Source: Candidatus Saccharimonadales bacterium
GTDB taxonomy: Bacteria; Patescibacteriota; Saccharimonadia; UBA4664; DATIHN01
Assembly: GCA_035480635.1 (NCBI GenBank)
Contig: DATIHN010000016.1
Coordinates: 562 to 64,561, forward strand
Direction: 5' to 3'
DNA length: 64,000 bases
Shown: positions 1-64,000 of the stretch, piece after piece
Numbering within the stretch: the stretch's first letter is position 1
Layout: each line of letters begins with the position of its first letter
The notes under the pieces: model-generated
The model's input: only the letters and a program-made list of their open reading frames with translations
What the model was told of the DNA's origin: nothing
The model's database searches: none
Made by a program: the position numbers and the translations under genes

Positions 1-1276
1 CAATTGTGGTTTTCGGGTGGGCAGCTGGTCCGAGCGCGCGTTTGAAACCAATCGATTTGGCTTCTTGCAAACGCCGATCAACGCTACCTACACTTCTCAC
101 CTCACCGCTCAAACCAACCTCACCAAAAACCACGACGTCGTCGGGTAGGGCTTGGTTTTTATACGCGGATGCGATCGATAGAATAATTGCAAGGTCTGCA
201 GCCGGTTCAGAGGCTTTAAGTCCACCTACCACGTTAACATAGACGTCCTGGCTGTTCAAATTGAGCCCAGCTCGTTTGTTCATAACGGCTAGTAATAAAT
301 TAAGGCGGTTCAAATCAAAGCCAACGGCCGTGCGTTTGGGGTAACCAAAGACGGTTGGTGCCACCAAGGCCTGGACTTCAACCAGCAATGGCCGGCTGCC
401 TTCCATCGTCGGTAGCACCACCGAGCCGGGTCCCATTCGCCGCTCAGCCAGCAACGCCTGGGAGGGATTTTTAACAGCAATCAAACCCTTGGGCTGCATT
501 TCGAAAATACCGACCTCGTTGGTCGAACCAAAACGATTTTTGACTCCCCGCAGGGCCTTGAAGATGCCGTAGCGCTCCCCTTCCAAATACAGCACCACAT
601 CAACTAGGTGCTCCAAAATCTTGGGCCCGGCGATGTTTCCCTCTTTGGTCACGTGCCCGATAATGACGACAGCGGTGTGGCTGGATTTAGCGGCATTACC
701 AATGATCTGGGAACTGGCTGTGATCTGCCCAACCGTACCAGGGCTGCCGGTTAATTCACCGGTCGACATGGTCTGAATTGAATCAATAATAGCTAACTTA
801 TAACCGCCCTCGCGAATGGTGGCCGCCACACTATCGGCATCGGTTTGGCTGGCCGCTACAATGTTTGCTTGACTTATACCCAAACGATCAGCCCGTAGTT
901 TAAGCTGCTGGACTGATTCCTCGCCGCTAACGTATAGCACTGAACCCTGAGCGCCAATATGGCTGGCTAGTTGCAAAACCAGCGTCGATTTGCCTACCCC
1001 AGGATCGCCCGAGAGCAACATAATGGCACCCGGCACTACCCCGCCGCCCAGGACTTGATCAAGCTCGGCAATACCACTGCTAAAGCGTTTGACGTGATCA
1101 GATGACACCGATGATAATTGTTCGGCCTCAATCGGCCGGGTCGATTTAGAGCGCGAACTAGTAGCCGCTACTTCCACTAAACTATTCCAGGATCCACAGG
1201 CGGTACAGCGGCCGGCCCACTTCATACTGGCCGCCCCACAGCTTTGGCAAACAAACTGAGTCAGAGTTTTTGGCAT
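1..1276 (-). CDS. radA: DNA repair protein RadA/Sms. Partial: the start codon is at 1274-1276 and the C-terminus runs off the window start.
   Basis: Reverse-strand translation begins MPKTLTQFVCQSCGA...KWAGRCTACGSWNSL (RadA zinc finger), then GDPGVGKSTL (Walker A) and a Lon-like C-terminal region. Confidence 0.85.
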   Translation of the reverse strand, partial: MPKTLTQFVCQSCGAASMKWAGRCTACGSWNSLVEVAATSSRSKSTRPIEAEQLSSVSSDHVKRFSSGIAELDQVLGGGVVPGAIMLLSGDPGVGKSTLVLQLASHIGAQGSVLYVSGEESVQQLKLRADRLGISQANIVAASQTDADSVAATIREGGYKLAIIDSIQTMSTGELTGSPGTVGQITASSQIIGNAAKSSHTAVVIIGHVTKEGNIAGPKILEHLVDVVLYLEGERYGIFKALRGVKNRFGSTNEVGIFEMQPKGLIAVKNPSQALLAERRMGPGSVVLPTMEGSRPLLVEVQALVAPTVFGYPKRTAVGFDLNRLNLLLAVMNKRAGLNLNSQDVYVNVVGGLKASEPAADLAIILSIASAYKNQALPDDVVVFGEVGLSGEVRSVGSVDRRLQEAKSIGFKRALGPAAHPKTTI

Positions 1277-1330
1277 AACTTAATATTATCATAAACCGAA
1301 CATAAACCAAACACTTTTTCATATCTTACA

Positions 1331-1359
1331 TTGACTTATATCAAAAATTATTGTAATAT
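1331..1359 (+). promoter_or_regulatory. Sigma70-like promoter: TTGACT, 17 nt spacer, TAATAT.
   Basis: Near-consensus -35/-10 hexamers with 17-nt spacing lie upstream of a GGAG RBS and the GTG at 1411. Confidence 0.5.
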
Positions 1360-1410
1360 CGAGCGGTTCGCAAGTCCAATTCTACTTTGATATCCCCAAG
1401 AGGAGAGATT

Positions 1411-1818
1411 GTGGACTACCGCACCTTCTACACCCCCGACATCGACGGGCGCCTCTACGGCGAACCCGACAAGTACTTCGGTCGCCGCTTCTTGGCTACA
1501 TCCGAAGGAGGTGGGCCGCTCTTCTTTGTCCGCCATCACGGCAAGGGCCCCAATGCAATGACCCTCAGGAAGGGCGAGATATTGCTCGTCGAGCTGGAAG
1601 CGCATCCCGAGATTCCTTGGCTGGCACAGGCCGTCCTTCACGAGGGAGGCCCCACACTCAAGCTCATCCCGCTGCGCCCTCTCGAGAGCTTGGATGGGGA
1701 GGCGATTCCCGAAATCGCACCGGTGTCTGACAACAGCAACACCCACCCAGACAAGGTCCCGGATGATCAGAGCCACAGTTTCGCCGATGGAACGATTGCT
1801 GTCGATCACGGCGAGTAA
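1411..1818 (+). CDS. Hypothetical protein (about 135 aa) in a GC-rich cassette.
   Basis: AGGAG RBS sits 5 nt before GTG 1411. The local GC is clearly higher than the flanks. The antisense ORF 1348..1830 has no comparable signals. Confidence 0.45.
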   Translation: MDYRTFYTPDIDGRLYGEPDKYFGRRFLATSEGGGPLFFVRHHGKGPNAMTLRKGEILLVELEAHPEIPWLAQAVLHEGGPTLKLIPLRPLESLDGEAIPEIAPVSDNSNTHPDKVPDDQSHSFADGTIAVDHGE

Positions 1819-1950
1819 CACCAGTAGCAATGGCGAACGCCCCGGTCTTCGGACCGGGGCCGACCCCAGAGTTTACTACGACAATTCTGTCGAAGCCGAC
1901 TGTGGGGTCGCAAAGACCCAGTTCGTATATTCACAACAAGGGAGCTAAAA

Positions 1951-2271
1951 ATGCCCGAGTCGACAACGATTCCTGGCGTTAGACTGATCCGCCACAACGC
2001 CAGTCAGATCGATGAGCCGGACGATCCTGACTACCCCTTCAAGCTAACTGCCAGCTTCACCCCGCCTGAATTCATGCAATTCACGTTCGTGTTGCTGTAC
2101 GGGGGCAGCGAAGAGGTGGCGGTTATTGCCAAGTCGCGCGAAGCTATGGACGCTTTCATCGAAGAAAGTGACTTTGGTAACCACCCACGTCTCCGCGAGC
2201 TCACCATTACCGGCCCTGATGGGACCGATACCGTGAAGGTGGGGCGTTACTTCGGCCATGTCAGGGGCTGA
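1951..2271 (+). CDS. Hypothetical protein (106 aa).
   Basis: GGGAG RBS before the ATG. It is followed by a rho-independent terminator. Confidence 0.5.
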   Translation: MPESTTIPGVRLIRHNASQIDEPDDPDYPFKLTASFTPPEFMQFTFVLLYGGSEEVAVIAKSREAMDAFIEESDFGNHPRLRELTITGPDGTDTVKVGRYFGHVRG

Positions 2272-2277
2272 GCCCAA

Positions 2278-2322
2278 GGCCCGCGACTAGAGGTTCACGA
2301 CCCTGGTCGTGGGCCTCTTTTC
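2278..2322 (+). terminator. Rho-independent terminator.
   Basis: GGCCCGCGAC ... GTCGTGGGCC stem followed by TCTTTTC. Confidence 0.6.
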
Positions 2323-2416
2323 ATTCTTACTTACTTTGTCATCCCGACCGGCGTGGAGGGATCTATTTGTGAATTCTTAAATAGATTTCTCGACAGGCTC
2401 GAAATCACAGAACAGC

Positions 2417-4870
2417 TTATTTCTTCAGGGTTGGTTGGCCGAGGGTCAGGCCATCGCCGCGGCGCAGCACGGTCACGGTATCGCCGGGTTTGAATTGGCC
2501 TGCCAGGATGCCATTCGCCAGCGGGTCTTCGATGTAGTCTTGGATAGCTCGTCGCATCGGCCGAGCACCCTGATCAACGTCGTAGCCCTTTTCGATTAAG
2601 TAATCTTTGGCTTGGGGCGTAACTTTGAGGCTAATGCCCTGTTCGCTAACACGTTCGTATAAATCGGCTAATTGGACCGCTAGGATTTTGCGCACATCCG
2701 GCCGGCTCAGGCTCTTGAAAACGATGACTTTATCCAGCCGATTTAAGAATTCTGGCCGGAAAGTCTTTTTGAGATCGCCCATGACCTTTTCGGTCACTTG
2801 GTTGTGAGCTTCCTCCAGCTCTTTTTGCTCACCAACGGTTTGGGCCTTAAAGCCCAGCACCGCCTCGCGGTAGAGGCTCTCGGCGCCGACGTTACTGGTC
2901 ATAATAATAATGGTGTTGCGGAAGTCCACCCGCCGGCCTTTGGCGTCGGTTAATTGACCGTCTTCAAGAACCTGCAACAGCATATTGAAGACATCGGGGT
3001 GGGCCTTTTCGATTTCATCGAGCAGCACCAGACTGTAGGGCTTCCGGCGAACGGTTTCGGTAAGCTGGCCACCTTCGTCGTAGCCAACATAACCAGCCGG
3101 AGCTCCGACCAAGCGGGAGGTGTTGTGGCGTTCCATGAATTCGCTCATGTCGATTTTGACGATGGCATCGTCGCTTTGGAACATTTCGCTTGCTAGCACC
3201 CGCGCCAGTTCGGTTTTACCCACGCCAGTGGGCCCAAGGAACATAAATGAGCCGATCGGGCGTTTAGCATCACTTATACCGGTACGGCTGCGGCGGATTG
3301 ATTTGGCCACTTCTTTTACGGCTTCGTCTTGACCAATGACGCGCTTGCGTAGGGTATCTTCGAGTTTAACTAAGTTTTCGGTATCAGTTTTAACTAGACG
3401 AGTCACGGGTACGCCGGTGATCAGGCTAATAACTTGAGCGATGTCCTCGGCGGTAATCTGAATGGTGTCTTCGTTTTTTTGGCTGGAGAGCTTTTGCTCG
3501 ATGATGCTGACCTTGGTTTTGAGCCGAGCGGCCAGTTCAAAATCTTGGCCGTCAACCGCTTCATCCATATCGGCCTTGGCTTCGACCAATTGCTTTTGTA
3601 AACCCCGGGTGTTTTTATTGGTACTGCCGCGCTTAATGCGAGCCAGACTTGCAGCCTCATCGACCAGATCAATGGCCTTATCCGGCAAGAAGCGATCAGC
3701 CACATAGCGCTTGGCTAATTTAGCGGCTTGCTCAATGGCCTCATCGGTGATCTCAACTCGGTGATGCTCTTCGTAACGCTGGCGCAAGCCGTGCAAGACG
3801 GCAATGGTTTCTTCAACTGTCGTTTCGGGCACAATGACGGGTTGGAAGCGCCGCTCCAAAGCCGCGTCTTTTTCAATGTGTTTGCGATATTCATCCAGAG
3901 TGGTGGCACCGATGGTTTGGATTTCGCCGCGAGATAATGAGGGCTTTAAGATGTTGGCGGCGTCAATAGCACCTTCAGCGGCGCCGGCGCCGACCACGGT
4001 GTGGAGCTCATCGATGAACAATATCACTTCAGGTGTGGCCTTGGCCTCGTCTAAAATCTTCTTCAATCGCTCTTCGAACTCGCCGCGGTATTTGGTACCG
4101 GCAATGACGCTGGCTAGATCGAGCATGACGATGCGTTTGTTTAGCAGCATCTCGGGCACTTCGTCGGAAATAATGCGCTGAGCCAAACCCTCGACAATGG
4201 CGGTTTTGCCAACGCCTGGTTCGCCAATTAAAACCGGGTTATTTTTGGTCCGGCGGTTCAAGATTGAGACCACTCGGCCAATTTCATTACTGCGACCAAC
4301 TACGGGATCAAGCTTGCCCTCACTAGCCTTAGCCGTTAGATCAATCCCAAAATGATCCAGGGCCGGAGTCTTCGACTTAGTGCGCTTAGGGCTGGTCGTT
4401 TTGGCCGATTCATCGGAGTAATAGTACTGCTGATTGCTTAAATAATTTTCTAGTTCGGCCCGAACAGTGGCCGGATCAACTTGGATTTCTTTTAATAAGG
4501 AATTAGCTCGAGCACTCTTTTGGCTCAGGATGGCGTAAAGAATATGCTCGGTGCCAGAATAGGGTTGGCCAAATTCTTGGGCAATTCGCAGCGAAATGGT
4601 CAGCGTATCGCGGGCCGTCTCACTGAGTCCCTTGCGATTGGCCCGGGCCAGAGCAGCACTAGAACTACCAGACAACCATAATTCAGCCTTTTCCCAGGTC
4701 ACACCAGCTTCAATCAGAATCTTAGCCCCGATCGAGCCCTCTTGGCGCAACACGCCCAGCAGGATATGTTCGGTGCCAATGTAGCCCGAACCCATGGTTC
4801 TAGCGATCGAATCGGCATTCTCCAGGCTTTTTTTGGCGTTCTCGGTTAATCTTTCAAATGCATCGTGCAT
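2417..4870 (-). CDS. clpC: ATP-dependent Clp protease ATP-binding subunit ClpC (817 aa).
   Basis: Two Clp_N repeats, two AAA+ modules ([16 protein letters not shown]), and a UVR-like linker. Confidence 0.9.
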
Positions 4871-4944
4871 TGTCAGCCTCCAAATTGGTTACCCAATCCA
4901 TGTCTGCCTACTTTTATTGTACCATTCCCGCGCAAGCACAAGTA

Positions 4945-6168
4945 CTAGTCCGTAGCTGATTCCGGGGTCGGTTCGTCAGTTTCGGTCTCGGGTTCTGCCG
5001 CGGCTTCGACTGGAGCCTCGTCAGCTGGCTCGGGCTCACCCGTTTGGTTAACGGCTTCAATCAGGGCGCCTTCGAGATCCTTAGGGCTGGCTTTGGTGGC
5101 ATCGGCAGCCGCAGCATCGGCCGTGGCTTCAATTCGGCTCTCATCGGCACTGACAATATCGATGTTCCAGCCGCTTAGTTTAGCCGCCAAGCGAACATTT
5201 TGGCCTTGCTTACCAATGGCCAGCGATAGCTGATCTTCCGGTACCCGGACAATAGCCTTCTTTTCGGCCTCGTCCAAGTCGACACTAATGACTTTGGTTG
5301 GCGAAAGCGCACTAGCAATGAAAGTTGCCGGGTCTTCGCTATAGGGGATGATGTCAATCTTTTCCTCGCCTAATTCACCCATGACAGTCTGCACCCTCGA
5401 ACCGCGACCACCGACGAAGGTCCCGACTGGATCTACGCCTTCGGCATTGGAGATAACGGCCACTTTGGTCCGGACGCCGGCTTCTCTAGCCAGGGCTTTG
5501 ATTTCGACGGCACCGGTTTCAATTTCGGGCACTTCTAGCTCAAAGAGTAGTTTCACCATATTAGCGTGGGCTCTGGAGAGTACAATTTGCGGTCCGCGAT
5601 TGGTTTGCTCCACCCGCACCACGTAAACTTTGATGCGATGGCCAGGATAATAGCGCTCACCGGGAATTTGCTCGGACGGGAACAGTACCCCGGTGGCCTT
5701 ACCCAAATCCACGAAAGTGGTGTTGCCTTCGATGCGTTGGACGGTGCCGTTCAAAATCGTGTCTTCTTTATCTTTATATTCGGCAAAGACGATTTCGCGT
5801 TCGGCCTCGCGCAAGCGCTGAATAATAACTTGCTTAGCAGTTTGAGCCGCGACCCGACCAAAGTCCTCCGGGTGATCTTCGTATTCAACCATATCGCCAA
5901 CTTTGGCCTTGGGCTTGATCTTTTTGGCATCTTCCAGGGTCATTTGTAAAAAGTCGTTTTCGGGGGTTTTGGCGACTTCTTTGGTTACAAAAACGTGGGT
6001 GGCACCAGATTTTTCATCCAGCGCTACGCGAACTTCTTGGTCTTTATCGCCATAGTCCTTTTTATAAGCAGCCGCCAGCGCCGCCTCGACCGTTTCCAAA
6101 ACGATCTCGTGCGGCAAGTTCTTCTCCTCAGCGATGATGTTGATAGCTTGAATGAAATTTGGTTGCAT
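4945..6168 (-). CDS. nusA: Transcription termination/antitermination factor NusA.
   Basis: N-terminal NusA domain, S1 and KH regions, and an acidic C-terminal tail. The N-terminus MQPNFIQAINIIAEEK is typical. Confidence 0.9.
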   Translation of the reverse strand: MQPNFIQAINIIAEEKNLPHEIVLETVEAALAAAYKKDYGDKDQEVRVALDEKSGATHVFVTKEVAKTPENDFLQMTLEDAKKIKPKAKVGDMVEYEDHPEDFGRVAAQTAKQVIIQRLREAEREIVFAEYKDKEDTILNGTVQRIEGNTTFVDLGKATGVLFPSEQIPGERYYPGHRIKVYVVRVEQTNRGPQIVLSRAHANMVKLLFELEVPEIETGAVEIKALAREAGVRTKVAVISNAEGVDPVGTFVGGRGSRVQTVMGELGEEKIDIIPYSEDPATFIASALSPTKVISVDLDEAEKKAIVRVPEDQLSLAIGKQGQNVRLAAKLSGWNIDIVSADESRIEATADAAAADATKASPKDLEGALIEAVNQTGEPEPADEAPVEAAAEPETETDEPTPESATD

Positions 6169-6250
6169 ACTGTTCGAAAAATATCCCTAATTAGTCAAAA
6201 AAGCCGGCGAACCGACTTGCTGTATGGGCTAATCCTAGCACACTTTGGCC

Positions 6251-6281
6251 AAAATGTAAATGAGCACCCTGGGGTGCTCAT
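6251..6281 (-). terminator. Rho-independent terminator for the DUF1653 gene.
   Basis: Perfect 9-bp stem ATGAGCACC/GGTGCTCAT followed by a T-run on the minus strand. Confidence 0.5.
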
Positions 6282-6300
6282 TGTTGGGCTGGGACCAAGC

Positions 6301-6828
6301 CTATCCCTTCGGTTCGATCATCCAGCGCTGGAAAACCTGTCCCATGAATTCGAAACGAGGCTTAGCCGAGCAGACTTCGGAGTGAGTTGGGTAATCAACC
6401 CTTTTGCATTCACACTTCGAACCGTCCTCGTGAACCCGATCGATCAAGAACTCCCGGAATTCGCGGGTGGCATGCCGAGGCCCCTCGTGGCTGGGATCAA
6501 TCTCCAGCGCCACATAATAGATCTCAACCCGCCCCCCACTCGAAGCGTTGTGGGTCAAGTGGGTGGCTTCGTAGAGGCGCCCCTTGTAGTGGCGGTAGAT
6601 GCCGGGGCGGAATTTAGCCAACTCTTCCCCCTCTACGGCTGGCTGGATCTGTTGCCGGGAGTAGCTCAGCTCGGCTACGATCCCCGCCAAGTCGGTGCAG
6701 AAGTCATCCACCAACCTTCCTGAGTCCCGGTAAAGCGCCACAATCAAGTTAGCTCGACCAGGACCACAATTCCAGAGCGATTCGACCACTCTTCTCAGTT
6801 CTCTCTCGTCTGGAGTTACAAAGTCCAT
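6301..6828 (-). CDS. DUF1653-family protein with an N-terminal extension.
   Basis: YRHYKGRLYE...VEIYYVAL matches the DUF1653 signature. The region is GC-rich relative to its flanks. Confidence 0.55.
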   Translation of the reverse strand: MDFVTPDERELRRVVESLWNCGPGRANLIVALYRDSGRLVDDFCTDLAGIVAELSYSRQQIQPAVEGEELAKFRPGIYRHYKGRLYEATHLTHNASSGGRVEIYYVALEIDPSHEGPRHATREFREFLIDRVHEDGSKCECKRVDYPTHSEVCSAKPRFEFMGQVFQRWMIEPKG

Positions 6829-6960
6829 AGCAATCCCTTCGGAAGCCTACCGCCCGATTCTGCGCTAAAATTAGGCTAAATTCAACTCGAGTGCGGTTAT
6901 GCTCGCGCTGATCTGCCGAAACTGCTATGGTTTTAAAGTTTGATACCAAAAGGAGCCACC

Positions 6961-8892
6961 GTGTCGCTAAAAAGTGAGATTAGTCCCAAGATAAGACCCG
7001 GGGATGATTTTTATAACTACGTTAACAAACGCTGGATCGATGCTCATCCGATGCCGGCTGATAAAGCCAGCTTCGGTGCCTTACGAATTTTGACCGATGA
7101 AAATTTGGCTAAGTTACAAAAATTACTGACTCAAAAGATTCGCCCAAGCGATTCGATTTCCATCAAAGTGGTTAAACAGTACTACCAAAGCGCTATGGAC
7201 GAGACTGGAATTGCCAAAGCTACTCCGAAATTTGTTCAAAACATCCTAGACCAAATCGCAGCAATTAATGATACTGGTGACGTCAAAACCTACATCGCTC
7301 AGTCACATGCCCAGAACATGGAAATGATTTGGGGGGTCATAATTGAACCGGATGATAAAAACAGCCGCCGCTACTTAACTCGGTTCTGGCAGGGCGGTTT
7401 GGGTTTACCGGATCGGACTTATTATCTGGAAAAATCTAAAGACTTCGAAACTATTCGTCAGCAATACATGGATTATTTGGCTAAGTTTTTTGAGTTAGTT
7501 GGTTTAGACCAAGCGAGTAAACGGGCCGAACATATCTACAAAATCGAAAAAGCACTTGCAGCTGCCTCGCTTAGTCGGGCTGACTGCCGAAATCCCAAAT
7601 TAGTCTACCATCCACACACCATCAAACAGCTGACCAGCCGCTATCCCAATCTAGACTGGCACGAATACCTGCCCGCTGTGGGCCTAAAATCGGTCCAGGT
7701 GCTCAACGTTAGTCAGCCCAAGTTCCTAACCGAGGTCAACCGCTTACTCAAACAGACCCCGATCGATCACTGGCGAGATTATTTCATCATCCACACCATC
7801 GAAGCGTTCGCTACCAAACTATCCAAACCCTACGAGGATTTGGTTTTTAATTTCCATGACAAAATCTTAACTGGGCAACAAAAAATTGAGCCGCGAGCGG
7901 TCCGCATGACCAGACACACCATGAATGTTTTGCCAGAACCGATCGGCCGGCTCTTTGTGGAACATTACTTTAATAAAGCCGCCAAGCAGGCGGTTGGCGA
8001 TTTGGTTGACCATTTGTTAAAGGCCTTTGCCGCCAGAATCGATCGCCTGGAATGGATGAGCCCGGCTACCAAACGCCAGGCTCACAAAAAGCTATCAACT
8101 TTTCTGCCTCTACTCGGATATCCTGACAAATGGCGATCATATAGCGGGTTGAAACTGGGCTCAGATTTTGCGGCCAATTTTTTGGCCATCGCCCAGTTTG
8201 ACTGGCAGTTTCAGGTTAGTCGCATAAATAAACCGGTTGATCGCAAAGAGTGGCATATGTCGCCGGCCTTAGTTAATGCTTACTACTGGGCTAACACCAA
8301 TGGCATAACCTTCCCAGCTGGCATCTTGCAGCCACCATTCTTTTATGCCAGCGGCGATTTTGCAGCCAATTATGGTGGTATTGGTGCGGTCATCGGCCAT
8401 GAAATAACCCATGGCTTTGATGACCAAGGCAGCCAATTTGATGCCCATGGCAATATGAAAGGCTGGTGGCAGACTAGTGATCAAGCTAATTTTGAAAAAC
8501 GAGCTAAATCTTTGGTCAAGAGCTACAGCGCTTATAAAATTAACGGCCGAGCCGTAGACGGCCAATTAACTCTAGGTGAAAATATTGCTGATTTGGGCGG
8601 GCTAATAATTGCCTTTGAAGCCATGCAGGCCAAACTAACCGAACTGGGTAACAGTAATAGAGTTGATGGCTTCACTCCTGAACAACGCTTCTTTATCAGT
8701 TTTGCTTGTACCTGGCGCTATAATTACCGACCCGAACTGATGCTAAAACGTTTAGTCTCAGACCCTCACTCGCCGGAAGTTTATCGAGTCAACGGGACAC
8801 TAGTTAATGTTGATGCTTTTTATGAAGCTTTTGACGTTGGGTCTAAGGATAAACTTTACCTCGACCCCGCCAAGAGAGTTCGGATTTGGTGA
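6961..8892 (+). CDS. M13-family zinc metalloendopeptidase (PepO/neprilysin-like).
   Basis: HEITHGFDD zinc motif, ENIADLGG and NAYY motifs. Start chosen as GTG 6961 after an AAAGGAG RBS; the in-frame ATG 6940 is the alternative. Confidence 0.85.
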   Translation: MSLKSEISPKIRPGDDFYNYVNKRWIDAHPMPADKASFGALRILTDENLAKLQKLLTQKIRPSDSISIKVVKQYYQSAMDETGIAKATPKFVQNILDQIAAINDTGDVKTYIAQSHAQNMEMIWGVIIEPDDKNSRRYLTRFWQGGLGLPDRTYYLEKSKDFETIRQQYMDYLAKFFELVGLDQASKRAEHIYKIEKALAAASLSRADCRNPKLVYHPHTIKQLTSRYPNLDWHEYLPAVGLKSVQVLNVSQPKFLTEVNRLLKQTPIDHWRDYFIIHTIEAFATKLSKPYEDLVFNFHDKILTGQQKIEPRAVRMTRHTMNVLPEPIGRLFVEHYFNKAAKQAVGDLVDHLLKAFAARIDRLEWMSPATKRQAHKKLSTFLPLLGYPDKWRSYSGLKLGSDFAANFLAIAQFDWQFQVSRINKPVDRKEWHMSPALVNAYYWANTNGITFPAGILQPPFFYASGDFAANYGGIGAVIGHEITHGFDDQGSQFDAHGNMKGWWQTSDQANFEKRAKSLVKSYSAYKINGRAVDGQLTLGENIADLGGLIIAFEAMQAKLTELGNSNRVDGFTPEQRFFISFACTWRYNYRPELMLKRLVSDPHSPEVYRVNGTLVNVDAFYEAFDVGSKDKLYLDPAKRVRIW

Positions 8893-8894
8893 AA

Positions 8895-9242
8895 CTAGAG
8901 AGTCAGGTTTTCTAGCCAATCAATCTTTGGTTGCTCAATCGAACCTGTAACGGCTATGGCGTCTATTTGAATCGGACCGTCATTGGTATTTTCCGATTGG
9001 TAGAACCGGCTGGCTTTAACCATTTGTTCGAGTTTTGATCGAGTAATATATTCAAGCCCACTGCCATGGCTCAAATTAGCTCGATACTTGACTTCAATTA
9101 TATGGGTTACACCGCCCTTTTCGGCAATCAAATCGATTTCGCACCAACGCGTCCGCCAATTCTGGGCGATTATACGCAAACCCTGATTTCTTAAAAAATT
9201 AGCCGCTAAATCTTCGGCCACTCGTCCGGTTTTAGTAGCCAT
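8895..9242 (-). CDS. yraN: YraN-family (UPF0102) endonuclease.
   Basis: GEIDLIA...IEVKYR pattern in a roughly 115-aa protein. Confidence 0.7.
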   Translation of the reverse strand: MATKTGRVAEDLAANFLRNQGLRIIAQNWRTRWCEIDLIAEKGGVTHIIEVKYRANLSHGSGLEYITRSKLEQMVKASRFYQSENTNDGPIQIDAIAVTGSIEQPKIDWLENLTL

Positions 9243-9858
9243 AACTCTCGGCCAATCGGACTGGTTTGTAACTGCGGCGATGAATCGGGGTTAAGCCACT
9301 GACTAGAGCTGCTGTGTGCTGGGCTGTCCCATAACCAACATTAGTCATAAAGCCGTAATCTGGGTAGAGCTCGTGCATCCGAGCCATGTAGTTATCGCGG
9401 GCGACTTTGGCAATAATCGAAGCCGCCGCCACATTCAAACAAGCTTGATCGCCCTTGATGACAGTTAAGGTTGGTAGCCCGACCTCCAAATAATCGTCAC
9501 GGCCATCCAAGATTATGGCATCAAAATGTAGCCTGGCTAGAGCCCGCAGTCCGCACAGCCGTAAGGCCATGTTTAAACCTTTAGAATCAATTTCGGCTGG
9601 TGAGGCCCAACCGACGCCAATGGCCACGGCTCTAGATTTGATTAGACGAGCGGCTTGATGGCGCTGCCTAGGGCTCAGCAGCTTTGAATCCCGAACGCCA
9701 GCGAGATCAAGATTCCTGGGTAATATCACCGCCGCCGCCGTGACTGGTCCGGCCCAAGAGCCGCGCCCAACCTCATCAACTCCAGCCACTAAACTGGCCC
9801 CTTGGCCCCAAAGCTCAGCCTCATGATTGCGGCTGGGTTTAATTATTAGTTTGACCAT
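9232..9858 (-). CDS. rnhB: Ribonuclease HII.
   Basis: AGVDEVGRGSWAGPV active-site region. Confidence 0.85.
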   Translation of the reverse strand: MVKLIIKPSRNHEAELWGQGASLVAGVDEVGRGSWAGPVTAAAVILPRNLDLAGVRDSKLLSPRQRHQAARLIKSRAVAIGVGWASPAEIDSKGLNMALRLCGLRALARLHFDAIILDGRDDYLEVGLPTLTVIKGDQACLNVAAASIIAKVARDNYMARMHELYPDYGFMTNVGYGTAQHTAALVSGLTPIHRRSYKPVRLAESYGY

Positions 9859-9879
9859 ATTTAACCTCGCAGGTTAACG

Positions 9880-10464
9880 TTAGGCCGAATCGCCAGCTCG
9901 ATCAACGCCGGCTTCGGTTTCCTCGGCTGCTAAATTAGCTTCATTGTCTTTTGAATCGGCGTCATGCTCAGGATCGGCCTCGGCCGCTTCATGGCGCTCA
10001 GCTTTAGCTAACTCTTCGGTCGATTCTTCGACTTGAGTTTCAGCGTCTCCAACCTGATCAACGTCTAACTCAGTCTTGTCACTGCCGTTATCGGCTACGG
10101 CGTTGACGGCCAGCTTATCAAAGCCCTGCTCGACTAACCTGGCCGACTTACCTCGACGTTCTCGCAGGTAGCTTAGGTAATTTCGGCGAACTTTGGCCCT
10201 TCTAGTAATATCGATTTTGCTGATGTTGGGTGAATGCAACAGAAAAGACTTTTCGACCCCCACGCCGCTGGCAATCCGACGCACGGTCACTGAAGCCATG
10301 ACTTCGCCCAAGCGGTCGGTGCGAATCACGACGCCTTCAAAAACCTGGACGCGCTGCTTGCTGCCTTCGCGAATCAGTTGATGTACGCGCACGGTATCAC
10401 CACTGCGCACTGGAGCGATAGCCTTCTTTTTTGATTGTTGATTGATGGTTTCAACTGCGTTCAT
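9880..10464 (-). CDS. rplS: 50S ribosomal protein L19 with an acidic C-terminal extension.
   Basis: An L19 core (about 115 aa) followed by a D/E-rich tail. Confidence 0.85.
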   Translation of the reverse strand: MNAVETINQQSKKKAIAPVRSGDTVRVHQLIREGSKQRVQVFEGVVIRTDRLGEVMASVTVRRIASGVGVEKSFLLHSPNISKIDITRRAKVRRNYLSYLRERRGKSARLVEQGFDKLAVNAVADNGSDKTELDVDQVGDAETQVEESTEELAKAERHEAAEADPEHDADSKDNEANLAAEETEAGVDRAGDSA

Positions 10465-10521
10465 AACCTGAACACTCTAGCATAATCCCTCCGACTAGGC
10501 AAGAAGTTACATGGCATATGA

Positions 10522-10550
10522 TTGACAATCACTATAACTTCTGTTTAAAT
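10522..10550 (+). promoter_or_regulatory. Sigma70-like promoter: TTGACA, 17 nt spacer, TTAAAT.
   Basis: Consensus -35 hexamer, 17-nt spacer and an AT-rich -10. Confidence 0.45.
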
Positions 10551-10597
10551 CTGAGCCATTCAACAAGATGTACCTGTAAAAGCAGATTGGATGAATT

Positions 10598-10990
10598 TTG
10601 ACTGATTCGCTCGTTCTCACCAACAAAGGCAATTTGTGGATCGTGGACTCCACAAAAGAGCTATTTGATCCCAGTCGCCTGCCGAAAACACGCATCAGCG
10701 GCGAAGACGATCTAAGAGTTTTGGTTCGATCAGAGGCTCTTTCCTCGGAAGGCGACAAACTCGTTTTCGGTGCCGAGATGGGACTTTGGGAGCAGGTCAC
10801 CATCTGCTTCGATGTCGACAAACCGTCCCGGTTGGCTTTCGAGGTCGACGACGCAATAGATTCTGAGGTTGTTCGTTCGGCCTATAGGCAAGCATTGATG
10901 AATATATCGTTGAGCCTCGCGTTCAACTCCGATGAACCCTGGCAGGTAGAATTTCGCGACACGCCTGCAGCGGCTGAACTGCCGGCATAA
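10598..10990 (+). CDS. Hypothetical protein (130 aa).
   Basis: Upstream promoter and a downstream terminator shared with the next ORF. TTG start with a weak RBS. Confidence 0.35.
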   Translation: MTDSLVLTNKGNLWIVDSTKELFDPSRLPKTRISGEDDLRVLVRSEALSSEGDKLVFGAEMGLWEQVTICFDVDKPSRLAFEVDDAIDSEVVRSAYRQALMNISLSLAFNSDEPWQVEFRDTPAAAELPA

Positions 10991-11021
10991 ACAAGGTTTC
11001 TGCTACTGAAGGGATATCGAG

Positions 11022-11375
11022 ATGATCGCTATGGGTGGACAAGACATGGCAAAGGGATTCGATATCAGATTTCGTCCTCACTACGTGTCCGATCGCATGT
11101 ATACCTCAAGCGGCCGAAGAGTGAGACACGGTAGCGTCGCAGGCTGGATTACCCAAGACACTTTTTGGCTCTTTCGTCCTCAAACGTATACCAAAACCCG
11201 AAAGCCATATGTAGCCAAAATCGTTGTGCGTAACCACGAGCCCGTAGAGGTCTTTCGGCTAGAACTGGTAGGTGAAGTCACGGAGCTAGTACCTCGGATT
11301 CTTCTCTACTTGGAGGCTCCTCGCGTTTTGCAAAACGTAGTTGGGGGTTACCTCAAACGCATGGCCGCTGCGTGA
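11022..11375 (+). CDS. Hypothetical protein (117 aa).
   Basis: RBS-like AGGGA upstream. A strong terminator lies immediately downstream. Confidence 0.4.
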   Translation: MIAMGGQDMAKGFDIRFRPHYVSDRMYTSSGRRVRHGSVAGWITQDTFWLFRPQTYTKTRKPYVAKIVVRNHEPVEVFRLELVGEVTELVPRILLYLEAPRVLQNVVGGYLKRMAAA

Positions 11376-11379
11376 CATG

Positions 11380-11421
11380 CAGGCGTTCTCGCTCATGCGA
11401 GAACGCCTGTTTTACTTTTTA
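11380..11421 (+). terminator. Rho-independent terminator overlapping the dnaE stop codon.
   Basis: 12-bp perfect stem CAGGCGTTCTCG/CGAGAACGCCTG with a 6-nt loop, then TTTTACTTTTT. Confidence 0.7.
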
Positions 11422-14400
11422 AGCTACGGCTATGGCGTCTTGGCCCAGGAGGGCTTTGAGTTTATCAAGCAGCTGATCGCTTATAGTAACGCGAAAGGGC
11501 AGGCGGATTTTTTTGGCAGTGTCGCCCGCCACCATAATATAAGCTTGGCAATCGCCGGCGTTGGCGCTCAAAGTTTCTTTAATCTGGTTGAGGAGCGCTG
11601 GATCGGTTAGAGAACTAAGGTTGATGGTGAGCTGGTTGGCGACCTCGGCGGCAGCCGGTTGCGATTGCGGCATCGGCGCCTCATCAGTTGTTGGGTCAAC
11701 CGGCGGTTTTGTGGCGGCGTCCTTGTCATTTAAAGCGCGAGCTTTATCAACCATGACTTTGATTTCGCTAGTGGCCTGGCCAGCGCGATCTTTGGTACTG
11801 ATTTTACCAGCGACTTTAACTAATTGATCGGTTTGCCAAAGGACGGCATTTGCTTCATAGGCCTTCGGGAATACGATCAGTTCGCTATCGCCAGATTTAT
11901 CTGCCAGACCAACAAAAGCCATAGTATCGCCGTTTTTGGTGGTAATTTTGCGAACTGTCGTGATAATACCGCCAACGGTCACGCTCTGACCTTCCATGTC
12001 CGGCTTGAGATCGGCAATGGCGGTAGTTTGGCCAGCCAAGAAGCCTTCGTATCCATCCAGTGGATGGCGGGACAAGTAAAGTCCCAATAATTCGCGCTCC
12101 CAGCCCAATTGTTCGCTCAAATTGATGGCTTCTTCGGGTTCAAGCATGTGAATGCCGGGCATGGCCTCATCGGCGCCCATGGAGCCAAAGATATCGATTT
12201 GGCCACTCAAAGCATTCTTTTGAGCCTTAGTGGCATAGCTAGTGATGGCATCGAGGTTGTGGAGCAGATTGGTGCGTTCGCCAAAGCCGTCCATGGCGCC
12301 GCTTTTAATCAAGCTCTCCCAGACTTTACGGTTAACTTCGCTGGCACTAACTCGCTGGGCAAAATCTTCAATGCCGCTAAAGGGGCCCTGTTCGCGGGCA
12401 GCTAGGATGGCTTCGATAGCCCCCATGCCGACATTTTTAACGGCACTCAGGCCAAAGCGGATCTGATTCGAATTGGGGGTAATCCCAAATTCCAAGAAAC
12501 TCTCATTAATATCGGGCGCTAGAACGTTCAGACCCATGCGTTTACATTCATTAACTTCGATGGCAATGCGATCGATGTTGCCGTAATCGCTGGTCATCAG
12601 AGCCGCCATAAAGGCCTCTGGGTAATGGGCTTTCAAATAGGCGGTTTGATAGGAGATCAGGGCATAACAAGCCGAGTGCGATTTGTTAAAGCAGTAATCA
12701 GCAAAGCCCTCAAGCTTCTTCCAAAAGGCCTGGGCAAAGTCTTTAGTCACTCCTGAGGTTTTAACGGCACCGGAGACGAAGTCATGCTCCATCTTGGCCA
12801 TGGTATCGCGCTGCTTTTTGCCGATGGCCTTTCTAAGGGTGTCGGCCTGCCCACCACTAAAACCGCAGAAGTCCTGGGCAATCTGCATGACTTGTTCTTG
12901 GTAAACTAAGACGCCATAAGTGCCCTTGAGGGCCCGCTCCATCGAGGGGTGATCATAGCTGACTTGGCTGCGGCCGTTTTTGCGAGCGACGTAATCGTCG
13001 GTTAGCCCAGCGCTGAGTGGCCCAGGTCGGTATAGGGCGCCCATGGCAATGATATCGTCAAAGCCATTGGGTTTAAGATCCCGCAAATAGCGCTTCATGC
13101 CGGCTGACTCCAACTGAAAGACACCCGTCGTATCACCACGACTGAGCAGAGCATAGGTTGGTTTGTCGTCGAGCGGGATTTCGGCCGTGGAGATTGATTT
13201 GCCGTAAACTTTGCGGACGATTCTAAGGGTGTTATTGATAATAGTTAGGTTAGATAGGCCCAAGAAATCCATTTTAAGTAGGCCCAAATCTTCGATTGTA
13301 TGCATTTCGTACTGGGTCACAATGCCGCCCTTTTGGGCCCGCTGCAGCGGTACGAATTTAACGATTTCATCGGGAGCAATAACGACACCAGCGGCATGAA
13401 CCCCATTAGAGCGAATGGTGCCTTCCAGCTTGATGGCTGCATCAATCAGGCGCTTAGTCGATTGGTTACTTTTATATTCTTTTCTCAGATCTGGATCAGC
13501 CTTGAGGTCGCCCTTGGCTGGAGTTAGTCCAACTGAAACCGCCAACGGAATATGGCGCCCTTGGACTGGTTGGGGGATTAATTTAGCCACGATATCAACT
13601 TCGCCATAGGGCATGCCAAGAGCTCGACCAGTATCACGAACGGCGTTGCGGGCGGCCATGGTCCCAAAGGTCACAATTTGAGCCACCCGATCTTCACCGT
13701 ATTTTTCGACCACATAGTCGATGACTTCCTGGCGTCTGGTGTCTTGCATGTCGACATCAATATCCGGCATGCTGATGCGTTCAGGGTTTAAGAATCTTTC
13801 AAACAGTAAATCGTAACGCATCGGATCAATATCGGTGATATTTAGGGCGTAAGAGACTATCGAGCCAGCGGCGGAACCGCGTCCGGGGCCAAAAATTATA
13901 CCTTGGTTTTTACCCCAGTTAATAAAATCGGCCACGATCAGGAAGTAACCGTCATAGTTCATCTTGGCAATCACGCCCAACTCAAAGTCCAGCCGATCCG
14001 CCATTGCCTTGGGTACTACATCCAAGGTTTTAGCCTTGGTATAGCGCCCAATGTCCTCTTTGGGAATGCCGCCGTAGCGCCAGGCTAGCCCTTGGTAGCT
14101 GAGTTGATGGAGGTACTCGCGCTCGGTTTGCTCGGTTGGTACTGGGAATTTCGGAATGTGGATGCCGCCCAAATTGATTTCTACTTGGCAGCGCTCAGCA
14201 ATTCGACCGGTATTTAGAATAGCCTCTGGATCCCCAGCAAACCGTTTGGTGATGTCCTTAGGGTCGGTTAAATAAAGTTGCATGGCCATTGTCATGCGAT
14301 CGGCATCATCGACGGTTTTACCGGTTTGGACGCATAACAATATTTCGTGCGCCTCTCGATCCTCTGGTTTGCAGTAATGACTATCAGCCGTTACCACCAT

Positions 14401-15036
14401 CGGGATGCTGGTTTCGGCCGCTAGTTTTCTCAGGCCCTGGTTAATGCGCTTTTGGAGGGGCCATTGATGCTCATGATCTTGGAGTTCGAGGAAATAATTG
14501 TCCGCACCAAAAGTATCCCGATACCATTCGGCAGTAGTTCTAGCGGCCGCCATATCACCATCAGTAATATGCTGAGCCACTTCTCCGCTGGCGCAACCCG
14601 ATAGAGCGATTAGGCCGCTACTATACTTACTAATTAGGGCCCGATCCAACCTCGGTTTGTAATAAAAACCCTCCAGGTGAGCCATTGAAGACAGGCGCAT
14701 TAAGTTCAAATAGCCCTCAGTGCTGGTGGCTAGCAATATCAGGTGGTAGGGGTTGGCATCAAGTTTACCCGATCGACTTTCCAACCCTCTCGGGGCAACG
14801 TAGGCTTCCATGCCAATAATCGGTTTGAGACCGCGCTCGTGGGCGCCATTGTAAAATTCAATGGCCCCAGACAGTGTGCCATGATCGGTCAGAGCCACAG
14901 CGGACATGCCTAGAACTTTAACTTGATCGAGCATTTCCGGAATTTTTTGCAAACCATCGAGTAAAGAGTAGTGGCTATGGTTATGCAAGTGCACAAAGTG
15001 GCTGGCCAGTTGGCCGCCAGCCGGTGGCTCAGACAT
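11419..15036 (-). CDS. dnaE: DNA polymerase III alpha subunit.
   Basis: N-terminal PHP domain (HLHNHSHYSLLDG), polymerase core, and OB fold; 1205 aa. Confidence 0.95.
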   Translation of the reverse strand: MSEPPAGGQLASHFVHLHNHSHYSLLDGLQKIPEMLDQVKVLGMSAVALTDHGTLSGAIEFYNGAHERGLKPIIGMEAYVAPRGLESRSGKLDANPYHLILLATSTEGYLNLMRLSSMAHLEGFYYKPRLDRALISKYSSGLIALSGCASGEVAQHITDGDMAAARTTAEWYRDTFGADNYFLELQDHEHQWPLQKRINQGLRKLAAETSIPMVVTADSHYCKPEDREAHEILLCVQTGKTVDDADRMTMAMQLYLTDPKDITKRFAGDPEAILNTGRIAERCQVEINLGGIHIPKFPVPTEQTEREYLHQLSYQGLAWRYGGIPKEDIGRYTKAKTLDVVPKAMADRLDFELGVIAKMNYDGYFLIVADFINWGKNQGIIFGPGRGSAAGSIVSYALNITDIDPMRYDLLFERFLNPERISMPDIDVDMQDTRRQEVIDYVVEKYGEDRVAQIVTFGTMAARNAVRDTGRALGMPYGEVDIVAKLIPQPVQGRHIPLAVSVGLTPAKGDLKADPDLRKEYKSNQSTKRLIDAAIKLEGTIRSNGVHAAGVVIAPDEIVKFVPLQRAQKGGIVTQYEMHTIEDLGLLKMDFLGLSNLTIINNTLRIVRKVYGKSISTAEIPLDDKPTYALLSRGDTTGVFQLESAGMKRYLRDLKPNGFDDIIAMGALYRPGPLSAGLTDDYVARKNGRSQVSYDHPSMERALKGTYGVLVYQEQVMQIAQDFCGFSGGQADTLRKAIGKKQRDTMAKMEHDFVSGAVKTSGVTKDFAQAFWKKLEGFADYCFNKSHSACYALISYQTAYLKAHYPEAFMAALMTSDYGNIDRIAIEVNECKRMGLNVLAPDINESFLEFGITPNSNQIRFGLSAVKNVGMGAIEAILAAREQGPFSGIEDFAQRVSASEVNRKVWESLIKSGAMDGFGERTNLLHNLDAITSYATKAQKNALSGQIDIFGSMGADEAMPGIHMLEPEEAINLSEQLGWERELLGLYLSRHPLDGYEGFLAGQTTAIADLKPDMEGQSVTVGGIITTVRKITTKNGDTMAFVGLADKSGDSELIVFPKAYEANAVLWQTDQLVKVAGKISTKDRAGQATSEIKVMVDKARALNDKDAATKPPVDPTTDEAPMPQSQPAAAEVANQLTINLSSLTDPALLNQIKETLSANAGDCQAYIMVAGDTAKKIRLPFRVTISDQLLDKLKALLGQDAIAVA

Positions 15037-15093
15037 GTTGGTCCCCTTTCGCTACTAATAATAGCATAAGCGAATTGTTAGAAGAGTTGGTTT

Positions 15094-15609
15094 TTAGTCT
15101 TCGCTGGAACCGTTTTTCTCGAGTTCTTCTAATCGTTGAATGGCTTCTCCAGCGGGCTCGGGATTGCGACGCAACTTGGATTTAGCCGCCCGCATCAGCT
15201 CCTTAGTCACCTGCTCAAGTTCATTCATCAGAGCTGCGCCTTCGTCCATCATTAGTCTAATGCTTGCAAGGGTGGTGTCTTTGGTTTGCTTGCCAGATTG
15301 GGCTAGAGTCTTAGTGGAAGCTCGCAAATCCTGTTTCATAACCTCAGCGCGGGCGATCAACCCCTGACTTTGTTGGCGCGCCTCAACCCCCAAATCTTTA
15401 GCTACCTCACGTAGGACCTCAACCTTATCGCCAATTTGATGCTGCATTTTACTGGCGTTTTTGGCCACATCCCCGGTAAAGTCTTGGGTTTTACGCCTAA
15501 TGTCGTCCCGGGTTTCTTTGCCGCTCTTGGGTGCTAGCAGGATGCCAGCGATTAAACCAATTAGGAAACCAAAAATCGAACCCCTAACTAAATGATCGCG
15601 CTCACTCAT
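15094..15609 (-). CDS. YtxH-domain membrane protein.
   Basis: GFLIGLIAGILLAPKSGKETR motif and a coiled C-terminus. Start chosen at MSERD after a GGAGGG RBS. Confidence 0.6.
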   Translation of the reverse strand: MSERDHLVRGSIFGFLIGLIAGILLAPKSGKETRDDIRRKTQDFTGDVAKNASKMQHQIGDKVEVLREVAKDLGVEARQQSQGLIARAEVMKQDLRASTKTLAQSGKQTKDTTLASIRLMMDEGAALMNELEQVTKELMRAAKSKLRRNPEPAGEAIQRLEELEKNGSSED

Positions 15610-15868
15610 TTGACCCTCCCTTTTTAGTCTTATTGCGACTTTGTTTAACAAAAACGGCTACAACCGAAGAAATTATAGCTGGAATGAGTCGCTTACTCAT
15701 AGTTTTGGCGGTTTCACTAATATTGTTTGTGGTTTCTTCTATTTTATTACTAACGCGCGAAAGGCTTTGCAAAAGCTTAATTAGCAAGCTTACCATTACA
15801 ATCGAGCAAACTAACAAAACAAACAGCGTGACGCTCAAAATTATAACCAAAATCTCGTAGGCGTTCAT
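15602..15868 (-). CDS. Small membrane protein, DUF948-like.
   Basis: N-terminal TM helix and a charged tail. Adjacent to the YtxH gene as in the Firmicutes general-stress pair. Confidence 0.45.
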   Translation of the reverse strand: MNAYEILVIILSVTLFVLLVCSIVMVSLLIKLLQSLSRVSNKIEETTNNISETAKTMSKRLIPAIISSVVAVFVKQSRNKTKKGGSNE

Positions 15869-15933
15869 ATATCTACCCTATACCTTTAGAGCTCGAGGCT
15901 GCAAGCGTAAGTTGGATATGATTGCAAACCGAT

Positions 15934-17352
15934 TTAGGCTTTGAGCTTTGTTGCTAAGATCTCGTTAACCATGGTCGGGTTGGCTTGCCCGGCACTGGCC
16001 TTCATAACTTGCCCGACTAGAAATTTGTGAGCCCGCTCTTGGCCCGCATGATAATCAGCTACCGCCTGGGGATTCGCCTTAATAACTTGATCCGCGATGA
16101 CTTCGAGCTGAGTTTGGTCTGAGACTTGAGGTTTGAGGTACAGACCGACATCTTCGCCGCCCAAGACGACTGGATTAATGGCTTGTTTAAACATGGTCGC
16201 AGAAATGGTTTTCTTGGAAACGGCCTCGGCCAGCTTTGCCAGATGCTGTTTTTGGTTATGATTTAGAGAACCATAAGCTTCCCGCAACTTTTGATCTTGC
16301 TCCAGTGTTAGTGCGACCAGGGCTTGGTCCTCTGTGCTCTTGAAAAGCTGATTACTTACATCATTTAAATAGCCGAGAACTGCCTCTGGGCTATTGACGA
16401 GTACCTCGCGGCGGGTATCAGCCAGACCCAGTTTAGATAGCTCCTGGCGAGCATTATTTGGTGTCATTAAGTCTTGTTTAGCTTCAGCTAGCATCTCTTT
16501 GGTCACTACAATCGGCGGCAGATCTGGTTCTGGAAAATAACGATAGTCATGAGCTTCTTCTTTGCTCCGTTGAGATATGGTTTGGCCTTTGGCCTCGTCC
16601 CAACCTCTGGTTTCTTGGATGATTTTTTGGCCTTTTTCAAGCAGTTCGGTTTGACGCTTAATTTCATAAGCCACTGCACGCTCGACCGCCCGAAAACTAT
16701 TTAAGTTCTTAGTTTCCGTCCGAGTCCCAAGTTGCTGGCTACCCTCCGCTGCCAAACTGACGTTAACATCAAAACGCATATTACCGTGATAGAGATCAGC
16801 ATCTGAAACTTTGGCGTATCGGACAATGTTGTAAATTTCTTGAGCATAGGCCTTGGCTTCGGCGGCTGAATGCAGGTCTGGCTCGGACACGATCTCCATC
16901 AATGGCGTACCGGCACGGTTGAGATCAACCAATGAATAATCGGCCCCCTCTGGGTGGGTCAATTTGCCGGCGTCCTCCTCTAGATGGGCTCTGGTGATAC
17001 CGACCTTAACTCTTTGGCCTGCCAGTTCAAATTCAACTGAGCCTTGGCCAACAATCGGCTGATCAAATTGAGAGATTTGATAACCCTTGGGCAAATCGGG
17101 GTAAAAGTAATTTTTGCGGTCAAACTTGGTGGTAGCCGCAATCTGGCCATTCAGCGCCATCCCGACCCTTAGGGCCAATTGAATCGCTTGGTGATTCAAG
17201 ACCGGTAAGGTGCCGGGCAGTCCCATGCAAACCGGACAGACCAAGGTATTGGGCTTGGCCTCCCGAGCGTTATTATCACAGGGGCAAAACAGCTTTGATT
17301 TAGTGGCCAGTTGGACGTGAGTTTCAATACCAATGCTGGGCTGATAATTCAT
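15934..17352 (-). CDS. gatB: Asp/Glu-tRNA amidotransferase subunit B.
   Basis: GatB core and C-terminal GatB/YqeY domain. Confidence 0.9.
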   Translation of the reverse strand: MNYQPSIGIETHVQLATKSKLFCPCDNNAREAKPNTLVCPVCMGLPGTLPVLNHQAIQLALRVGMALNGQIAATTKFDRKNYFYPDLPKGYQISQFDQPIVGQGSVEFELAGQRVKVGITRAHLEEDAGKLTHPEGADYSLVDLNRAGTPLMEIVSEPDLHSAAEAKAYAQEIYNIVRYAKVSDADLYHGNMRFDVNVSLAAEGSQQLGTRTETKNLNSFRAVERAVAYEIKRQTELLEKGQKIIQETRGWDEAKGQTISQRSKEEAHDYRYFPEPDLPPIVVTKEMLAEAKQDLMTPNNARQELSKLGLADTRREVLVNSPEAVLGYLNDVSNQLFKSTEDQALVALTLEQDQKLREAYGSLNHNQKQHLAKLAEAVSKKTISATMFKQAINPVVLGGEDVGLYLKPQVSDQTQLEVIADQVIKANPQAVADYHAGQERAHKFLVGQVMKASAGQANPTMVNEILATKLKA

Positions 17353-17777
17353 CTCAGTGCCCCCAGATCCCGAAGAGCCTGGCCGAAGGCCGCCAATGCC
17401 CCTTTGGCATGCGATGCAACTAGGTCAAAGCTAACCTCGTGAGCCAGATGGTTGCGCAGCTTGTGAGCCTGCCAGACGTCTTCTTTATGACTCAAGCGAC
17501 CCTCGACTCGTTTGAGTCGCTCGGCCATAGTCTCGCCTGGTGTGCCCAGCTGCTTTAGAGCGTAATCAAGCAATTTATCAGCTTCTGAGACGGCATTGCG
17601 CAAACCCGAACCACTCTCAGTTGCCATCTGTTCGATCGTCTGCCAACGGGCCCGAACTAAATCATAATCAATAGTGCCTCGACTGACCCCGCCAGACCGC
17701 GGCTTGGATCGACCCCTAGTTACTACTGCCAGTAGGGCAAATCCAGCCAGCAAAACTAATAACAATCCCCAGATCAT
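17349..17777 (-). CDS. Hypothetical membrane-anchored protein inserted between gatA and gatB.
   Basis: N-terminal TM helix. Overlaps gatA and gatB by 4 nt at each end. C-terminal LRNHLAHE fits an Rx4H pattern. Confidence 0.55.
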   Translation of the reverse strand: MIWGLLLVLLAGFALLAVVTRGRSKPRSGGVSRGTIDYDLVRARWQTIEQMATESGSGLRNAVSEADKLLDYALKQLGTPGETMAERLKRVEGRLSHKEDVWQAHKLRNHLAHEVSFDLVASHAKGALAAFGQALRDLGALR

Positions 17778-19216
17778 ACTCGAACCCCAGGTTTAGCCTT
17801 GAAATCAATCAGTCCCTCAACCTCCATAGCTAAATCCAGAAGTTGTCGCTCACCTTTTTGGGGACCAATTAGTTGCAAGCCAATCGGCAGATTCTGATCT
17901 AAACCGGCCGGCAAGCTAATGGCCGGTAGTCCCGCCAAACTAGCCGGCACCGTCATCGCATCCTCGAGGTACATCGCTAACGGGTTTTTGTGGCTACCCA
18001 GCGCAAAGGCAGCCGATGGGGCGGTTAATCCGATCAGAGCGTCAAATTTCTGAAACAACTGATCAAATTCTTGAATAATTAAAGTCCGGACCTTTTGAGC
18101 CTGGCGATAATAAGCTTCATAGTAACCGCTGGAGAGAACGTAAGTGCCAATTAAGATTCGCCGCTTGGCTTCGGCCCCAAAGCCTTGGTCGCGGCTCAGG
18201 CGATAGGTCTCGTCCAAAGTCTTGGCACTAGCATCACTAAAGCCAAATTTAACTCCATCGTAGCGCTCCAGATTCGAGCTGATTTCGGCGGGCACCAAGA
18301 TGTAATAGCAAGCCAGGGCTAGATCAACCGATGGCAGACTAACTTCATCAACGCTATATCCACTGGATTTGAGTTTGGTGATAGTTTCGGTAATTACAGC
18401 TTGAATATCCGGATCAGCTTGATCGTAGAGTTCCTTGACTAGGGCTAGTTTGCCTTTGCCTGGCGACTGGGTATCAGTATAGCCAGCCGAGTCTTTTTCA
18501 ATCGTTGTAGAGTCCTGGGGATCTAGGCCGGAAATCACATCTAGAACAAAGGCGGCATCGCCGACATTTCGGGTAATCGGACCAATGCAATCGAAGGAAC
18601 TGCCCATAGCAATGACGCCATTCCTGGAAACCAGCCCGTAGGTCGGTTTCAAACCGACCACACCACAGAAGCTGGCTGGCTGGCGGATCGACCCACCAGT
18701 ATCGGTGCCAAGAGTAAAGCTGGCCAACCCCAGTGCTATGGCGGCCGCTGAACCACCGGATGAGCCGCCTGGTGCGAGGTGCTCATCCCAAGGGTTTTTG
18801 GTTGGACCAAAGTCGCTGTTTTCGGTTGAAGCTCCATGACCAAAGGCGTCCAGATTGGATTTAGCCACCAGAATCGCACCTTCGGCCTCAAGTTTATTAA
18901 TAACAGTCGCTTGATATGGCGCCTCAAAATTTTTCAGGATGTTACTAGCGGCCGTGGTGTGGATACCAAGCGTCAGGAAATTATCTTTGGCAATATAAGG
19001 GATGCCGGCCAAACGCCCTACCGGTTTGCCCAATTTGATGGCCGCATCAATCGCCTGAGCCCGCTCAAGAGCTTGCGAGTTAAGAGCCAAAACCGCATGG
19101 TAATTATCAGCCGACTTAATCGCGGCCAGTGATTCTTGGGTCAAACTGACGGCGCTGATTTGGCCACTTTTGACTGCGGCTGCCAGTTCCTCGATTGGAC
19201 GGTCTAAATTGGTCAC
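17774..19216 (-). CDS. gatA: Glutamyl-tRNA(Gln) amidotransferase subunit A.
   Basis: Amidase signature GGSSGGSAAA. Confidence 0.9.
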   Translation of the reverse strand: MTNLDRPIEELAAAVKSGQISAVSLTQESLAAIKSADNYHAVLALNSQALERAQAIDAAIKLGKPVGRLAGIPYIAKDNFLTLGIHTTAASNILKNFEAPYQATVINKLEAEGAILVAKSNLDAFGHGASTENSDFGPTKNPWDEHLAPGGSSGGSAAAIALGLASFTLGTDTGGSIRQPASFCGVVGLKPTYGLVSRNGVIAMGSSFDCIGPITRNVGDAAFVLDVISGLDPQDSTTIEKDSAGYTDTQSPGKGKLALVKELYDQADPDIQAVITETITKLKSSGYSVDEVSLPSVDLALACYYILVPAEISSNLERYDGVKFGFSDASAKTLDETYRLSRDQGFGAEAKRRILIGTYVLSSGYYEAYYRQAQKVRTLIIQEFDQLFQKFDALIGLTAPSAAFALGSHKNPLAMYLEDAMTVPASLAGLPAISLPAGLDQNLPIGLQLIGPQKGERQLLDLAMEVEGLIDFKAKPGVRV

Positions 19217-19503
19217 AGCACCCGCCGGACTTTAATGTAGCCATCCTGAGTCGCTGGAGCGTTTTTTAACAGTTCAGCTTGAGTCAGCTGACTCGGTACT
19301 ACTTTATCGGGTCGCCAAACGTCTCTTAATCCTGTGACTTGGCTAGTCTCGATTACCCCAGTGGTATCAACTGATTGTAATTTATCGACCATGCCAACTA
19401 TGGCATCCAAGTCGTGGGTTAAGTTTTTAACCTCCTCGGGAGACAGGCCAATTTTAGCCAGCTCAGCCAGTCGCCTAACTTCATTTTCGTCAATCTTAGA
19501 CAT
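19213..19503 (-). CDS. gatC: Amidotransferase subunit C.
   Basis: 96 aa with a GatC-like sequence, sitting upstream of gatA. Confidence 0.8.
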   Translation of the reverse strand: MSKIDENEVRRLAELAKIGLSPEEVKNLTHDLDAIVGMVDKLQSVDTTGVIETSQVTGLRDVWRPDKVVPSQLTQAELLKNAPATQDGYIKVRRVL

Positions 19504-19532
19504 TGGTGTAATTGTACAATCCTATCCTGTTT

Positions 19533-23039
<3,507 letters not shown>

Positions 23040-23043
<4 letters not shown>

Positions 23044-23930
23044 ACAGCCTGCTCCATTTTGTGCAGGCGGGCTACTCGCTCATCGATCGGTGGGTGGGTG
23101 CTAAAGAGCGAGGCGATGGCACCGCCAATGCCCCGATTCCCCAGCGGGCTAGATATAAAGAGGTGGGCGGTGGCGGTGGAGGCATGTTCCATCGGTTTGG
23201 TATAAGTTGCGATCTTTTCCAGAGCACTGGCTAAGCCCTCTGGGTATCTGGTTAGGAGTGCCCCGGTGGCATCGGCCAGAAACTCTCGCTTTCTCGAAAC
23301 AGCTAATTGCAACATCATGGCCACCAGGGGCGCTACAACGGCGGCAATCAAACCGACAATCATCAAGGCGCCGTTATTATCGCCGCCACTATCACTATCG
23401 CCAAAAAAACTCATCCGCAAAAACCAATGACTAATCAGACTAACAACCGTCACTAGAGCCAACACCACCGCCATCAGCCGAATGTCGTAATTTCCAACAT
23501 GACTCATTTCGTGAGCAATCACACCCTCGAGTTCAGTTTCGTTCATCATGGCGAGCAGCCCCCTGGTGACCGCCACATGGGCATGGTTGGGATCCCGCCC
23601 AGTTGCAAAAGCGTTTGGCGCCGGATCGTCGATGATGTAGATATCCGGGGTTGGCAGCCCGGCGGTGATGCTCAAATTTTCAACTACTCGATAGAGCTCC
23701 GGGGCATCAGCCTTGACGATCGGTTGAGCCCCTGAGAGAGCCAAGGCCATGCGAGCTCCAGAATAGTAACTAAAGATGGCATAAACAATTGCAAAAACAC
23801 TTAGGAACACCAACAGCCCGGGACGGTTGAAGGCTAGCGACAAGATCCAGCCAAAGGCCACAATGAAGACCACAAAGCCAATCATTAAAACAACGGTTTT
23901 GACTTTATTCTGGGTGATAGCGGTGTACAA
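23040..23930 (-). CDS. htpX: Zinc metalloprotease HtpX (M48).
   Basis: HEMSHVGNYD HExxH motif and N-terminal TM helices. Confidence 0.85.
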
Positions 23931-23959
23931 GGTCGGCTCCTAAAATTAGATTTATAGAG

Positions 23960-24520
23960 CTAAAACTTGACTGCAACCGGTTCGGCAATGGCAGCTTCGT
24001 TGTCGACCTCAAAGAATGTTTTGGCTGAGAAACCGAGGGCCTTCGCAAACAGATTAGTTGGGAAGACTTGCTGCTCGGTGTTGAAATCTCGAACGTTGGC
24101 GTTGTAAAAGCGCCTCGAAGCTTGGATTTTATCTTCGGTATCAACCAACTCTTGCTGTAACTGCAAGAAGTTTTGGTTGGCCTTAAGGTCGGGGTAGTTT
24201 TCGGCCACCGCAAACAAAGATTTAAGCGTGGCACTCAGTTGATTATCAGCTTTAGCCAGACCGTTTAGATCATTTTGGCTGACCCCCATGGCGGCAGTGC
24301 GCGCTTTGGTGACGTCCTCTAGCACCGTCTTTTCGTGGGCAGCGTAGCCTTTAACGGCCTCAACAATGTTGGGGATCAGATCGAAGCGGCGCTTCATCTG
24401 GACGTTAATATCGCTCAGGGCCTCATCGGTCCGGTTGCGAGATTTGATGAGCCCGTTGTAGGCCATCCACAGCCACCCCAGGACCAAGATAACAATAATT
24501 ACAACAATCCATAAAAGCAT
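23960..24520 (-). CDS. lemA: LemA-family protein.
   Basis: N-terminal TM helix plus LemA-like sequence. Conserved lemA-htpX neighbourhood. Confidence 0.8.
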   Translation of the reverse strand: MLLWIVVIIVILVLGWLWMAYNGLIKSRNRTDEALSDINVQMKRRFDLIPNIVEAVKGYAAHEKTVLEDVTKARTAAMGVSQNDLNGLAKADNQLSATLKSLFAVAENYPDLKANQNFLQLQQELVDTEDKIQASRRFYNANVRDFNTEQQVFPTNLFAKALGFSAKTFFEVDNEAAIAEPVAVKF

Positions 24521-24566
24521 AATATTATCCTTTGCTTATGGGTATATTATAGCGCTGCCGGGCTAA

Positions 24567-24860
24567 CTATGCTACGAAATGAAGGCCGAATTGCCAGATG
24601 TAATAACTGGCTAGCATGATGCCTAAGGTAAAGGCTGTTAGCAACCGCAGGCGCCGATCCCACCAATAACTCAGCGCTACGGCGGCTAGCGCCGGTAGGC
24701 CAGCGTAACTATTGGGCGATCCGGTGCCACCTAGGGCGATTTTGGTCGAGACGTTATCGGTCACCGACACCATGAAGACGATAGCTAAAATTAATCCGAC
24801 CAAGGCAGCCAAGCGGCTGCGGTCGAGTTTAATAAGGGTTGGGTTTTTACTTTTGGCCAT
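24567..24860 (-). CDS. Small membrane protein (97 aa).
   Basis: Three hydrophobic segments. Confidence 0.4.
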   Translation of the reverse strand: MAKSKNPTLIKLDRSRLAALVGLILAIVFMVSVTDNVSTKIALGGTGSPNSYAGLPALAAVALSYWWDRRLRLLTAFTLGIMLASYYIWQFGLHFVA

Positions 24861-24944
24861 TTTGAATCCTATTTTTATACTATTATTATAGCATAAGCGG
24901 AATACTTAAACCGATTTTTTTAGCTATTCCTAATAACTGATTCC

Positions 24945-24973
24945 TTGACTTAACAGAGCTATTATGGTAGTCT
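24945..24973 (+). promoter_or_regulatory. Putative promoter: TTGACT, 17 nt spacer, TAGTCT.
   Basis: Consensus -35 hexamer; the -10 fits TAnnnT. It sits ahead of the AGGAGA RBS of the island's first gene. Confidence 0.35.
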
Positions 24974-25009
24974 TGGGCGGTTCAGGACCTCGCCTATTTA
25001 AGGAGAGAC

Positions 25010-25288
25010 GTGAAGCACCGAAAAGGATCATCAAAAATCAAGTACGATCACCATATGATCTCGGGCCTTCGCGACTTTCTCGAAAGCATCGAAGACTGGC
25101 CGGAGATCAAATCGATCATCCCTGGTCGCATCAAACGCACCGGCATACATACAGCCCTGAAGCTCAAGGTCCAATACCCCACCGACACCGGTTTGAAGTG
25201 CCAGGCTCAGTCTGGGGGAGCAATCCAGGAGGTCTTCGTTGTCACATCCGTACCAGACGTGCTTGCTCGTAAGCTCAACAACCTATAG
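25010..25288 (+). CDS. Small hypothetical protein (92 aa), partner of the NYN gene.
   Basis: AGGAGA RBS and GTG start. The stop lies 12 nt before the NYN ORF. Confidence 0.45.
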   Translation: MKHRKGSSKIKYDHHMISGLRDFLESIEDWPEIKSIIPGRIKRTGIHTALKLKVQYPTDTGLKCQAQSGGAIQEVFVVTSVPDVLARKLNNL

Positions 25289-25300
25289 GGGTGAAGCAAC

Positions 25301-25828
25301 GTGGAGATGCCGAAGTTCGCATTAGTTGCCATCGATGGCGATAACATCGACCGCACGCTCTTTGGGGAGCTCAAGAGTCAACTTGCCCCAGGGGTCTTGG
25401 TGGAAGTGATAGCCGAACTGCTCCCCAATCACACCACCTGGAGCCTGGGCTGCTACACGGTTCCGCAAACCGACCGAGCTATGTCTCTCCAGCAGCATTA
25501 TCTGCGCGAGTTGGTGGCAGCCGGTATCGCTATTCGGCGATGGCGGCGGGGAGCCATTCGCGGCCGTACCGTCGGCTACCCCGACAGCTGGCTGGTGGAG
25601 CAGGTGGTGACCATTTGGGATCGATTCGACACGCTGGTATTAGTGACGGCCGACCGGGACTACGTCCCCTTGTTATCTAATGCCCAAGCCATGGGCAAAG
25701 ACACCGTCGTGCTTTCACCTCAACCGGTGGCTTGGCCCAGCTTCGTGCGAGTACATGAACTCGACTGGCTCGACACTCAACACCCAGGTCTTCTACGCTC
25801 ACTTATTGCCGCCCCGGCCTGGATATAA
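25301..25828 (+). CDS. NYN-domain (LabA-like, PIN-related) RNase.
   Basis: ALVAIDGDNIDR and LVLVTADRDYVPLL...GKDTVVL match the NYN acidic motifs. Confidence 0.7.
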   Translation: MEMPKFALVAIDGDNIDRTLFGELKSQLAPGVLVEVIAELLPNHTTWSLGCYTVPQTDRAMSLQQHYLRELVAAGIAIRRWRRGAIRGRTVGYPDSWLVEQVVTIWDRFDTLVLVTADRDYVPLLSNAQAMGKDTVVLSPQPVAWPSFVRVHELDWLDTQHPGLLRSLIAAPAWI

Positions 25829-25829
25829 G

Positions 25830-25870
25830 CCCCCTAGAGTCTATTTGGATTCTAGGGGGTTAACATTTTG
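25830..25870 (+). terminator. Rho-independent terminator.
   Basis: CCCCCTAGA ... TCTAGGGGG 9-bp stem followed by TTAACATTTTG. Confidence 0.6.
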
Positions 25871-25879
25871 ATAAAAGCA

Positions 25880-25908
25880 TTGACGTAGTTCAAAAAAAAT
25901 ACTAGAAT
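25880..25908 (+). promoter_or_regulatory. Strong sigma70 promoter: TTGACG, 17 nt spacer, TAGAAT.
   Basis: Near-consensus hexamers with 17-nt spacing, about 70 nt before the GAGGAGGG RBS and ATG 25980. Confidence 0.6.
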
Positions 25909-25979
25909 AACCTATCTTGCTCAAATTTGGGTAAGAGCTCTTTGATTAGAGCGCTCTACATCCCGAGGAGGGATCTGGT

Positions 25980-26726
25980 ATGGCAGGTACAGCAAACTCC
26001 ACCGACCAACCGACGTGGGTAACCATCGACATCGTATGTGTCGGTGACGAGCCCATGCTCTGTAACCCGATGAGTCGCGACCAGCTCGTGGCCATCGCCG
26101 AGAAGCGTCCAGTTGCCTGGCCCGCTGACCGTCCTGTGATCGAGCAGGCCGACGTTAAGGCCGAGCTGATGAGGGACACCGACGGCCACTACGGCTTCCC
26201 GCGGCAGTGGCTGCAGGGGGCCTTGAGGGAAGCTGGTCGCTCAGTACCCACCGGTAAGGCTGCTCGGCAGATGATCAGCACCGCTACCAGCACGCGCTTG
26301 CGCACCCTGGTGCGGATCGATCCAGTCTGCCTGAGCTTCAACGCCGACGGTGAGCGGTTCATCCGCTTCAGCAGTCACTCCGAGTACGAACGCGATGTCC
26401 GCAAGGGCGTCGGGGGTAACGCTGCCAAGCCGGTGGCGGTAGCGATCGTGCGGCCGCTCTTCCGTAACTGGGCCTTCCGCGTCCGCATCCAGGCATCCAC
26501 CAGCATCGACACCTCGCGCATTCGTGAGCTATTCGAGATCGCTGGTGCCAGCCAGGGTTTGGGCGACTTCCGCCCCGGCAAGGGTGGCGAGTTCGGCTGC
26601 TTCCAAGTGGCCTCGTTGGTCAAATACGACGATCCAGCCGAGGTACCGGAGTTCGTACTGGCCACCAACGCCATGACGGCGGCGGACAACGGCCAGGGCA
26701 AGGTTCACGAACTCGCCAGCACTTAG
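25980..26726 (+). CDS. Hypothetical protein (248 aa) with a glycine-rich loop GLGDFRPGKGGEFG.
   Basis: Monocistronic unit with its own promoter and terminator. The G-rich loop is loosely reminiscent of RAMP/Cas6 loops; this is unverified. Confidence 0.6.
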   Translation: MAGTANSTDQPTWVTIDIVCVGDEPMLCNPMSRDQLVAIAEKRPVAWPADRPVIEQADVKAELMRDTDGHYGFPRQWLQGALREAGRSVPTGKAARQMISTATSTRLRTLVRIDPVCLSFNADGERFIRFSSHSEYERDVRKGVGGNAAKPVAVAIVRPLFRNWAFRVRIQASTSIDTSRIRELFEIAGASQGLGDFRPGKGGEFGCFQVASLVKYDDPAEVPEFVLATNAMTAADNGQGKVHELAST

Positions 26727-26743
26727 CCGGCCAACCGACTTGT

Positions 26744-26779
26744 GGGCCGAGGCTTCGTGCCTCGGCCCACTTTCTTTTG
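26744..26779 (+). terminator. Rho-independent terminator.
   Basis: GGGCCGAGGC TTCGT GCCTCGGCCC followed by ACTTTCTTTTG. Confidence 0.65.
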
Positions 26780-26856
26780 CCCTCATACATGTGGCAAAAG
26801 ACAAATTTTGGTCTGCTGAGCCATCTCGTTGTGCATCTTAAGTTCCATTAATTCTG

Positions 26857-27761
26857 GAGGGAGAACTCAAGTTCTCGCAAATAGTCTGGTCGAGTACAGT
26901 GGGGTCGTGTAGGTAAAGGCTTGCAGAACTACGGTACCGGGTAGGGACTGATGTTCCTACCATACCTAATGTTGGGCTAGGCTTGGTTCCGCTGGGTTGG
27001 TCAGCGTTTAGTGTGGTTATCTACCGGGCAGCAGCCGTCATGCTACTGCCAAACCTGCCCTACGGTGTGGTCCGGCCTGCTTCGTTGTGATGCCACCCAG
27101 TTAGGCATGGGGTAGCGGTCGCCAGACCGCTACTATAACTCCGGTAGGGTCCGCCATTGCAGTGTCGCCCACGCAGTTGTATGGCCCGCATGACTAGGGT
27201 TTGGTGGACTTTGGGGCGGCAGCCGACAGGTTGCCGCCATTACCTTATGTAAGGTTTACTGGGTTAGGGTTCGGCTCCATAGGCCTAGCTATTCTGCTGC
27301 TCGGGGCGGGAGAACCAAGATTCTCCCGCCAACCCTATTGTTTGGTACTGCCAGCTCACGTAAAGCATAGCTGCGTAGTCTAAGGCAAGGGGCAGCAGCT
27401 CCGGCTGCTGCCATCAGTCACGGTGACGTTCCGTGGATTAGGCTTTTGCCAGCCATGGCGTTGTCATGCTTGGTACGGGGTGGGAACCACAAAGCTCCCA
27501 CCATGGTTAGTCCACTGTGTGGTTGAGCCTGGTTTGTCGTCGTCGAGCTTGGCACACTTAGGGGCGAGACCGCTTGAACGGTCTCGCTGACACTTGTGGT
27601 AAGGTTGAGATCCCTACAGTAGAGTGCTATCGGCTTAGCTACGGGGTAGTGGCTCCGGCCGCTGCCGACATTGTGGTCGACTAGCGTAGAGTTGATTACT
27701 CTGTTGTGTGTCTCGTTTGAGTTTCCTAAGGGGTGGGGAGGGACTAAAATCCTTCCCCACC
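26857..27761 (+). repeat. Array 1: 11 tandem units of about 85 bp, each starting with a GGGG-initiated GC-rich stem-loop. Sequences diverge but structure is conserved.
   Basis: Hairpin starts at 26857, 26939, 27026, 27109, 27214, 27303, 27389, 27477, 27561, 27643 and 27730, with 82-105 bp spacing. Stems co-vary, with plus-strand G-U wobbles and one C-A mismatch in unit 3. There is no ORF. Confidence 0.7.
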
Positions 27762-27870
27762 AACAACTTTCATCGTTCTTATGGTGCTATCGTTTCACAT
27801 ACGATGCCACCTCGGCCTGATGACAGTCCGGACACCTTGACACTCGAATAGATAGAAAGGAGGGAACCGC

Positions 27871-29694
27871 ATGAGCGATTACAGTGACGCCTTGTCGCAA
27901 GAGAACCTCATGACCTGCTTCCCCCGTCAGTACCGTCGCCCCAACAACTCTCAACTGTCTGCCTTTGCCGCCATCGCCGAACACGGTAGTGAAACACTCG
28001 AGGCACCGACTGGCACCGGCAAGACCGCCGTTGGCTGGTCCTACCTCGAGGCCTTGGAACGAGCTGGCGCTACCTCACTAGTGGCTATTGCTCCCAACAA
28101 GACTCACGTAAACCAGTGGAAAGAGCTCCACCCCGATATGACGGTCGCCTATGGCCGCAGTGAGTACGACTGCCTTTACTACGACGAGGAGGACGAACCC
28201 TTTAAGGCCGACGAGATTCCTTGTTTGACCTTAACCAATTGTCCCCACCGCGTTGACGTAGAGACTGGCCAGACCGTGGAAGAGGGCGCTATGCCATGCC
28301 CCTACTACCAGGCCAAGTTCGAGGCCAGACGCTCGCGCAAACTGGTTTGCACCATGAGCTTCTACCTCTTCAATAACGTCTTTCGTGGGGACTTTGAGCC
28401 CCCCGATGGGCTGGTGATTGACGAGGCCGACCAGATTGCCAAAGTCGTTCGCGGCGCGCTCAGCTACGAAATCACCGACTTCCAACTGCGGCGCAGTGTG
28501 ATGTTGCTGGAGAGCATCGGGGCCGACGACGAGGCCAAATCGGTCAAGCAATTCCTGCGCAATATGGTCGCTATCCTGAAGCGCAAGCCCCAGGGGCAGC
28601 CAACCTTGCTAACGGACGGCGAGATTGTTCGCCTGCTGGATGCGATTGGTCAAATTGACGCCGAGGCTGTTCGGAAGCGTATTGCACGTGCCATCAAGAC
28701 TGGCGAAATCGATCCTTACGAGGACCGAGAGGTGCTAACCAGGCTAGAGCGGCTGACCCAAAACCTGGGGCGCTATTTGCGCTCTCTGGGGTATGCTCTG
28801 CCGACCGGTGAATACCACGCCCTCAACTTGGTGACCTACGCCTACAGCGACAACGAGGTAACCGACGAGAACCGGGTCAACTATAAGCTCATCATCAAGA
28901 GCTACCACGTAGCCGGTCTAGTGCGCAAGCTGCTCAGCCCAAACACCCTGGCCATGTCGGCGACCATTGGCGACAACACCGTCTTTGGCTACGAAACCGG
29001 CATTCAACTGCCATTCGTGAGCCTGCCGGGTACGTTCCCAGCAGAAAACGCCCTGGTACTGCTGCCTACAGATACGCCCAACTTGGCTCAGAAGGAGCGC
29101 AGCCGTAACCAACCCACCAGAGTGCTACGCCACATTGCCAGAGCCTGTGGCGACTTTGCCAAAAAGGATATCCGCAGCCTAGTGATTGTGGTTAGTAACC
29201 GCGAACGCGACAAGTTCCTTTGGCTCTGCCAAGAAGCTGAGGAAGATGTCGACGTAGTCAGCTACGGCGATGGCCTGACCCCCCGTCAGGCTCTGGCGGC
29301 CTTCAGGGAAGGTCAAGGGACGGTGCTCTTGGGCACGGTGGCCAACTACGGCTCGGGCGTTGACTTGCCAGAGGAGATTGCTCCAGTCACGTTTGTGCTA
29401 CGACCGGGCTACCCCAACCCCAACGACCCGTTCGCTCAGTTCGAGCGGCGACGCTTTGGCAACGGCTCTTACTGGAAGGTCTGGAACTGGCGAGTGATGA
29501 TTGAAGCTCTGCAGGTGCGCGGGCGCAATATCCGCAGTGCCAGTGATCGTGGTGCCACCATCTTCATCTCGCAACAGTTCCGGCGTTTCCTGTTTGCATC
29601 ACTGCCGGAATGGCTCAAGGACAGTTACGACGGCAGCCTGACATTCGAGGAGGCCTGCGGGCGCGTTCTCGAGCTGATGGAAGCTCAGTCGTAA
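27871..29694 (+). CDS. Rad3/XPD/DinG-family SF2 helicase with an Fe-S cluster domain (607 aa).
   Basis: APTGTGKT Walker A, a four-Cys cluster, VIDEAD box, SAT motif, and QVRGRNIRSASDRG motif VI. AAAGGAGGG RBS upstream. Confidence 0.8.
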   Translation: MSDYSDALSQENLMTCFPRQYRRPNNSQLSAFAAIAEHGSETLEAPTGTGKTAVGWSYLEALERAGATSLVAIAPNKTHVNQWKELHPDMTVAYGRSEYDCLYYDEEDEPFKADEIPCLTLTNCPHRVDVETGQTVEEGAMPCPYYQAKFEARRSRKLVCTMSFYLFNNVFRGDFEPPDGLVIDEADQIAKVVRGALSYEITDFQLRRSVMLLESIGADDEAKSVKQFLRNMVAILKRKPQGQPTLLTDGEIVRLLDAIGQIDAEAVRKRIARAIKTGEIDPYEDREVLTRLERLTQNLGRYLRSLGYALPTGEYHALNLVTYAYSDNEVTDENRVNYKLIIKSYHVAGLVRKLLSPNTLAMSATIGDNTVFGYETGIQLPFVSLPGTFPAENALVLLPTDTPNLAQKERSRNQPTRVLRHIARACGDFAKKDIRSLVIVVSNRERDKFLWLCQEAEEDVDVVSYGDGLTPRQALAAFREGQGTVLLGTVANYGSGVDLPEEIAPVTFVLRPGYPNPNDPFAQFERRRFGNGSYWKVWNWRVMIEALQVRGRNIRSASDRGATIFISQQFRRFLFASLPEWLKDSYDGSLTFEEACGRVLELMEAQS

Positions 29695-29757
29695 GGAACA
29701 CATTTACGGTAGAGCCAGGCTAGATACGTTAGTGCAGCGCGAAGCAGGCTAAGTTGT

Positions 29758-30790
29758 CGGTGGAGAGGCCGAGCTATGGGCCTCTCCACAAACTATCTGG
29801 TTCGGTAACGCGGGCTCAACTTTTGTGCCGTCATCTACTGATTGGTGCGGGGCAGCGACTTTGGTCGCTGCCAATCATTAGCTTCGGCTAGGTCAGGCTT
29901 TGCGCGCTGCTATAGGGCGGAGTTTGGTCCTGGTGGGGAGGCGAAACAGTTGGCCTCTCCACAAAACTTTCGTTAAGGTGTGGTATGGTTTGCCAGTTTT
30001 CGGTCTGCCACATCTTGGGTGGAGAAGCCAAACAGCTTCTCCATGAAAATCAGTGGTAGGGTAGCACGAGCCGTTGGACTCAGCCTTATTCTTGGGTATC
30101 GGGTGGAGTACCCAACTCCACCAAAAATTTGCTTAGCTATGCTAAGGTTATCCCCGGTGGCCTACGGTCTGGGACGGAGGCATTAGTGTCTTCGTCAAAC
30201 CTTAGGTATGGTGACCCCCTCTCCGTTGACGTATGCCAAGGCCACGTAGCTTGCGTTTCTGTTGAGCAGCGAATTGGGCGGAAGCAGAAATGCTTCCGCC
30301 ACTATTTCCGTCAGCTCGGGTTGGCTATGATGTCGTTGCGTTGATCTGGGAACGGTCTACTAGACTACGGGGCGGGGTTGTGTAACCCCGTTAAAAATTA
30401 CGGTCTGTTCAGGCTAGGCGAGCCATGCTGACTTTAGACACGGCCGGCTTCGGGGTGGGAGTGACGATGCTTCCACCAGAAATATCGTCAAGTCGAGAGA
30501 TGCACAGTGCTGTTGTTTTGCGTGAAGTACGGCTCGATAGGGTAAAGGGTGGCCGAGCAATCGGCCACTATGACTTGGGTTCGCTACTCTGTAGTAATGT
30601 CGCTTTCAGCATCGCATAGTATTGGGTGGCTGGCTTGCTAGCCACCAGCCCTACGCTAGGATTCAGTCCGGCTTTGTGGGCCTCGGTAGCTCACGGCATT
30701 CCACAGCCCGCTCGAGTCCGTTGCATTGTTCAATGGTTCAGTTGGGTAAGCGGCGGGGAGGCAGTTAAACTGCTTCCCCGCCTTTTCAAT
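29758..30790 (+). repeat. Array 2: about 11 tandem units of the same GGGG-hairpin family. The last hairpin doubles as a terminator.
   Basis: Hairpins at 29761, 29851, 29933, 30020, 30102, 30277, 30373, 30452, 30547, 30624 and 30752. G-U wobbles are plus-strand only. Hairpin K is followed by TTTTC. Confidence 0.65.
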
Positions 30791-30870
30791 TAATAAGCCA
30801 ATTTCGTTATTGGTCTGGGACTTTTCGATAACTTTAAGTTAAGATATAATTTAAGCCGTTTTGCAAGCAA

Positions 30871-30944
30871 GGCACCATGGCGGAGTGGTTACGCAGAGGT
30901 CTGCAAAACCTTTTACACCGGTTCGATTCCGGTTGGTGCCTCCA
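30871..30944 (+). tRNA. tRNA-Cys (GCA).
   Basis: Cloverleaf with anticodon loop CTGCAAA, T-loop GGTTCGATTCC, and an encoded CCA. Confidence 0.85.
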
Positions 30945-31076
30945 GGAATTTGGTACAGACATTTGTCTGTGCTGGATTCCTACGAAGCCGGAAGCGAAAG
31001 CGTAGGTTCGGTGGACGTAGGCGCGCAGGCAAGGGACAATAAATTGGTTCTTGCCGAGCACCGAGGGAGGTGGCTG

Positions 31077-31095
31077 CCAAGCCACATTCCGGTTG
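31077..31095 (+). repeat. 19-nt duplicate of the tRNA-Cys 3' end (ATTCCGGTTGGTGCCTCCA).
   Basis: Exact copy of 30926..30944, 133 bp downstream. It resembles an att-site footprint. Confidence 0.7.
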
Positions 31096-31105
31096 GTGCC
31101 TCCAA

Positions 31106-31192
31106 GTAAAACCAGGGCGAGTGGCGGAATTGGTATACGCGGCGGACTTAAAATCCGCTGCCAGCAATGGCTTGAGAGTTCGAGTCTCTCCT
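31106..31192 (+). tRNA. tRNA-Leu (TAA).
   Basis: Anticodon loop CTTAAAA, long variable arm, and CCA. Confidence 0.8.
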
Positions 31193-31240
31193 CGCCCACC
31201 AAAGATAGTCGGGCATTCGAATTTTTGCTAGAATGTGCCG

Positions 31241-31316
31241 ATACAACGTGGCGCCTTAGCTCAGTTGGTAGAGCAGTGGCCTGAAGAGCCTCGTGTCGTT
31301 GGTTCGAATCCAACAG
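31241..31316 (+). tRNA. tRNA-Phe (GAA).
   Basis: GGCGCCTTAGCTCAGTTGGTAGAGC ... CTGAAGA anticodon loop ... GGTTCGAATCC ... CCA. Confidence 0.85.
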
Positions 31317-31460
31317 GCGCCACCAGATTTTAAGAAAATCTGATTTTATTAGGCGAAATCAAACCAAGCCAAGCTGTTTGATGAGCCAAAGGAGAAACCG
31401 AATTGTAAGCCGAAAGTAAATTGGTGCCAATTTACGGAGGCTGGAGGTCGGTTTTGACGC

Positions 31461-31536
31461 GCGGGTGTAGCTCAGCTGATAGAGCGCTTCCTTGCCAAGG
31501 AAGAGGCCCCGGGTTTGAGTCCCGGTACCCGCACCA
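31461..31536 (+). tRNA. tRNA-Gly (GCC).
   Basis: GCGGGTGTAGCTCAG ... TTGCCAA anticodon loop ... GGGTTTGAGTCCC ... CCA. Confidence 0.85.
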
Positions 31537-31661
31537 ACGAAAAAGGCTCACGAGGTAGCCTGTTTCGTTGCCGGTTTCAGAGCGAAAACCCGGGATAGGG
31601 TTTGATAACTAGGAGCACGCGCAGAAGTTTACTTCGAGCATGCGACAAAGTTATACAGAGT

Positions 31662-31680
31662 AGTCCCGGTACCCGCACCA
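31662..31680 (+). repeat. 19-nt duplicate of the tRNA-Gly 3' end (AGTCCCGGTACCCGCACCA).
   Basis: Exact copy of 31518..31536, 126 bp downstream. Confidence 0.7.
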
Positions 31681-31763
31681 GTATTATTGTTAGATCTACT
31701 GCTGACATTATTTTATGCTCGGGATAAGATGGTTGTAGAGTAAAACTTTTGGGGCCAATATAT

Positions 31764-32369
31764 ATGCGCAAAATAATCGTCTTATCATTTATTACACTAG
31801 ATGGAGTCATGCAAGCACCTGGTGGGCCGGACGAAGATACATCGGGCGGTTTTAAATATGGTGGTTGGGTGGCACCGTATTTTGACGAAGAATCTGGTAA
31901 GGTCATGGCAAAACAGATGAAACCGGCCGACCTTTTGTTGGGTCGAAAAACCTTTGAGATTTTTGCATCTTACTGGCCTGAACACACTGACGATTGGCCG
32001 GGTATCAATGATGTTACAAAATACGTTATGAGCAGAACCGTCAAAAAGTCGAATTGGCAAAACTCGGTTTTTCTAGAAAGCTTGGCAGATATCAAGAAAC
32101 TCAAAAATTCAAAAGGTCCCGACCTTCAAGTCCACGGCAGTGGTCAACTCATTCAGCTCCTGCTTAAGAATGATTTAGTGGACGAACTCTGGCTCAAATT
32201 TTTCCCATTGACGCTTGGTGAAGGCAAAAAGTTGTTTGCGGGTGGTGCGATTCCGGCAGCATTTACCTTAACTGAGAGTTCAGTTACATCAAGTGGAGTA
32301 ATTTTTGCTAATTACAAGCGAGCTGGTAAAGTCAACACCGGTACTGTTGGAGATTTAGAAAGTAAATAA
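31764..32369 (+). CDS. Dihydrofolate-reductase-like (RibD C-terminal domain family) protein.
   Basis: MRKIIVLSFITLDGV ... GRKTFE ... HGSGQL ... pattern. Start chosen at the MRKII ATG. Confidence 0.7.
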   Translation: MRKIIVLSFITLDGVMQAPGGPDEDTSGGFKYGGWVAPYFDEESGKVMAKQMKPADLLLGRKTFEIFASYWPEHTDDWPGINDVTKYVMSRTVKKSNWQNSVFLESLADIKKLKNSKGPDLQVHGSGQLIQLLLKNDLVDELWLKFFPLTLGEGKKLFAGGAIPAAFTLTESSVTSSGVIFANYKRAGKVNTGTVGDLESK

Positions 32370-32380
32370 GGAGATACGAT

Positions 32381-32725
32381 ATGCCAAAATTTATGGTGCT
32401 TTATAACTCATCAGCCAAAGCCAACGAGCTAATGGCCAACGCCAGCCCAGAAGAAATGAAGGCCTCTATGAACGAGTGGATACAGTGGCGTGACGATTTA
32501 CCCGAGGATGTTAAGTTCGATTTTGGACTGCCATTGCAAGCCGTCAGTCGAGTTACTACGTCTGGTTTAACCACTAGCGATAGTCCGGTCAACGGCTACG
32601 CCACAATTGAGGGCGAATCGAAAGAAGCAGTACTGGATTTGCTCAAAAACCACCCGCATTTGAAAAGGCCCGATGCCACCATTGATGTGCTCGAAATGCT
32701 ATCGATGCCTGGGCTTGAAGCTTAG
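32381..32725 (+). CDS. YciI-like domain protein.
   Basis: MPKFMVLYN ... profile, about 114 aa. AAGGAGA RBS upstream. Confidence 0.55.
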   Translation: MPKFMVLYNSSAKANELMANASPEEMKASMNEWIQWRDDLPEDVKFDFGLPLQAVSRVTTSGLTTSDSPVNGYATIEGESKEAVLDLLKNHPHLKRPDATIDVLEMLSMPGLEA

Positions 32726-33115
32726 CTAGTCAAACTTAGTAGTACAAAAGGCGCAGCGGGTGGCCATAGCTGGGATTTCGCTCAAGCATTCTGGGCACTT
32801 TTTGGCCACTTCCCCACCTTTGGAAAATTTTTGAGTCAAATGGTTAACGGGTTTGACCACGAAAAAGAAGACTACGCTGGCAACAATTAGGAAGCTAATT
32901 AGAGAATTTAAGAAAATACCATAGTGGATGCTGCTCTTGTGGATGGTCAGCGCTAGGTTTTGAAAGTTTGGCCCTGATCCAATGGCACCGATTAGGGGCG
33001 TTAGAACTTCGCTCACGAATGAGCTGACGAGTACCCCAAAGGCGGCACCAACCACCACACCAACGGCTAGATCAACAACGTTACCTCTGAGTAAAAATTG
33101 GCGAAATTCTTTCAT
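32726..33115 (-). CDS. mscL: Large-conductance mechanosensitive channel.
   Basis: MKEFRQFLLRGNVVDLAVGVVVGAAFG is the MscL signature. Confidence 0.9.
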   Translation of the reverse strand: MKEFRQFLLRGNVVDLAVGVVVGAAFGVLVSSFVSEVLTPLIGAIGSGPNFQNLALTIHKSSIHYGIFLNSLISFLIVASVVFFFVVKPVNHLTQKFSKGGEVAKKCPECLSEIPAMATRCAFCTTKFD

Positions 33116-33156
33116 TACAAGCCTCTTTTACAAGCGTATCTTAGCATAAATATGGC

Positions 33157-33233
33157 TGGTGGGCGGTGAGGGGCTCGAACCCCCGACCTCCTCGGTGTAA
33201 ACGAGGCGCTCTAGCCAACTGAGCTAACCGCCC
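33157..33233 (-). tRNA. tRNA-Val (TAC).
   Basis: The reverse complement folds as GGGCGGTTAGCTCAGTTGGCTAGAGC ... TTTACAC ... GGTTCGAGCCCC ... CCA. Confidence 0.8.
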
Positions 33234-33295
33234 GAACCGTGTAATTTTAATAACTTTTTGAAATTTTGGCAAGTATATAGCTAGTCTTTTTGTGT

Positions 33296-33324
33296 TTGAC
33301 AAATAAACTAAAGTATGATAATAT
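33296..33324 (+). promoter_or_regulatory. Consensus sigma70 promoter: TTGACA, 17 nt spacer, TAATAT.
   Basis: Perfect -35 and a near-perfect -10, about 50 nt upstream of GGAG and ATG 33377. Confidence 0.6.
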
Positions 33325-33376
33325 TTAAACGTTCTCTCGAAGTAACTTCTTACCCTCGATTCGAATGGAGTAAACC

Positions 33377-33655
33377 ATGGCCGCAGACTGTTGCGGTGGC
33401 GAATACGACCTATTCCTGGGATTCACACACAAGCCCGGCTGCCCCTCCAGGCAAGTCGGTGCCGCCCGCCAGGCAGCCGAACGAGACATGGAAGCCGGTC
33501 GCCGGAGCTCTCAAGGCGTCCACGGCGGTTCCTCCACCAGCCCCAGCTACCAGCTCGGGCGAAAGAAGGAGCAGGATCGCCAAGTCAAGCACATCGTCGA
33601 CGAAGTCTTCGGCTTCCCCATCGGCGGGCGCAGACGACGCGGACCACTGCTCTGA
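33377..33655 (+). CDS. Small GC-rich hypothetical protein (92 aa).
   Basis: GGAG RBS 7 nt before the ATG, and a strong promoter. The region has about 63% GC by eye and all three plus-strand frames are open, so frame choice is uncertain. Confidence 0.35.
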   Translation: MAADCCGGEYDLFLGFTHKPGCPSRQVGAARQAAERDMEAGRRSSQGVHGGSSTSPSYQLGRKKEQDRQVKHIVDEVFGFPIGGRRRRGPLL

Positions 33656-33727
33656 CCAAGTGCGAATCTTCGTACAACACCTCCGAGATACTCGCATTCG
33701 TGCGGGTCCCTCCGGGGGTGTTTTCAA

Positions 33728-34468
33728 TTATTCTTGGTGAAACTTTTTGACCAGAGCTTCAATTTTATCAACATATTTAAAGAATTTGTCGCTGCGCATT
33801 GGTCTGGGCCGGGGCAAGTCAATTGCAATAGTATCGACGATTTGGCCGGGTCGGGCACCCAGCACAATTACGCGATCGGCTAGTTGGACGGCCTCGTCAA
33901 CCAAGTGCGTTACCATCACTACGGTGATGTTTTCTGATTCCCAGAGTTTCAAAGTTTCCTCACGCAAGGTTTGAGCGGTAAAGGCATCGAGAGCCGAAAA
34001 TGGTTCGTCCATTAGCAAGATTTGCGGTTCCATGGCTAGGGCTCTAGCGATTCCGACTCGCTGCTTCATGCCACCGCTCAATTCCTTGGGGTGTTTATCC
34101 TCCCAGCCCCTCAGCCCCACCGCATCAATCAAGTGGTTAGTGGTTGATTCAATGTGATGTTGCGGTGCTCCGGCCATGCGCAAGCCAAAGCTAATGTTAT
34201 CTTGAGCCGATAGCCACGGAAAGAGGGCAAAGTTTTGGAAGATCATCGTCATGCGGGCGCTTTCCTGGGGCTCGACCTTACCTTTATTAGCGCTGATTAA
34301 ATCCAAGATAATTCGAAGTAATGTCGATTTGCCGCTGCCCGAAGGGCCAATAATGCAAACGAACTCGCCACTTTCAACGCTAAAGTTAATTTTACGCAAA
34401 ACATCGATGCGATTGCGGCCACGACCGTACCATTTCCAGATATCTTCGACTTTGAGGACTTCGGCCAT
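33728..34468 (-). CDS. ABC transporter ATP-binding protein (nitrate/sulfonate/taurine type).
   Basis: GPSGSGKSTLL Walker A, LSGGMKQRVGIARAL signature, and a Walker B with ILLMDEPFSALD. Confidence 0.85.
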   Translation of the reverse strand: MAEVLKVEDIWKWYGRGRNRIDVLRKINFSVESGEFVCIIGPSGSGKSTLLRIILDLISANKGKVEPQESARMTMIFQNFALFPWLSAQDNISFGLRMAGAPQHHIESTTNHLIDAVGLRGWEDKHPKELSGGMKQRVGIARALAMEPQILLMDEPFSALDAFTAQTLREETLKLWESENITVVMVTHLVDEAVQLADRVIVLGARPGQIVDTIAIDLPRPRPMRSDKFFKYVDKIEALVKKFHQE

Positions 34469-35226
34469 TATGATTCCGCCTGATATTTGGTGGCATTATG
34501 GAGCAGTGGCAGCCAAACGATTTTGTTAATGATGAAGAGCAAGAACATCAAAGCAATTATGCCGGTGGCTAGCAGTGCATTCTGGTGAGCATTGCCAAGC
34601 TGACCTAAATAGTGACCGACGCCTTGATGAACACTGACCAGAAGTTCGGCGCCAATAATAAATTCCCAACCTTCGCCCCAACCAACAATTGAACCGGTGA
34701 TGATGGCCGGCTTAAGCTCTGGTAGAGTGAAATGTCGCAGACGCTTCCAACCCAGCGCGCCAAAGATGGTGGCGGCTTCTTCCAAATCCTCGCGCCGGTT
34801 TTTGAGGCTGCCGACGATGGCAAATAGAATCGGCCAGATCATTTCTACCGCCAAAACCGATATGATGACGACTTCCGGATAGTGCGCTAAGGCCCCAACC
34901 AGCACCGGGAACAGGGCAAAGCTCGGGAAACTCTGCATCACATCCAGAATTGGTAGGAGGAAGTTTTCCACCCAAGTGTTGACGGTGGTGAGTAGTGCCA
35001 GGCTGAGTGCTAGAGTTAAAGCGATAATATAGGCGATCGTTGTACGGGCAAGGCTATAGCCGAAACCGACCAAAAAATCATGAAAGCTCAGGCGGGAACC
35101 TTGGGCGATCCAAAAAATTAAACCACCAACCACGGCAAAGGCCACAACCGCTATCAACCCACTCTTAAAGTGCGATTGCAAAATGTTTTGGCGTTTACTG
35201 GTGCGCAAGTGCGCTGCATACCGCAT
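34468..35226 (-). CDS. ABC transporter permease (BPD inner-membrane component).
   Basis: Six TM helices, an EAA-like loop, and a 1-nt overlap with the ATPase gene. Confidence 0.8.
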   Translation of the reverse strand: MRYAAHLRTSKRQNILQSHFKSGLIAVVAFAVVGGLIFWIAQGSRLSFHDFLVGFGYSLARTTIAYIIALTLALSLALLTTVNTWVENFLLPILDVMQSFPSFALFPVLVGALAHYPEVVIISVLAVEMIWPILFAIVGSLKNRREDLEEAATIFGALGWKRLRHFTLPELKPAIITGSIVGWGEGWEFIIGAELLVSVHQGVGHYLGQLGNAHQNALLATGIIALMFLLFIINKIVWLPLLHNATKYQAES

Positions 35227-35276
35227 ACGCTTAGTATAACAAGTTTTATAAAAACGGCTTCACCAAGAACAACCGT

Positions 35277-35300
35277 TGGTGGGCGAGATGAACTTCGCAT
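35277..35300 (-). repeat. Partial duplicate of the tRNA-Leu 3' end.
   Basis: TGGTGGGCGAGA is identical to 35365..35376, followed by a degenerate GAACTT. Confidence 0.5.
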
Positions 35301-35364
35301 TAAGCTACGCTCATCTTTCGCTTCCAATTGGCCATAGCTCAACTTATGGTTGAGCGACGGCCAA

Positions 35365-35453
35365 TGGTGGGCGAGAGAGGACTTGAACCTCCACGACCCT
35401 TACGGGCCACCAGCCCCTCAAGCTGACGCGTCTACCAATTCCGCCACTCGCCC
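35365..35453 (-). tRNA. tRNA-Leu (GAG).
   Basis: The reverse complement reads GGGCGAGTGGCGGAATTGGTAGACGC ... CTTGAGG ... long variable arm ... GGTTCAAGTCCTCT ... CCA. Confidence 0.8.
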
Positions 35454-35570
35454 TCGTCCAAACTGTACTCCAGCTTACACAAGTTATCCAACTTGCTTCA
35501 GCTTACGAACAGTTTCTCCTCTCGAAGCTCTAAACATCCGCCAAATGGCGGATTGGTTTTTCGCTTCGTC
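35454..35570 (-). repeat. About 117-bp conserved tRNA-Leu 5' leader, copy 1.
   Basis: Nearly identical to 39058..39177 (3-4 mismatches). Contains CAAGTT ATCC AACTTG and CCGCCA AAT GGCGG hairpins. Confidence 0.75.
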
Positions 35571-35617
35571 AATCAATTGGACTAACAGATTTTAGTTTAA
35601 TTTCGTACCAAACTCAA

Positions 35618-35944
35618 TTACTGGAGGTGCAGGCCGGTGTAAATGGCCCAAATACCGAGGATGAAAACGCCTGGCCAGAGCACGTAAATGTTCAAATAAT
35701 TATAGATGTCGCGCGGTTTGTTTAAGGTGTTGAACCATTTACGGCGGCTGGGCTGGTAATTGCGTTTGTACTGCCGCCAAATCCGGCCGCTATTGTATTC
35801 GATAACTAAGGCTAGGCTGACAGCGAAAATCCCCAACAAAATCAGACCCAGTTGGGTGTTGGAATTAATTAGCAAAATACATCCGCCTAGGATGGCAATG
35901 ATGGTCAATTGAAAAATGGGTGAACGGCGACGTTTTACAACCAT
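35618..35944 (-). CDS. Small membrane protein (108 aa).
   Basis: Three hydrophobic helices. Confidence 0.45.
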   Translation of the reverse strand: MVVKRRRSPIFQLTIIAILGGCILLINSNTQLGLILLGIFAVSLALVIEYNSGRIWRQYKRNYQPSRRKWFNTLNKPRDIYNYLNIYVLWPGVFILGIWAIYTGLHLQ

Positions 35945-35979
35945 GGTTAAATTAGCATAACAATTTTAGTGGCTGATCG

Positions 35980-37245
35980 CTAGAGGCCGGCGCCAATGTC
36001 TGAGCGGAATTGCTTGCCACTGAAATCAATCTTTTCAACCGCCTGATAAGCCGTGGTCCGAGCCTGCTCAAGCGTCACGCCAACTGCGGTGACGTTTAAG
36101 ACCCGCCCGCCATTGGTTAGGAGTTTGCCATCGGATACCTTGGTGCCAGCGTGGAAAACCACCACATCCGGATCAGCTTCGGCCGCCTCGATCCCGCTGA
36201 TTTCCAAGCCTTTTTTATACGAACCTGGGTATCCAGCCGAAGCCAGTACGACCGAAATGGCAAAACCCGGCCGCCAGCTTAAACTAGTTTTGGTTAAGTG
36301 GCCTTTAGCACATTCGAGAAGCAGTTCCAGTAAATCGTCTTCCAGCAAACGCATGTAAACTTCGGTTTCGGGGTCACCAAAGCGGGCATTGTACTCCAAC
36401 ACCCGATAATCAGAACCACTACCTTTGAGGCCCGGGTAGAGACAGCCGCTAAAGGGTTGATGATCTTTTTTGAGAGCTGAAATGATCGGTTGAACAAACT
36501 GATCATGGGCATCTTGCTCCGAAATCATAGCCGGTACCGGAGCAATCACACCCATGCCGCCGGTGTTGGGACCCTTGTTGCCATCAAAGATCGGTTTGTG
36601 GTCGCGGGCAAAAGGAAACATTAAAGCCCTAGTGCCATCGGTGATAGCATGCACCGAGATTTCTTGGCCATCCAAATAATCCTCGATCACGATTTGATCG
36701 CCGGCTTCGCCAAACAGTTTAGCGACCATCATGTCGTCGATGGCTTGTTTGGCTTCAGCCAGGTTCTGGCAAATGTAGACACCTTTACCCAAAGCCAGGC
36801 CACTGGCTTTAACCACGATCGGAAATTTGGCTTGCTCAATATAATTTAAGGCTTTGGTACGATCATCAAAGACTTGAAATTCGGCCGTCGGCACTCTGGC
36901 TTGGCGCATTAGGCCTTTGGCAAAGGCTTTGGAAGCTTCAATTTGAGCCGCGGCTTTGGTTGGGCCAAAGACTGCTAGTTTTCGCTTTTGAAAATAATCA
37001 ACAATGCCAGCCGCCAGCGGATCATCCGGGCCCACGATTGTCAGATCAATTGTGTTGGCTTGGGCAAACTTGGCTAGAGCGGCAAAGTCTTGAACCCCGA
37101 TATCAACATTTTGGCCAAGAGCCTGAGTGCCGCCATTGCCGGGAGCAAAATAAAGTTTGTCTAATTTAGGTGATTGAGCGATTTTCCAGCCCAAAGCGTG
37201 CTCCCGCCCACCACCGCCAATTATCAGTACATTCATAAGCCCCAC
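35980..37245 (-). CDS. purD: Phosphoribosylamine--glycine ligase.
   Basis: ATP-grasp fold; N-terminus MNVLIIGGGGREHALGWKIAQS. Confidence 0.9.
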   Translation of the reverse strand: MGLMNVLIIGGGGREHALGWKIAQSPKLDKLYFAPGNGGTQALGQNVDIGVQDFAALAKFAQANTIDLTIVGPDDPLAAGIVDYFQKRKLAVFGPTKAAAQIEASKAFAKGLMRQARVPTAEFQVFDDRTKALNYIEQAKFPIVVKASGLALGKGVYICQNLAEAKQAIDDMMVAKLFGEAGDQIVIEDYLDGQEISVHAITDGTRALMFPFARDHKPIFDGNKGPNTGGMGVIAPVPAMISEQDAHDQFVQPIISALKKDHQPFSGCLYPGLKGSGSDYRVLEYNARFGDPETEVYMRLLEDDLLELLLECAKGHLTKTSLSWRPGFAISVVLASAGYPGSYKKGLEISGIEAAEADPDVVVFHAGTKVSDGKLLTNGGRVLNVTAVGVTLEQARTTAYQAVEKIDFSGKQFRSDIGAGL

Positions 37246-37313
37246 TATAACATCCGTCTGAGCGATTGTGGGTAAAGTTAAACCCCACCCGAAGGTGGGG
37301 CAGTGCCGAGAAG

Positions 37314-37766
37314 TTAGAACCCGAAGTGCGGTTCGGCCGGAAAATGCCGCATCATAGCTAGGAGCAGATCTAGTATGACCATTCGTTCCGTCGGTTCAAT
37401 CTTGCCAGTCCGACGCAGCCGCACCAAAGTGTTGGCGATCGCTCCTAGGCGCTTCGGCAAGTCAGCAACGTCGAGACCCTCTGTCTCGCTGAAGTAGCTG
37501 ATGACATCGTCAGTGAAACGAATCCTCGGATCGGACATCCAGATGTGGATGTGACGAAGATCCGTCGAATCGGATCGAATCTGTTTGATGGTTGCAAACA
37601 GCAGGTCGATGAAGCGGCTAATGCCATCGGCCTTGGCCAGACCGGGATGGGTTTCCTGGCGTACCAACGGGAAATAGGCATCTTCGAGCAGCCAATCGAT
37701 ACCGAAGCCCATGGGTCCACTTCGTCGGTCGCGCGGAAAACCGCCAATTGCCATCATCATTGCCAT
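37314..37766 (-). CDS. Hypothetical protein, paralog B (about 150 aa).
   Basis: AAGGAGC RBS before MAMMMAIGG. Shares the C-terminal motif LGAIANTLVRLRRTGKIE with the upstream gene. Confidence 0.5.
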   Translation of the reverse strand: MAMMMAIGGFPRDRRSGPMGFGIDWLLEDAYFPLVRQETHPGLAKADGISRFIDLLFATIKQIRSDSTDLRHIHIWMSDPRIRFTDDVISYFSETEGLDVADLPKRLGAIANTLVRLRRTGKIEPTERMVILDLLLAMMRHFPAEPHFGF

Positions 37767-37791
37767 GGGAGCTCCTTGGTCACTTGCACGA

Positions 37792-38208
37792 CTACTCGCG
37801 CCAACCGTCTTGCTCGAAGAAGTTACCCATCTGGTTGAGCTGAGCCTTGAGAGTCTTGGCCGCATCGGCTTCGATTTGGCCGGTTCGAGCTAACCCCAGC
37901 AAGCCATTGGCAATCTTGCCTAGGTAGGCTGGGATTTCAGTCTGGTCAGAAACCTCTGCCATAGCAAACCTGGCGAAGGCACTGGACTTTTCCTGAACTC
38001 GACGCCGATCTGAGTGGTCATCAAGTTGCTTGTACCACCTGATGGCCTTGAGCAGTCGATTGGCGAGTCCCGCGAGGTTGGCTCTGTCGTAGTCATCGAT
38101 CTCGCCGGATTTTGCGATGGCCGCAGAGGCTCTAGCGATCTCCATTGAAAGTTTTTTGGTCCAGGCGAAGCGCCGAATTCTGTGAGGTGCAACTCGGGTG
38201 GCTGTCAT
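37792..38208 (-). CDS. Hypothetical protein, paralog A (about 138 aa).
   Basis: GGAGA RBS before MTATRV. C-terminal LGKIANGLLGLARTGQIE is homologous to paralog B. Confidence 0.5.
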   Translation of the reverse strand: MTATRVAPHRIRRFAWTKKLSMEIARASAAIAKSGEIDDYDRANLAGLANRLLKAIRWYKQLDDHSDRRRVQEKSSAFARFAMAEVSDQTEIPAYLGKIANGLLGLARTGQIEADAAKTLKAQLNQMGNFFEQDGWRE

Positions 38209-38436
38209 GGTTTCTCCAAACCTCGACGTCAGCATCATAATAGCATAAAGGTAATGTAAACTCTGATAACTTTAGCGGGGGGAACGGGACGTTACTCGAA
38301 TAACATACTCGTGTGGCCCTAACTCATTATGCCCGCCAATTAACTTACGCTTGTGTATTTTCATTCCGAATCGCAAAATTACTTAGTCACCTTGCCCGGG
38401 ATAAGTTGTGTACCATATCCAAAAGGATGGTATCAA

Positions 38437-38793
38437 ATGCCTAAGATTAAGGATTTCGATGGCTGGATTGCTCGATTGTCGCTCAAACCGCCTCGTGAAG
38501 TCACCGTTCGACCATCGTCGAAGTACCACCAAGTCGGCGACTTAGGCGATTTGGATTGGCACGAGTACTACTTACGCTATCAGATCAAGTACCGATTCTG
38601 GAGCTGGACCTTTATAGAAAGGCTACCAAATTGCCAGACGGCTCCAGCTTGCTTGTTCACGGCTCGGGACAGAGCCGAGCAGCTTGAGGCGGCCTTGCCA
38701 AGCGTCAATGTCTGTTTCCGAGCCGTCGGCATGTCAAACGACGAGGCCTTAAGAAGATCACAGAACGATCTAACTCAACCCATGACTGCTTGA
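38437..38793 (+). CDS. Hypothetical protein (118 aa).
   Basis: AAGGA RBS before MPKIKDFDGW, and a terminator downstream. Confidence 0.4.
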   Translation: MPKIKDFDGWIARLSLKPPREVTVRPSSKYHQVGDLGDLDWHEYYLRYQIKYRFWSWTFIERLPNCQTAPACLFTARDRAEQLEAALPSVNVCFRAVGMSNDEALRRSQNDLTQPMTA

Positions 38794-38861
38794 TCTTTAA
38801 GGTCTGAGATCAATGAACGGTTGGGTAATCCGCCTACGCGTAAGGACGCGCTCACAATAGA

Positions 38862-38895
38862 GCCGCCCTCTTCGCGGGGCGGTTTCATTTATTTT
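38862..38895 (+). terminator. Rho-independent terminator.
   Basis: CCGCCC ... GGGCGG stem followed by TTTCATTTATTTT. Confidence 0.55.
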
Positions 38896-38930
38896 AAGGA
38901 ATTAGTTCCCAACATACTTAACCGTTACCA

Positions 38931-38958
38931 ATAAAAAAGAGACACAAGGAAGTGTCTT
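38931..38958 (-). terminator. Terminator for tRNA-Leu (CAG).
   Basis: AGACAC ... GTGTCT stem followed by a U-run on the minus strand. Confidence 0.5.
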
Positions 38959-38971
38959 AAAGTTCATATTT

Positions 38972-39057
38972 TGGTGGGCGAGAGAGGACTTGAACCTCCA
39001 CGGGGTTGCCCCCACTAGCTCCTGAAGCTAGCGTGTCTACCATTTCACCACTCGCCC
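38972..39057 (-). tRNA. tRNA-Leu (CAG).
   Basis: The reverse complement reads GGGCGAGTGGTGAAATGGTAGACAC ... TTCAGGA ... variable arm ... GGTTCAAGTCCTCT ... CCA. Confidence 0.8.
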
Positions 39058-39177
39058 TCGTCCAAACTGTACTCCAGCTTACGCAAGTAATCCAACTTGC
39101 TTCAGCTTACAAACAGTTTCTCCTCTCGAAGCTCTAAACATCCGCCAAATGGCGGATTGGTTTTTCGCTTCGTATTA
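39058..39177 (-). repeat. About 117-bp conserved tRNA-Leu 5' leader, copy 2.
   Basis: Direct repeat of 35454..35570. Confidence 0.75.
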
Positions 39178-39219
39178 TTAAAACCACAATTTTACGCTAA
39201 AACAAGGCTCGTTACTAGT

Positions 39220-40971
39220 TTAGCGCACTGGCGCTTCGGCGATGGTCCAGTTCTGAATATTGTAAAAGCGATCGGTCGGGTCCATTAATTTAGTCCCGCT
39301 GATCCCAACCACTCTACTGGAAGCGGCATATATGTAGTCGGTGCTATAGAGCGGCACGCTCGGCACATCGGCCAACCACTGCTGCTGAAAAGTTAAATAT
39401 TTGCCTTTGCGGACTTGGGGGTTGGGGTTGATGCGACCAGCTTCCAAGGCCTTATCGGCGATTGGCGCATTATAGACAGCTAAGTTCAATCCGGGATCGC
39501 TGCCCTGCGATGATTCCCAAAAAGCGTAAACGTCTGGGTCGGGGCCGATTTGATAGCCAAATAGTAACAGGTCGTAATTACGTGGCCGGATGTAGGTTTG
39601 TTCCAACGTCTCTAAATCGGCTGTGCGCACCTTAATGGCTATGCCAGCTCGAGCCAGTTGGGTCTTAATATCACCGGCCACCTGTGGCCAAACCCCGCCG
39701 TCACGAGTGACTAAAGTTAGCTCTAAAACTTGACCGTCTTTGGCCCTAAAGCCATCGTTGCCTTTAACCCAGCCAGCTTGGTCCAACAACTTCTGGGCGG
39801 CCTCTAAATTGGTTTTGGGCAATTGCAACTTGCCAGCAAAGCCCACCTGGCCGGGCAGTAGCGGCCCAGCGCTTATATCGGCCTGCCCAACCAAAGCATC
39901 ATTAATAATTTGATTGCGGTCGGTTGCCAGATTGATAGCCGCTCGGACGTTTTTATCTCTAAGGATGGTTTGTGAGTTGCGCATGATCAAAATTGACTGA
40001 TTAGGTTGAGAGTAAGTATGTAACTTGAGGTTGGGCAAACCCGCGATTTGGCTGATTTGGCTGGGTTCCACGTCTCCAAAGGCCAGAATTTGGCGCTTGG
40101 CATAGGCCTCATGCAGCTTCGATGTTGAATCGTACCAGCGATATTCAAATTGATGAATTTTGGGCCGACCGCCGTAATAATCGTTGTTGGCCGTAAGCAT
40201 TACACGATGGCCGGCCGATTCGAAACTAGAGATTTTGTAAGGACCGGTCCCAACCGGCTTTTGGTTAAAGTCATTAGCTCTCAGCGCTGAGGGTTCAATC
40301 GATTCCAGCAAATGTCGCGGGATGATGCCCTGAGTGCAAGCCGCTAGGAAGGGCGGGTAGGCGTTGGGTAAATGATAGACTAGCGTCAACTCATCGATTG
40401 GATCGGCCGTAATGCCCTGCCAGCTGGGCGCCACCGGCGATCTAGAATCGGGATTTTGGATGGCGGCCAAGGTGAAAGCCACATCCTCCGAGGTAAATGG
40501 CACGCCGTCATGCCATTTGACGCCCCGGCGCAAATGGAAGGTGTAGGTTTTGCCATCGGCGCTAATATCCCAACTGGTGGCCAAATCCGGCTCCAGGGCA
40601 CCCTTGGTGTTATAACGTACTAGACCGTTAAAAATCAGTCGGCTGACATCGGCCGAAGCCTGAGTGTCTGGCAGGACCGGATTAATGACTTTGATCTGAC
40701 CAACTGAACCCTCGGCCATGACGGCACCTTTGGCTTGGCTAATGTGGTGGTAGGGCTTACTGAGTTGGCCACTCTGCCAGAGTAAGGCCAGCACCAGTGC
40801 AATGGCTAACCCCCACCAAACCACTACCAAGCGGCGAATGATGCCCAGTTGACGCCATTTACCCCAGATGTGACGATTGATGTAATTTCGACTCCAACTG
40901 GCCAGCACCCGGAATTCTCGGCGCAGGCGCCGCCGCTGACGTTGGAAACGAAACCGAAAATAAGCAAACAT
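39220..40971 (-). CDS. ABC transporter substrate-binding protein, family 5 (Opp/Dpp-like).
   Basis: 583 aa with an N-terminal TM anchor and GVKWHDGVPFTSEDVAFT. Confidence 0.8.
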   Translation of the reverse strand: MFAYFRFRFQRQRRRLRREFRVLASWSRNYINRHIWGKWRQLGIIRRLVVVWWGLAIALVLALLWQSGQLSKPYHHISQAKGAVMAEGSVGQIKVINPVLPDTQASADVSRLIFNGLVRYNTKGALEPDLATSWDISADGKTYTFHLRRGVKWHDGVPFTSEDVAFTLAAIQNPDSRSPVAPSWQGITADPIDELTLVYHLPNAYPPFLAACTQGIIPRHLLESIEPSALRANDFNQKPVGTGPYKISSFESAGHRVMLTANNDYYGGRPKIHQFEYRWYDSTSKLHEAYAKRQILAFGDVEPSQISQIAGLPNLKLHTYSQPNQSILIMRNSQTILRDKNVRAAINLATDRNQIINDALVGQADISAGPLLPGQVGFAGKLQLPKTNLEAAQKLLDQAGWVKGNDGFRAKDGQVLELTLVTRDGGVWPQVAGDIKTQLARAGIAIKVRTADLETLEQTYIRPRNYDLLLFGYQIGPDPDVYAFWESSQGSDPGLNLAVYNAPIADKALEAGRINPNPQVRKGKYLTFQQQWLADVPSVPLYSTDYIYAASSRVVGISGTKLMDPTDRFYNIQNWTIAEAPVR

Positions 40972-41192
40972 TAACTTTTAGACAACAAGCTCAACAGTAG
41001 CGATAATACAAAAATGACCGCCAGAATGATGGTGGCATTATAGAGCAACTTTTCGGCTCCGCGTTTACTGCGGTAGGCATTACTTTCACCACCAAAGGCT
41101 GTGCCCAGGCTTGAACCCTGAGATTGCATAAGGATGGCACCGATCATGAGGACGGCCGAGAGAGCGGCCACGATATTAAACAGGCTTTTCAT
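40971..41192 (-). CDS. secG: Preprotein translocase subunit SecG.
   Basis: 73 aa with two TM helices and the MQSQGSSLGTAFGG motif. Confidence 0.7.
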   Translation of the reverse strand: MKSLFNIVAALSAVLMIGAILMQSQGSSLGTAFGGESNAYRSKRGAEKLLYNATIILAVIFVLSLLLSLLSKS

Positions 41193-41580
41193 GCTTTTCC
41201 AAATTAGGTTGACGTAAGTCGTTTAAGAGATAGTTAACTAGCCAGATAACGATGACGGCCAGAAGCCCTGCCCAAAACGAATTGACGTGGAATGGGTGGT
41301 AGAAGACAGTCACCAGGTAGAGCATTAGAGTATTAACAACTAGGGTAAAGAGCCCCAACGTTAGAACAATGGCTGGCAGGGCCAGAATGATCACCAGCGG
41401 CCGAATCAAAGCGTTGACGATCGAAAAAATCAAGGCTGCAAAAACAAGATAGCGAACTTTGTCGCCATACGTGATTCCTGTGACTAAATTGGCGGCTATC
41501 CACAAACCCAGGAAGTTGACCAACCACCGCAGTAAAAACTGTTTCAGCATTGCGCCAACCATTGTAGCATGAGGGCTCAC
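41176..41580 (-). CDS. DUF360/phage-holin-4-like membrane protein.
   Basis: Four TM helices and an LRWLVNFLGLWIA ... NALIRPL pattern. Confidence 0.55.
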   Translation of the reverse strand: MSPHATMVGAMLKQFLLRWLVNFLGLWIAANLVTGITYGDKVRYLVFAALIFSIVNALIRPLVIILALPAIVLTLGLFTLVVNTLMLYLVTVFYHPFHVNSFWAGLLAVIVIWLVNYLLNDLRQPNLEKHEKPV

Positions 41581-41666
41581 ACGTTGCGAGACTCACTGCT
41601 TCAGTTGTGTTTTTGCGATCCCGTTGATACGATAACATAACCCGATCTTGACAGTGAGGTGCTGTT

Positions 41667-42176
41667 ATGCCGGAACTGCTTCTGAAACGCTTTGATGTCG
41701 AAGTTCAACCGTTGGCAGATGCTGATCGCATCAACGAACTGACTACGCTAGTCGCAGAACTAGCCCTGGAAGGCCATATCACCTTTGTCCAACGAGAACT
41801 CAACTACAAAGATTTTGTAGAGATCGAAGATCTGATCAACTTCCTAAACGACAGTGAGCCGGAGCGTAGTGATCTCGCCAAAGTAAAATCAGCACGAGCG
41901 GTTTTTGAGAACTTGGTTCAAAAACTGAGGAGACGCCTGGTATTGATCTGCCGCGAATGCCTTCTCCCCCACGGTAAGTGTCGTTGCGGTCACTACGGTA
42001 GGGTGTATGGCGGTGAATGGCTTCATTACTCCCAAAGAGTCGACCACTGGCTAATCGCAAAACCAAGGCTGATGGATTTGAGCGAAGACGACCTCAAGCG
42101 TCTGCACCCATCTACCCGGGCCCGACTGCAGCGATACATCCAATTTCTGCAAAGTTCCAATGAGCTCCGTTGTTAG
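41667..42176 (+). CDS. Hypothetical protein with a Cys cluster (CREC ... CRCGH).
   Basis: GTGAGGTG RBS before the ATG; 169 aa. Confidence 0.45.
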   Translation: MPELLLKRFDVEVQPLADADRINELTTLVAELALEGHITFVQRELNYKDFVEIEDLINFLNDSEPERSDLAKVKSARAVFENLVQKLRRRLVLICRECLLPHGKCRCGHYGRVYGGEWLHYSQRVDHWLIAKPRLMDLSEDDLKRLHPSTRARLQRYIQFLQSSNELRC

Positions 42177-42191
42177 ACGGAGCTCGACTTT

Positions 42192-42545
42192 TTATTCTGG
42201 TAAGACGCAAAACTCGTTTTCGAAAGGGTCGCTCAAAACGGCAAATTGGAAACCGGCTTTTGGTAGCGGTCGAATGACTTTGGCGCCTAGCTTAACCAAG
42301 CGTTCCACCTCCTCCGTCGGATTGGTTGCCACCAAATCAAGGTGCATGCGGGTTTTGGCCGTCTTGGGTTCAGGCACCAATTGCAAAAATATACCCACCG
42401 AGCTGTCGGGTACAACCAATCGCTGGAAGGTGTCGGACTGGCCTTCGGGTGTTGCACCTAACGCCTGGCTCCAGAACTTGACTGCCGTCGGCATGTCGTT
42501 GACGTCAATCGTAATGTATCTGAGTCGACTTTGGCGAGCCATCAC
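42192..42545 (-). CDS. VOC/glyoxalase-like domain protein.
   Basis: About 117 aa with a glyoxalase-like beta-alpha-beta pattern. Its start overlaps the stop of the upstream peptide (GTGATG). Confidence 0.5.
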   Translation of the reverse strand: MMARQSRLRYITIDVNDMPTAVKFWSQALGATPEGQSDTFQRLVVPDSSVGIFLQLVPEPKTAKTRMHLDLVATNPTEEVERLVKLGAKVIRPLPKAGFQFAVLSDPFENEFCVLPE

Positions 42546-42661
42546 TTGACCTTCCTGGCCAACGCAAAGACGCTTTTGCCACTGACTTTCATGCGAGTTT
42601 GGCGTTTTTTATCCCGAGTGTTCGCCCGACGCAGGGCTTTTTCGAGTTGTTTGCGACTCAT
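42542..42661 (-). CDS. 39-aa highly basic peptide, translationally coupled to uvrC.
   Basis: MSRKQLEKALRRANTRDKKRQTRMKVSGKSVFALARKVK. Its ATG overlaps the uvrC TAA (TAATG), and its TGA overlaps the next gene's GTG. Confidence 0.3.
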   Translation of the reverse strand: MSRKQLEKALRRANTRDKKRQTRMKVSGKSVFALARKVK

Positions 42662-44220
42662 TATCCCACCCTCTCTTTGATTAATTTGGCCTTGGAACTG
42701 CCAACGGTGGCCGCTAGCTCATCGACGCTAGCCAGTTTAACCCCGCGCAGGCTACCAAATTGTTTGATTAGCCGTTTGCGGGTGGCGGGTCCTACGCCGG
42801 GAATATCATCAAGCTGCGATTTGGTTTGACGCTGACCGCGCAGCAGGGCATGGTAAGTGACGGCGAACCGATGGGCCTCATCGCGGACCCGCTGCAGTAA
42901 TTGTAAAACATGCGAGTCTTTGGGTAGCAAAATGGTTTCGAATTTTCCCGTATTGTCATTCTCAATAGAAAGGCTTCGATTCACCGAAGACGCTTCTGAT
43001 TGAGAATCTCTGAGATTAAGAGATCCCCGATCCGGAGCGCCCACATCATGCGGCTTTCCGGTCGAGGATGACATCTTAGAAGCCCCGCCAACGTAGCGAA
43101 TGATTTCTTCCTCGCGTTTGGCTAAACCGATCGCTGGTATCGAAATCCCCAACTCCCCCATCACCGCTAGAGCACTGGATAGCTGGCCCTTGCCACCATC
43201 AATCAAAATTAAATCTGGCTTGGCCCAATCGACTAGTGGCTTGCCACTAAAACGCCGCTGAATAACTTCACGCATGTGAGCAAAATCATCATTTCCAACC
43301 AAACGCATTTTGAAGCGCCGATATTCGTCCTGGTTGGGCACACCGTCGGTAAATACGATCATGCTAGCCACATTGTCGCTACCCTGCATGTGACTGATGT
43401 CGTAGGCCTCGATCCGGCGGGGTGCGCTGGGCAAACCCAAGCGCTCGGCCAAGCCAACCAGAGCCTGATCGCGGCTCAAATCAAAGGCTTCATTGTCGCC
43501 AAAGATCATTTGCTTGGCCAAGGCCCGCAGGTCACGTAACTGATCGCGAGCTCGGCCAGCGGCTTCAAAATCGCGTTTTTTGGCCGCCCGCTGCATGTCT
43601 TTTTCTAACTGCTGCATCAATTTATCTTGCTGGCCACTCAAATACAGCACCAGGTTGCGGATGTTACGACGTTTGTAAGTAGCTGAATCAATGGCGCCTT
43701 CTTCCGGATTCGGGCAAAGACCCAAATGGGCTTGCAGGCAAGCCCTGGGCGGCAAGGTTTCGTGGGTAACATATGGGAAGATTTTGCGCAGCATCTTCAT
43801 AGCCCGCCGCACTGCATCGCTTGAAGTAAACGGCCCAAAATAGGCACTTTTATCGTCCATCGGCCGGCGAACGTAGCTAACAACTGGAAACTTAGCTTGG
43901 CTAGTGATTTTCAAATAAATCCAGTGTTTGTCGTCTTTGAGGTCGATGTTATATTTCGGTCGGTAGCGTTTGATGAATTCGGATTCCAAGAATAAGGCTT
44001 CAACTTCGGATTCGACCGTAATCCAATCTAGATCGTGAATATCAGCCACCAGCAAAGTCGTTTTGGGGTCTTTGGCGGTTTTTTGGAAATACGAACCAAC
44101 TCGGTTCTTGAGCACCGCGGCTTTGCCGATGTAAATAATTTTACCGTCGCTATCTTTAAAAAAGTAAACGCCCGGTTGAGTCGGCAAGTTCTTCAGTTTT
44201 GTTTCCAGTTTGATGGCCAT
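42661..44220 (-). CDS. uvrC: Excinuclease ABC subunit C.
   Basis: GIY-YIG motif (GVYFFKDSDGKIIYIGKA), a UvrBC-interaction region, and RNase H-like and HhH domains. Confidence 0.85.
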   Translation of the reverse strand: MAIKLETKLKNLPTQPGVYFFKDSDGKIIYIGKAAVLKNRVGSYFQKTAKDPKTTLLVADIHDLDWITVESEVEALFLESEFIKRYRPKYNIDLKDDKHWIYLKITSQAKFPVVSYVRRPMDDKSAYFGPFTSSDAVRRAMKMLRKIFPYVTHETLPPRACLQAHLGLCPNPEEGAIDSATYKRRNIRNLVLYLSGQQDKLMQQLEKDMQRAAKKRDFEAAGRARDQLRDLRALAKQMIFGDNEAFDLSRDQALVGLAERLGLPSAPRRIEAYDISHMQGSDNVASMIVFTDGVPNQDEYRRFKMRLVGNDDFAHMREVIQRRFSGKPLVDWAKPDLILIDGGKGQLSSALAVMGELGISIPAIGLAKREEEIIRYVGGASKMSSSTGKPHDVGAPDRGSLNLRDSQSEASSVNRSLSIENDNTGKFETILLPKDSHVLQLLQRVRDEAHRFAVTYHALLRGQRQTKSQLDDIPGVGPATRKRLIKQFGSLRGVKLASVDELAATVGSSKAKLIKERVG

Positions 44221-44297
44221 GGGACTATTATAACGAAATATTTGACTTTAAACCCTAAAAGTTATACTTTTAGCCCAGTTCGTTTGAGGGGAGAACG

Positions 44298-44516
44298 ATG
44301 GACCCTGACAAAGTTTCAAAATCCGAGAAGATTCGAATGGCGATTGCCGTAACTATTGCCCTTGGAGCCGCCATCTGCGCTGTGATCATTGCCAATCGCC
44401 CGCTCGGCGAGACTCTAACCGCAATTGGGACTGGTGTCGCATTGGTAGCGCTCGGGACTGGGCTCTACCTTTGGTCGTATCGGCGGGCCGAACGTGAGGA
44501 GATCGAAAATGGGTGA
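44298..44516 (+). CDS. Small membrane protein (72 aa).
   Basis: GGGGAG RBS and two TM helices. Confidence 0.45.
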   Translation: MDPDKVSKSEKIRMAIAVTIALGAAICAVIIANRPLGETLTAIGTGVALVALGTGLYLWSYRRAEREEIENG

Positions 44517-44802
44517 GATGATCAGTGACACCTCGACGGAAGAATCCGAATTCACCCCCAGTGATGCGTGGAAAACTGTTCTGTTTACGGCTCTCGTTCT
44601 TGGTTTCGCCGGACTGGTATCACTAGCCCTCTCGCACCTGTCCTACATCCAAGACCACCTACTGGGGACAGTGGCACTGTCTTGCGCGTTGCTGCTCATT
44701 GTCGGAACCTTCATCTGTGGCATGAGTCCGGATCCACATCGGCCCAGGGCTGCAGACGAAACGGTAATCGACCTCGATCATGAGGCTGAGGAACCAGGAT
44801 GA
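44509..44802 (+). CDS. Small membrane protein (about 97 aa).
   Basis: GAGGAG RBS. Its ATG overlaps the previous stop (ATGGGTGA). Confidence 0.45.
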   Translation: MGEMISDTSTEESEFTPSDAWKTVLFTALVLGFAGLVSLALSHLSYIQDHLLGTVALSCALLLIVGTFICGMSPDPHRPRAADETVIDLDHEAEEPG

Positions 44803-45023
44803 ACCACCGAGGCAAAGTGGTGCGAAATTTACTGTTGCTAACAGCCACTGGACTGTTCTTGCTGTTCATCTTCGTTGCGATAGCGCTACTCGACTGGTGG
44901 GTGGTGGGGTTCTACAACGGGCCAACCACCAATAGCCAGTGGATCCTGGTGATCCTGGTGGTGATTAACTCCGTGGTCGTTGGCGGCGTAGCTGCATTGG
45001 TAGCCGATCGGAAGCAGACTTGA
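44799..45023 (+). CDS. Small membrane protein (74 aa).
   Basis: ATGA overlap with the previous gene, and two TM helices. Confidence 0.45.
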   Translation: MNHRGKVVRNLLLLTATGLFLLFIFVAIALLDWWVVGFYNGPTTNSQWILVILVVINSVVVGGVAALVADRKQT

Positions 45024-45038
45024 TCGCGTCCGTAAATG

Positions 45039-45075
45039 GCGGTACTGAACATTCGTTCGGTACCGCTTTTTCATT
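45039..45075 (+). terminator. Rho-independent terminator.
   Basis: 12-bp stem GCGGTACTGAAC/GTTCGGTACCGC (one G-U pair) followed by TTTTTCATTCTTCT. Confidence 0.7.
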
Positions 45076-45111
45076 CTTCTCCCACCCGCTGGCAGGCATT
45101 CTAATCTCTCT

Positions 45112-45194
45112 CCCCACCAATTTTTTGTGTAAGCTCTCATCTCTTACCCCTGTAATACTTTCTATTGCTGTCGATACAAAAAAATTGGTGGGGT
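45112..45194 (+). repeat. 17-bp perfect inverted repeat (CCCCACCAATTTTTTGT) flanking 47 bp.
   Basis: Arm 1 at 45112..45128 and arm 2 (ACAAAAAAATTGGTGGGG) at about 45176..45194. It could be a MITE-like or IS-end pair, or a long RNA hairpin. Confidence 0.6.
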
Positions 45195-45394
45195 AGCTTT
45201 CTTTTCTAGATCATCTAGAGCAGATTGCTCAGTCTATATCTCCCCTTACTTAGTCCTTCGCAATCTGCTGCATGGAAAAAGATAATGGTCGTTCGAGCCG
45301 AAAGACTGTTCGTCCGCTAAACGAGCGACGATAACTCGCGAGTCAGTCTTAAGGCCGAACGACAAAGACGCAGAGCAGAGAGTCTGGGAGGAAG

Positions 45395-45477
45395 ATGGGG
45401 TTGGAGCGGATGATTGGGGATGGGATATTTGCTCGGAGTGACAAAATCATCTCAAATCTGTTATGCTTCTAATATGA
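45395..45477 (+). CDS. Putative leader peptide (uORF, 26-27 aa).
   Basis: GGGAGG RBS 3 nt before the ATG. Its TGA overlaps the ATG of the main ORF (ATGA). Confidence 0.3.
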
Positions 45478-46793
45478 CCTGTCCAGTGTGTGAGCATCAG
45501 CTGGTTAAGTCCAAAGCTGGTTATTTGTGTTTAAATTGCGGCTACGCTGGCCCGGGCAAGCGTAGTGCTAAATCGCCGACGGTTGCCAGAGTAGCTTCAC
45601 CACCAGAACAAACCAAGACGGCCAGCCCGGCGCCACAGCTCTCTAGTCAACCGGTTGCCGAGACACCTCCTAGCCCACCGGCTCCACCAAAAAATCCGCG
45701 GCCAGTCAAAACTATCACCGTTGTTGCCGTGATTGTTTTAGTGCTGGGTATTCTGCTGGCGGCCTACATTTTGCCGGCTCGGGCGGCTGGCCGCAACTTC
45801 CAAACTAAGGTAGCGGCGGCTAATTCGTTTAACCTGGCTGGCAACCTCAGCTTGCACGGTTCGGCTTTTTTGGAAGTCGTAAATAGTAATCTGGACTTTA
45901 ATGGTGTTTATGCCAAAAAAGGCACTAGCGACCAGCTCAATTTTGATGGCCAGTTCGGTAACCGCAACTACCAAGGAACCATGGTGGCCAAGGGTGGTAA
46001 CCTTTATACCAAACTAAGTGGTAACGACTTACCCTTTATCCGCTATAACCAGGGCGCCTATACTTACCGATTACAGTCCAACCAGTACTACCAAACCAAA
46101 CTCGATACCAGTCTGTACAAGTACTATTGCGAAACTCGACCAGACTCAAAATATCCGTCTGCCCTAGTTTGGTACCAGGCCATCCGCCAAATCCAACTGC
46201 ATTATTCGCCGTTGATACTTTATGGCCAAAAAGCCGATGGTCATACTACAACTCATCTGCGCGGCAGCGTCGATAGCCATAGTTTAGCGGCCGCTTGGGA
46301 AAACATTAATAGTTCCCTGCCGCAGGGCTGCGATATAGATTTGTTAGTCAGTAATTTGAATCAGCTAAATGTAACCTATGATCTCTGGACCAGCACCAGT
46401 TACGATAAATTGATACTCCACCTAAATAGCAAGGATCTGGGTTTAAGCGGCACTCTGACTCTAAAATTTGATCAATATAATGCGGCCACTGAGCCCTCAC
46501 TGCCGACAGGTGCGAGCAATTTAGGTGATATTTTTGCTGCTAGAGCCGGCATTCAGACCCGAGATTACCAGCGCCGCAGTGACGTTGATGCCATTAGTGC
46601 CGCGCTCAAGAAGTACTTCTTGGCCAACAAAACTCTACCCAGTAGTCTGGCCAAGTTAGCGCCCAAGTATTTGACTAGCGTGCCCAAAGATCCGAATGGT
46701 AGTGATTATCACTACACGGTTGTTCGTAAAACCTACACTGTTTCGACCACGCTGGAAGATACGGGTGCCACCTATGCTGCCAGCGGCCCCTAG
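45474..46793 (+). CDS. Membrane-anchored protein with an N-terminal zinc ribbon, Pro-rich linker, TM helix and C-terminal pseudopilin-like segment.
   Basis: MTCPVCEH ... CLNCGYAG. The C-terminus ISAALKKYFLANKTLPSSLAKLAPKYLTSVPKDPNGSDYHY resembles GspG/type IV pilin tails. The ORF track extends to a TTG at 45414. Confidence 0.55.
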   Translation: MTCPVCEHQLVKSKAGYLCLNCGYAGPGKRSAKSPTVARVASPPEQTKTASPAPQLSSQPVAETPPSPPAPPKNPRPVKTITVVAVIVLVLGILLAAYILPARAAGRNFQTKVAAANSFNLAGNLSLHGSAFLEVVNSNLDFNGVYAKKGTSDQLNFDGQFGNRNYQGTMVAKGGNLYTKLSGNDLPFIRYNQGAYTYRLQSNQYYQTKLDTSLYKYYCETRPDSKYPSALVWYQAIRQIQLHYSPLILYGQKADGHTTTHLRGSVDSHSLAAAWENINSSLPQGCDIDLLVSNLNQLNVTYDLWTSTSYDKLILHLNSKDLGLSGTLTLKFDQYNAATEPSLPTGASNLGDIFAARAGIQTRDYQRRSDVDAISAALKKYFLANKTLPSSLAKLAPKYLTSVPKDPNGSDYHYTVVRKTYTVSTTLEDTGATYAASGP

Positions 46794-49664
46794 TTATTTT
46801 AAACTGACTTCGGCCTTAGGTTTGGCTTGAGTCTTTGGAACAGCTTTCTTAGCCAAGACCCGCTTTAAATAGCGCCCGGTGTGAGACTTTTCGACACCGG
46901 CGATTTTCTCAGGTGTACCAGTGGCCACGACCAACCCACCAGCGGTTCCGCCTTCGGGACCTAGATCGATCACCCAATCGGAGCTTTTAATTACATCTAG
47001 GTTATGCTCGATCACCAAAACCGAATTACCCATTTCGACTAGAGCCTCGAGCACCCCTAATAAACGTTTGACGTCATCAAAGTGCAGGCCGGTGGTTGGC
47101 TCATCCAAAATATAGAGTGTCCGGCCGGTGCTGCGGCGAGCCAGCTCGGTGGCTAGTTTGATGCGCTGAGCCTCTCCACCGCTAAAAGTGGTAGCAGCTT
47201 GACCCAAGTGAATATAGCCCAAACCAACATTATTAAGGGTTTCGAATTTGCGCCGTACCGAGGGAATGTTTTCAAAAAACTCCACGGCTTCTTCGACCGT
47301 CATATCCAAGACCTCGGAAATGTTTTTGCCCTTGTAGTGAATCTCCAAGGCCTCGCGGTTGTAACGCTTGCCCTTACATTCTTCGCAAGTCACGTAGACA
47401 TCGGGCAAAAAGTGCATTTCAATTTTCAAAATGCCATCACCCCGGCAAACTTCGCAGCGGCCACCCTTAACATTAAAGCTGAAGCGTCCAGCCTTGTAAC
47501 CGCGGATTTTGGCTTCTGGTGTGGCTGCAAAAAGATCCCGAATGTCAGTAAACACACCAGTATAGGTGGCTGGGTTGCTGCGGGGCGTGCGGCCAATTGG
47601 TGATTGATCAACACTAATAACTTTATCCAGAGCACTCAGCCCCACAATGTCATCATGCTGACCGGGGACATCGCCAGCTCGATGGAAAACTTGAGACAAT
47701 TTCTTGGCTAAGATGTCATTTATCAGGCTGGACTTACCCGAACCCGATACACCAGTAACAGTCACGAATCGACCTAGCGGAATTTCCACATCAATGTTCT
47801 GTAAGTTGTGTTCGCGAGCGTTTTTGATAACTAGACTTTTGCCATTACCACTGCGCCGCTTCAAAGGCACCGGCAGACTAAGCTCACCAGTTAGATATTT
47901 GGCCGTCAAACTCTCTTTGTGTCTATGTAGTTTGTCGGGAGTATCCGCGGCCACCACTCGCCCACCATGCTCACCTGCTAGCGGACCAATATCAATTACG
48001 TAATCGCTAGCCCGGATGGTGTCCTCATCATGTTCAACGACGATAACGGTATTACCTAAATCGCGCAAGCGGGTCAGGGTCGAAATTAGTCGATCATTAT
48101 CACGTTGATGCAAGCCAATCGAAGGTTCATCCAAAATATAGAGCACGCCCATCAAACTAGAGCCGATTTGGGTGGCTAGGCGGATGCGTTGAGCCTCACC
48201 ACCAGCCAAAGTGTTGGCACTACGATCAAGCGTTAGGTAAGACAGCCCAACATCTTGGAGAAATTGCAGCCGCTCTCGAACTTCCTTTAAAATCTGGCGG
48301 GCAATTTCGGCTTCGCGAGGCGCTAACTTTAGAGCCGCGAAGAAGTCGGCGGCTTCATCAATTGATAAAGTTGTTATATCGACGATCGATTTATCCATAA
48401 CGGTAACGGCTAACATTTCCGGCTTCAAGCGGCGGCCAAGGCAGACCGGACATTCGCGCTCAGCCATATACTTTTCAATTTCGCGCTTCACAAAGTCTGA
48501 ATCAGTTTCGTGATAGCGGCGCTCTAAGTTCGGTATCACCCCCTCGTAAGTGGTGTGGTAGGTGCGACCACCGGGGCCACGGACGCTAATGGGTTGATCG
48601 CTGGCGCCGTAGAGTATCAGTTTGAGGTCGGCCGGCTTCATGTCGCTAATCGGCACATCGATCGAAAAACGGTTGGCTTTGGCAACTGATTCCAATAATT
48701 TCGAATACCAACTCAGGCGAGCAGTGGTTCTGGCCCAGGGCCGGATCGAACCCTCGGCAATCGACAGCCGCCGGTTGGGAATAATTAGTTCCGGATCTAC
48801 CTCCAAGCGATGGCCTAGTCCAGTACAATGCGGGCAGGCGCCATGGGGTGAATTGAAAGAAAAGTTACGCGGAGCGATTTCCGGCAGGCTAACTTCGGGG
48901 TGGAGTTCGCAGGCGTAATGCTCACTAAAGGTGTGCTCGGAGCCGCTATCTACTTCCAGCACCTTGGCCACGCCTTCACCCAGCGCTAAAGCCTGTTCGA
49001 CTGATTCGGTTAGGCGTTGCCGGATCTCAACATCCACACTCAAACGATCGACCACCGCTTCAACTGTGTGTTTGCGTTGCTTATCTAGATCCGGAAATTC
49101 ATTAACGTCATAAATGGTGCCGTCAACCCGCACCCTCGAATAACCGGCTTTACGCAGATTAATGGCGACATGGCGATGTTCGCCTTTTTTATCATCGATA
49201 ATGGGAGCCAAAATCATAATCCGGCTATCGGCTGGCAGCGCTAAAACTTGATCAACAATCTGGCCGGAGGTTTGGCGCGTAACTTCGCGACCGCAGATCG
49301 GACAATGAGGTGTGCCGATGCGAGCAAACAGCAGTCGCAAATAGTCGTAAATTTCAGTCACGGTGCCAACGGTTGAGCGTGGATTTCGGGAGCTTGATTT
49401 TTGATCGATTGAAATGGCCGGGCTCAAACCCTCGATTTGATCAACATCGGGTTTTTCCATCAGACCAAGAAACTGGCGGGCGTAGGCGCTCAGTGATTCA
49501 ACGTAACGGCGTTGGCCCTCGGCATAAATAGTATCGAAAGCTAGCGATGATTTACCAGAACCAGACAGCCCAGTGATTACAACTAATTTATCGCGTGGGA
49601 TTTCGACATTAATGTTCTTGAGATTGTGTTCCCTGGCCCCACGCACGATGATGCGGTCTTGCAT
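46794..49664 (-). CDS. uvrA: Excinuclease ABC subunit A.
   Basis: Two ABC modules ([20 protein letters not shown]), zinc fingers; 956 aa. Confidence 0.95.
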
Positions 49665-49815
49665 ATAATGACCCCACTAAAAGTACAGAGGTAGAGTATA
49701 CGCCCACTGGCGACAATTATCAAGAAGCTAAGGGATGATTAGTGTCGTGGTGTTAAAACGATCAGGACCTTGGCAGTATTGCTACCGCCGAGGTCCAATG
49801 GGTTGCATGTTCGCT

Positions 49816-49983
49816 TCACTTGCCGACTCTGGTGTTACGGCGCTGGCGTTTGAATTGGCGGCGGAAGTACCACCGGCGAAAGGCTGGTCGGTCGCTCAGG
49901 TACATTACAAGGCCGAACAGGACGACCAACAAGATCATCACAAGACCCAGCCAGCTTTCTAGCTGGCGCCAGAATTCACTCAT
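49816..49983 (-). CDS. Small membrane peptide (55 aa).
   Basis: MSEFWRQLESWLGLVMILLVVLFGLVMYL ... Its ATG overlaps the upstream stop (ATGA). Confidence 0.35.
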   Translation of the reverse strand: MSEFWRQLESWLGLVMILLVVLFGLVMYLSDRPAFRRWYFRRQFKRQRRNTRVGK

Positions 49984-50234
49984 GAATCATCCTTTGCTCT
50001 TGTGACGTCTTGTACCAGCTGGTCGCCGTTACGCCAAGCCTTGGACAAGCCTCGCCCGATCGCTCGAAGCAGTCGGTGGCGGCGTTTGGGTTGGTCCACG
50101 AATGGCCCAATGTAGTGGCCCTCGTCTTGGAAAAAATAGGGAAGTTTCGGGTCGCCGGCGTGCATTATTTGACCCCCACACTGGCAGCCTGGGAGGCCTT
50201 GAGCTCGGCAAAAAGCCCAGCCATTATCACACAC
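49980..50234 (-). CDS. Small Cys-containing hypothetical protein (84 aa).
   Basis: GC-rich patch between uvrA and uvrB, coupled to the downstream 55-aa ORF. The start codon is uncertain. Confidence 0.3.
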   Translation of the reverse strand: MCDNGWAFCRAQGLPGCQCGGQIMHAGDPKLPYFFQDEGHYIGPFVDQPKRRHRLLRAIGRGLSKAWRNGDQLVQDVTRAKDDS

Positions 50235-50346
50235 CCAGCCAAAATGGCAGAGGCAACTTTACTGACCAACTGCACAATTGAACCTCCGATAGAGAATCGA
50301 ACCAAACTATTCTACGATATCCGAGAACTTTTGTCCATAAAAGAAG

Positions 50347-52326
50347 TTACCGTTTTGGTTTGAGACTTTCGTTGATCTCGGCGATTTGATCCCGCAAGCT
50401 AGCGGCTTTTTCGAACTGGAGGTTTTGAGACGCTAGTTCCATTTGGTCGGTCAATTGTTTGACTAAAAACTTACGCTCATCCCGCGGGATGGCCTTGAAA
50501 TCAATCCGGCGAACTTCTTCTTCACTTTTTTCTTCGGTCTTGTTCATCCGATCCCGCAGGGCTTTAGTGATACCCTCGGGTGTAATATTATGTTCACGAT
50601 TATAATCCGTTTGAATCTGGCGTCGGCGATCAGTCACCTCAATGGCCCGCCGCATCGAATCGGTGGTGGTATCGGCATACATAATCACGCGGCCATCAAT
50701 GTGGCGGGCGGCCCGGCCGATGGTTTGGATGAGAGCCCGCTCGTTACGCAAAAAACCTTCTTTATCGGCATCCAAAATGGCGACTAGACTGACTTCCGGC
50801 AAATCCAAGCCCTCGCGGAGCAGATTGATCCCCACTACCACATCGTAAACCCCCAGCCGCAGATCGTGCAGAATGTCCGTACGTTCAAGGGTGTGGACTT
50901 CGGAATGCAAATATTGGACTTTGATGCCAAGTTCTTTTAAATAATCAGTTAAATCCTCGGCCATGCGTTTGGTCAGAGTAGTCACAAGCACTCGCTGGCT
51001 TTTAGCGGTAGTGGCTCGAATTTCGGCGATCAAATCATCAATTTGGCCGGCAATCGGTCGGACCTCAATCGGTGGGTCCAGGAGTCCGGTTGGCCGAATA
51101 ACTTGTTCCACGACTTGTTTTGACCTGCTTATTTCGTGATCCGCTGGTGTGGCCGAAACGTAGATAATTTGATTAATGTGCTGATCAAATTCGGCAAACT
51201 GGAGGGGGCGATTATCGAGGGCACTGGGCAAGCGAAAGCCGTATTCGACTAAAGTTTCTTTACGAGCCCGATCGCCGTTATACATGCCACGAACTTGAGG
51301 TATGGTCATATGGCTCTCATCCACAAACAGCAGGAAGTCGTCGGGAAAGTAATCAAGCAGTGTGGCTGGCTGTTCGCCGGGCTCGCGGTTACTCAGATAA
51401 CGCGAGTAATTCTCAATGCCAGAAACAAAGCCAGTCTGCTCCAGCATTTCCATGTCATAATTGGTCCTCTGCTCCAGCCGCTGGGCCTCCAATAGTTTGC
51501 CAGCCGCCCGCAACTGCTTCAATCTTTCGGCCAGCTCGGCTTTGATTCTAACCACGGCCGATTTTAACTTTTCGGCTGGAGTAACATAATGGCTCCCTGG
51601 GAAAATCTTTAGGCTATCGGGTTGGGCTAAAACCTCACCAGTCAGAGGATCAACCTGTTTAATGTGCTCGAGCTCATCGCCAAAGAACTCCAGGCGGTAG
51701 GCCGTTTCTTCGCCAATTGGATAGACCTCGATAGTATCGCCCCTTACTCGAAAACGTCCGCGAGTGAAGTCGAGATCGTTGCGATCATATTGAATGTCGG
51801 TTAAGCGGCGCAGTAATTTATCACGCAACTGCCGCTGGCCGGTTTTTAATTCCAAGGTCATGGCGGTGTAATCTTCAACGTCACCTAGTCCATAGATACA
51901 GCTCACACTCGCCACAATCAGCACATCGCGGCGCGTTAAGAGCGACATAGTGGCGGCATGCCGCAGGCGTTCGATTTCTTCGTTGATCGAGGAATCTTTT
52001 TCGATGTAGGTGTCGCTGCGAGGAATATAGGCCTCGGGCTGATAATAATCATAGTAGCTGACAAAGTACTGCACAGCGTTCTCGGGGAAATACTCTTTGA
52101 ACTCACCATACAGTTGGGCAGCCAAGGTTTTGTTATGGGAGAGCACTAAGGTCGGTTTTTGGACGTTTGCCACAATGTTAGCCATAGTGAAAGTCTTGCC
52201 GCTACCGGTTACGCCAAGCAAAGTCTGCTCGCGCAGCTTATCGCCAAGCCCTTGCGTCAGTTTGGCAATCGCTTGTGGCTGATCACCAGTTGGCTTATAT
52301 TCGCTTTTTAGCTTGAAGTCAGCCAT
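50347..52326 (-). CDS. uvrB: Excinuclease ABC subunit B.
   Basis: GVTGSGKT Walker A, helicase motifs, and a C-terminal UVR domain. Confidence 0.95.
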
Positions 52327-52348
52327 CCCCTAAGTATAGCAAGCGAGC

Positions 52349-52579
52349 TTAGTACTGCGTAGTTGGGTTTTGGTAGGAGTTTTGTAGGGTTTTGGCTTTA
52401 TCGATGGCCTTACTGCCTTGTTCCACAGTATTGACCGGCACAACCTGCTCAGTTGTTTCAGGGTGTTTATTGATGTACCTTGACACTATCCAAGCCCCAA
52501 CCGTAATTAAAACTAAGATGACAATAATAATCCCGACGAATCCGGATTCGGTTTTGGGAGGCTTCGCAATAACGCGCAT
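52349..52579 (-). CDS. Small membrane protein (76 aa).
   Basis: One TM helix. Confidence 0.35.
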   Translation of the reverse strand: MRVIAKPPKTESGFVGIIIVILVLITVGAWIVSRYINKHPETTEQVVPVNTVEQGSKAIDKAKTLQNSYQNPTTQY

Positions 52580-52596
52580 TTAGTCAGATTATTTTT

Positions 52597-53268
52597 TTAC
52601 TGATAGCTAAAGCTCTTAAGGATCAACTTAGCGGTTTCAAAATCTTTGGTTTGAGCTGCCGGTAAGGTCTTTGGCGTCCCTGATGGCAATAGGGCACTAG
52701 TGGTAAAAGCAATGTGGTGATCGCCGTCTTTACCTGGCATCAGCGGTGCGTAGATACAGCTGCCGGTATCCCCAACTGCTGGAGCTTTGCCGGTTAGTAC
52801 GGCCGAGTCCAAGGCAACTTGATCGCCGCTTTCTATCAAATAAATATCCGATTTGCTTTTGGGAATGGTGACCTTGGTAGCGGCTGTTAACTTAACGTTA
52901 GGCTGATCAATACAACTTCCGCCTAGCCCCCCAATTGAATCAAAGTAATTCAGCACAAAGCCACTAGTGCCGGTTAGAATGACTCGTTTGTCATTACCAT
53001 CAAGACCCATTTGATTAGCCTCTTCGACCATCTTCCAGGTCGGCGGGAATTTAAAAGTGACCTTTTCGCTAACCGATGTGTAGGTTTTCCAACCGGCATA
53101 GGGGTCGACGTGCCGCGCCACGATAACACCACCGGAGGCCGCATCGGTAGCCTTTTTGTTTTGTTGTTGCCGATAATAAACGTAGCCGCCCAGGCCAGCC
53201 GCTAAAACAAAGACGACAATAATCAAAACAATATCGATCATGCCGCGCTGATTAAATAGTCTTTTCAT
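52597..53268 (-). CDS. Membrane-anchored hypothetical protein (223 aa).
   Basis: N-terminal TM helix with the remainder extracytoplasmic. Confidence 0.5.
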   Translation of the reverse strand: MKRLFNQRGMIDIVLIIVVFVLAAGLGGYVYYRQQQNKKATDAASGGVIVARHVDPYAGWKTYTSVSEKVTFKFPPTWKMVEEANQMGLDGNDKRVILTGTSGFVLNYFDSIGGLGGSCIDQPNVKLTAATKVTIPKSKSDIYLIESGDQVALDSAVLTGKAPAVGDTGSCIYAPLMPGKDGDHHIAFTTSALLPSGTPKTLPAAQTKDFETAKLILKSFSYQ

Positions 53269-53331
53269 GAGTGCTCACCATTTTGTTTTAATGCTAATGC
53301 TTACTTTAGCGAAATCAATTGACTTTTGCAA

Positions 53332-53892
53332 CTAGTTCTTGCGCAGCTTTGCGTATTTCTTATCAACCACTTTGATGACGTCAGCCACCAACTTGACTGG
53401 ATCATCACCAAAAATGATGTTGCTGCGGATACGTTTGGCGGCTTTTAGAACATGCTGGACCTCGGCCGTCTCCCCACCCGAGCCGACCAGAACACCAATC
53501 GGTTTATGTTCTTCAATGGCGATCGTCAGCTCGTTTAATGTGCCGATGCGGCCGCCGACCATGATCATGGCATCACCTGAGCGCACTAGCAGGAGGTCGC
53601 GGCCGGTATAGCCAAAGCCGGTATAGAGGATGGTATCAAAGCCGTTGAGTGGTAAATGATAGGTCCGGATGTGAGCCACGCGGTTGGCAGCCGGCGAAAA
53701 ACCGATTGATGGACCGCCGGCCAGCTGGGCGGCCAGAGCCGCGATGTGAGGTAGTCCGGTGCTGGCCCCGGTTAGAACAATGTGGCCACGCCGTATCACC
53801 TCTTTGGCCACATCTTTAACGAAACCTGAGGCGACCTCGACGCTATCGCCAGCCGCGGCCCCCGAAATGCAAATTTGATAAGTATGCTTCAT
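53332..53892 (-). CDS. TIGR00725/SLOG-type Rossmann-fold protein (LOG-like).
   Basis: ICISGAAAG ... GASTGLPH ... MVGGRIGTLNE pattern. Confidence 0.6.
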   Translation of the reverse strand: MKHTYQICISGAAAGDSVEVASGFVKDVAKEVIRRGHIVLTGASTGLPHIAALAAQLAGGPSIGFSPAANRVAHIRTYHLPLNGFDTILYTGFGYTGRDLLLVRSGDAMIMVGGRIGTLNELTIAIEEHKPIGVLVGSGGETAEVQHVLKAAKRIRSNIIFGDDPVKLVADVIKVVDKKYAKLRKN

Positions 53893-55118
53893 ACCAATTC
53901 CTCCGGGGCAATGACATCATTATCAAGCCGTTCCAGGACTTGAGCTTCCAAAGTTTTCTCGCCTAAATATCGGGCAAATAATTCATTCCACAAGGCTTCG
54001 CGAAAGTGGTAAAGATATCGATCAGCGTAAGCAATTTGATTGGAGTAGCTCAAACTAATATCCATTAGGTTGAAAGTCACCGTGCCGCTAGGGCGAATCA
54101 CGGCTACATAATCAAGATCGCGCCAGAATTCGAGTTCAGGATCAGTCTGATAAAGCACTTCTTCGGCCTTGCGCCAATGCAAGTCCTCCGGCTGAACATG
54201 TGGTTCGAATTGTTCAGGATGGTGCTCTTTTGGCAATTTACCATAGTAACGCTGAATGATGCGCCAATGGACTCTCTTGTGGCCCAAAATCCTGACCCTA
54301 GGTGGGTCAGCAATTAAAGTCGTGGCCACAATTTCACCAAAATTACGTTTGGTCTTCATCAATTTAAAAAACGCGCTATACAAATGGACTTCGTTATAAT
54401 AGTGGACCAATAGGGGCAGAACCTTTAGGGTGATTCCGCGCATGTGCAAAGCCGTCATCGGCATCACCCCAATTGCACCCATTTCTTTTGAATGAGTGAT
54501 ATTGTGGCGCTTTTTTTGAATAAAGTGCTCGGCTATATCACCCCATTTAGTGGGGTCGAAGACAACTAAATTAAGGTCGCGGGTTTCAAAATCGGTTGCC
54601 TGTAAGGATTTGTAACTATCGTCGAATTGGTTCAACCAATCAGCTTCCTCGCCAAAGCGCAATGACAAATAAACTTCGTAGAGATTCTCGCGTTCGAGTA
54701 GTTGGTTGATGTCGCTATAACCAAGTCGTTGCATGACATTCGTTGGCGGGTGAGCCACCAGCATCTCGCGTGCCACTGATTCTTTCAGGAAGAAACCCCT
54801 TTTTGGCAAATCCAAGGCCTGGACCTTGGCCACAATCAAAGGGATCATTTCTGGGATACTGGTTGGGTCTTGGCCACCGAGGGTTTTGGCCAAATGCTCG
54901 TCGTGGCGGGCCACTATTCTAAGCAGCGATTCGTAGATTTCTGGACCAGAGGAGTCGGGCTTTAAATTTAGTCGAAGCAAACGTTCGGCCGACTTTTCGG
55001 CAATTTCAGCCGTTAGTTTGGCATCAATACCCTGATTTTGAGTAATGTCTTCCAGCTGCTCGATGGCATAATCTAGCAATGGTTCTTTGGCCAGCAGCAA
55101 TTCGGCAATAACGCTCAT
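53889..55118 (-). CDS. Hypothetical protein (409 aa).
   Basis: Long ORF in an operon; no family recognised. Confidence 0.5.
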   Translation of the reverse strand: MSVIAELLLAKEPLLDYAIEQLEDITQNQGIDAKLTAEIAEKSAERLLRLNLKPDSSGPEIYESLLRIVARHDEHLAKTLGGQDPTSIPEMIPLIVAKVQALDLPKRGFFLKESVAREMLVAHPPTNVMQRLGYSDINQLLERENLYEVYLSLRFGEEADWLNQFDDSYKSLQATDFETRDLNLVVFDPTKWGDIAEHFIQKKRHNITHSKEMGAIGVMPMTALHMRGITLKVLPLLVHYYNEVHLYSAFFKLMKTKRNFGEIVATTLIADPPRVRILGHKRVHWRIIQRYYGKLPKEHHPEQFEPHVQPEDLHWRKAEEVLYQTDPELEFWRDLDYVAVIRPSGTVTFNLMDISLSYSNQIAYADRYLYHFREALWNELFARYLGEKTLEAQVLERLDNDVIAPEELV

Positions 55119-56086
55119 AGTTCGCTCACCTCTATGTCCATTTTTTTTAGCCTAGCACCGGCTTGCAAAATTCCATCTTTAGCGCCGACTTTGCGCACCA
55201 CGGCCGTGGCATTAGCACTAGCCAAGGTCAAAGCTTGTTCGATCGAATCACCCCTAGCTAGAGCCGCCACAAAACCCGAACCAAAAGCATCACCTGAACC
55301 GGTCCGATCAACGACTTTGACTTTTTGGTATTGGCCGCATTGGTATAGGCTGGCTCCATCGGTGGCCAGGCAGCCTTTGCCACCATCGGTCATAATGGCG
55401 TATTGAACTTGGTCAGCGGCGGCCCGCAATAGTTGGTTCGGCTCACCATTACCAAAAAGCATGGCAAATTCCTCGCGGTTGGCTTTGAGTACCCTAACTA
55501 GTGGCAATAGACGTTTGAGATCTTTGGCTTTTTCCAGTTCGGCGTTGCCAGGGTCAAGCGCTACTTCGATGCCGTGGGCGTTAGCGTATTTTAATAATCT
55601 TTCCAATAGGTCTAAGTTGCCGGCCAGTGATGAGATGTAGAACCAGTCCGCCTCCAGGTTCCGCAAGGGGAAATCTTGAACTTGCAGATTGTGCGAGGCT
55701 CCTCTGTAAACCAAGACGGTTCGCTCACCTTTCGGAGCCGTCAGGATTACAGAATACCCGGTCTTGAGTTTGGCGTCGAAGGCCAAGTGGTTAGTTACAG
55801 CCCCCTCGCGGCGCAGAACTCGAATGACTTCAGCCCCGGCCGAATCGTGACCAACTTTTGCCAGCGTACTAACGTTGAAACCTTGGCGGGCAAAGGTCAC
55901 AGCTGAATTGGTGCCGCCGCCTCCAGTATCAAAGTGTACATCTTCGACCGGCAGTTTAGCGCCGAGCGGAAACTGCTCAACGTTATCTTGAGTGCGAACG
56001 TCACGCTTAGCCGCAAAGGTCTTACCGGTCAGGAAAACGTCTTGAGTTGCCGCCCCGATTGTGACGACGCTCAGCTTGCGATTCAT
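55115..56086 (-). CDS. PfkB-family carbohydrate kinase (ribokinase-like).
   Basis: N-terminal GG motif and C-terminal DRTGSGDAF anion hole. Confidence 0.8.
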   Translation of the reverse strand: MNRKLSVVTIGAATQDVFLTGKTFAAKRDVRTQDNVEQFPLGAKLPVEDVHFDTGGGGTNSAVTFARQGFNVSTLAKVGHDSAGAEVIRVLRREGAVTNHLAFDAKLKTGYSVILTAPKGERTVLVYRGASHNLQVQDFPLRNLEADWFYISSLAGNLDLLERLLKYANAHGIEVALDPGNAELEKAKDLKRLLPLVRVLKANREEFAMLFGNGEPNQLLRAAADQVQYAIMTDGGKGCLATDGASLYQCGQYQKVKVVDRTGSGDAFGSGFVAALARGDSIEQALTLASANATAVVRKVGAKDGILQAGARLKKMDIEVSEL

Positions 56087-56143
56087 ATCAACATGATAGC
56101 AGTTATGCTTGGGGTTGTAATGTGGCTCGCGTCACGGATTTTT

Positions 56144-57031
56144 TTAACTATGGGCCTTGCCACTGGATCCAAAAATGTCCATTTTGGCTTCGACAATCTT
56201 TTGTAGAGCCTCAACGACTGGTGGCATCAGTTTAACAATGGCATATTCATCAGGGTTGGATTTGAGCTGTTCCTCCAAGGTTTCACGAAAGGTCTTACGG
56301 AGTTCCGAATTGATGTTGACCTTGCTCACGCCGATCTCAGCCGCCTGCTTAAACTGTTCCGGCGGTGTGCCACTTCCGCCGTGCAAGCTGATGTAGCAAT
56401 CAATACTACTGCGAATTTGTCGCAGTAAGTTCAAATCTAGTTGTTTTGGCACTGGATAGAGGCCATGCAGGTTTCCGACCGCTGCTGCAAAGGTATCAAT
56501 GCCAGTCGCGGTTACAAACTCCTTTGATCCAGCCGGTGTCGAAAAGGTCTTTTTGATTTCCTCGTAGTCGATTGGCTCATTATGGACATTGGAGCTGCCG
56601 GCAAAATAATGGGGTTCGCTTTCAACTAGGGCACCAGTTTTTTTGGCATATTCTACTATTTCCTTGGTAGCGGAAATAATTTCATCATCCGTGGCCTCTT
56701 TATTGGCTTGGGAAACATCGATATGAATAAATTCAAAACCGGCATCAATTCCAGCCTTTGCCGCCTCAACTGATGGCGAATGATCAAGGTTTATATACAT
56801 CTCAATATCAAGTTCAGACTTATAGTTATCAACCATATCGCGTAAGTTAGCCAACCCCATAGCCTCAACCTCGCCCTGACTAGCCTCGATTAAAACTGGA
56901 GACTTTTTACTTGCCGCAGCCTGAGCGATGGCTCTGAGAGTCTCTTGATTATCAACATTAAAGGCCCCGACGGCAAACTTCTCTACACGGCTGCGCTCCA
57001 TCAATTTCCTGGCGCCAGCAATATCGGTCAT
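56144..57031 (-). CDS. fba: Class II fructose-bisphosphate aldolase.
   Basis: LDHS, IEASQGE and HGGSGT motifs. Confidence 0.8.
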   Translation of the reverse strand: MTDIAGARKLMERSRVEKFAVGAFNVDNQETLRAIAQAAASKKSPVLIEASQGEVEAMGLANLRDMVDNYKSELDIEMYINLDHSPSVEAAKAGIDAGFEFIHIDVSQANKEATDDEIISATKEIVEYAKKTGALVESEPHYFAGSSNVHNEPIDYEEIKKTFSTPAGSKEFVTATGIDTFAAAVGNLHGLYPVPKQLDLNLLRQIRSSIDCYISLHGGSGTPPEQFKQAAEIGVSKVNINSELRKTFRETLEEQLKSNPDEYAIVKLMPPVVEALQKIVEAKMDIFGSSGKAHS

Positions 57032-58005
57032 TTTGATCCCTTTCGTTTGATCAGTTCTTTGGCGGCTTTGGCGATGTGAGGCGCGGTTAATTTAAAATGT
57101 TCCAATAGTTCTGTCGGATCACCGGACTCGCCAAAGTGATCTTGCATACCCATTCGAGTCATCGGCGTCGGCAGCTCATCGGCCAAAAGCTCGGCCACCG
57201 TACCACCCAGTCCTCCCGCCACCTGGGCCTCTTCGCTGGTTAGCACAGCGCCGGTTTTTTTGACACTAGCCAAAATCGTGGCTTGATCGAGCGGTTTGAT
57301 GGTAGCACAATTAATAACCTCAGCTTCGATTTTGGTTTTAGATAGTTCTTTAGCCGCTATCATGGCCTGGTATACCATGGGCCCGCAAGCAACTATGGTA
57401 ACATCGGCTCCCTCTCGTAAAACTTGAGCTTGACCTACCCTAAAAGGTGTATCGGCAGTTGTGACGATCGGTGACTTTTCGCGGGCCAAACGCAGGTAGG
57501 TCGTATCCGGAGTATCCGCAATAGCCTTTGTAGCCCGCTCGGCCTCCAAACTGTCACATGGCACCACCACCGTCATATTTGGCAGGACTCGCATCAAAGC
57601 AATGTCTTCTAACATCTGGTGGGTCGCGCCATCCGGACCAACGCTGACACCGGCGTGAGACCCGACAATTTTGACGTTGGTCTCGTTCAAGCAGATAGTG
57701 GTGCGAATCTGCTCCCAATTGCGTCCAGGGCTAAAGGCGGCGTAGCTCGACACAAAGGGCACCCGGCCCATGAGCGACATCCCGGCCGCTGTCGTCACTA
57801 AATTTTGTTCAGCAATGCCAACTTGAAAAAACCGCTCCGGATAGGCTTCGGCAAAGTGATGCATTTGGGTTGATTCAGTCAAATCAGCGCACAGCGCCAC
57901 AATCTTTTCGTCGGCTCCGGCCTCTTTCAGCCCGCGCCCAAAACCAGCTCGAATCGGTTCTTGTTCGACGTCTGAATCGTAGAGTTTGGGGTTAAGGCTA
58001 CTCAT
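57028..58005 (-). CDS. Transketolase, C-terminal section.
   Basis: Pyrimidine-binding and C-terminal domains. Overlaps the N-terminal-section gene. Confidence 0.85.
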   Translation of the reverse strand: MSSLNPKLYDSDVEQEPIRAGFGRGLKEAGADEKIVALCADLTESTQMHHFAEAYPERFFQVGIAEQNLVTTAAGMSLMGRVPFVSSYAAFSPGRNWEQIRTTICLNETNVKIVGSHAGVSVGPDGATHQMLEDIALMRVLPNMTVVVPCDSLEAERATKAIADTPDTTYLRLAREKSPIVTTADTPFRVGQAQVLREGADVTIVACGPMVYQAMIAAKELSKTKIEAEVINCATIKPLDQATILASVKKTGAVLTSEEAQVAGGLGGTVAELLADELPTPMTRMGMQDHFGESGDPTELLEHFKLTAPHIAKAAKELIKRKGSK

Positions 58006-58843
58006 GCTCGCTCCGGATCTTGCCGCCTAAAGTTCTTAGTTCCGCCAAAGCCTTTTTGGCTTCTTCGGGTTTGGGAGGTTTGCCATGCCAATGAAAATCG
58101 TATTGCATGAAGTCGACGCCCTTACCGGGAATCGTATGGGCAATGATGATGACGGGCTTGTTTTCGATAGCCTTGGCTTCATTACAAGCATTGATAATTT
58201 CATCAAAATTATGGCCGTTGATTTCCAGCACATGCCAGTTGAAGGCCTCCCATTTGGCCCGGACATCTTCGAGAGGCATAACAACTTCGGTCGGCCCGTC
58301 GATTTGAATATTATTGCGATCCATGATGACAGTGAGATTAGCCAGTTTGAATTTGCCGGCCAGCATAGCCGCTTCCCACAGCTGACCCTCGTTGCTCTCT
58401 CCGTCGCCAATTAAGCAGTAGGTCCAGCGGGAGCGATTGTTTTCCAAGCGATTTATTAAGGCAATGCCATTGGCTTGACTCAATCCACTGCCTAGCGGGC
58501 CGCTGGTGGTTTCGAGCCCCGGCAAACGTAATCGCTCAGGGTGGCCTTGCAAGCGTGAACCCAGTTTACGTAGAGTTTTAAGTTCTGACACCGGAAAGTA
58601 ACCGGCTCGAGCCATAGTGGCATAGCGGACTGGCACTATGTGGCCATTGCTTAAAATCAAGCGATCGCGTTCTGGCCAATCCGGCTGTTTGGGGCGGTGG
58701 TTTAGGACTTCAAAATAAAGGGCGGTGAAAACATCGGCCATACCCAATGGCCCGGCTGAGTGGCCACTACCAGCTTCCAACAACATAGCAATGATGTCCT
58801 CGCGGATTTGGTTGGCTTTAGTTTCAAGCTGCTTGGTCGTCAC
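57998..58843 (-). CDS. Transketolase, N-terminal section.
   Basis: TPP-binding GDGESNEG motif. Confidence 0.85.
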   Translation of the reverse strand: MTTKQLETKANQIREDIIAMLLEAGSGHSAGPLGMADVFTALYFEVLNHRPKQPDWPERDRLILSNGHIVPVRYATMARAGYFPVSELKTLRKLGSRLQGHPERLRLPGLETTSGPLGSGLSQANGIALINRLENNRSRWTYCLIGDGESNEGQLWEAAMLAGKFKLANLTVIMDRNNIQIDGPTEVVMPLEDVRAKWEAFNWHVLEINGHNFDEIINACNEAKAIENKPVIIIAHTIPGKGVDFMQYDFHWHGKPPKPEEAKKALAELRTLGGKIRSEHE

Positions 58844-59486
58844 TACTCGCCTCCGCGGCCGCCGTTACAATGGCGGCATAGGCCTGTTTGGGTTCAGTTG
58901 CATCCACTACATACCCACCGGTATTAATAACGTCGGCCCCAGCCGCTACCGCCGCCTGAGTGTGCTCTGGGTTCATTCCGCCATCCACCCCAATTTCCAA
59001 TTCCGAACGCAGTTGTTTAAGTTGTTTAATTTTGGTTAAGGTATCGGGTTTAAAGTGGCTGTGATTAAAACCCAGGTGGTCCCCAGTAAATACCAGGACA
59101 TGATCAAGTTGATCTAGGAGCTGAGAAATTTTGCCGACTGGAGTATCCTCGCGCAGCGCTAGGCCGACTTTAATGCCGACTTCGCGCCACTGGCTAAGTA
59201 GCTCGGACCAGTTGGCAGCCGCTTCAGCGTGGCAAATTACTAACTCAGGCCCCAGGCTGATGACGGTTTCTAAAAACTGGGCCGGACTAGTCACCATCAA
59301 ATGTAAGTCGGTCGGAACGTCTGGCACATCATAAACTTGCGCCAGATCAATGGTTTTGGTCGGTGTAAAAACGCCGTCGCTGATATCAACATGGAAGCGC
59401 CGCACAAAGACTTCGATGCGCTTGATTCTAGTGGCGTATTCTTCTGGGGTTGTGACTGGCCCAACTGTGATAGCAACTTCGGCCAT
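58824..59486 (-). CDS. rpe: Ribulose-phosphate 3-epimerase.
   Basis: TIM barrel with HLMV and VDGGMN motifs. Confidence 0.7.
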   Translation of the reverse strand: MAEVAITVGPVTTPEEYATRIKRIEVFVRRFHVDISDGVFTPTKTIDLAQVYDVPDVPTDLHLMVTSPAQFLETVISLGPELVICHAEAAANWSELLSQWREVGIKVGLALREDTPVGKISQLLDQLDHVLVFTGDHLGFNHSHFKPDTLTKIKQLKQLRSELEIGVDGGMNPEHTQAAVAAGADVINTGGYVVDATEPKQAYAAIVTAAAEASSDDQAA

Positions 59487-59923
59487 TACAAGTCCTCCAG
59501 TTCCTTGATGCGCCGGAGATGCCGCTCCTCGCCTGAAAACTTAGTGGCTAGCCAGGTATCAATAATTTTGAGAGCGGTGTCTTCATCAATCATCTGAGCG
59601 GGCAAACTTAAGACATTACTATCATTATCCAAGCGAGTTTCCTTGGCACCGTCGACGCTCCAGATAACCGATGCCCTAATGCCACTCAACCGATTGGCCG
59701 CAATTGCCATGCCCTGGCCGCTACTACAGACCAAAATCCCACGAGCATCATCTTCGCCCAAGACTTTGGTAGCCACATCATAAGCTTTGACTGGGTAATC
59801 ATCATCCTTATCAAGTTCTTCTGGCCCTAAGTCCTCAACCTCAAAATCTGCCTGTTCCAAGTGCCGTTTGATGGTTTTTTTGAGCTCAAAACCGGCGTGA
59901 TCGGCCGCCAGGAAAACTTTCAT
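59486..59923 (-). CDS. rpiB: Ribose-5-phosphate isomerase B.
   Basis: MKVFLAADHAGFELK N-terminus. Confidence 0.85.
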   Translation of the reverse strand: MKVFLAADHAGFELKKTIKRHLEQADFEVEDLGPEELDKDDDYPVKAYDVATKVLGEDDARGILVCSSGQGMAIAANRLSGIRASVIWSVDGAKETRLDNDSNVLSLPAQMIDEDTALKIIDTWLATKFSGEERHLRRIKELEDL

Positions 59924-60933
59924 CTTGGAATCAAATTCCCCACTAATGCCACCATTTCAATGAGGCGGTTACTATAACCCCACTCGTTGTCATACCAGGC
60001 CACGACCTTAACGAGATTGCCCCCAACGACATTGGTTAGATTCAGGTCGACGGTGGAAGAGTGAGCGTCGCCAATGAAGTCCCGGGACACCAACTCCTCC
60101 TCCGTCCAAGTTAAAATACCCTTGAAGCGCTCACTAGCGGCCGCTTTTTTAATGGCCTCATTTACTTCTTCAATCGTCGTATGTTTGTGGGTTAGAAACG
60201 TAAAATCCGACAGCGACACCACCGGGGTTGGTACGCGAATACTGAGGCCAGTAAATTTACCCTTGAGAGCCGGAAAGGCCTTAGCGGCCGCAATTGTAGC
60301 CCCAGTCGAAGTCGGTACAATGTTTTCGGCGGCGTTTCGGCCTTCGCGAAGGTCTTTACCCGGTGCGTCTTGCAAGGCCTGGCTGGCGGTATAAGAATGG
60401 ACCGTCGTCATCATGGCCCGCTCGATGCCAAAAGCCGCCTCGATGATGGCGCCGACAGGAGTGATGTCGTTGGTGGTACAAGAGGCGTTAGAAACAATTT
60501 CATGCTCGGGTTTTAGTGTATCTTCGTTAACACCAATAACGTAAGTGTCATGATGATCATCTTTGATTGGGGCTGAAAGCACGACTCGTTTGGCTCCGGC
60601 GTGAAGGTGCTTACTTAAATCTGCGTGTTTAGTGAAACGGCCGGTGCTTTCAATCACCACATCAACATCCATTTCCTTCCACGGCAAACTGGCTGGGTCC
60701 TTTTCGGCAACGACTGTAATCGATTCGCCCTCGACAATAATGTGCTCGTCGTCAGCACTGACCGTTTTGGCATAAGTCCCATAGTTGGAATCGTGTTTAA
60801 GCAGATAGGCCAAAGTGGCTGGTTCGGCTAAGTCGTTAATGGCCACGATTTCGATTTGGGGGTTGGCTTGAGCGATTTTAAAAGCGTTGCGACCGATCCG
60901 CCCGAACCCATTAATGGCAACTTTTATTTTCAT
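59920..60933 (-). CDS. gap: Type I glyceraldehyde-3-phosphate dehydrogenase.
   Basis: INGFGRIGR NAD-binding motif and the SCTTN active site. Confidence 0.9.
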   Translation of the reverse strand: MKIKVAINGFGRIGRNAFKIAQANPQIEIVAINDLAEPATLAYLLKHDSNYGTYAKTVSADDEHIIVEGESITVVAEKDPASLPWKEMDVDVVIESTGRFTKHADLSKHLHAGAKRVVLSAPIKDDHHDTYVIGVNEDTLKPEHEIVSNASCTTNDITPVGAIIEAAFGIERAMMTTVHSYTASQALQDAPGKDLREGRNAAENIVPTSTGATIAAAKAFPALKGKFTGLSIRVPTPVVSLSDFTFLTHKHTTIEEVNEAIKKAAASERFKGILTWTEEELVSRDFIGDAHSSTVDLNLTNVVGGNLVKVVAWYDNEWGYSNRLIEMVALVGNLIPR

Positions 60934-60984
60934 GCTCCCTCCGCGAAGTCTATAGCTCTATTGTATAAGCTTTAGAGCTTTGGC

Positions 60985-61725
60985 TCAACCGCCCCGAACC
61001 TTGCTAGCCATATCGGGGTCATTGGGGTTATAAGCCACCACCTGGTTGCGTTGGACCTTGGCGGAATAGAGCGCAGCATCGGCTTTTAAGAATAAATCGT
61101 CGTAAGTTTCGCAGGTTTGATCAAATTCGGCTAGCCCAATACTAACCGTCAGGGCCTCGCGATCCGAGACCCCCCAGGTGACAAGCTGGTCAGCGCTGGC
61201 TTCGACCAAGCCTTGATGCAACCCGTTAATTCTCTCGGTGATAGCCGAACCGCTGCCAGCGTAGCCAATAACGAATTCTTCGCCACCAATTCGTGCCACC
61301 ATATCGCCCGCCCGGACCTGATCGCTCAAAAAATGGGCCAGCCATTTTAGGATCACGTCCCCTGCCTTATGGCCAGCCTGATCGTTAACAGCTTTAAAAT
61401 GATCAATGTCGATGACGGCTAACGTCAGGCCAGGGGGATTTTCGCTGCGGTGCTCTCGGTGCTGGCGTTGGCGTTGGATACTTTCGATGATTGGTTCAAC
61501 CCACTCGGCCAGAGCCCTGCGATTAGGTAATTCGGTTAATAGATCGGTGCGAGCTTCCCGGTGGTAGGTTTCGCGCTCGAGCTCTAGTTCATAAACATAC
61601 TGTTTAGCTTTTGGGCTTAAACCAGCTAATTCTTGTTCGACTGTCTTAGGACTTATCACCTCACCTAGCTCAGCCGGCAGTGCAATGGCCTGTTCGTAAT
61701 AGCGCTGGTGGTTCGGCTGGCTCAT
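60985..61725 (-). CDS. GGDEF-domain diguanylate cyclase.
   Basis: RIGGEEF active-site motif. Confidence 0.8.
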   Translation of the reverse strand: MSQPNHQRYYEQAIALPAELGEVISPKTVEQELAGLSPKAKQYVYELELERETYHREARTDLLTELPNRRALAEWVEPIIESIQRQRQHREHRSENPPGLTLAVIDIDHFKAVNDQAGHKAGDVILKWLAHFLSDQVRAGDMVARIGGEEFVIGYAGSGSAITERINGLHQGLVEASADQLVTWGVSDREALTVSIGLAEFDQTCETYDDLFLKADAALYSAKVQRNQVVAYNPNDPDMASKVRGG

Positions 61726-61734
61726 GGACTGGAC

Positions 61735-62247
61735 CTAGTTGCGAGCTTGCTCGGCTTCATAGGCCCGGCGGACTTCGGCTTTGGCGGCAGCGGCGTCCTC
61801 CCAACCGACGATTTCGACCGTTTTATGCTTGAGCTCTTTGTAGCGTTCAAAGAAGTGAGCAATTTCGATCGGAATGTGATCATTGATGTCATCAAGTGAG
61901 GTAATGTGGCCGCTTTTGATATCCTCGACCGGTACACATAAAACCATTTTATCGACTTCCCCGTCGTCGACTTTGTTAAGTAAAGCAATCGGCCGTGCTT
62001 CCACCACGCAACCCGGAAATACCGTCGTTCCAAACAGCATGGCATCTAGGTGATCTCCATCTTCGCTACGGGTTTGAGGGATAAAGCCATAATCATAAGG
62101 GTGAGCCATAGCCGCATAATTTACCCGGTCAAGTTTAATTGTTCCCAAGCCCTCATCGAACTCATACTTATTGCGCGAATGAGCTGGAATTTCGATGACG
62201 ACGTTGAAGCTTTCGGGAAAGTTTTCGCCAATGGGGATGTTATGCAC
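61735..62247 (-). CDS. ppa: Inorganic pyrophosphatase.
   Basis: 170 aa family I PPase with a DGDHLD motif. Confidence 0.85.
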   Translation of the reverse strand: MHNIPIGENFPESFNVVIEIPAHSRNKYEFDEGLGTIKLDRVNYAAMAHPYDYGFIPQTRSEDGDHLDAMLFGTTVFPGCVVEARPIALLNKVDDGEVDKMVLCVPVEDIKSGHITSLDDINDHIPIEIAHFFERYKELKHKTVEIVGWEDAAAAKAEVRRAYEAEQARN

Positions 62248-62415
62248 TAATAACCTCTTATTTACTGGTTGTGATTATAGCATTGGGTTTAGTTGAATGG
62301 GAAACACTAATTGCACCATATTTTGACAGGGAGAACAATGTTTGTAATTTTGACCATTCAAATACGGTAATAGTTTGTCTAACATAAGCGCGGTATTTAG
62401 AAAGGAGGTGAAGTT

Positions 62416-62682
62416 ATGATCTTGGCAATCATTAGCTGGATTATCCTTGGTGCCCTGGCTGGCTGGATTGCATCCCTGATTATGGGGATGGATGAGGAAC
62501 AAAGTGGCGTCATGAATGTGGTGGTTGGAATTTTGGGGGCCATCATTGGTGGCACGGTTCTGAAGCTAGTCGGTGGCAGCGATATCTCTGGCTTCAATCT
62601 CAGTACACTGCTAACGGCCATCCTGGGCTCCATCATTTTGCTGGTGGTTATTCGAGGATTCCGGCGTAGTCGAACCTATTAA
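62416..62682 (+). CDS. GlsB/YeaQ/YmgE-family stress membrane protein.
   Basis: MILAIISWIILGALAGWIASLIMG; 88 aa. Confidence 0.7.
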   Translation: MILAIISWIILGALAGWIASLIMGMDEEQSGVMNVVVGILGAIIGGTVLKLVGGSDISGFNLSTLLTAILGSIILLVVIRGFRRSRTY

Positions 62683-62695
62683 AGAAAAACTACCC

Positions 62696-62722
62696 ACCGC
62701 CCAAAACCGGGCGGTTTTTTTT
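62696..62722. terminator. Bidirectional rho-independent terminator.
   Basis: ACCGCCC/GGGCGGT stem flanked by an A-run upstream and T8 downstream. It sits between the convergent glsB-like and trxB genes. Confidence 0.65.
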
Positions 62723-62724
62723 GA

Positions 62725-63651
62725 CTAGGCTCGGATTGGCAAATGGCCGGAAATAAATTCGCGAATGGCAATGGCGGCTGATACGCCTTCGCCGACGGCA
62801 CTGGCGATTTGCCCAATGGCGCCGGCCCGAACGTCGCCAGCTGCAAAAACACCACCGATGTTGGTTTGAAAGTTATCATCGGTGTGAATGAAACCGCGCT
62901 CGTCGAGTTCGATCGTGTCTTTTAACCAGTGGGTGTTTGGCACCTGACCGATGAAAACAAAGATGCCATCAGCCTTAATCTCCCCTTGGTTGGTCATAAC
63001 ACCAGTAGCCATTTTCCCATTGTCCAAAACCCTCTCAATCGCGGTGTTGTATTGGACGGTGATTTTATCGCTGGCGGCCGAGACCCGATCGATTAAAAGC
63101 TGTGAGCCTTTGAGTTTTTCGCCCCGAACCAGCATGGTGATGTGGCTGGCAAATTTGGTTAAAAAGAGACCTTCTTGCATAGCCGAATCACCACCTCCTA
63201 CCACGATTAAATCCTTGCCGCGGTAAAGCGGGCCATCGCAGGTAGCACAGTAATGCACGCCCTTACTGGTGAACTCGGCTTCGCCCGGCACCCCCAAACG
63301 TTTATAATCGCTGCCGGTAGTGATAAGCACAGCCTTAGCGTGCTTAGTCCCGGTACTAGTGGCAAGTTCGATGCCGTGCGGACCCTGCTTCAAACCCAAA
63401 ATCATGGTGCCAGTTTTGACCTTGGCGCCGTATTTGGTAGCTTGGGCTTCGAGCTTATCGGAGAGTTCAACGCCGCCGACGCCGTCTGGAAAGCCCGGAT
63501 AATTTTCGATGGTGCCGGTTAGGGCCGCCCAACCCCCGACTACGTCGCCCTCGTAGACGGTCGTTGTCATTTCCTCACGGCCGGTATAAATGGCTGCAGC
63601 TAGACCAGCTGGGCCAGCACCGATGATGGCCACATCGTCGAGTGATTCCAT
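62725..63651 (-). CDS. trxB: Thioredoxin-disulfide reductase.
   Basis: GAGPAG FAD motif, CATCDG redox centre, and GGGDSA NADPH motif. Confidence 0.9.
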   Translation of the reverse strand: MESLDDVAIIGAGPAGLAAAIYTGREEMTTTVYEGDVVGGWAALTGTIENYPGFPDGVGGVELSDKLEAQATKYGAKVKTGTMILGLKQGPHGIELATSTGTKHAKAVLITTGSDYKRLGVPGEAEFTSKGVHYCATCDGPLYRGKDLIVVGGGDSAMQEGLFLTKFASHITMLVRGEKLKGSQLLIDRVSAASDKITVQYNTAIERVLDNGKMATGVMTNQGEIKADGIFVFIGQVPNTHWLKDTIELDERGFIHTDDNFQTNIGGVFAAGDVRAGAIGQIASAVGEGVSAAIAIREFISGHLPIRA

Positions 63652-63902
63652 TAATGCACGCCCAAAATAGTTTCTAGCTTGGGTTTATCGAAGCCCAAGA
63701 CCGCTTCGACCTTGCCGTCGTCTTGCTTGATAATGGTGAAAGGGACGGCATATTGCCCGCTGGCTTTAAATAGTTCGGTAGCCTTTTCTTGGCTTTCGTC
63801 GGCCTTAACCTCTTCGTATTTAATGCCGTGGGCGTCAAAAAACTGCTTTTCGGCCCGGCAGTAGATGCAGGTCGAGGTGGTATAGATTTTTATTGTTGGC
63901 AT
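63651..63902 (-). CDS. Glutaredoxin-family protein (NrdH/Grx-like).
   Basis: 83 aa with a CIYC active site in a thioredoxin-fold context, adjacent to trxB. Confidence 0.7.
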   Translation of the reverse strand: MPTIKIYTTSTCIYCRAEKQFFDAHGIKYEEVKADESQEKATELFKASGQYAVPFTIIKQDDGKVEAVLGFDKPKLETILGVH

Positions 63903-64000
63903 TGCACCTTCCTTATATATCTATAATAACAAAGTCGCTGGGATGATCGAAAAGCAAGGTTAGTATCACTCGATGCGTCCAGATTGGATAATTTGACTCA

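What the first reader, a model, noticed from the sequence alone, without database searches (positions are those of the whole stretch)
29758..30790. Array 2 downstream of the helicase, same hairpin family, ending in a terminator
Hairpins are at 29761, 29851, 29933, 30020, 30102, 30277, 30373, 30452, 30547, 30624 and 30752. A and C are paralogous (TGGAGAGGCC..GGCCTCTCCACAAAC versus GTGGGGAGGC..GGCCTCTCCACAAAAC); D, E, H and J share the GGTGG..CCACC skeleton followed by an A-rich tail. G-U wobbles are again plus-strand only. The last hairpin, GGCGGGGAGGCAG-TTAAA-CTGCTTCCCCGCC followed by TTTTC, is an intrinsic terminator. The whole region from array 1 through the helicase to array 2 could therefore be one transcript ending about 80 bp before tRNA-Cys.
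Basis: seen in the sequence. Interest (0 to 1): 0.8.

Follow-up and report, generated by a model that had tools for sequence, protein, structure and literature searches.

The report
VIPR guide-RNA array beside its helicase
The "hairpin array" is a string of twelve small guide RNAs (vrRNAs) of a VIPR system, a CRISPR-like RNA-guided DNA-recognition system first described in 2026 preprints, here found with a helicase in the chromosome of an uncultured Saccharimonadales bacterium.

Summary
The hairpins are real, regularly spaced and far more frequent than chance, but they are only the 3' caps of the units. The 50-105 nt between hairpins is made of pentanucleotide repeats, YNNGG, kept in register with each hairpin: position 1 is a pyrimidine in 88% of pentamers, positions 2-3 are about uniform, and positions 4-5 are G in 49% and 58%.

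That is the signature of vrRNAs of VIPR systems (bioRxiv 10.64898/2026.04.26.720920 and .720927).

- **Vipr protein:** the 248-aa gene upstream (25980-26726) has a RAMP/Cas7 fold. Its family profile hits the solved SUSP1 Vipr protein (E 1.9e-11), and the GGY-binding residues are conserved.
- **Accessory gene:** the helicase (27871-29694) is an XPD/DinG-type accessory gene. A Vipr gene sits directly upstream of a helicase homologue in 21 of the 23 distinct loci that reach upstream of the helicase, and the noncoding stretches beside them carry YNNGG tracts and hairpin tails on the same strand.
- **Content:** array 2 holds 12 vrRNAs and array 1 holds 10, each 74-136 nt, and all guides differ.
- **Targets:** none found.

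Verdict: a new member of a known, very recently described kind. The helicase's role and the targets remain inferred.

The parts
25880..25908 (+). sigma-70-like promoter candidate upstream of vipr (TTGACG-17-TAGAAT)
   Evidence: Consensus scan, 10 of 12 matches. This is a consensus match only.
25980..26726 (+). vipr gene: 248-aa single-domain RAMP (Vipr family)
26742..26770 (+). terminator-like hairpin after vipr (12 bp stem, then TTTCTTTT)
   Evidence: Conserved with L001 at 81% over 57 nt.
26881..27761 (+). Array 1: 10 vrRNAs. Unit ends (tail ends) at 26961, 27050, 27134, 27238, 27330, 27412, 27502, 27588, 27666 and 27761.
   Evidence: Pentamer register, phase statistics, tail covariance-model hits, unit lengths 78-104 nt.
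27871..29694 (+). vap: 607-aa XPD/DinG-family SF2 helicase (Walker A GTGKT, DEAH, four invariant Cys)
   Evidence: PADLOC typeIV_DinG 2.4e-39 over the full length. Pfam Helicase_C_2, DEAD_2. phrog_2488. PDB sequence hits are XPD/Rad3. Invariant C101, C118, C124 and C143. A Vipr gene lies directly upstream on the same strand in 21 of the 23 distinct loci that reach upstream of the helicase.
29700..29789 (+). vrRNA 2-1: 12 pentamers, tail 29760-29789
29790..29872 (+). vrRNA 2-2: 12 pentamers, tail 29851-29872
29873..29962 (+). vrRNA 2-3: 12 pentamers, tail 29933-29962
29963..30044 (+). vrRNA 2-4: 11 pentamers, tail 30019-30044
   Evidence: Pentamers and length. Hairpin. This tail was not returned by the model search, even though it was in the model's seed alignment.
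30045..30122 (+). vrRNA 2-5: 11 pentamers (the most degenerate guide), tail 30102-30122
30197..30300 (+). vrRNA 2-7: 16 pentamers, tail 30277-30300
30301..30392 (+). vrRNA 2-8: 14 pentamers, tail 30371-30392
30393..30477 (+). vrRNA 2-9: 12 pentamers, tail 30454-30477
30478..30569 (+). vrRNA 2-10: 14 pentamers, tail 30548-30569
30570..30646 (+). vrRNA 2-11: 11 pentamers, tail 30625-30646
30647..30782 (+). vrRNA 2-12: 21 pentamers, tail 30752-30782 followed by TTTTC (tail and probable intrinsic terminator)
24964..25828 (+). DUF2103-like (24964-25272) and NYN-domain (25301-25828) genes upstream. Membership is doubtful; they are probably neighbours only.
   Evidence: NYN Pfam 1.3e-7. Both are conserved only in the two closest loci, L001 and L009, and are absent from the other vipr-helicase loci.

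Best explanation
Region 29700-30782 is an array of twelve vrRNA genes of a VIPR (Viral Interference Programmable Repeat) system. Array 1 (26881-27761) holds ten more.

**What each unit is.** A unit of about 85 nt encodes one guide RNA. It has 10-21 tandem pentamers of consensus YNNGG, followed by a G+C-rich hairpin tail whose stem base is GGYRR/YYRCC.

**How it is expected to work.** This is inferred from experiments on the SUSP1 and P. fulva systems in the two preprints.
1. One Vipr protomer (gene 25980-26726) binds each pentamer.
2. The protomers sequester the GGY bases and present the two variable NN bases.
3. The filament reads double-stranded DNA by a gapped code, NNxNNx..., with one base skipped per repeat.
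4. [quoted passage not shown]

**The helicase.** The adjacent XPD/DinG-type helicase (27871-29694) is the system's accessory (vap) protein. I infer that it is recruited to the guide-bound target and unwinds or strips DNA from it. That would turn binding into interference or long-range silencing, much as CasDinG does for type IV-A CRISPR.

**Shown here:** the sequence anatomy, the protein homology, the conserved gene order, and the conservation of tails and repeat tracts in related loci.

**Inferred, not shown:** transcription, processing into units of about 85 nt, Vipr binding, DNA targeting, the helicase's role, and the identity of the targets (presumably phages or other mobile elements of Saccharimonadales).
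For: **(1) Pentamer code.**
- Over 282 pentamers in 22 units read back from each hairpin, position 1 is Y in 88% (G in 1%).
- Positions 2-3 are about uniform.
- Position 4 is G in 49% and position 5 in 58%.
- Phase information is 1.308 bits, against a shuffle mean of 0.031 and maximum of 0.088 in 1000 shuffles.
- Inter-hairpin lengths are multiples of 5, or that plus 1, in 20 of 22 units.
- All 16 dinucleotides occur at the NN positions, and no two guides resemble each other.

**(2) Specificity.**
- All 11 strong YNNGG tracts on the + strand of the 64-kb window lie in the two arrays.
- In the model search, every window hit at E < 0.05 lies in the two arrays on the + strand. These are 21 of the 22 tails that seeded the model; the 30019 tail was not returned.

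**(3) Vipr.**
- The fold is RAMP.
- The family profile hits the solved SUSP1 Vipr at E 1.9e-11.
- The thumb Arg and the G-loop D-aromatic-R motif are conserved (with for residue roles).
- The family has 4452 representatives at E <= 1e-3.

**(4) Conserved architecture.**
- A Vipr gene lies directly upstream of the helicase homologue in 21 of the 23 distinct loci that reach upstream of the helicase: the window, L002, L009, L010, L016, L017, and 15 of 18 metagenome loci. L023 and L024 show the same coordinates and scores.
- Wherever YNNGG tracts and tail hits occur, in the noncoding stretches beside vipr and the helicase, they are on the + strand. Not every locus has both.
- About 35 independent tail hits at E < 0.01 were found in the first set of loci. 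Across 91 aligned hits, 99.3% of cells are paired and there are 198 double-sided changes.

**(5) Match to the published definition.**
- vrRNAs are defined as 9-16 YNNGG repeats plus a structured 3' tail, under about 100 nt, arranged in arrays flanking vipr and a vap gene.
- Types III-V carry nucleases or helicases (10.64898/2026.04.26.720920).

**(6) Strand.** G-U pairs and folding energy favour the + strand.
Against: - The GG positions are only about 50-58% G, so many pentamers are degenerate (mean score about 2 of 3 per pentamer). Some guides may be decayed or may follow a relaxed consensus. The preprint itself notes frequent internal degeneracy and alternative consensus forms.
- The tails are simple hairpins whose sequence differs from unit to unit. 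The characterised SUSP1 clade has an invariable tail of about 40 nt with a pseudoknot.
- No natural target was found. In the window the best NN match is about 68% under every skip rule. Nothing turned up among the fetched loci. Eight exact scans of IMG/VR gave one hit, which looks like chance.
- There are no expression data.
- Assignment to a numbered VIPR type rests on elimination from one sentence of the preprint. Its figures and tables were not available to me.
Confidence: 0.88

Rival explanations
1. A degenerate or atypical CRISPR array. The hairpins are diverged palindromic repeats, the stretches of about 60 nt are spacers taken from foreign DNA, and the effector is a type IV-like Cas7 plus DinG.
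For: RAMP protein plus a DinG-like helicase whose best profile hit is PADLOC typeIV_DinG at 2.4e-39. Regular alternation of a hairpin with variable sequence.
Against: - The 'spacers' carry a strict 5-nt YNNGG phase. Spacers captured from foreign DNA would not.
- No two 'repeats' are more than 79% identical, and TRF finds nothing.
- None of the four ORFs scanned at the locus matched a cas1, cas2, cas5, cas6 or cas8 model; the only Cas-family matches are helicase models hit by the helicase itself.
- The helicase keeps four invariant Cys. CasDinG has only a vestigial FeS domain (PMC10450177).
Confidence: 0.03
2. A long structured noncoding RNA or UTR that works through its hairpins, for example as protein-binding sites, RNA stabilisers or attenuators for the helicase mRNA. 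The units would not act as individual guides.
For: Strong excess folding on the + strand (z = -8.65). No strong terminator between array 1, the helicase and array 2.
Against: - It does not explain the phased YNNGG repeats with free NN positions.
- It does not explain the obligatory Vipr partner that is homologous to a protein solved in complex with such repeats.
- Inter-hairpin sequence is not conserved between loci whose helicases are 73-79% identical. That fits variable guides better than a conserved fold.
- No Rfam family matches.
Confidence: 0.05
3. A decaying relic of a VIPR system. The locus was acquired horizontally, and its arrays are drifting and no longer functional.
For: Degenerate GG positions. 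No targets found. G+C of the locus is 0.56-0.65 against about 0.50 in the flanks.
Against: - Both ORFs are intact, with catalytic and RNA-binding residues conserved.
- The pentamer register and hairpin pairing are maintained in all 22 units through many compensatory changes. That indicates ongoing selection.
- The same degree of degeneracy is seen in independent loci.
Confidence: 0.04

Closest known systems
VIPR systems (Vipr + vrRNA + vap), bioRxiv 10.64898/2026.04.26.720920 and 10.64898/2026.04.26.720927. The characterised examples are type II systems from Escherichia phage SUSP1 and a Pseudomonas fulva prophage.
   Same: - A small single-RRM RAMP protein homologous to SUSP1 Vipr, with the GGY-binding residues conserved.
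- Guides built from tandem YNNGG pentamers with free NN positions, each followed by a structured 3' tail.
- Guide length of about 75-105 nt.
- Guide genes arranged in arrays on both sides of the protein genes.
- One accessory gene next to vipr.
- No CRISPR repeats and no adaptation genes.
   Different: - The accessory gene is a 607-aa XPD/DinG-type helicase, not the DNA-binding vap1.
- There are 22 guides in two arrays. SUSP1 has 4.
- Tails are plain hairpins of 7-14 bp that keep only the GGYRR/YYRCC stem base and vary from unit to unit. The SUSP1 clade has an invariable pseudoknotted tail.
- The GG positions are more degenerate.
- The locus lies in the chromosome of a Saccharimonadales (Patescibacteria) MAG among housekeeping genes, not in a phage.
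- Targets are unknown.
Helicase-associated VIPR type. [quoted passage not shown]
   Same: Vipr plus a helicase vap plus vrRNAs with a pentamer code.
   Different: I could not see the preprint's Fig. 5A, Fig. S17 or data S4. Whether this clade is their type IV, and what they report for its tails and arrays, is therefore unverified. No experiment on a helicase type is described in the text I could read.
Type IV-A CRISPR-Cas (Csf complex + CasDinG)
   Same: A Cas7-like filament on a guide RNA, paired with a DinG-family 5'-3' helicase and no nuclease. The likely outcome is interference without cleavage. PADLOC's typeIV_DinG is the best-scoring profile for the helicase.
   Different: - No CRISPR repeats and no Csf1, Csf3 or Csf5.
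- The guide uses a gapped pentamer code, not a contiguous spacer.
- The helicase retains four invariant Cys typical of the XPD/DinG Fe-S domain. CasDinG's Fe-S domain is vestigial (PMC10450177).
- PDB sequence hits are to XPD/Rad3, not CasDinG.
REP/BIME-type extragenic palindrome clusters and intrinsic terminators
   Same: G+C-rich hairpins clustered in intergenic DNA. The last one is followed by a T run.
   Different: All hairpins point the same way at a period of about 85 nt. Each is in register with a pentamer tract, and they are found only next to vipr and the helicase. Only the last hairpin has a T tail.

Membership tests
VIPR system | Vipr protein: a small RAMP with one RRM core, a G-loop and a thumb, homologous to characterised Vipr | tested here: met
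VIPR system | vrRNA guide: tandem YNNGG pentamers (at least 4, typically 9-16) with conserved GGY and hypervariable NN | tested here: met
   There are 10-21 pentamers per unit. Position 1 is Y in 88%, positions 4 and 5 are G in 49% and 58%, and the NN positions are about uniform. Phase information is 1.308 bits against at most 0.088 in 1000 shuffles. The GG positions are more degenerate than the ideal consensus.
VIPR system | A structured 3' tail capping each repeat tract | tested here: met
   A hairpin follows the last pentamer in all 22 units, and 98.9% of cells are paired with strong covariation. The model finds the same element in independent loci. It differs from the SUSP1 clade: it is not sequence-invariant, and no pseudoknot was detected.
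VIPR system | A minimal locus: vipr plus one accessory (vap) gene, flanked by long noncoding stretches and without CRISPR arrays | tested here: met
   The order is vipr, array 1, helicase, array 2. No CRISPR-type repeats. A Vipr gene sits directly upstream of a helicase homologue in 21 of the 23 distinct loci that reach upstream of the helicase.
VIPR system | vrRNAs are expressed as RNAs of about 100 nt and co-purify with Vipr | not testable with these tools
   No transcriptome data are available. Only strand asymmetry of folding and of G-U pairs supports a + strand RNA.
VIPR system | Guides match natural DNA targets under the 1-nt skip (NNx) rule at 80% or more of NN positions | tested here: inconclusive
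   No self-target in the window: about 68% for every skip rule. Nothing among the fetched loci. Eight exact scans of IMG/VR with 10-pentamer patterns gave 7 empty results and one hit of 22/26. In that hit only 2 of the 6 extra NN positions match, and the skip base falls on codon position 1. The preprint's nhmmer search, which tolerates mismatches, could not be run on a large database.
CRISPR array (any type) | Near-identical direct repeats of 23-50 bp separated by unique spacers that have no internal periodicity | tested here: not met
   The best pair of 'repeats' is 79% identical, and TRF finds nothing. The 'spacers' are phased pentamer repeats.
Type IV-A CRISPR-Cas | Csf1 (Cas8-like), Csf2 (Cas7), Csf3 (Cas5), Csf5 (Cas6) and CasDinG with a vestigial Fe-S domain | tested here: not met
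   Only one RAMP gene is present, and PADLOC finds no other Cas protein. The helicase has four invariant Cys. Its PDB sequence hits are XPD/Rad3.
Intrinsic (Rho-independent) terminator, last hairpin only | A G+C-rich stem-loop followed directly by a U-rich tract | tested here: inconclusive
   The stem is 14 bp with 10 G-C pairs, followed by TTTTCAATTA. It is the top terminator-like site in 24800-31000, but the scan's total count does not exceed shuffles (8 found against 5.7 +/- 2.7). The T run is only four long. Terminator rules for Patescibacteria are not established.

The most novel reading that the evidence does not exclude
The helicase-type VIPR seen here may be a host-domesticated, chromosomal RNA-guided system of Patescibacteria in which a Vipr filament recruits an Fe-S XPD/DinG helicase. 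That would make it a functional and possibly evolutionary counterpart of type IV-A CRISPR (Cas7 filament plus CasDinG), and so a link between VIPR and CRISPR effector modules. Its tails would be recognised by shape and by a 5-bp stem base only, which would allow 22 or more non-recombining guides per locus. A further unexcluded possibility is that some guides act on the epibiont's actinobacterial host or on its phages rather than on phages of the Saccharimonadales cell itself.
Probability: 0.15. Interest if true: 0.8.

Novelty: new member of a known kind. Interest (0 to 1): 0.45.

Why it matters
VIPR was described only in 2026, and experiments so far cover phage-borne type II systems with a DNA-binding accessory protein. 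This locus adds several things.

- **A helicase-type example.** It is a clean chromosomal case with 22 distinct guides. Relatives occur in two other Saccharibacteria genomes, and the helicase family is named mostly from Patescibacteria. A Vipr gene lies directly upstream of the helicase in 21 of the 23 distinct loci that reach that far.
- **A simple, searchable tail.** The tail motif is a hairpin with stem base GGYRR/YYRCC. Together with the pentamer phase it locates guides that tandem-repeat and CRISPR finders miss.
- **A test case for the helicase.** It can be used to ask what a helicase adds to gapped RNA-guided DNA recognition.
- **A parallel with type IV-A CRISPR.** The Cas7-like filament plus DinG-family helicase pairing can be examined against the proposal that VIPR predates CRISPR.

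For genome annotation, it shows that such 1-kb 'gene-free' hairpin-rich stretches next to small unannotated proteins should be read as guide arrays.

Tried and rejected
- **Rfam.** The scan of the whole window found only tRNAs, so no known ribozyme or ncRNA family applies, including hammerhead-interspersed arrays.
- **CRISPR reading.** This was my first hypothesis after the PADLOC typeIV_DinG hit and the RAMP fold. I rejected it on the pentamer periodicity and the absence of near-identical repeats.
- **DNA-level alignment of arrays.** Aligning arrays between the window and loci with 73-79% identical helicases (L007, L009) found nothing alignable except the last tail of array 1 and one 38-nt match.
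- **Strain comparison.** Other assemblies of the same population (L012-L015) are 100% identical, so guide turnover could not be examined.
- **NYN and DUF2103 as processing factors.** These upstream genes are conserved only in the two closest loci, so they are probably just neighbours.
- **Mycobacteriophage context.** The Vipr homologue in Brocalys has no helicase beside it.
- **Target searches.** Searches of the window, of all fetched loci, and 8 exact NNx scans of IMG/VR gave no convincing target.
- **Literature searches.** The first searches, using 'Cas7-like / DinG / Patescibacteria' and 'hairpin array', found nothing relevant. The link came from the PDB sequence search.
- **Failed scans.** A metagenome scan with alignment A2 failed for lack of a conserved stretch. 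The scan with the single helicase found no relative.
- **A looser G.T versus A.C count.** Allowing stems to extend into the loops gave only 42 against 26. Restricting the count to the outer 8 bp gave 15 G-U against 2 non-standard pairs.
Full report
**Observation**

Region 29758-30790 lies between the stop codon of a 607-aa helicase gene (27871-29694) and tRNA-Cys (30871). A hairpin scan finds + strand stem-loops at 29760, 29851, 29933, 30019, 30102, 30173, 30277, 30371, 30454, 30548, 30625 and 30752. They are spaced 71-127 nt apart, mostly 82-94.

Array 2 holds 10 strong hairpins in 1.1 kb. Shuffles give a mean of 1.4 and a maximum of 4, and the rest of the window has about 2 per kb. A second, matching array lies between the upstream 248-aa ORF and the helicase, with hairpins at 26940-27732.

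The + strand of array 2 folds at -424.7 kcal/mol (z = -8.65). The - strand folds at -336.9 kcal/mol (z = -4.0). Rfam finds only tRNAs in the window.

**The proteins**

The helicase matches Pfam Helicase_C_2 and DEAD_2. Its best profile hit is PADLOC's typeIV_DinG, at 2.4e-39 over the full length. It also matches phrog_2488. Sequence hits in the PDB are XPD/Rad3 helicases.

An alignment with eight homologues shows the Walker A and DEAH motifs and four invariant cysteines (C101, C118, C124, C143). These are the hallmark of the XPD/DinG Fe-S domain. In CRISPR-associated CasDinG that domain is vestigial (PMC10450177 abstract).

A word-index search found only four relatives, and it names the source as a Candidatus Saccharimonadales MAG. 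A full profile search found 4452 cluster representatives at E <= 1e-3.

**The key link**

A profile of 47 family members hits one PDB sequence, 36pp_D 'SUSP1 Vipr protein', at E 1.9e-11. That led to two 2026 preprints.

- VIPR systems consist of a small ancestral RAMP, Vipr, and vrRNAs.
- A vrRNA has 9-16 tandem YNNGG pentamers followed by a structured 3' tail.
- One Vipr protomer binds each repeat, sequesters GGY and presents NN.
- The NN dinucleotides read double-stranded DNA with one base skipped per repeat.
- Loci are minimal: vipr plus one vap gene, flanked by noncoding guide genes.
- Seven types exist, and types III-V carry nucleases or helicases.

**Testing that definition here**

I read each inter-hairpin stretch backwards from the hairpin in steps of five. 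Every unit then resolves into pentamers of the form yNNGG. Over 282 pentamers in 22 units:

| Pentamer position | Composition |
|---|---|
| 1 | T 65%, C 23%, G 1% |
| 2-3 | about uniform |
| 4 | G 49% |
| 5 | G 58% |

- Phase information is 1.308 bits, against at most 0.088 in 1000 shuffles.
- Inter-hairpin lengths are multiples of five, or that plus one, in 20 of 22 units.
- All 16 dinucleotides occur at the NN positions, the guides are unrelated to one another, and unit lengths are 74-104 nt plus one of 136 nt.
- All 11 strong YNNGG tracts on the + strand of the 64-kb window fall inside the two arrays.
- In Vipr, the residues that hold GGY in SUSP1 (R138, D177, W178, R179, H17) align with R158, D196, F197, R198 and N29. 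The first four are conserved in the family.

**The tails**

The 22 hairpins align with an outer 8-bp helix that is 98.9% paired. It has 51 double-sided changes against 13.9 +/- 3.5 in shuffles, and 15 G-U pairs against 2 non-standard pairs. This set was chosen by a hairpin finder, so I also built a covariance model from the window tails alone and searched independent loci.

- The model returns about 35 hits at E < 0.01 in L001, L002, L007, L009, L016 and L017. All are on the gene strand and in the noncoding stretches next to vipr and the helicase.
- In the rest of the window it returns nothing better than E 0.1. The window hits at E < 0.05 are 21 of the 22 seed tails; the 30019 tail was not returned.
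- It returns 42 more hits at E <= 0.05 in 18 metagenome loci.
- Across 91 aligned hits, 99.3% of cells pair. The stem base reads GGYRR/YYRCC, and the inner stem varies freely.
- Pentamers upstream of these independent tails show the same phase: Y 85%, G 53% and G 50%.

**Conserved architecture**

A Vipr gene sits directly upstream of the helicase homologue, on the same strand, in the window, L002/L003, L009, L010 (hhalign probability 100%), L016, L017, and 15 of 18 metagenome loci. L023 and L024 show the same coordinates and scores, so that is 21 of the 23 distinct loci that reach upstream of the helicase. Of the other three metagenome loci, one begins inside an array (L026) and two have no Vipr within about 5 kb upstream of the helicase (L029, L031).

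Array size ranges from one guide on each side (L002) to more than 20 (L009). Arrays are not alignable at the DNA level between loci whose helicases are 73-79% identical. That fits rapidly diverging guides.

The DUF2103 and NYN genes upstream of vipr are shared only with the two closest loci. I do not count them as part of the system.

The flanks are housekeeping genes (LemA, M48 peptidase, RibD_C, MscL, an ABC transporter) and tRNAs. The locus is richer in G+C than its surroundings, 0.56-0.65 against about 0.50. This is therefore a chromosomal copy, probably acquired horizontally.

**Not CRISPR**

The best pair of tails is 79% identical, and Tandem Repeats Finder reports nothing. None of the four locus ORFs scanned matched a Cas model other than the helicase's own hits. 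The 'spacers' are internally periodic. That periodicity is incompatible with captured foreign DNA.

**Transcription signals**

- A sigma-70-like promoter candidate precedes vipr at 25880-25908.
- A terminator-like hairpin follows vipr at 26742-26770.
- The best terminator-like site in the region is the last hairpin of array 2, 30752-30782 followed by TTTTC.

That last hairpin also fits the tail model (E 0.004) and is in pentamer register. It is therefore the tail of the last guide and may double as the terminator. Whether array 1, the helicase and array 2 form one precursor cannot be decided from sequence.

**Targets**

- Under the published NNx rule, none of the 22 guides has a target in the window. 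The best match is about 68% under all four skip rules.
- No convincing target exists among the fetched loci.
- Eight exact scans of IMG/VR with the ten 3'-proximal NN pairs of eight guides gave seven empty results and one hit, L018. There, only 2 of the 6 additional NN positions match, the skip base falls on codon position 1, and no other guide matches the contig. I treat that hit as chance.
- The preprint's search method, which tolerates mismatches, could not be run on large databases here.

**Mechanism**

- *Shown:* the anatomy, the homology and the conservation.
- *Inferred from the preprints' experiments on SUSP1 and P. fulva systems:* each unit is expressed as a vrRNA of about 85 nt. Vipr polymerises on the pentamers with the hairpin capping the 3' end. 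The NN code directs the filament to double-stranded DNA.
- *Inferred by analogy with type IV-A CasDinG (PMC10450177) and from conserved gene order:* the XPD/DinG helicase is loaded at the bound target and unwinds or clears DNA. That would give interference or extended silencing without a nuclease.

**Comparison and novelty**

This is a member of the VIPR kind, carrying a helicase accessory gene. By elimination from the preprint's text that is probably their type IV. I could not see the figures, so the assignment is unverified.

Relative to the characterised type II systems, this locus has many more guides (22 against 4). Its tails are plain hairpins that vary in sequence. Its GG positions are more degenerate. 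It also has an Fe-S helicase partner, a patescibacterial chromosomal setting, and no identified targets.

I rate it a new member of a known kind, of moderate interest.

Noticed in passing
window 30926-30944 and 31086-31104: The last 19 nt of tRNA-Cys (ATTCCGGTTGGTGCCTCCA) are repeated exactly 160 nt downstream, just before tRNA-Leu. This looks like an att-type scar of an integrative element. Four other assemblies of the same population end their contigs at 30866-30944, which suggests a variable junction at this tRNA.
   Followed up: partly
window 24964-25828; L001 195-1041; L009 993-1782: A DUF2103-like gene and a NYN-domain (PIN-like RNase) gene sit directly upstream of vipr in the window and its two closest relatives, but not in the other vipr-helicase loci. 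They are probably syntenic neighbours. A clade-specific role in RNA processing is not excluded.
   Followed up: partly
L011 4570-5555 (Mycobacterium phage Brocalys, NC_031262.1 about 32502-33487): gp45, annotated as hypothetical, is a Vipr-family homologue. A YNNGG tract of about 240 nt lies immediately upstream of it, next to the immunity repressor and antirepressor genes, with no helicase nearby. The tblastn search matched 27 Mycobacterium, one Gordonia and one Pseudomonas phage records.
   Followed up: partly
window 27871-29694 (protein residues C101, C118, C124, C143): Four cysteines are invariant across nine helicase homologues, between Walker A and DEAH. This suggests an intact 4Fe-4S cluster as in XPD/DinG, unlike the vestigial Fe-S domain of CasDinG, even though PADLOC's typeIV_DinG is the best-scoring profile.
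   Followed up: partly
L005 5511-5882 and L006: A Vipr homologue (36% identity) is followed by one YNNGG tract and then by repeated units. Each unit carries two hairpins, a 7-8 bp stem and a 12-bp stem, at a spacing of about 110-130 nt. This is a different tail architecture. The contig ends before any accessory gene.
   Followed up: no
L010 3507-4348: Downstream of a helicase that is 59% identical, the tails are 13-14 bp hairpins of another consensus (AGCGGAGTGGGAGC...GTTCTCACTCCGCT) at a spacing of about 135 nt. Each is followed by a second small hairpin, AAGATCT..AGATCTT.
   Followed up: no
L029 and L031: These helicase homologues (39-42% identity) have no Vipr ORF within about 5 kb upstream, and no YNNGG tracts or tail hits. 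The helicase family therefore extends beyond VIPR loci.
   Followed up: no
L018 2262-2290 (IMGVR_UViG_3300039106_000391): This is the only exact IMG/VR match to a 10-pentamer NNx pattern (guide 26962-27026). It matches 22 of 26 NN positions overall and lies inside a 324-aa ORF on the minus strand, with the skip base at codon position 1. It is probably chance.
   Followed up: yes
window 26743-26799 versus L001 1988-2046: The terminator-like hairpin after vipr and about 30 nt beyond it (..CATGTGGCAAAAG..) are 81% identical between the two loci, while the arrays themselves are not alignable. This may be a conserved promoter or leader for array 1.
   Followed up: no
window 26000-30000: G+C is 0.56-0.65 across vipr, array 1 and the helicase, against about 0.45-0.54 in the flanking genes. 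This is consistent with horizontal acquisition of the locus.
   Followed up: no

Follow-up and report, generated by a model that had tools for sequence, protein, structure and literature searches.

The 64 kb of DNA from a Saccharimonadales (CPR) bacterium analyzed here (the window) carries, at three of seven tRNAs and within 8 kb, short modules that close by repeating exactly the 3′ terminus of the preceding tRNA. It is our tentative view, held with a probability of roughly 0.45, that these modules are small, lineage-specific insertions at tRNA 3′ ends, bounded by a duplication of the terminal 12–19 nt and produced through att-like recombination. The duplications themselves are genuine and lie beyond chance. 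As att-scar-like inserts that resemble the tRNA-linked repeats (TLRs) of E. coli, the modules look like a curiosity rather than a new system.

The tRNA genes were placed by ARAGORN and the duplications by repeat search (Table 1). The proximal repeats of tRNA-Cys and tRNA-Gly are the final 19 nt of each gene, ATTCCGGTTGGTGCCTCCA (30926–30944) and AGTCCCGGTACCCGCACCA (31518–31536), respectively, and both copies start at the T-loop nucleotide 58. The two Cys repeats are 160 nt apart from start to start, with a spacer of 141 nt, and the Gly copy follows its tRNA after 125 nt. At tRNA-Leu(GAG), a shorter copy of 12 nt, TCTCGCCCACCA, lies 76 nt downstream of the gene. All three copies are located downstream of their own tRNA on the same strand, and no mutation is present at any of the 19 + 19 + 12 repeat positions. 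A first-pass annotation had recognized the exact copies at tRNA-Cys and tRNA-Gly as well as a partial case at 35277..35300. Its placement of the Gly copy (31662..31680) was exact and its Leu range encloses the 12-nt copy; the Cys copy, reported at 31077..31095, requires correction for a 9-nt slip.

Table 1. Coordinates of the tRNA genes, inserts, 3′-end copies and ancestral flank in the window
Feature	Position	Strand	Evidence
tRNA-Cys(GCA), intact, CCA encoded	30871..30944	+	ARAGORN; Rfam tRNA model 65.1 bits
Cys module, 141-nt insert	30945..31085	+	sequence
19-nt tRNA-Cys 3′-end copy (tRNA nt 58–76, with CCA)	31086..31104	+	repeat family D3, 100% identity
tRNA-Leu(TAA)	31115–31201	+	ARAGORN
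tRNA-Phe(GAA)	31250–31325	+	ARAGORN
tRNA-Gly(GCC), intact	31461..31536	+	ARAGORN; Rfam tRNA model
Gly module, 125-nt insert	31537..31661	+	sequence
19-nt tRNA-Gly 3′-end copy (tRNA nt 58–76)	31662..31680	+	repeat family D4, 100% identity
Ancestral downstream flank of tRNA-Gly	31681..31763	+	comparison with L128
tRNA-Leu(GAG) 3′-end copy, 12 nt	35277..35288	-	exact match to the last 12 nt of the tRNA
Leu module, 76-nt insert	35289..35364	-	sequence
tRNA-Leu(GAG), intact	35365..35453	-	ARAGORN; Rfam tRNA model

The chance of an exact 3′-terminal match within 400 nt is ~1.5e-9 for a 19-mer and ~2e-5 for a 12-mer. As an upstream control, 287 tRNAs (248 of them from the metagenomic loci L085–L204) were scanned, and no 3′-terminal copy of at least 10 nt was found within 400 nt upstream of any. 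Furthermore, a second same-species assembly (L001 of GCA_964637125.1) contains the Gly and Leu modules with 100% identity, on a contig without the Cys region; these two modules thus do not represent an assembly artefact. Together, the expected frequencies, the upstream control and, for Gly and Leu, the identity in L001 exclude chance or misassembly as an explanation.

The local context of the modules differs from case to case. The Cys copy ends 10 nt upstream of tRNA-Leu(TAA), and no plus-strand promoter-like or terminator-like site was found between tRNA-Cys and tRNA-Gly; the Cys module is therefore probably an internal transcribed spacer of a single operon. The Gly copy is succeeded by GTATTATTGTTAGAT and GCTCGGGAT and then by the RibD_C gene, with its ATG at 31764, while 3′ of the Leu copy there is a weak terminator-like hairpin with a T-run, the ABC permease gene starting at 35226. 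A GC-rich region next to the tRNA block had previously been read as support for integration. It is situated upstream of tRNA-Cys, on the promoter side, and has no tRNA fragment at its boundary, and as such does not constitute evidence for integration at this gene.

Each module opens with a hairpin. In the Cys module, a 36-nt hairpin (30945–30980) stands immediately 3′ of the CCA, and a second, GGTGGCTGCCAAGCCAC (31069–31085), just 5′ of the copy; the Gly module starts with a hairpin at 31537–31568, containing a weak terminator-like stem (31544–31561), and then GTTTCGTT; and the Leu module starts with a 37-nt hairpin (35364..35328). By pairwise local alignment against shuffles, no homology was detected between modules A and B (p = 0.76) or B and C (p = 0.49), and A and C have only an 11-mer in common (p ~0.008, uncorrected for 36 comparisons). 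The motif GAAGCGAAA, which occurs four times, each adjoining tRNAs, was considered as a common element and set aside: two of the four occurrences are in a duplicated leader, and the leftover excess is not significant. Tandem Repeats Finder reported no repeats in 29.5–31.8 kb. Searches of Rfam, in which RtT, Y-RNA-like and mascRNA families were considered, returned nothing above noise on the modules, the modules of relatives or the hairpin-rich region upstream.

Comparison with relatives, which are related at the family level, reveals both occupied and empty sites. Among 116 related tRNA-Cys loci, a Cys copy of at least 19 nt is present in just a single further distinct sequence, that of L107 and its identical counterpart L154, whose analogous module is unrelated in sequence to that of the window. 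In L128, the 3′ end of tRNA-Cys is identical to that of the window, yet it is followed by a 46-nt spacer and the copy is absent. The same contig shares the gene order Phe-Gly-RibD_C with the window and illuminates the ancestral flank of tRNA-Gly: GTCATTATTACAGAT lies directly 3′ of its tRNA-Gly, and further on a distal 22-nt repeat leads into GTCATTATTACAGAT, GCTCGGGAT and RibD_C, whereas in the window GTATTATTGTTAGAT, GCTCGGGAT and RibD_C are attached to the Gly copy, not to the tRNA. Likewise, given that the spacer between tRNA-Cys and tRNA-Leu(TAA) measures at most 35 nt in 36 of 83 relatives and that the Cys copy is only 10 nt from tRNA-Leu(TAA), this copy occupies the place where the ancestral tRNA-Cys end would be expected. 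With the distal copies in their ancestral context, each case thus amounts to a small insertion accompanied by duplication of the tRNA end, in an att-type geometry. The attL/attR footprint proposed in the first pass therefore holds as geometry, with an intact tRNA on the left and a displaced copy on ancestral flank on the right; no integrase came to light in the window, and no phage match of the attP kind in viral contigs.

The modules are not conserved in relatives, where the first-pass annotation had named universal conservation as counter-evidence, and their sequences have no blastn match in the 200 loci compared. Instead, related contigs exhibit independent events of the same architecture, with unrelated inserts and varied repeat lengths: a 25-nt repeat and a 131-nt insert at Cys in L107, 29 and 120 nt at Gly in L176, 14 and 77 nt at Leu in L159, 11 and 45 nt at Cys in L085, 17 and 800 nt at Leu in L187, and 22 nt, across tRNA end and flank, and 612 nt at Gly in L128. 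The suggestion that this tRNA block is a hot spot for insertions is borne out for the lineage, in which the spacer between tRNA-Cys and tRNA-Leu varies in length from 1 to 2098 nt and frequently harbors an HNH endonuclease or other small ORFs. Larger elements, for which the first pass had proposed to compare related genomes, were not seen at these tRNAs in relatives, and no repeat was found at 1–8 kb in the related contigs (55–114 tRNAs had that much downstream sequence). The repeat scan is able to detect a classical island, as exemplified by L183, where a tRNA-Asn copy of at least 30 nt is 10.5 kb distant and adjoins a 424-aa ORF, presumed from its N-terminal sequence to be an integrase. As for closer relatives, a purD search of genome contigs gave a best identity of just 55%, the RibD_C homologues of 80–87% identity that were looked up are not syntenic, and an exact look-up of MscL recovered only two short same-species contigs.

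How might such inserts have arisen? Incoming DNA with a short identity to a tRNA 3′ end could have entered the tRNA gene by a Campbell-type, att-like single crossover, whereupon the upstream repeat would complete a functional tRNA and the downstream repeat would be the displaced original tRNA end, still on its original flank. Tyrosine integrases are the sole established agents of single crossovers of this type at tRNA 3′ ends. No integrase or other recombinase domain was found among the ~50 ORFs across the whole 64 kb, and the bounded segments, at 76–141 nt, are too short for a gene. Because the inserts hold so little, the recombinase would have acted in trans or have since been lost. The inserts may have been born as miniature integrase-less pieces, or they may be the leftover of larger elements that collapsed between constrained boundaries, namely, the tRNA and the next gene or tRNA; the lack of repeats at 1–8 kb in related contigs argues against a gradual collapse of this sort. 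In either case, they would now be passive extra spacer RNA within tRNA transcription units. The term excision remnant, one of two initially suggested for them, is ill suited, considering that excision by tyrosine integrases is precise and leaves no remnant behind.

An element or phage form of the Cys module would be expected to bear the junction ...GCCAAGCCAC-ATTCCGGTTGGTGCCTCCA-GGAATTTGG.... Neither an attP junction nor the same element elsewhere was found in viral contigs or the 200 loci compared. In viral contigs, the Cys 19-mer had 0 matches and the Gly 19-mer occurred in tRNA genes only, and the three module hairpins gave only chance 18–19-mers inside coding sequence. A MITE or transposon was also rejected, as the modules have no terminal inverted repeats (TIRs; p = 0.25, 0.95, 0.29) and no second copy in the 64-kb window. 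Weighing against an integrase is the number of specificities that it would take: three mini-inserts at three of seven tRNAs would require three different targets. The common start of the Cys, Gly and E. coli tyrT repeats at nt 58 hints at a common process rather than at three unrelated integrases.

Several other explanations deserve consideration. The modules may be putative functional RNAs of the TLR type, in which a co-transcribed spacer would end much as a tRNA does, with an acceptor-like helix and NCCA, and the tRNA 3′-maturation machinery might trim and stabilize a discrete RNA of ~95–160 nt that would serve in regulation or as a decoy, roles suggested for RrA/B/F of E. coli. This we consider somewhat improbable. 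Its appeal lies in an anatomy that reproduces the hallmark of E. coli TLRs (18–19 nt of terminal identity, starting at nt 58 as in tyrT/tyrV), in the apparent position of the modules within tRNA transcription units, with the Cys module between tRNAs, in the unmutated state of every repeat position, and in folding far better than that of shuffled sequences: the Cys module folds at -75.2 kcal/mol (z = -6.0), and the z-scores of the Gly and Leu modules are -3.2 and -7.4, respectively. These low z-scores, however, are due mostly to the local hairpin that follows the CCA. Pairing between copy and spacer does not exceed that of shuffled spacers, either in pairing probability (fractions 0.16, 0.53 and 0.09 for Cys, Gly and Leu) or in duplex energy (0.37, 0.25 and 0.88), unlike in E. 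coli, where tyrT and tyrV pass the copy–complement duplex test (0.02, 0.003). Mimicry of an acceptor/T-arm by the copy was suggested by MFE structures, yet neither shuffle test detected excess pairing, and the tRNA-like helix was therefore dropped as evidence. Moreover, the Rfam RtT model has no match in 5.2 kb (E up to 5) or even in 761 nt (E up to 10), and the mutual non-homology of the three modules and their lack of conservation in relatives also count against this reading.

Alternatively, the duplication and insertion may be an integrase-independent by-product of recombination or repair at tRNA genes, which we regard as unlikely. Candidate routes include repair of HNH-induced breaks, template switching at the post-tRNA hairpin, and tRNA-anchored import of a foreign spacer with one illegitimate junction. 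Consistent with these, HNH endonuclease ORFs colonize the Cys-to-Leu spacer of at least eight related loci, the repeat length varies by event from 11 to 29 nt, and no integrase was found anywhere in the window. In addition, another contig of the species, 100% identical over 3.9 kb, carries a wholly different Phe-to-Gly spacer (13 nt vs. 135 nt) and also differs 3′ of a tRNA-Leu(GAG), which shows that spacers are replaced rapidly while the tRNAs serve as anchors. On the other hand, the tRNA block of the window has no HNH gene, the identical boundary of both 19-nt repeats is unexpected from an unguided process, and we know of no repair pathway that regularly gives a 19-nt duplication ending exactly at the CCA with the gene intact. 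A third proposal, that the copies are the surviving 3′ ends of tandem tRNA duplicates whose 5′ parts have mutated away, is largely refuted and retains very little probability. It draws on the marginal likeness of E. coli TLR units to tRNA-Tyr beyond the 19-mer (p = 0.04) and on a resemblance, by eye, of GCACCGAGGGAGGTGG upstream of the Cys copy to the tRNA-Cys 5′ end GCACCATGGCGGAGTGG. Yet the copies give no match to ARAGORN or, even at E = 10, to the Rfam tRNA model, and the spacers are no more similar to the rest of the cognate tRNA than chance allows (local alignment against shuffles, p = 0.64, 0.41 and 0.51 for Cys, Gly and Leu), so that the pseudo-tRNA origin that the first pass had kept in mind can be set aside. 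Neutral decay would not leave 19/19 identity beside zero identity; the abrupt end of identity at the copy speaks for a junction formed by recombination, not for a duplicated gene in decay. Nor does the sequence after the copy repeat that after the tRNA, and a tandem duplication is thus excluded. Finally, one general, hitherto undescribed process, which copies a fixed length of ~18–19 nt of the mature 3′ end of a stable-RNA gene, might have produced both the modules of Saccharimonadales and the TLRs of E. coli, an idea that we find quite doubtful. Its agent could be a miniature mobile module dedicated to tRNA ends, or else an event templated by RNA, and by placing the copy ~100–160 nt downstream it could generate operon-embedded RNAs with a tRNA-type terminus from Pseudomonadota to Patescibacteria.

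The significance of the modules depends on which account is correct. If they are mere scars of integration or recombination, they call for caution in annotation, where tRNA fragments can mislead island finders and tRNA counts, and they mark the tRNA clusters of reduced CPR genomes as active recombination hot spots. Should they be true TLR counterparts, a 45-year-old unexplained repeat class would reach beyond Enterobacterales, and independent, non-homologous cases would become available for asking why it is precisely the terminal ~19 nt of a stable RNA that gets copied.

Comparison with known systems places the preferred reading, a small att-type insertion, between mobile elements and TLRs. 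As in the attL/attR sites of tyrosine-integrase elements, a tRNA 3′ end makes up the direct repeat in the window, the tRNA gene is restored and intact, the distal copy resides on the original flank, occupancy varies among relatives, and repeats of 12–29 nt are within the usual range. The inserts, however, measure 76–141 nt and not kilobases, about 100 times smaller, and are accompanied by no integrase, cargo, or matching phage or element. A partial parallel is provided by CIMEs, cis-mobilisable, integrase-less DNA between att repeats at the 3′ end of a conserved gene, which are thought to be mobilized in trans. Described CIMEs are kilobase-sized and recognizably derived from ICEs; the window modules are likewise integrase-less and repeat-bounded, but nothing ties them to an ICE. 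Integration of mobile elements is the main source to which prokaryotic tRNA gene fragments have been attributed, and the elements that such fragments bound are usually 9–23 kb (PMC9897764).

The closest known counterpart of the window modules is the family of E. coli TLRs (RttR/rtT, Rfam RtT RF00391; RrA/B/F downstream of 5S rRNA), a precedent that does not appear in the first-pass annotation. TLRs have no established tie to integrases, and the origin and function of most of them are not known. They constitute one sequence family and occur in tandem, whereas the window modules are single, mutually non-homologous and without an RtT match, which the modules of relatives lack as well; under RtT (gathering score 45 bits), the E. 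coli controls scored 133–138 bits at tyrT and 46–60 bits in the lys/val operon. Similarly, rrA/B/F are kept across Enterobacterales, and the window modules are not kept in related genomes. Module lengths are 95–160 nt in the window versus ~130–178 nt in E. coli. What unites the two is their anatomy. The hallmark of E. coli TLRs is a stretch of 18–19 nt identical with the 3′ terminus of the tRNA or rRNA that precedes them (PMC8144298). In K-12, the 19-mer of tyrT/tyrV begins at nt 58, with a spacing of 175–178 nt, and 18-nt copies lie 115 and 138 nt beyond argQ and lysQ; the copy boundary is nt 58 for E. coli Tyr and nt 59 for Arg and Lys. The window modules, too, stand directly 3′ of a tRNA, share its orientation and apparently lie inside a tRNA operon, with a hairpin or terminator between gene and module reminiscent of T1 in E. 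coli rrn operons, and they end in an exact copy of the upstream tRNA 3′ end, CCA included, over 19/19 nt for Cys and Gly and just 12 nt for Leu(GAG).

Behind three tRNA genes of the window, tRNA-Cys, tRNA-Gly and tRNA-Leu(GAG), a copy of the gene's own 3′ end lies downstream in the same orientation, separated from the intact tRNA by a short insert that we call a module (see table). The window holds seven tRNA genes according to ARAGORN. The spacer between tRNA and copy is 141 nt for Cys and 125 nt for Gly, and by direct reading both 19-mers start at A58 in the T-loop and end with the encoded CCA. By chance alone, one would expect about 1.5e-9 copies of a terminal 19-mer within 400 nt, and among 287 tRNAs scanned across the comparison loci (248 of them in the metagenomic loci L085-L204) there is no upstream terminal copy of at least 10 nt. 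L001 (GCA_964637125.1), another assembly from this species, matches the window at 100% identity over 31461-35395, Gly and Leu modules included, and assembly artefacts are therefore rejected as the source of the repeats. The repeats reported by the first-pass annotation are thus real, and its coordinates hold exactly for the Gly pair; its Cys copy, placed at 31077-31095, was wrong by 9 nt.

Coordinates of the tRNA genes, their distal 3′-end copies and further features of the window
Feature	Position	Strand	Detail
tRNA-Cys(GCA)	30871-30944	+	ARAGORN
Cys distal copy, last 19 nt of tRNA, ATTCCGGTTGGTGCCTCCA	31086-31104	+	exact repeat, family D3
tRNA-Gly(GCC)	31461-31536	+	ARAGORN
Gly distal copy, last 19 nt of tRNA, AGTCCCGGTACCCGCACCA	31662-31680	+	exact repeat, family D4
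tRNA-Leu(GAG)	35453..35365	-	
Leu distal copy, last 12 nt of tRNA, TCTCGCCCACCA	35288..35277	-	76 nt downstream of tRNA-Leu(GAG)
tRNA-Leu(CAG)	38972-39057	-	
Leader of tRNA-Gly	31386-31460	+	
Leader of tRNA-Leu(GAG)	35454-35570	-	
Leader of tRNA-Leu(CAG)	39058-39175	-	
GAAGCGAAA	30991; 35316(-); 35559(-); 39163(-)		four times in 64 kb
ORF-free hairpin stretches	29700-30790; 26727-27870		~1.1 kb each
GGTGG...CCAC hairpin pair	29759-29792; 29932-29965		79% alike, 173 nt apart
Further GGTGG...CCAC hairpins	30018-30046; 30102-30125; 30452-30478; 30624-30651		
Terminator ending the hairpin series	30752-30787		
Phage_holin_4_2 family protein	41176-41580	-	
NYN-domain protein	25301-25828	+	

That the duplicates might be parts of additional, decayed pseudo-tRNA genes is highly improbable: tRNA models give no hit at the copies, even with the threshold relaxed to E = 10 over 761 nt, and the similarity of each spacer to the rest of its cognate tRNA is at the level of shuffled sequence (p = 0.64, 0.41 and 0.51), so that identity stops at a sharp junction. 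Tandem duplications are rejected as well, the sequence 3′ of the copy differing from that 3′ of the tRNA, as are MITEs, since the modules have neither terminal inverted repeats nor a second copy in the window. Nor do the modules form one common family, their pairwise alignments being at chance except for an 11-mer common to the Cys and Leu modules, and no Rfam family, RtT (RF00391) included, matches them.

The direction of the rearrangement is read from a related metagenomic locus, L128, which retains the window's Phe-Gly-RibD_C order and carries GTCATTATTACAGAT directly 3′ of its tRNA-Gly (1256-1332, minus strand). There, a 22-nt direct repeat, CGCACCAGTCATTATTACAGAT, made of 7 nt of the tRNA-Gly end and 15 nt of flank, recurs 634 nt further on and bounds a separate 612-nt insert with a terminator and a 68-aa ORF without Pfam match, after which GCTCGGGAT and the start of RibD_C follow; here tRNA-Gly has taken up an insert of its own, independently of the window's Gly module. 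In the window, GTATTATTGTTAGAT, GCTCGGGAT and RibD_C come after the Gly distal copy and not after tRNA-Gly, a comparison made by direct reading because MAFFT aligns these short stretches poorly. The Cys copy stands 10 nt before tRNA-Leu(TAA), a compact spacing common in relatives. Since these flanks adjoin the distal copies, the copies are the displaced original tRNA ends, and each case is an insertion of a new end plus spacer that leaves the tRNA intact, in Campbell or att geometry.

A metagenome scan with 32 nt of the tRNA-Cys D-arm and anticodon arm (nt 10-41) returned 120 loci; of the 116 tRNA-Cys loci compared, only one further distinct sequence, L107 (= L154), has a Cys 3′-end copy of at least 19 nt; L128, whose tRNA-Cys 3′ end equals the window's exactly, has a 46-nt spacer and no copy. 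The spacer from Cys to Leu(TAA) ranges from 1 to 2098 nt in 83 pairs (at most 35 nt in 36, at least 400 nt in 31), the long ones holding assorted small ORFs. Given a rare copy and variable spacers, the modules are lineage-specific, not conserved in all relatives, and insertions concentrate in this tRNA block, in line with the integration hotspot suggested in the first-pass annotation. A free-standing HNH endonuclease gene (~160 aa, Pfam HNH_3/HNH) occupies the Cys-to-Leu spacer in at least eight related loci (L102, L104, L122, L124, L135, L142, L146 and L160); other such spacers hold a 129-aa ORF with a sub-threshold nucleoside 2-deoxyribosyltransferase match (19.6 bits, cutoff 28.8) or ORFs that look deaminase- or NUDIX-like from their N-terminal sequence only.

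Parallel events occur on other contigs in the order tRNA, hairpin (often terminator-like), tens to ~130 nt and copy, with unrelated inserts: repeats of 25 nt around 131 nt (Cys, L107), 29 around 120 (Gly, L176), 14 around 77 (Leu, L159), 11 around 45 (Cys, L085) and 17 around 800 (Leu, L187). The script that found these events also recovered, as a positive control, a classical island in L183, where a tRNA-Asn copy of at least 30 nt lies 10.5 kb away and adjoins a 424-aa ORF, presumably an integrase judging by its N-terminus.

The window's genes are housekeeping ones (dnaE, nusA, gatAB, ligA, uvrABC, purD, gap and pentose-phosphate enzymes), and the best purD identity in species-representative genomes is 55%, to Saccharibacteria and other Patescibacteria. 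Among them sit a Phage_holin_4_2 family protein and an NYN-domain protein; no other phage-like genes were seen in the window. On the promoter side of tRNA-Cys the sequence is GC-rich at 26-30.8 kb; no tRNA fragment bounds this region, which encodes a DinG-like helicase and has two stretches devoid of ORFs and packed with GGTGG...CCAC hairpins, often followed by an A-run. The window has 33 occurrences of this pattern, where 7.6 would be expected, and the stretches match nothing in Rfam or by TRF (29.5-31.8 kb); the hairpins may belong to a family of REP-like repeats or to an undescribed structured RNA.

In L001 the Phe-to-Gly spacer (4183-4195) has 13 nt versus 135 nt in the window (31326-31460), so that the Gly leader is missing from a contig otherwise identical over 3.9 kb. 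Positions 1-247 of L001 run from a tRNA-Leu(GAG) through unrelated sequence and a scaffold gap into the 3′ part of a tRNA-Leu(CAG)-type gene, which continues into the Leu module. Recombination between strains thus seems to be anchored in tRNA genes, though mis-scaffolding may account for this arrangement. In the window, the ~117-nt leaders of tRNA-Leu(GAG) and tRNA-Leu(CAG) are 97% identical, and the Gly leader is significantly similar to both (score 32, shuffle maximum 26), with changes that compensate one another in a predicted stem-loop (AAACTGT..ACAGTTT vs AAACCGA..TCGGTTT, AGCT/AGCT vs AGCC/GGCT); this is a structured element of the tRNA leaders. The two Leu genes also share exactly at least their last 30 nt and lie 3.6 kb apart in direct orientation on either side of purD, where homologous recombination could readily cause deletions or duplications.

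To our knowledge, site-specific integration is the only established process that yields an intact tRNA, an insert, a displaced end copy and the native flank, and for this reason att-type insertion is tentatively ranked first, at a probability of about 0.45; this would imply a recombinase acting in trans or since lost. In prokaryotes, tRNA fragments are generally attributed to such integration (PMC9897764). The first-pass annotation's att footprints agree with the geometry, but no integrase or other recombinase domain appears in the ~50 ORFs scanned across the window. Also against att-type insertion are the tiny inserts, three different targets within 8 kb, the nt-58 boundary shared by both 19-nt repeats, and the fact that repeats at 1-8 kb distance were not seen among related contigs. 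Duplication and insertion independent of an integrase, through homing-endonuclease breaks or tRNA-anchored spacer swapping, is supported by the Phe-to-Gly spacer difference between otherwise identical strains, and we hold it to be doubtful.

A functional RNA resembling the tRNA-linked repeats (TLRs) of E. coli is ranked between these two, as unlikely. All three modules have folds far more stable than those of shuffled sequences (z = -6.0, -3.2 and -7.4), mostly through a strong hairpin immediately 3′ of each CCA. In predicted MFE structures the copy would pair with upstream sequence and leave NCCA unpaired, a feature that loses weight because two shuffle controls show nothing above chance: the pairing probability between spacer and acceptor-strand portion of the copy does not exceed that with shuffled spacers (fractions 0.16, 0.53 and 0.09), and the strongest copy-spacer duplex is unremarkable in energy (0.37, 0.25 and 0.88). 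In the E. coli controls, tyrT and tyrV, the duplex energy does stand out (0.02 and 0.003). Since a plus-strand promoter and terminator scan from tRNA-Cys to tRNA-Gly gave only a weak terminator-like stem opening the Gly module, the Cys module is probably, by position, an internal transcribed spacer.

In E. coli, 22 TLR units are spread over ten loci within tRNA and rRNA operons; their hallmark is 18-19 bp at the 3′ end identical to the upstream tRNA or rRNA 3′ end, and no function is known beyond the binding of Hfq and CsrA by RrA/B/F (Stenum et al., PMC8144298). In K-12, the tyrT/tyrV 19-mer AATCCTTCCCCCACCACCA starts at nt 58 and occurs six times at 175-178-nt spacing, argQ and lysQ have 18-nt copies 115 and 138 nt downstream, and RtT scores 133-138 bits at tyrT/tyrV, 46-60 in the lys/val operon and 23-31 in the arg operon. 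Each GAAGCGAAA of the window lies within ~125 nt of a tRNA on the same strand, two of the four in the duplicated Leu leaders; its likeness to the GAGCGAAAGCG held by TLR units, together with this proximity, is probably coincidence. The window's modules share with TLRs, a precedent absent from the first-pass annotation, their location, size, orientation, terminal identity and nt-58 boundary, but they fail the RtT sequence/structure test, are not mutually homologous and are not conserved. A speculative and improbable reading is that one undescribed process, copying ~19 nt from the 3′ ends of stable RNA genes, produced both them and the enterobacterial TLRs. They are TLR-like in architecture and not RtT members.
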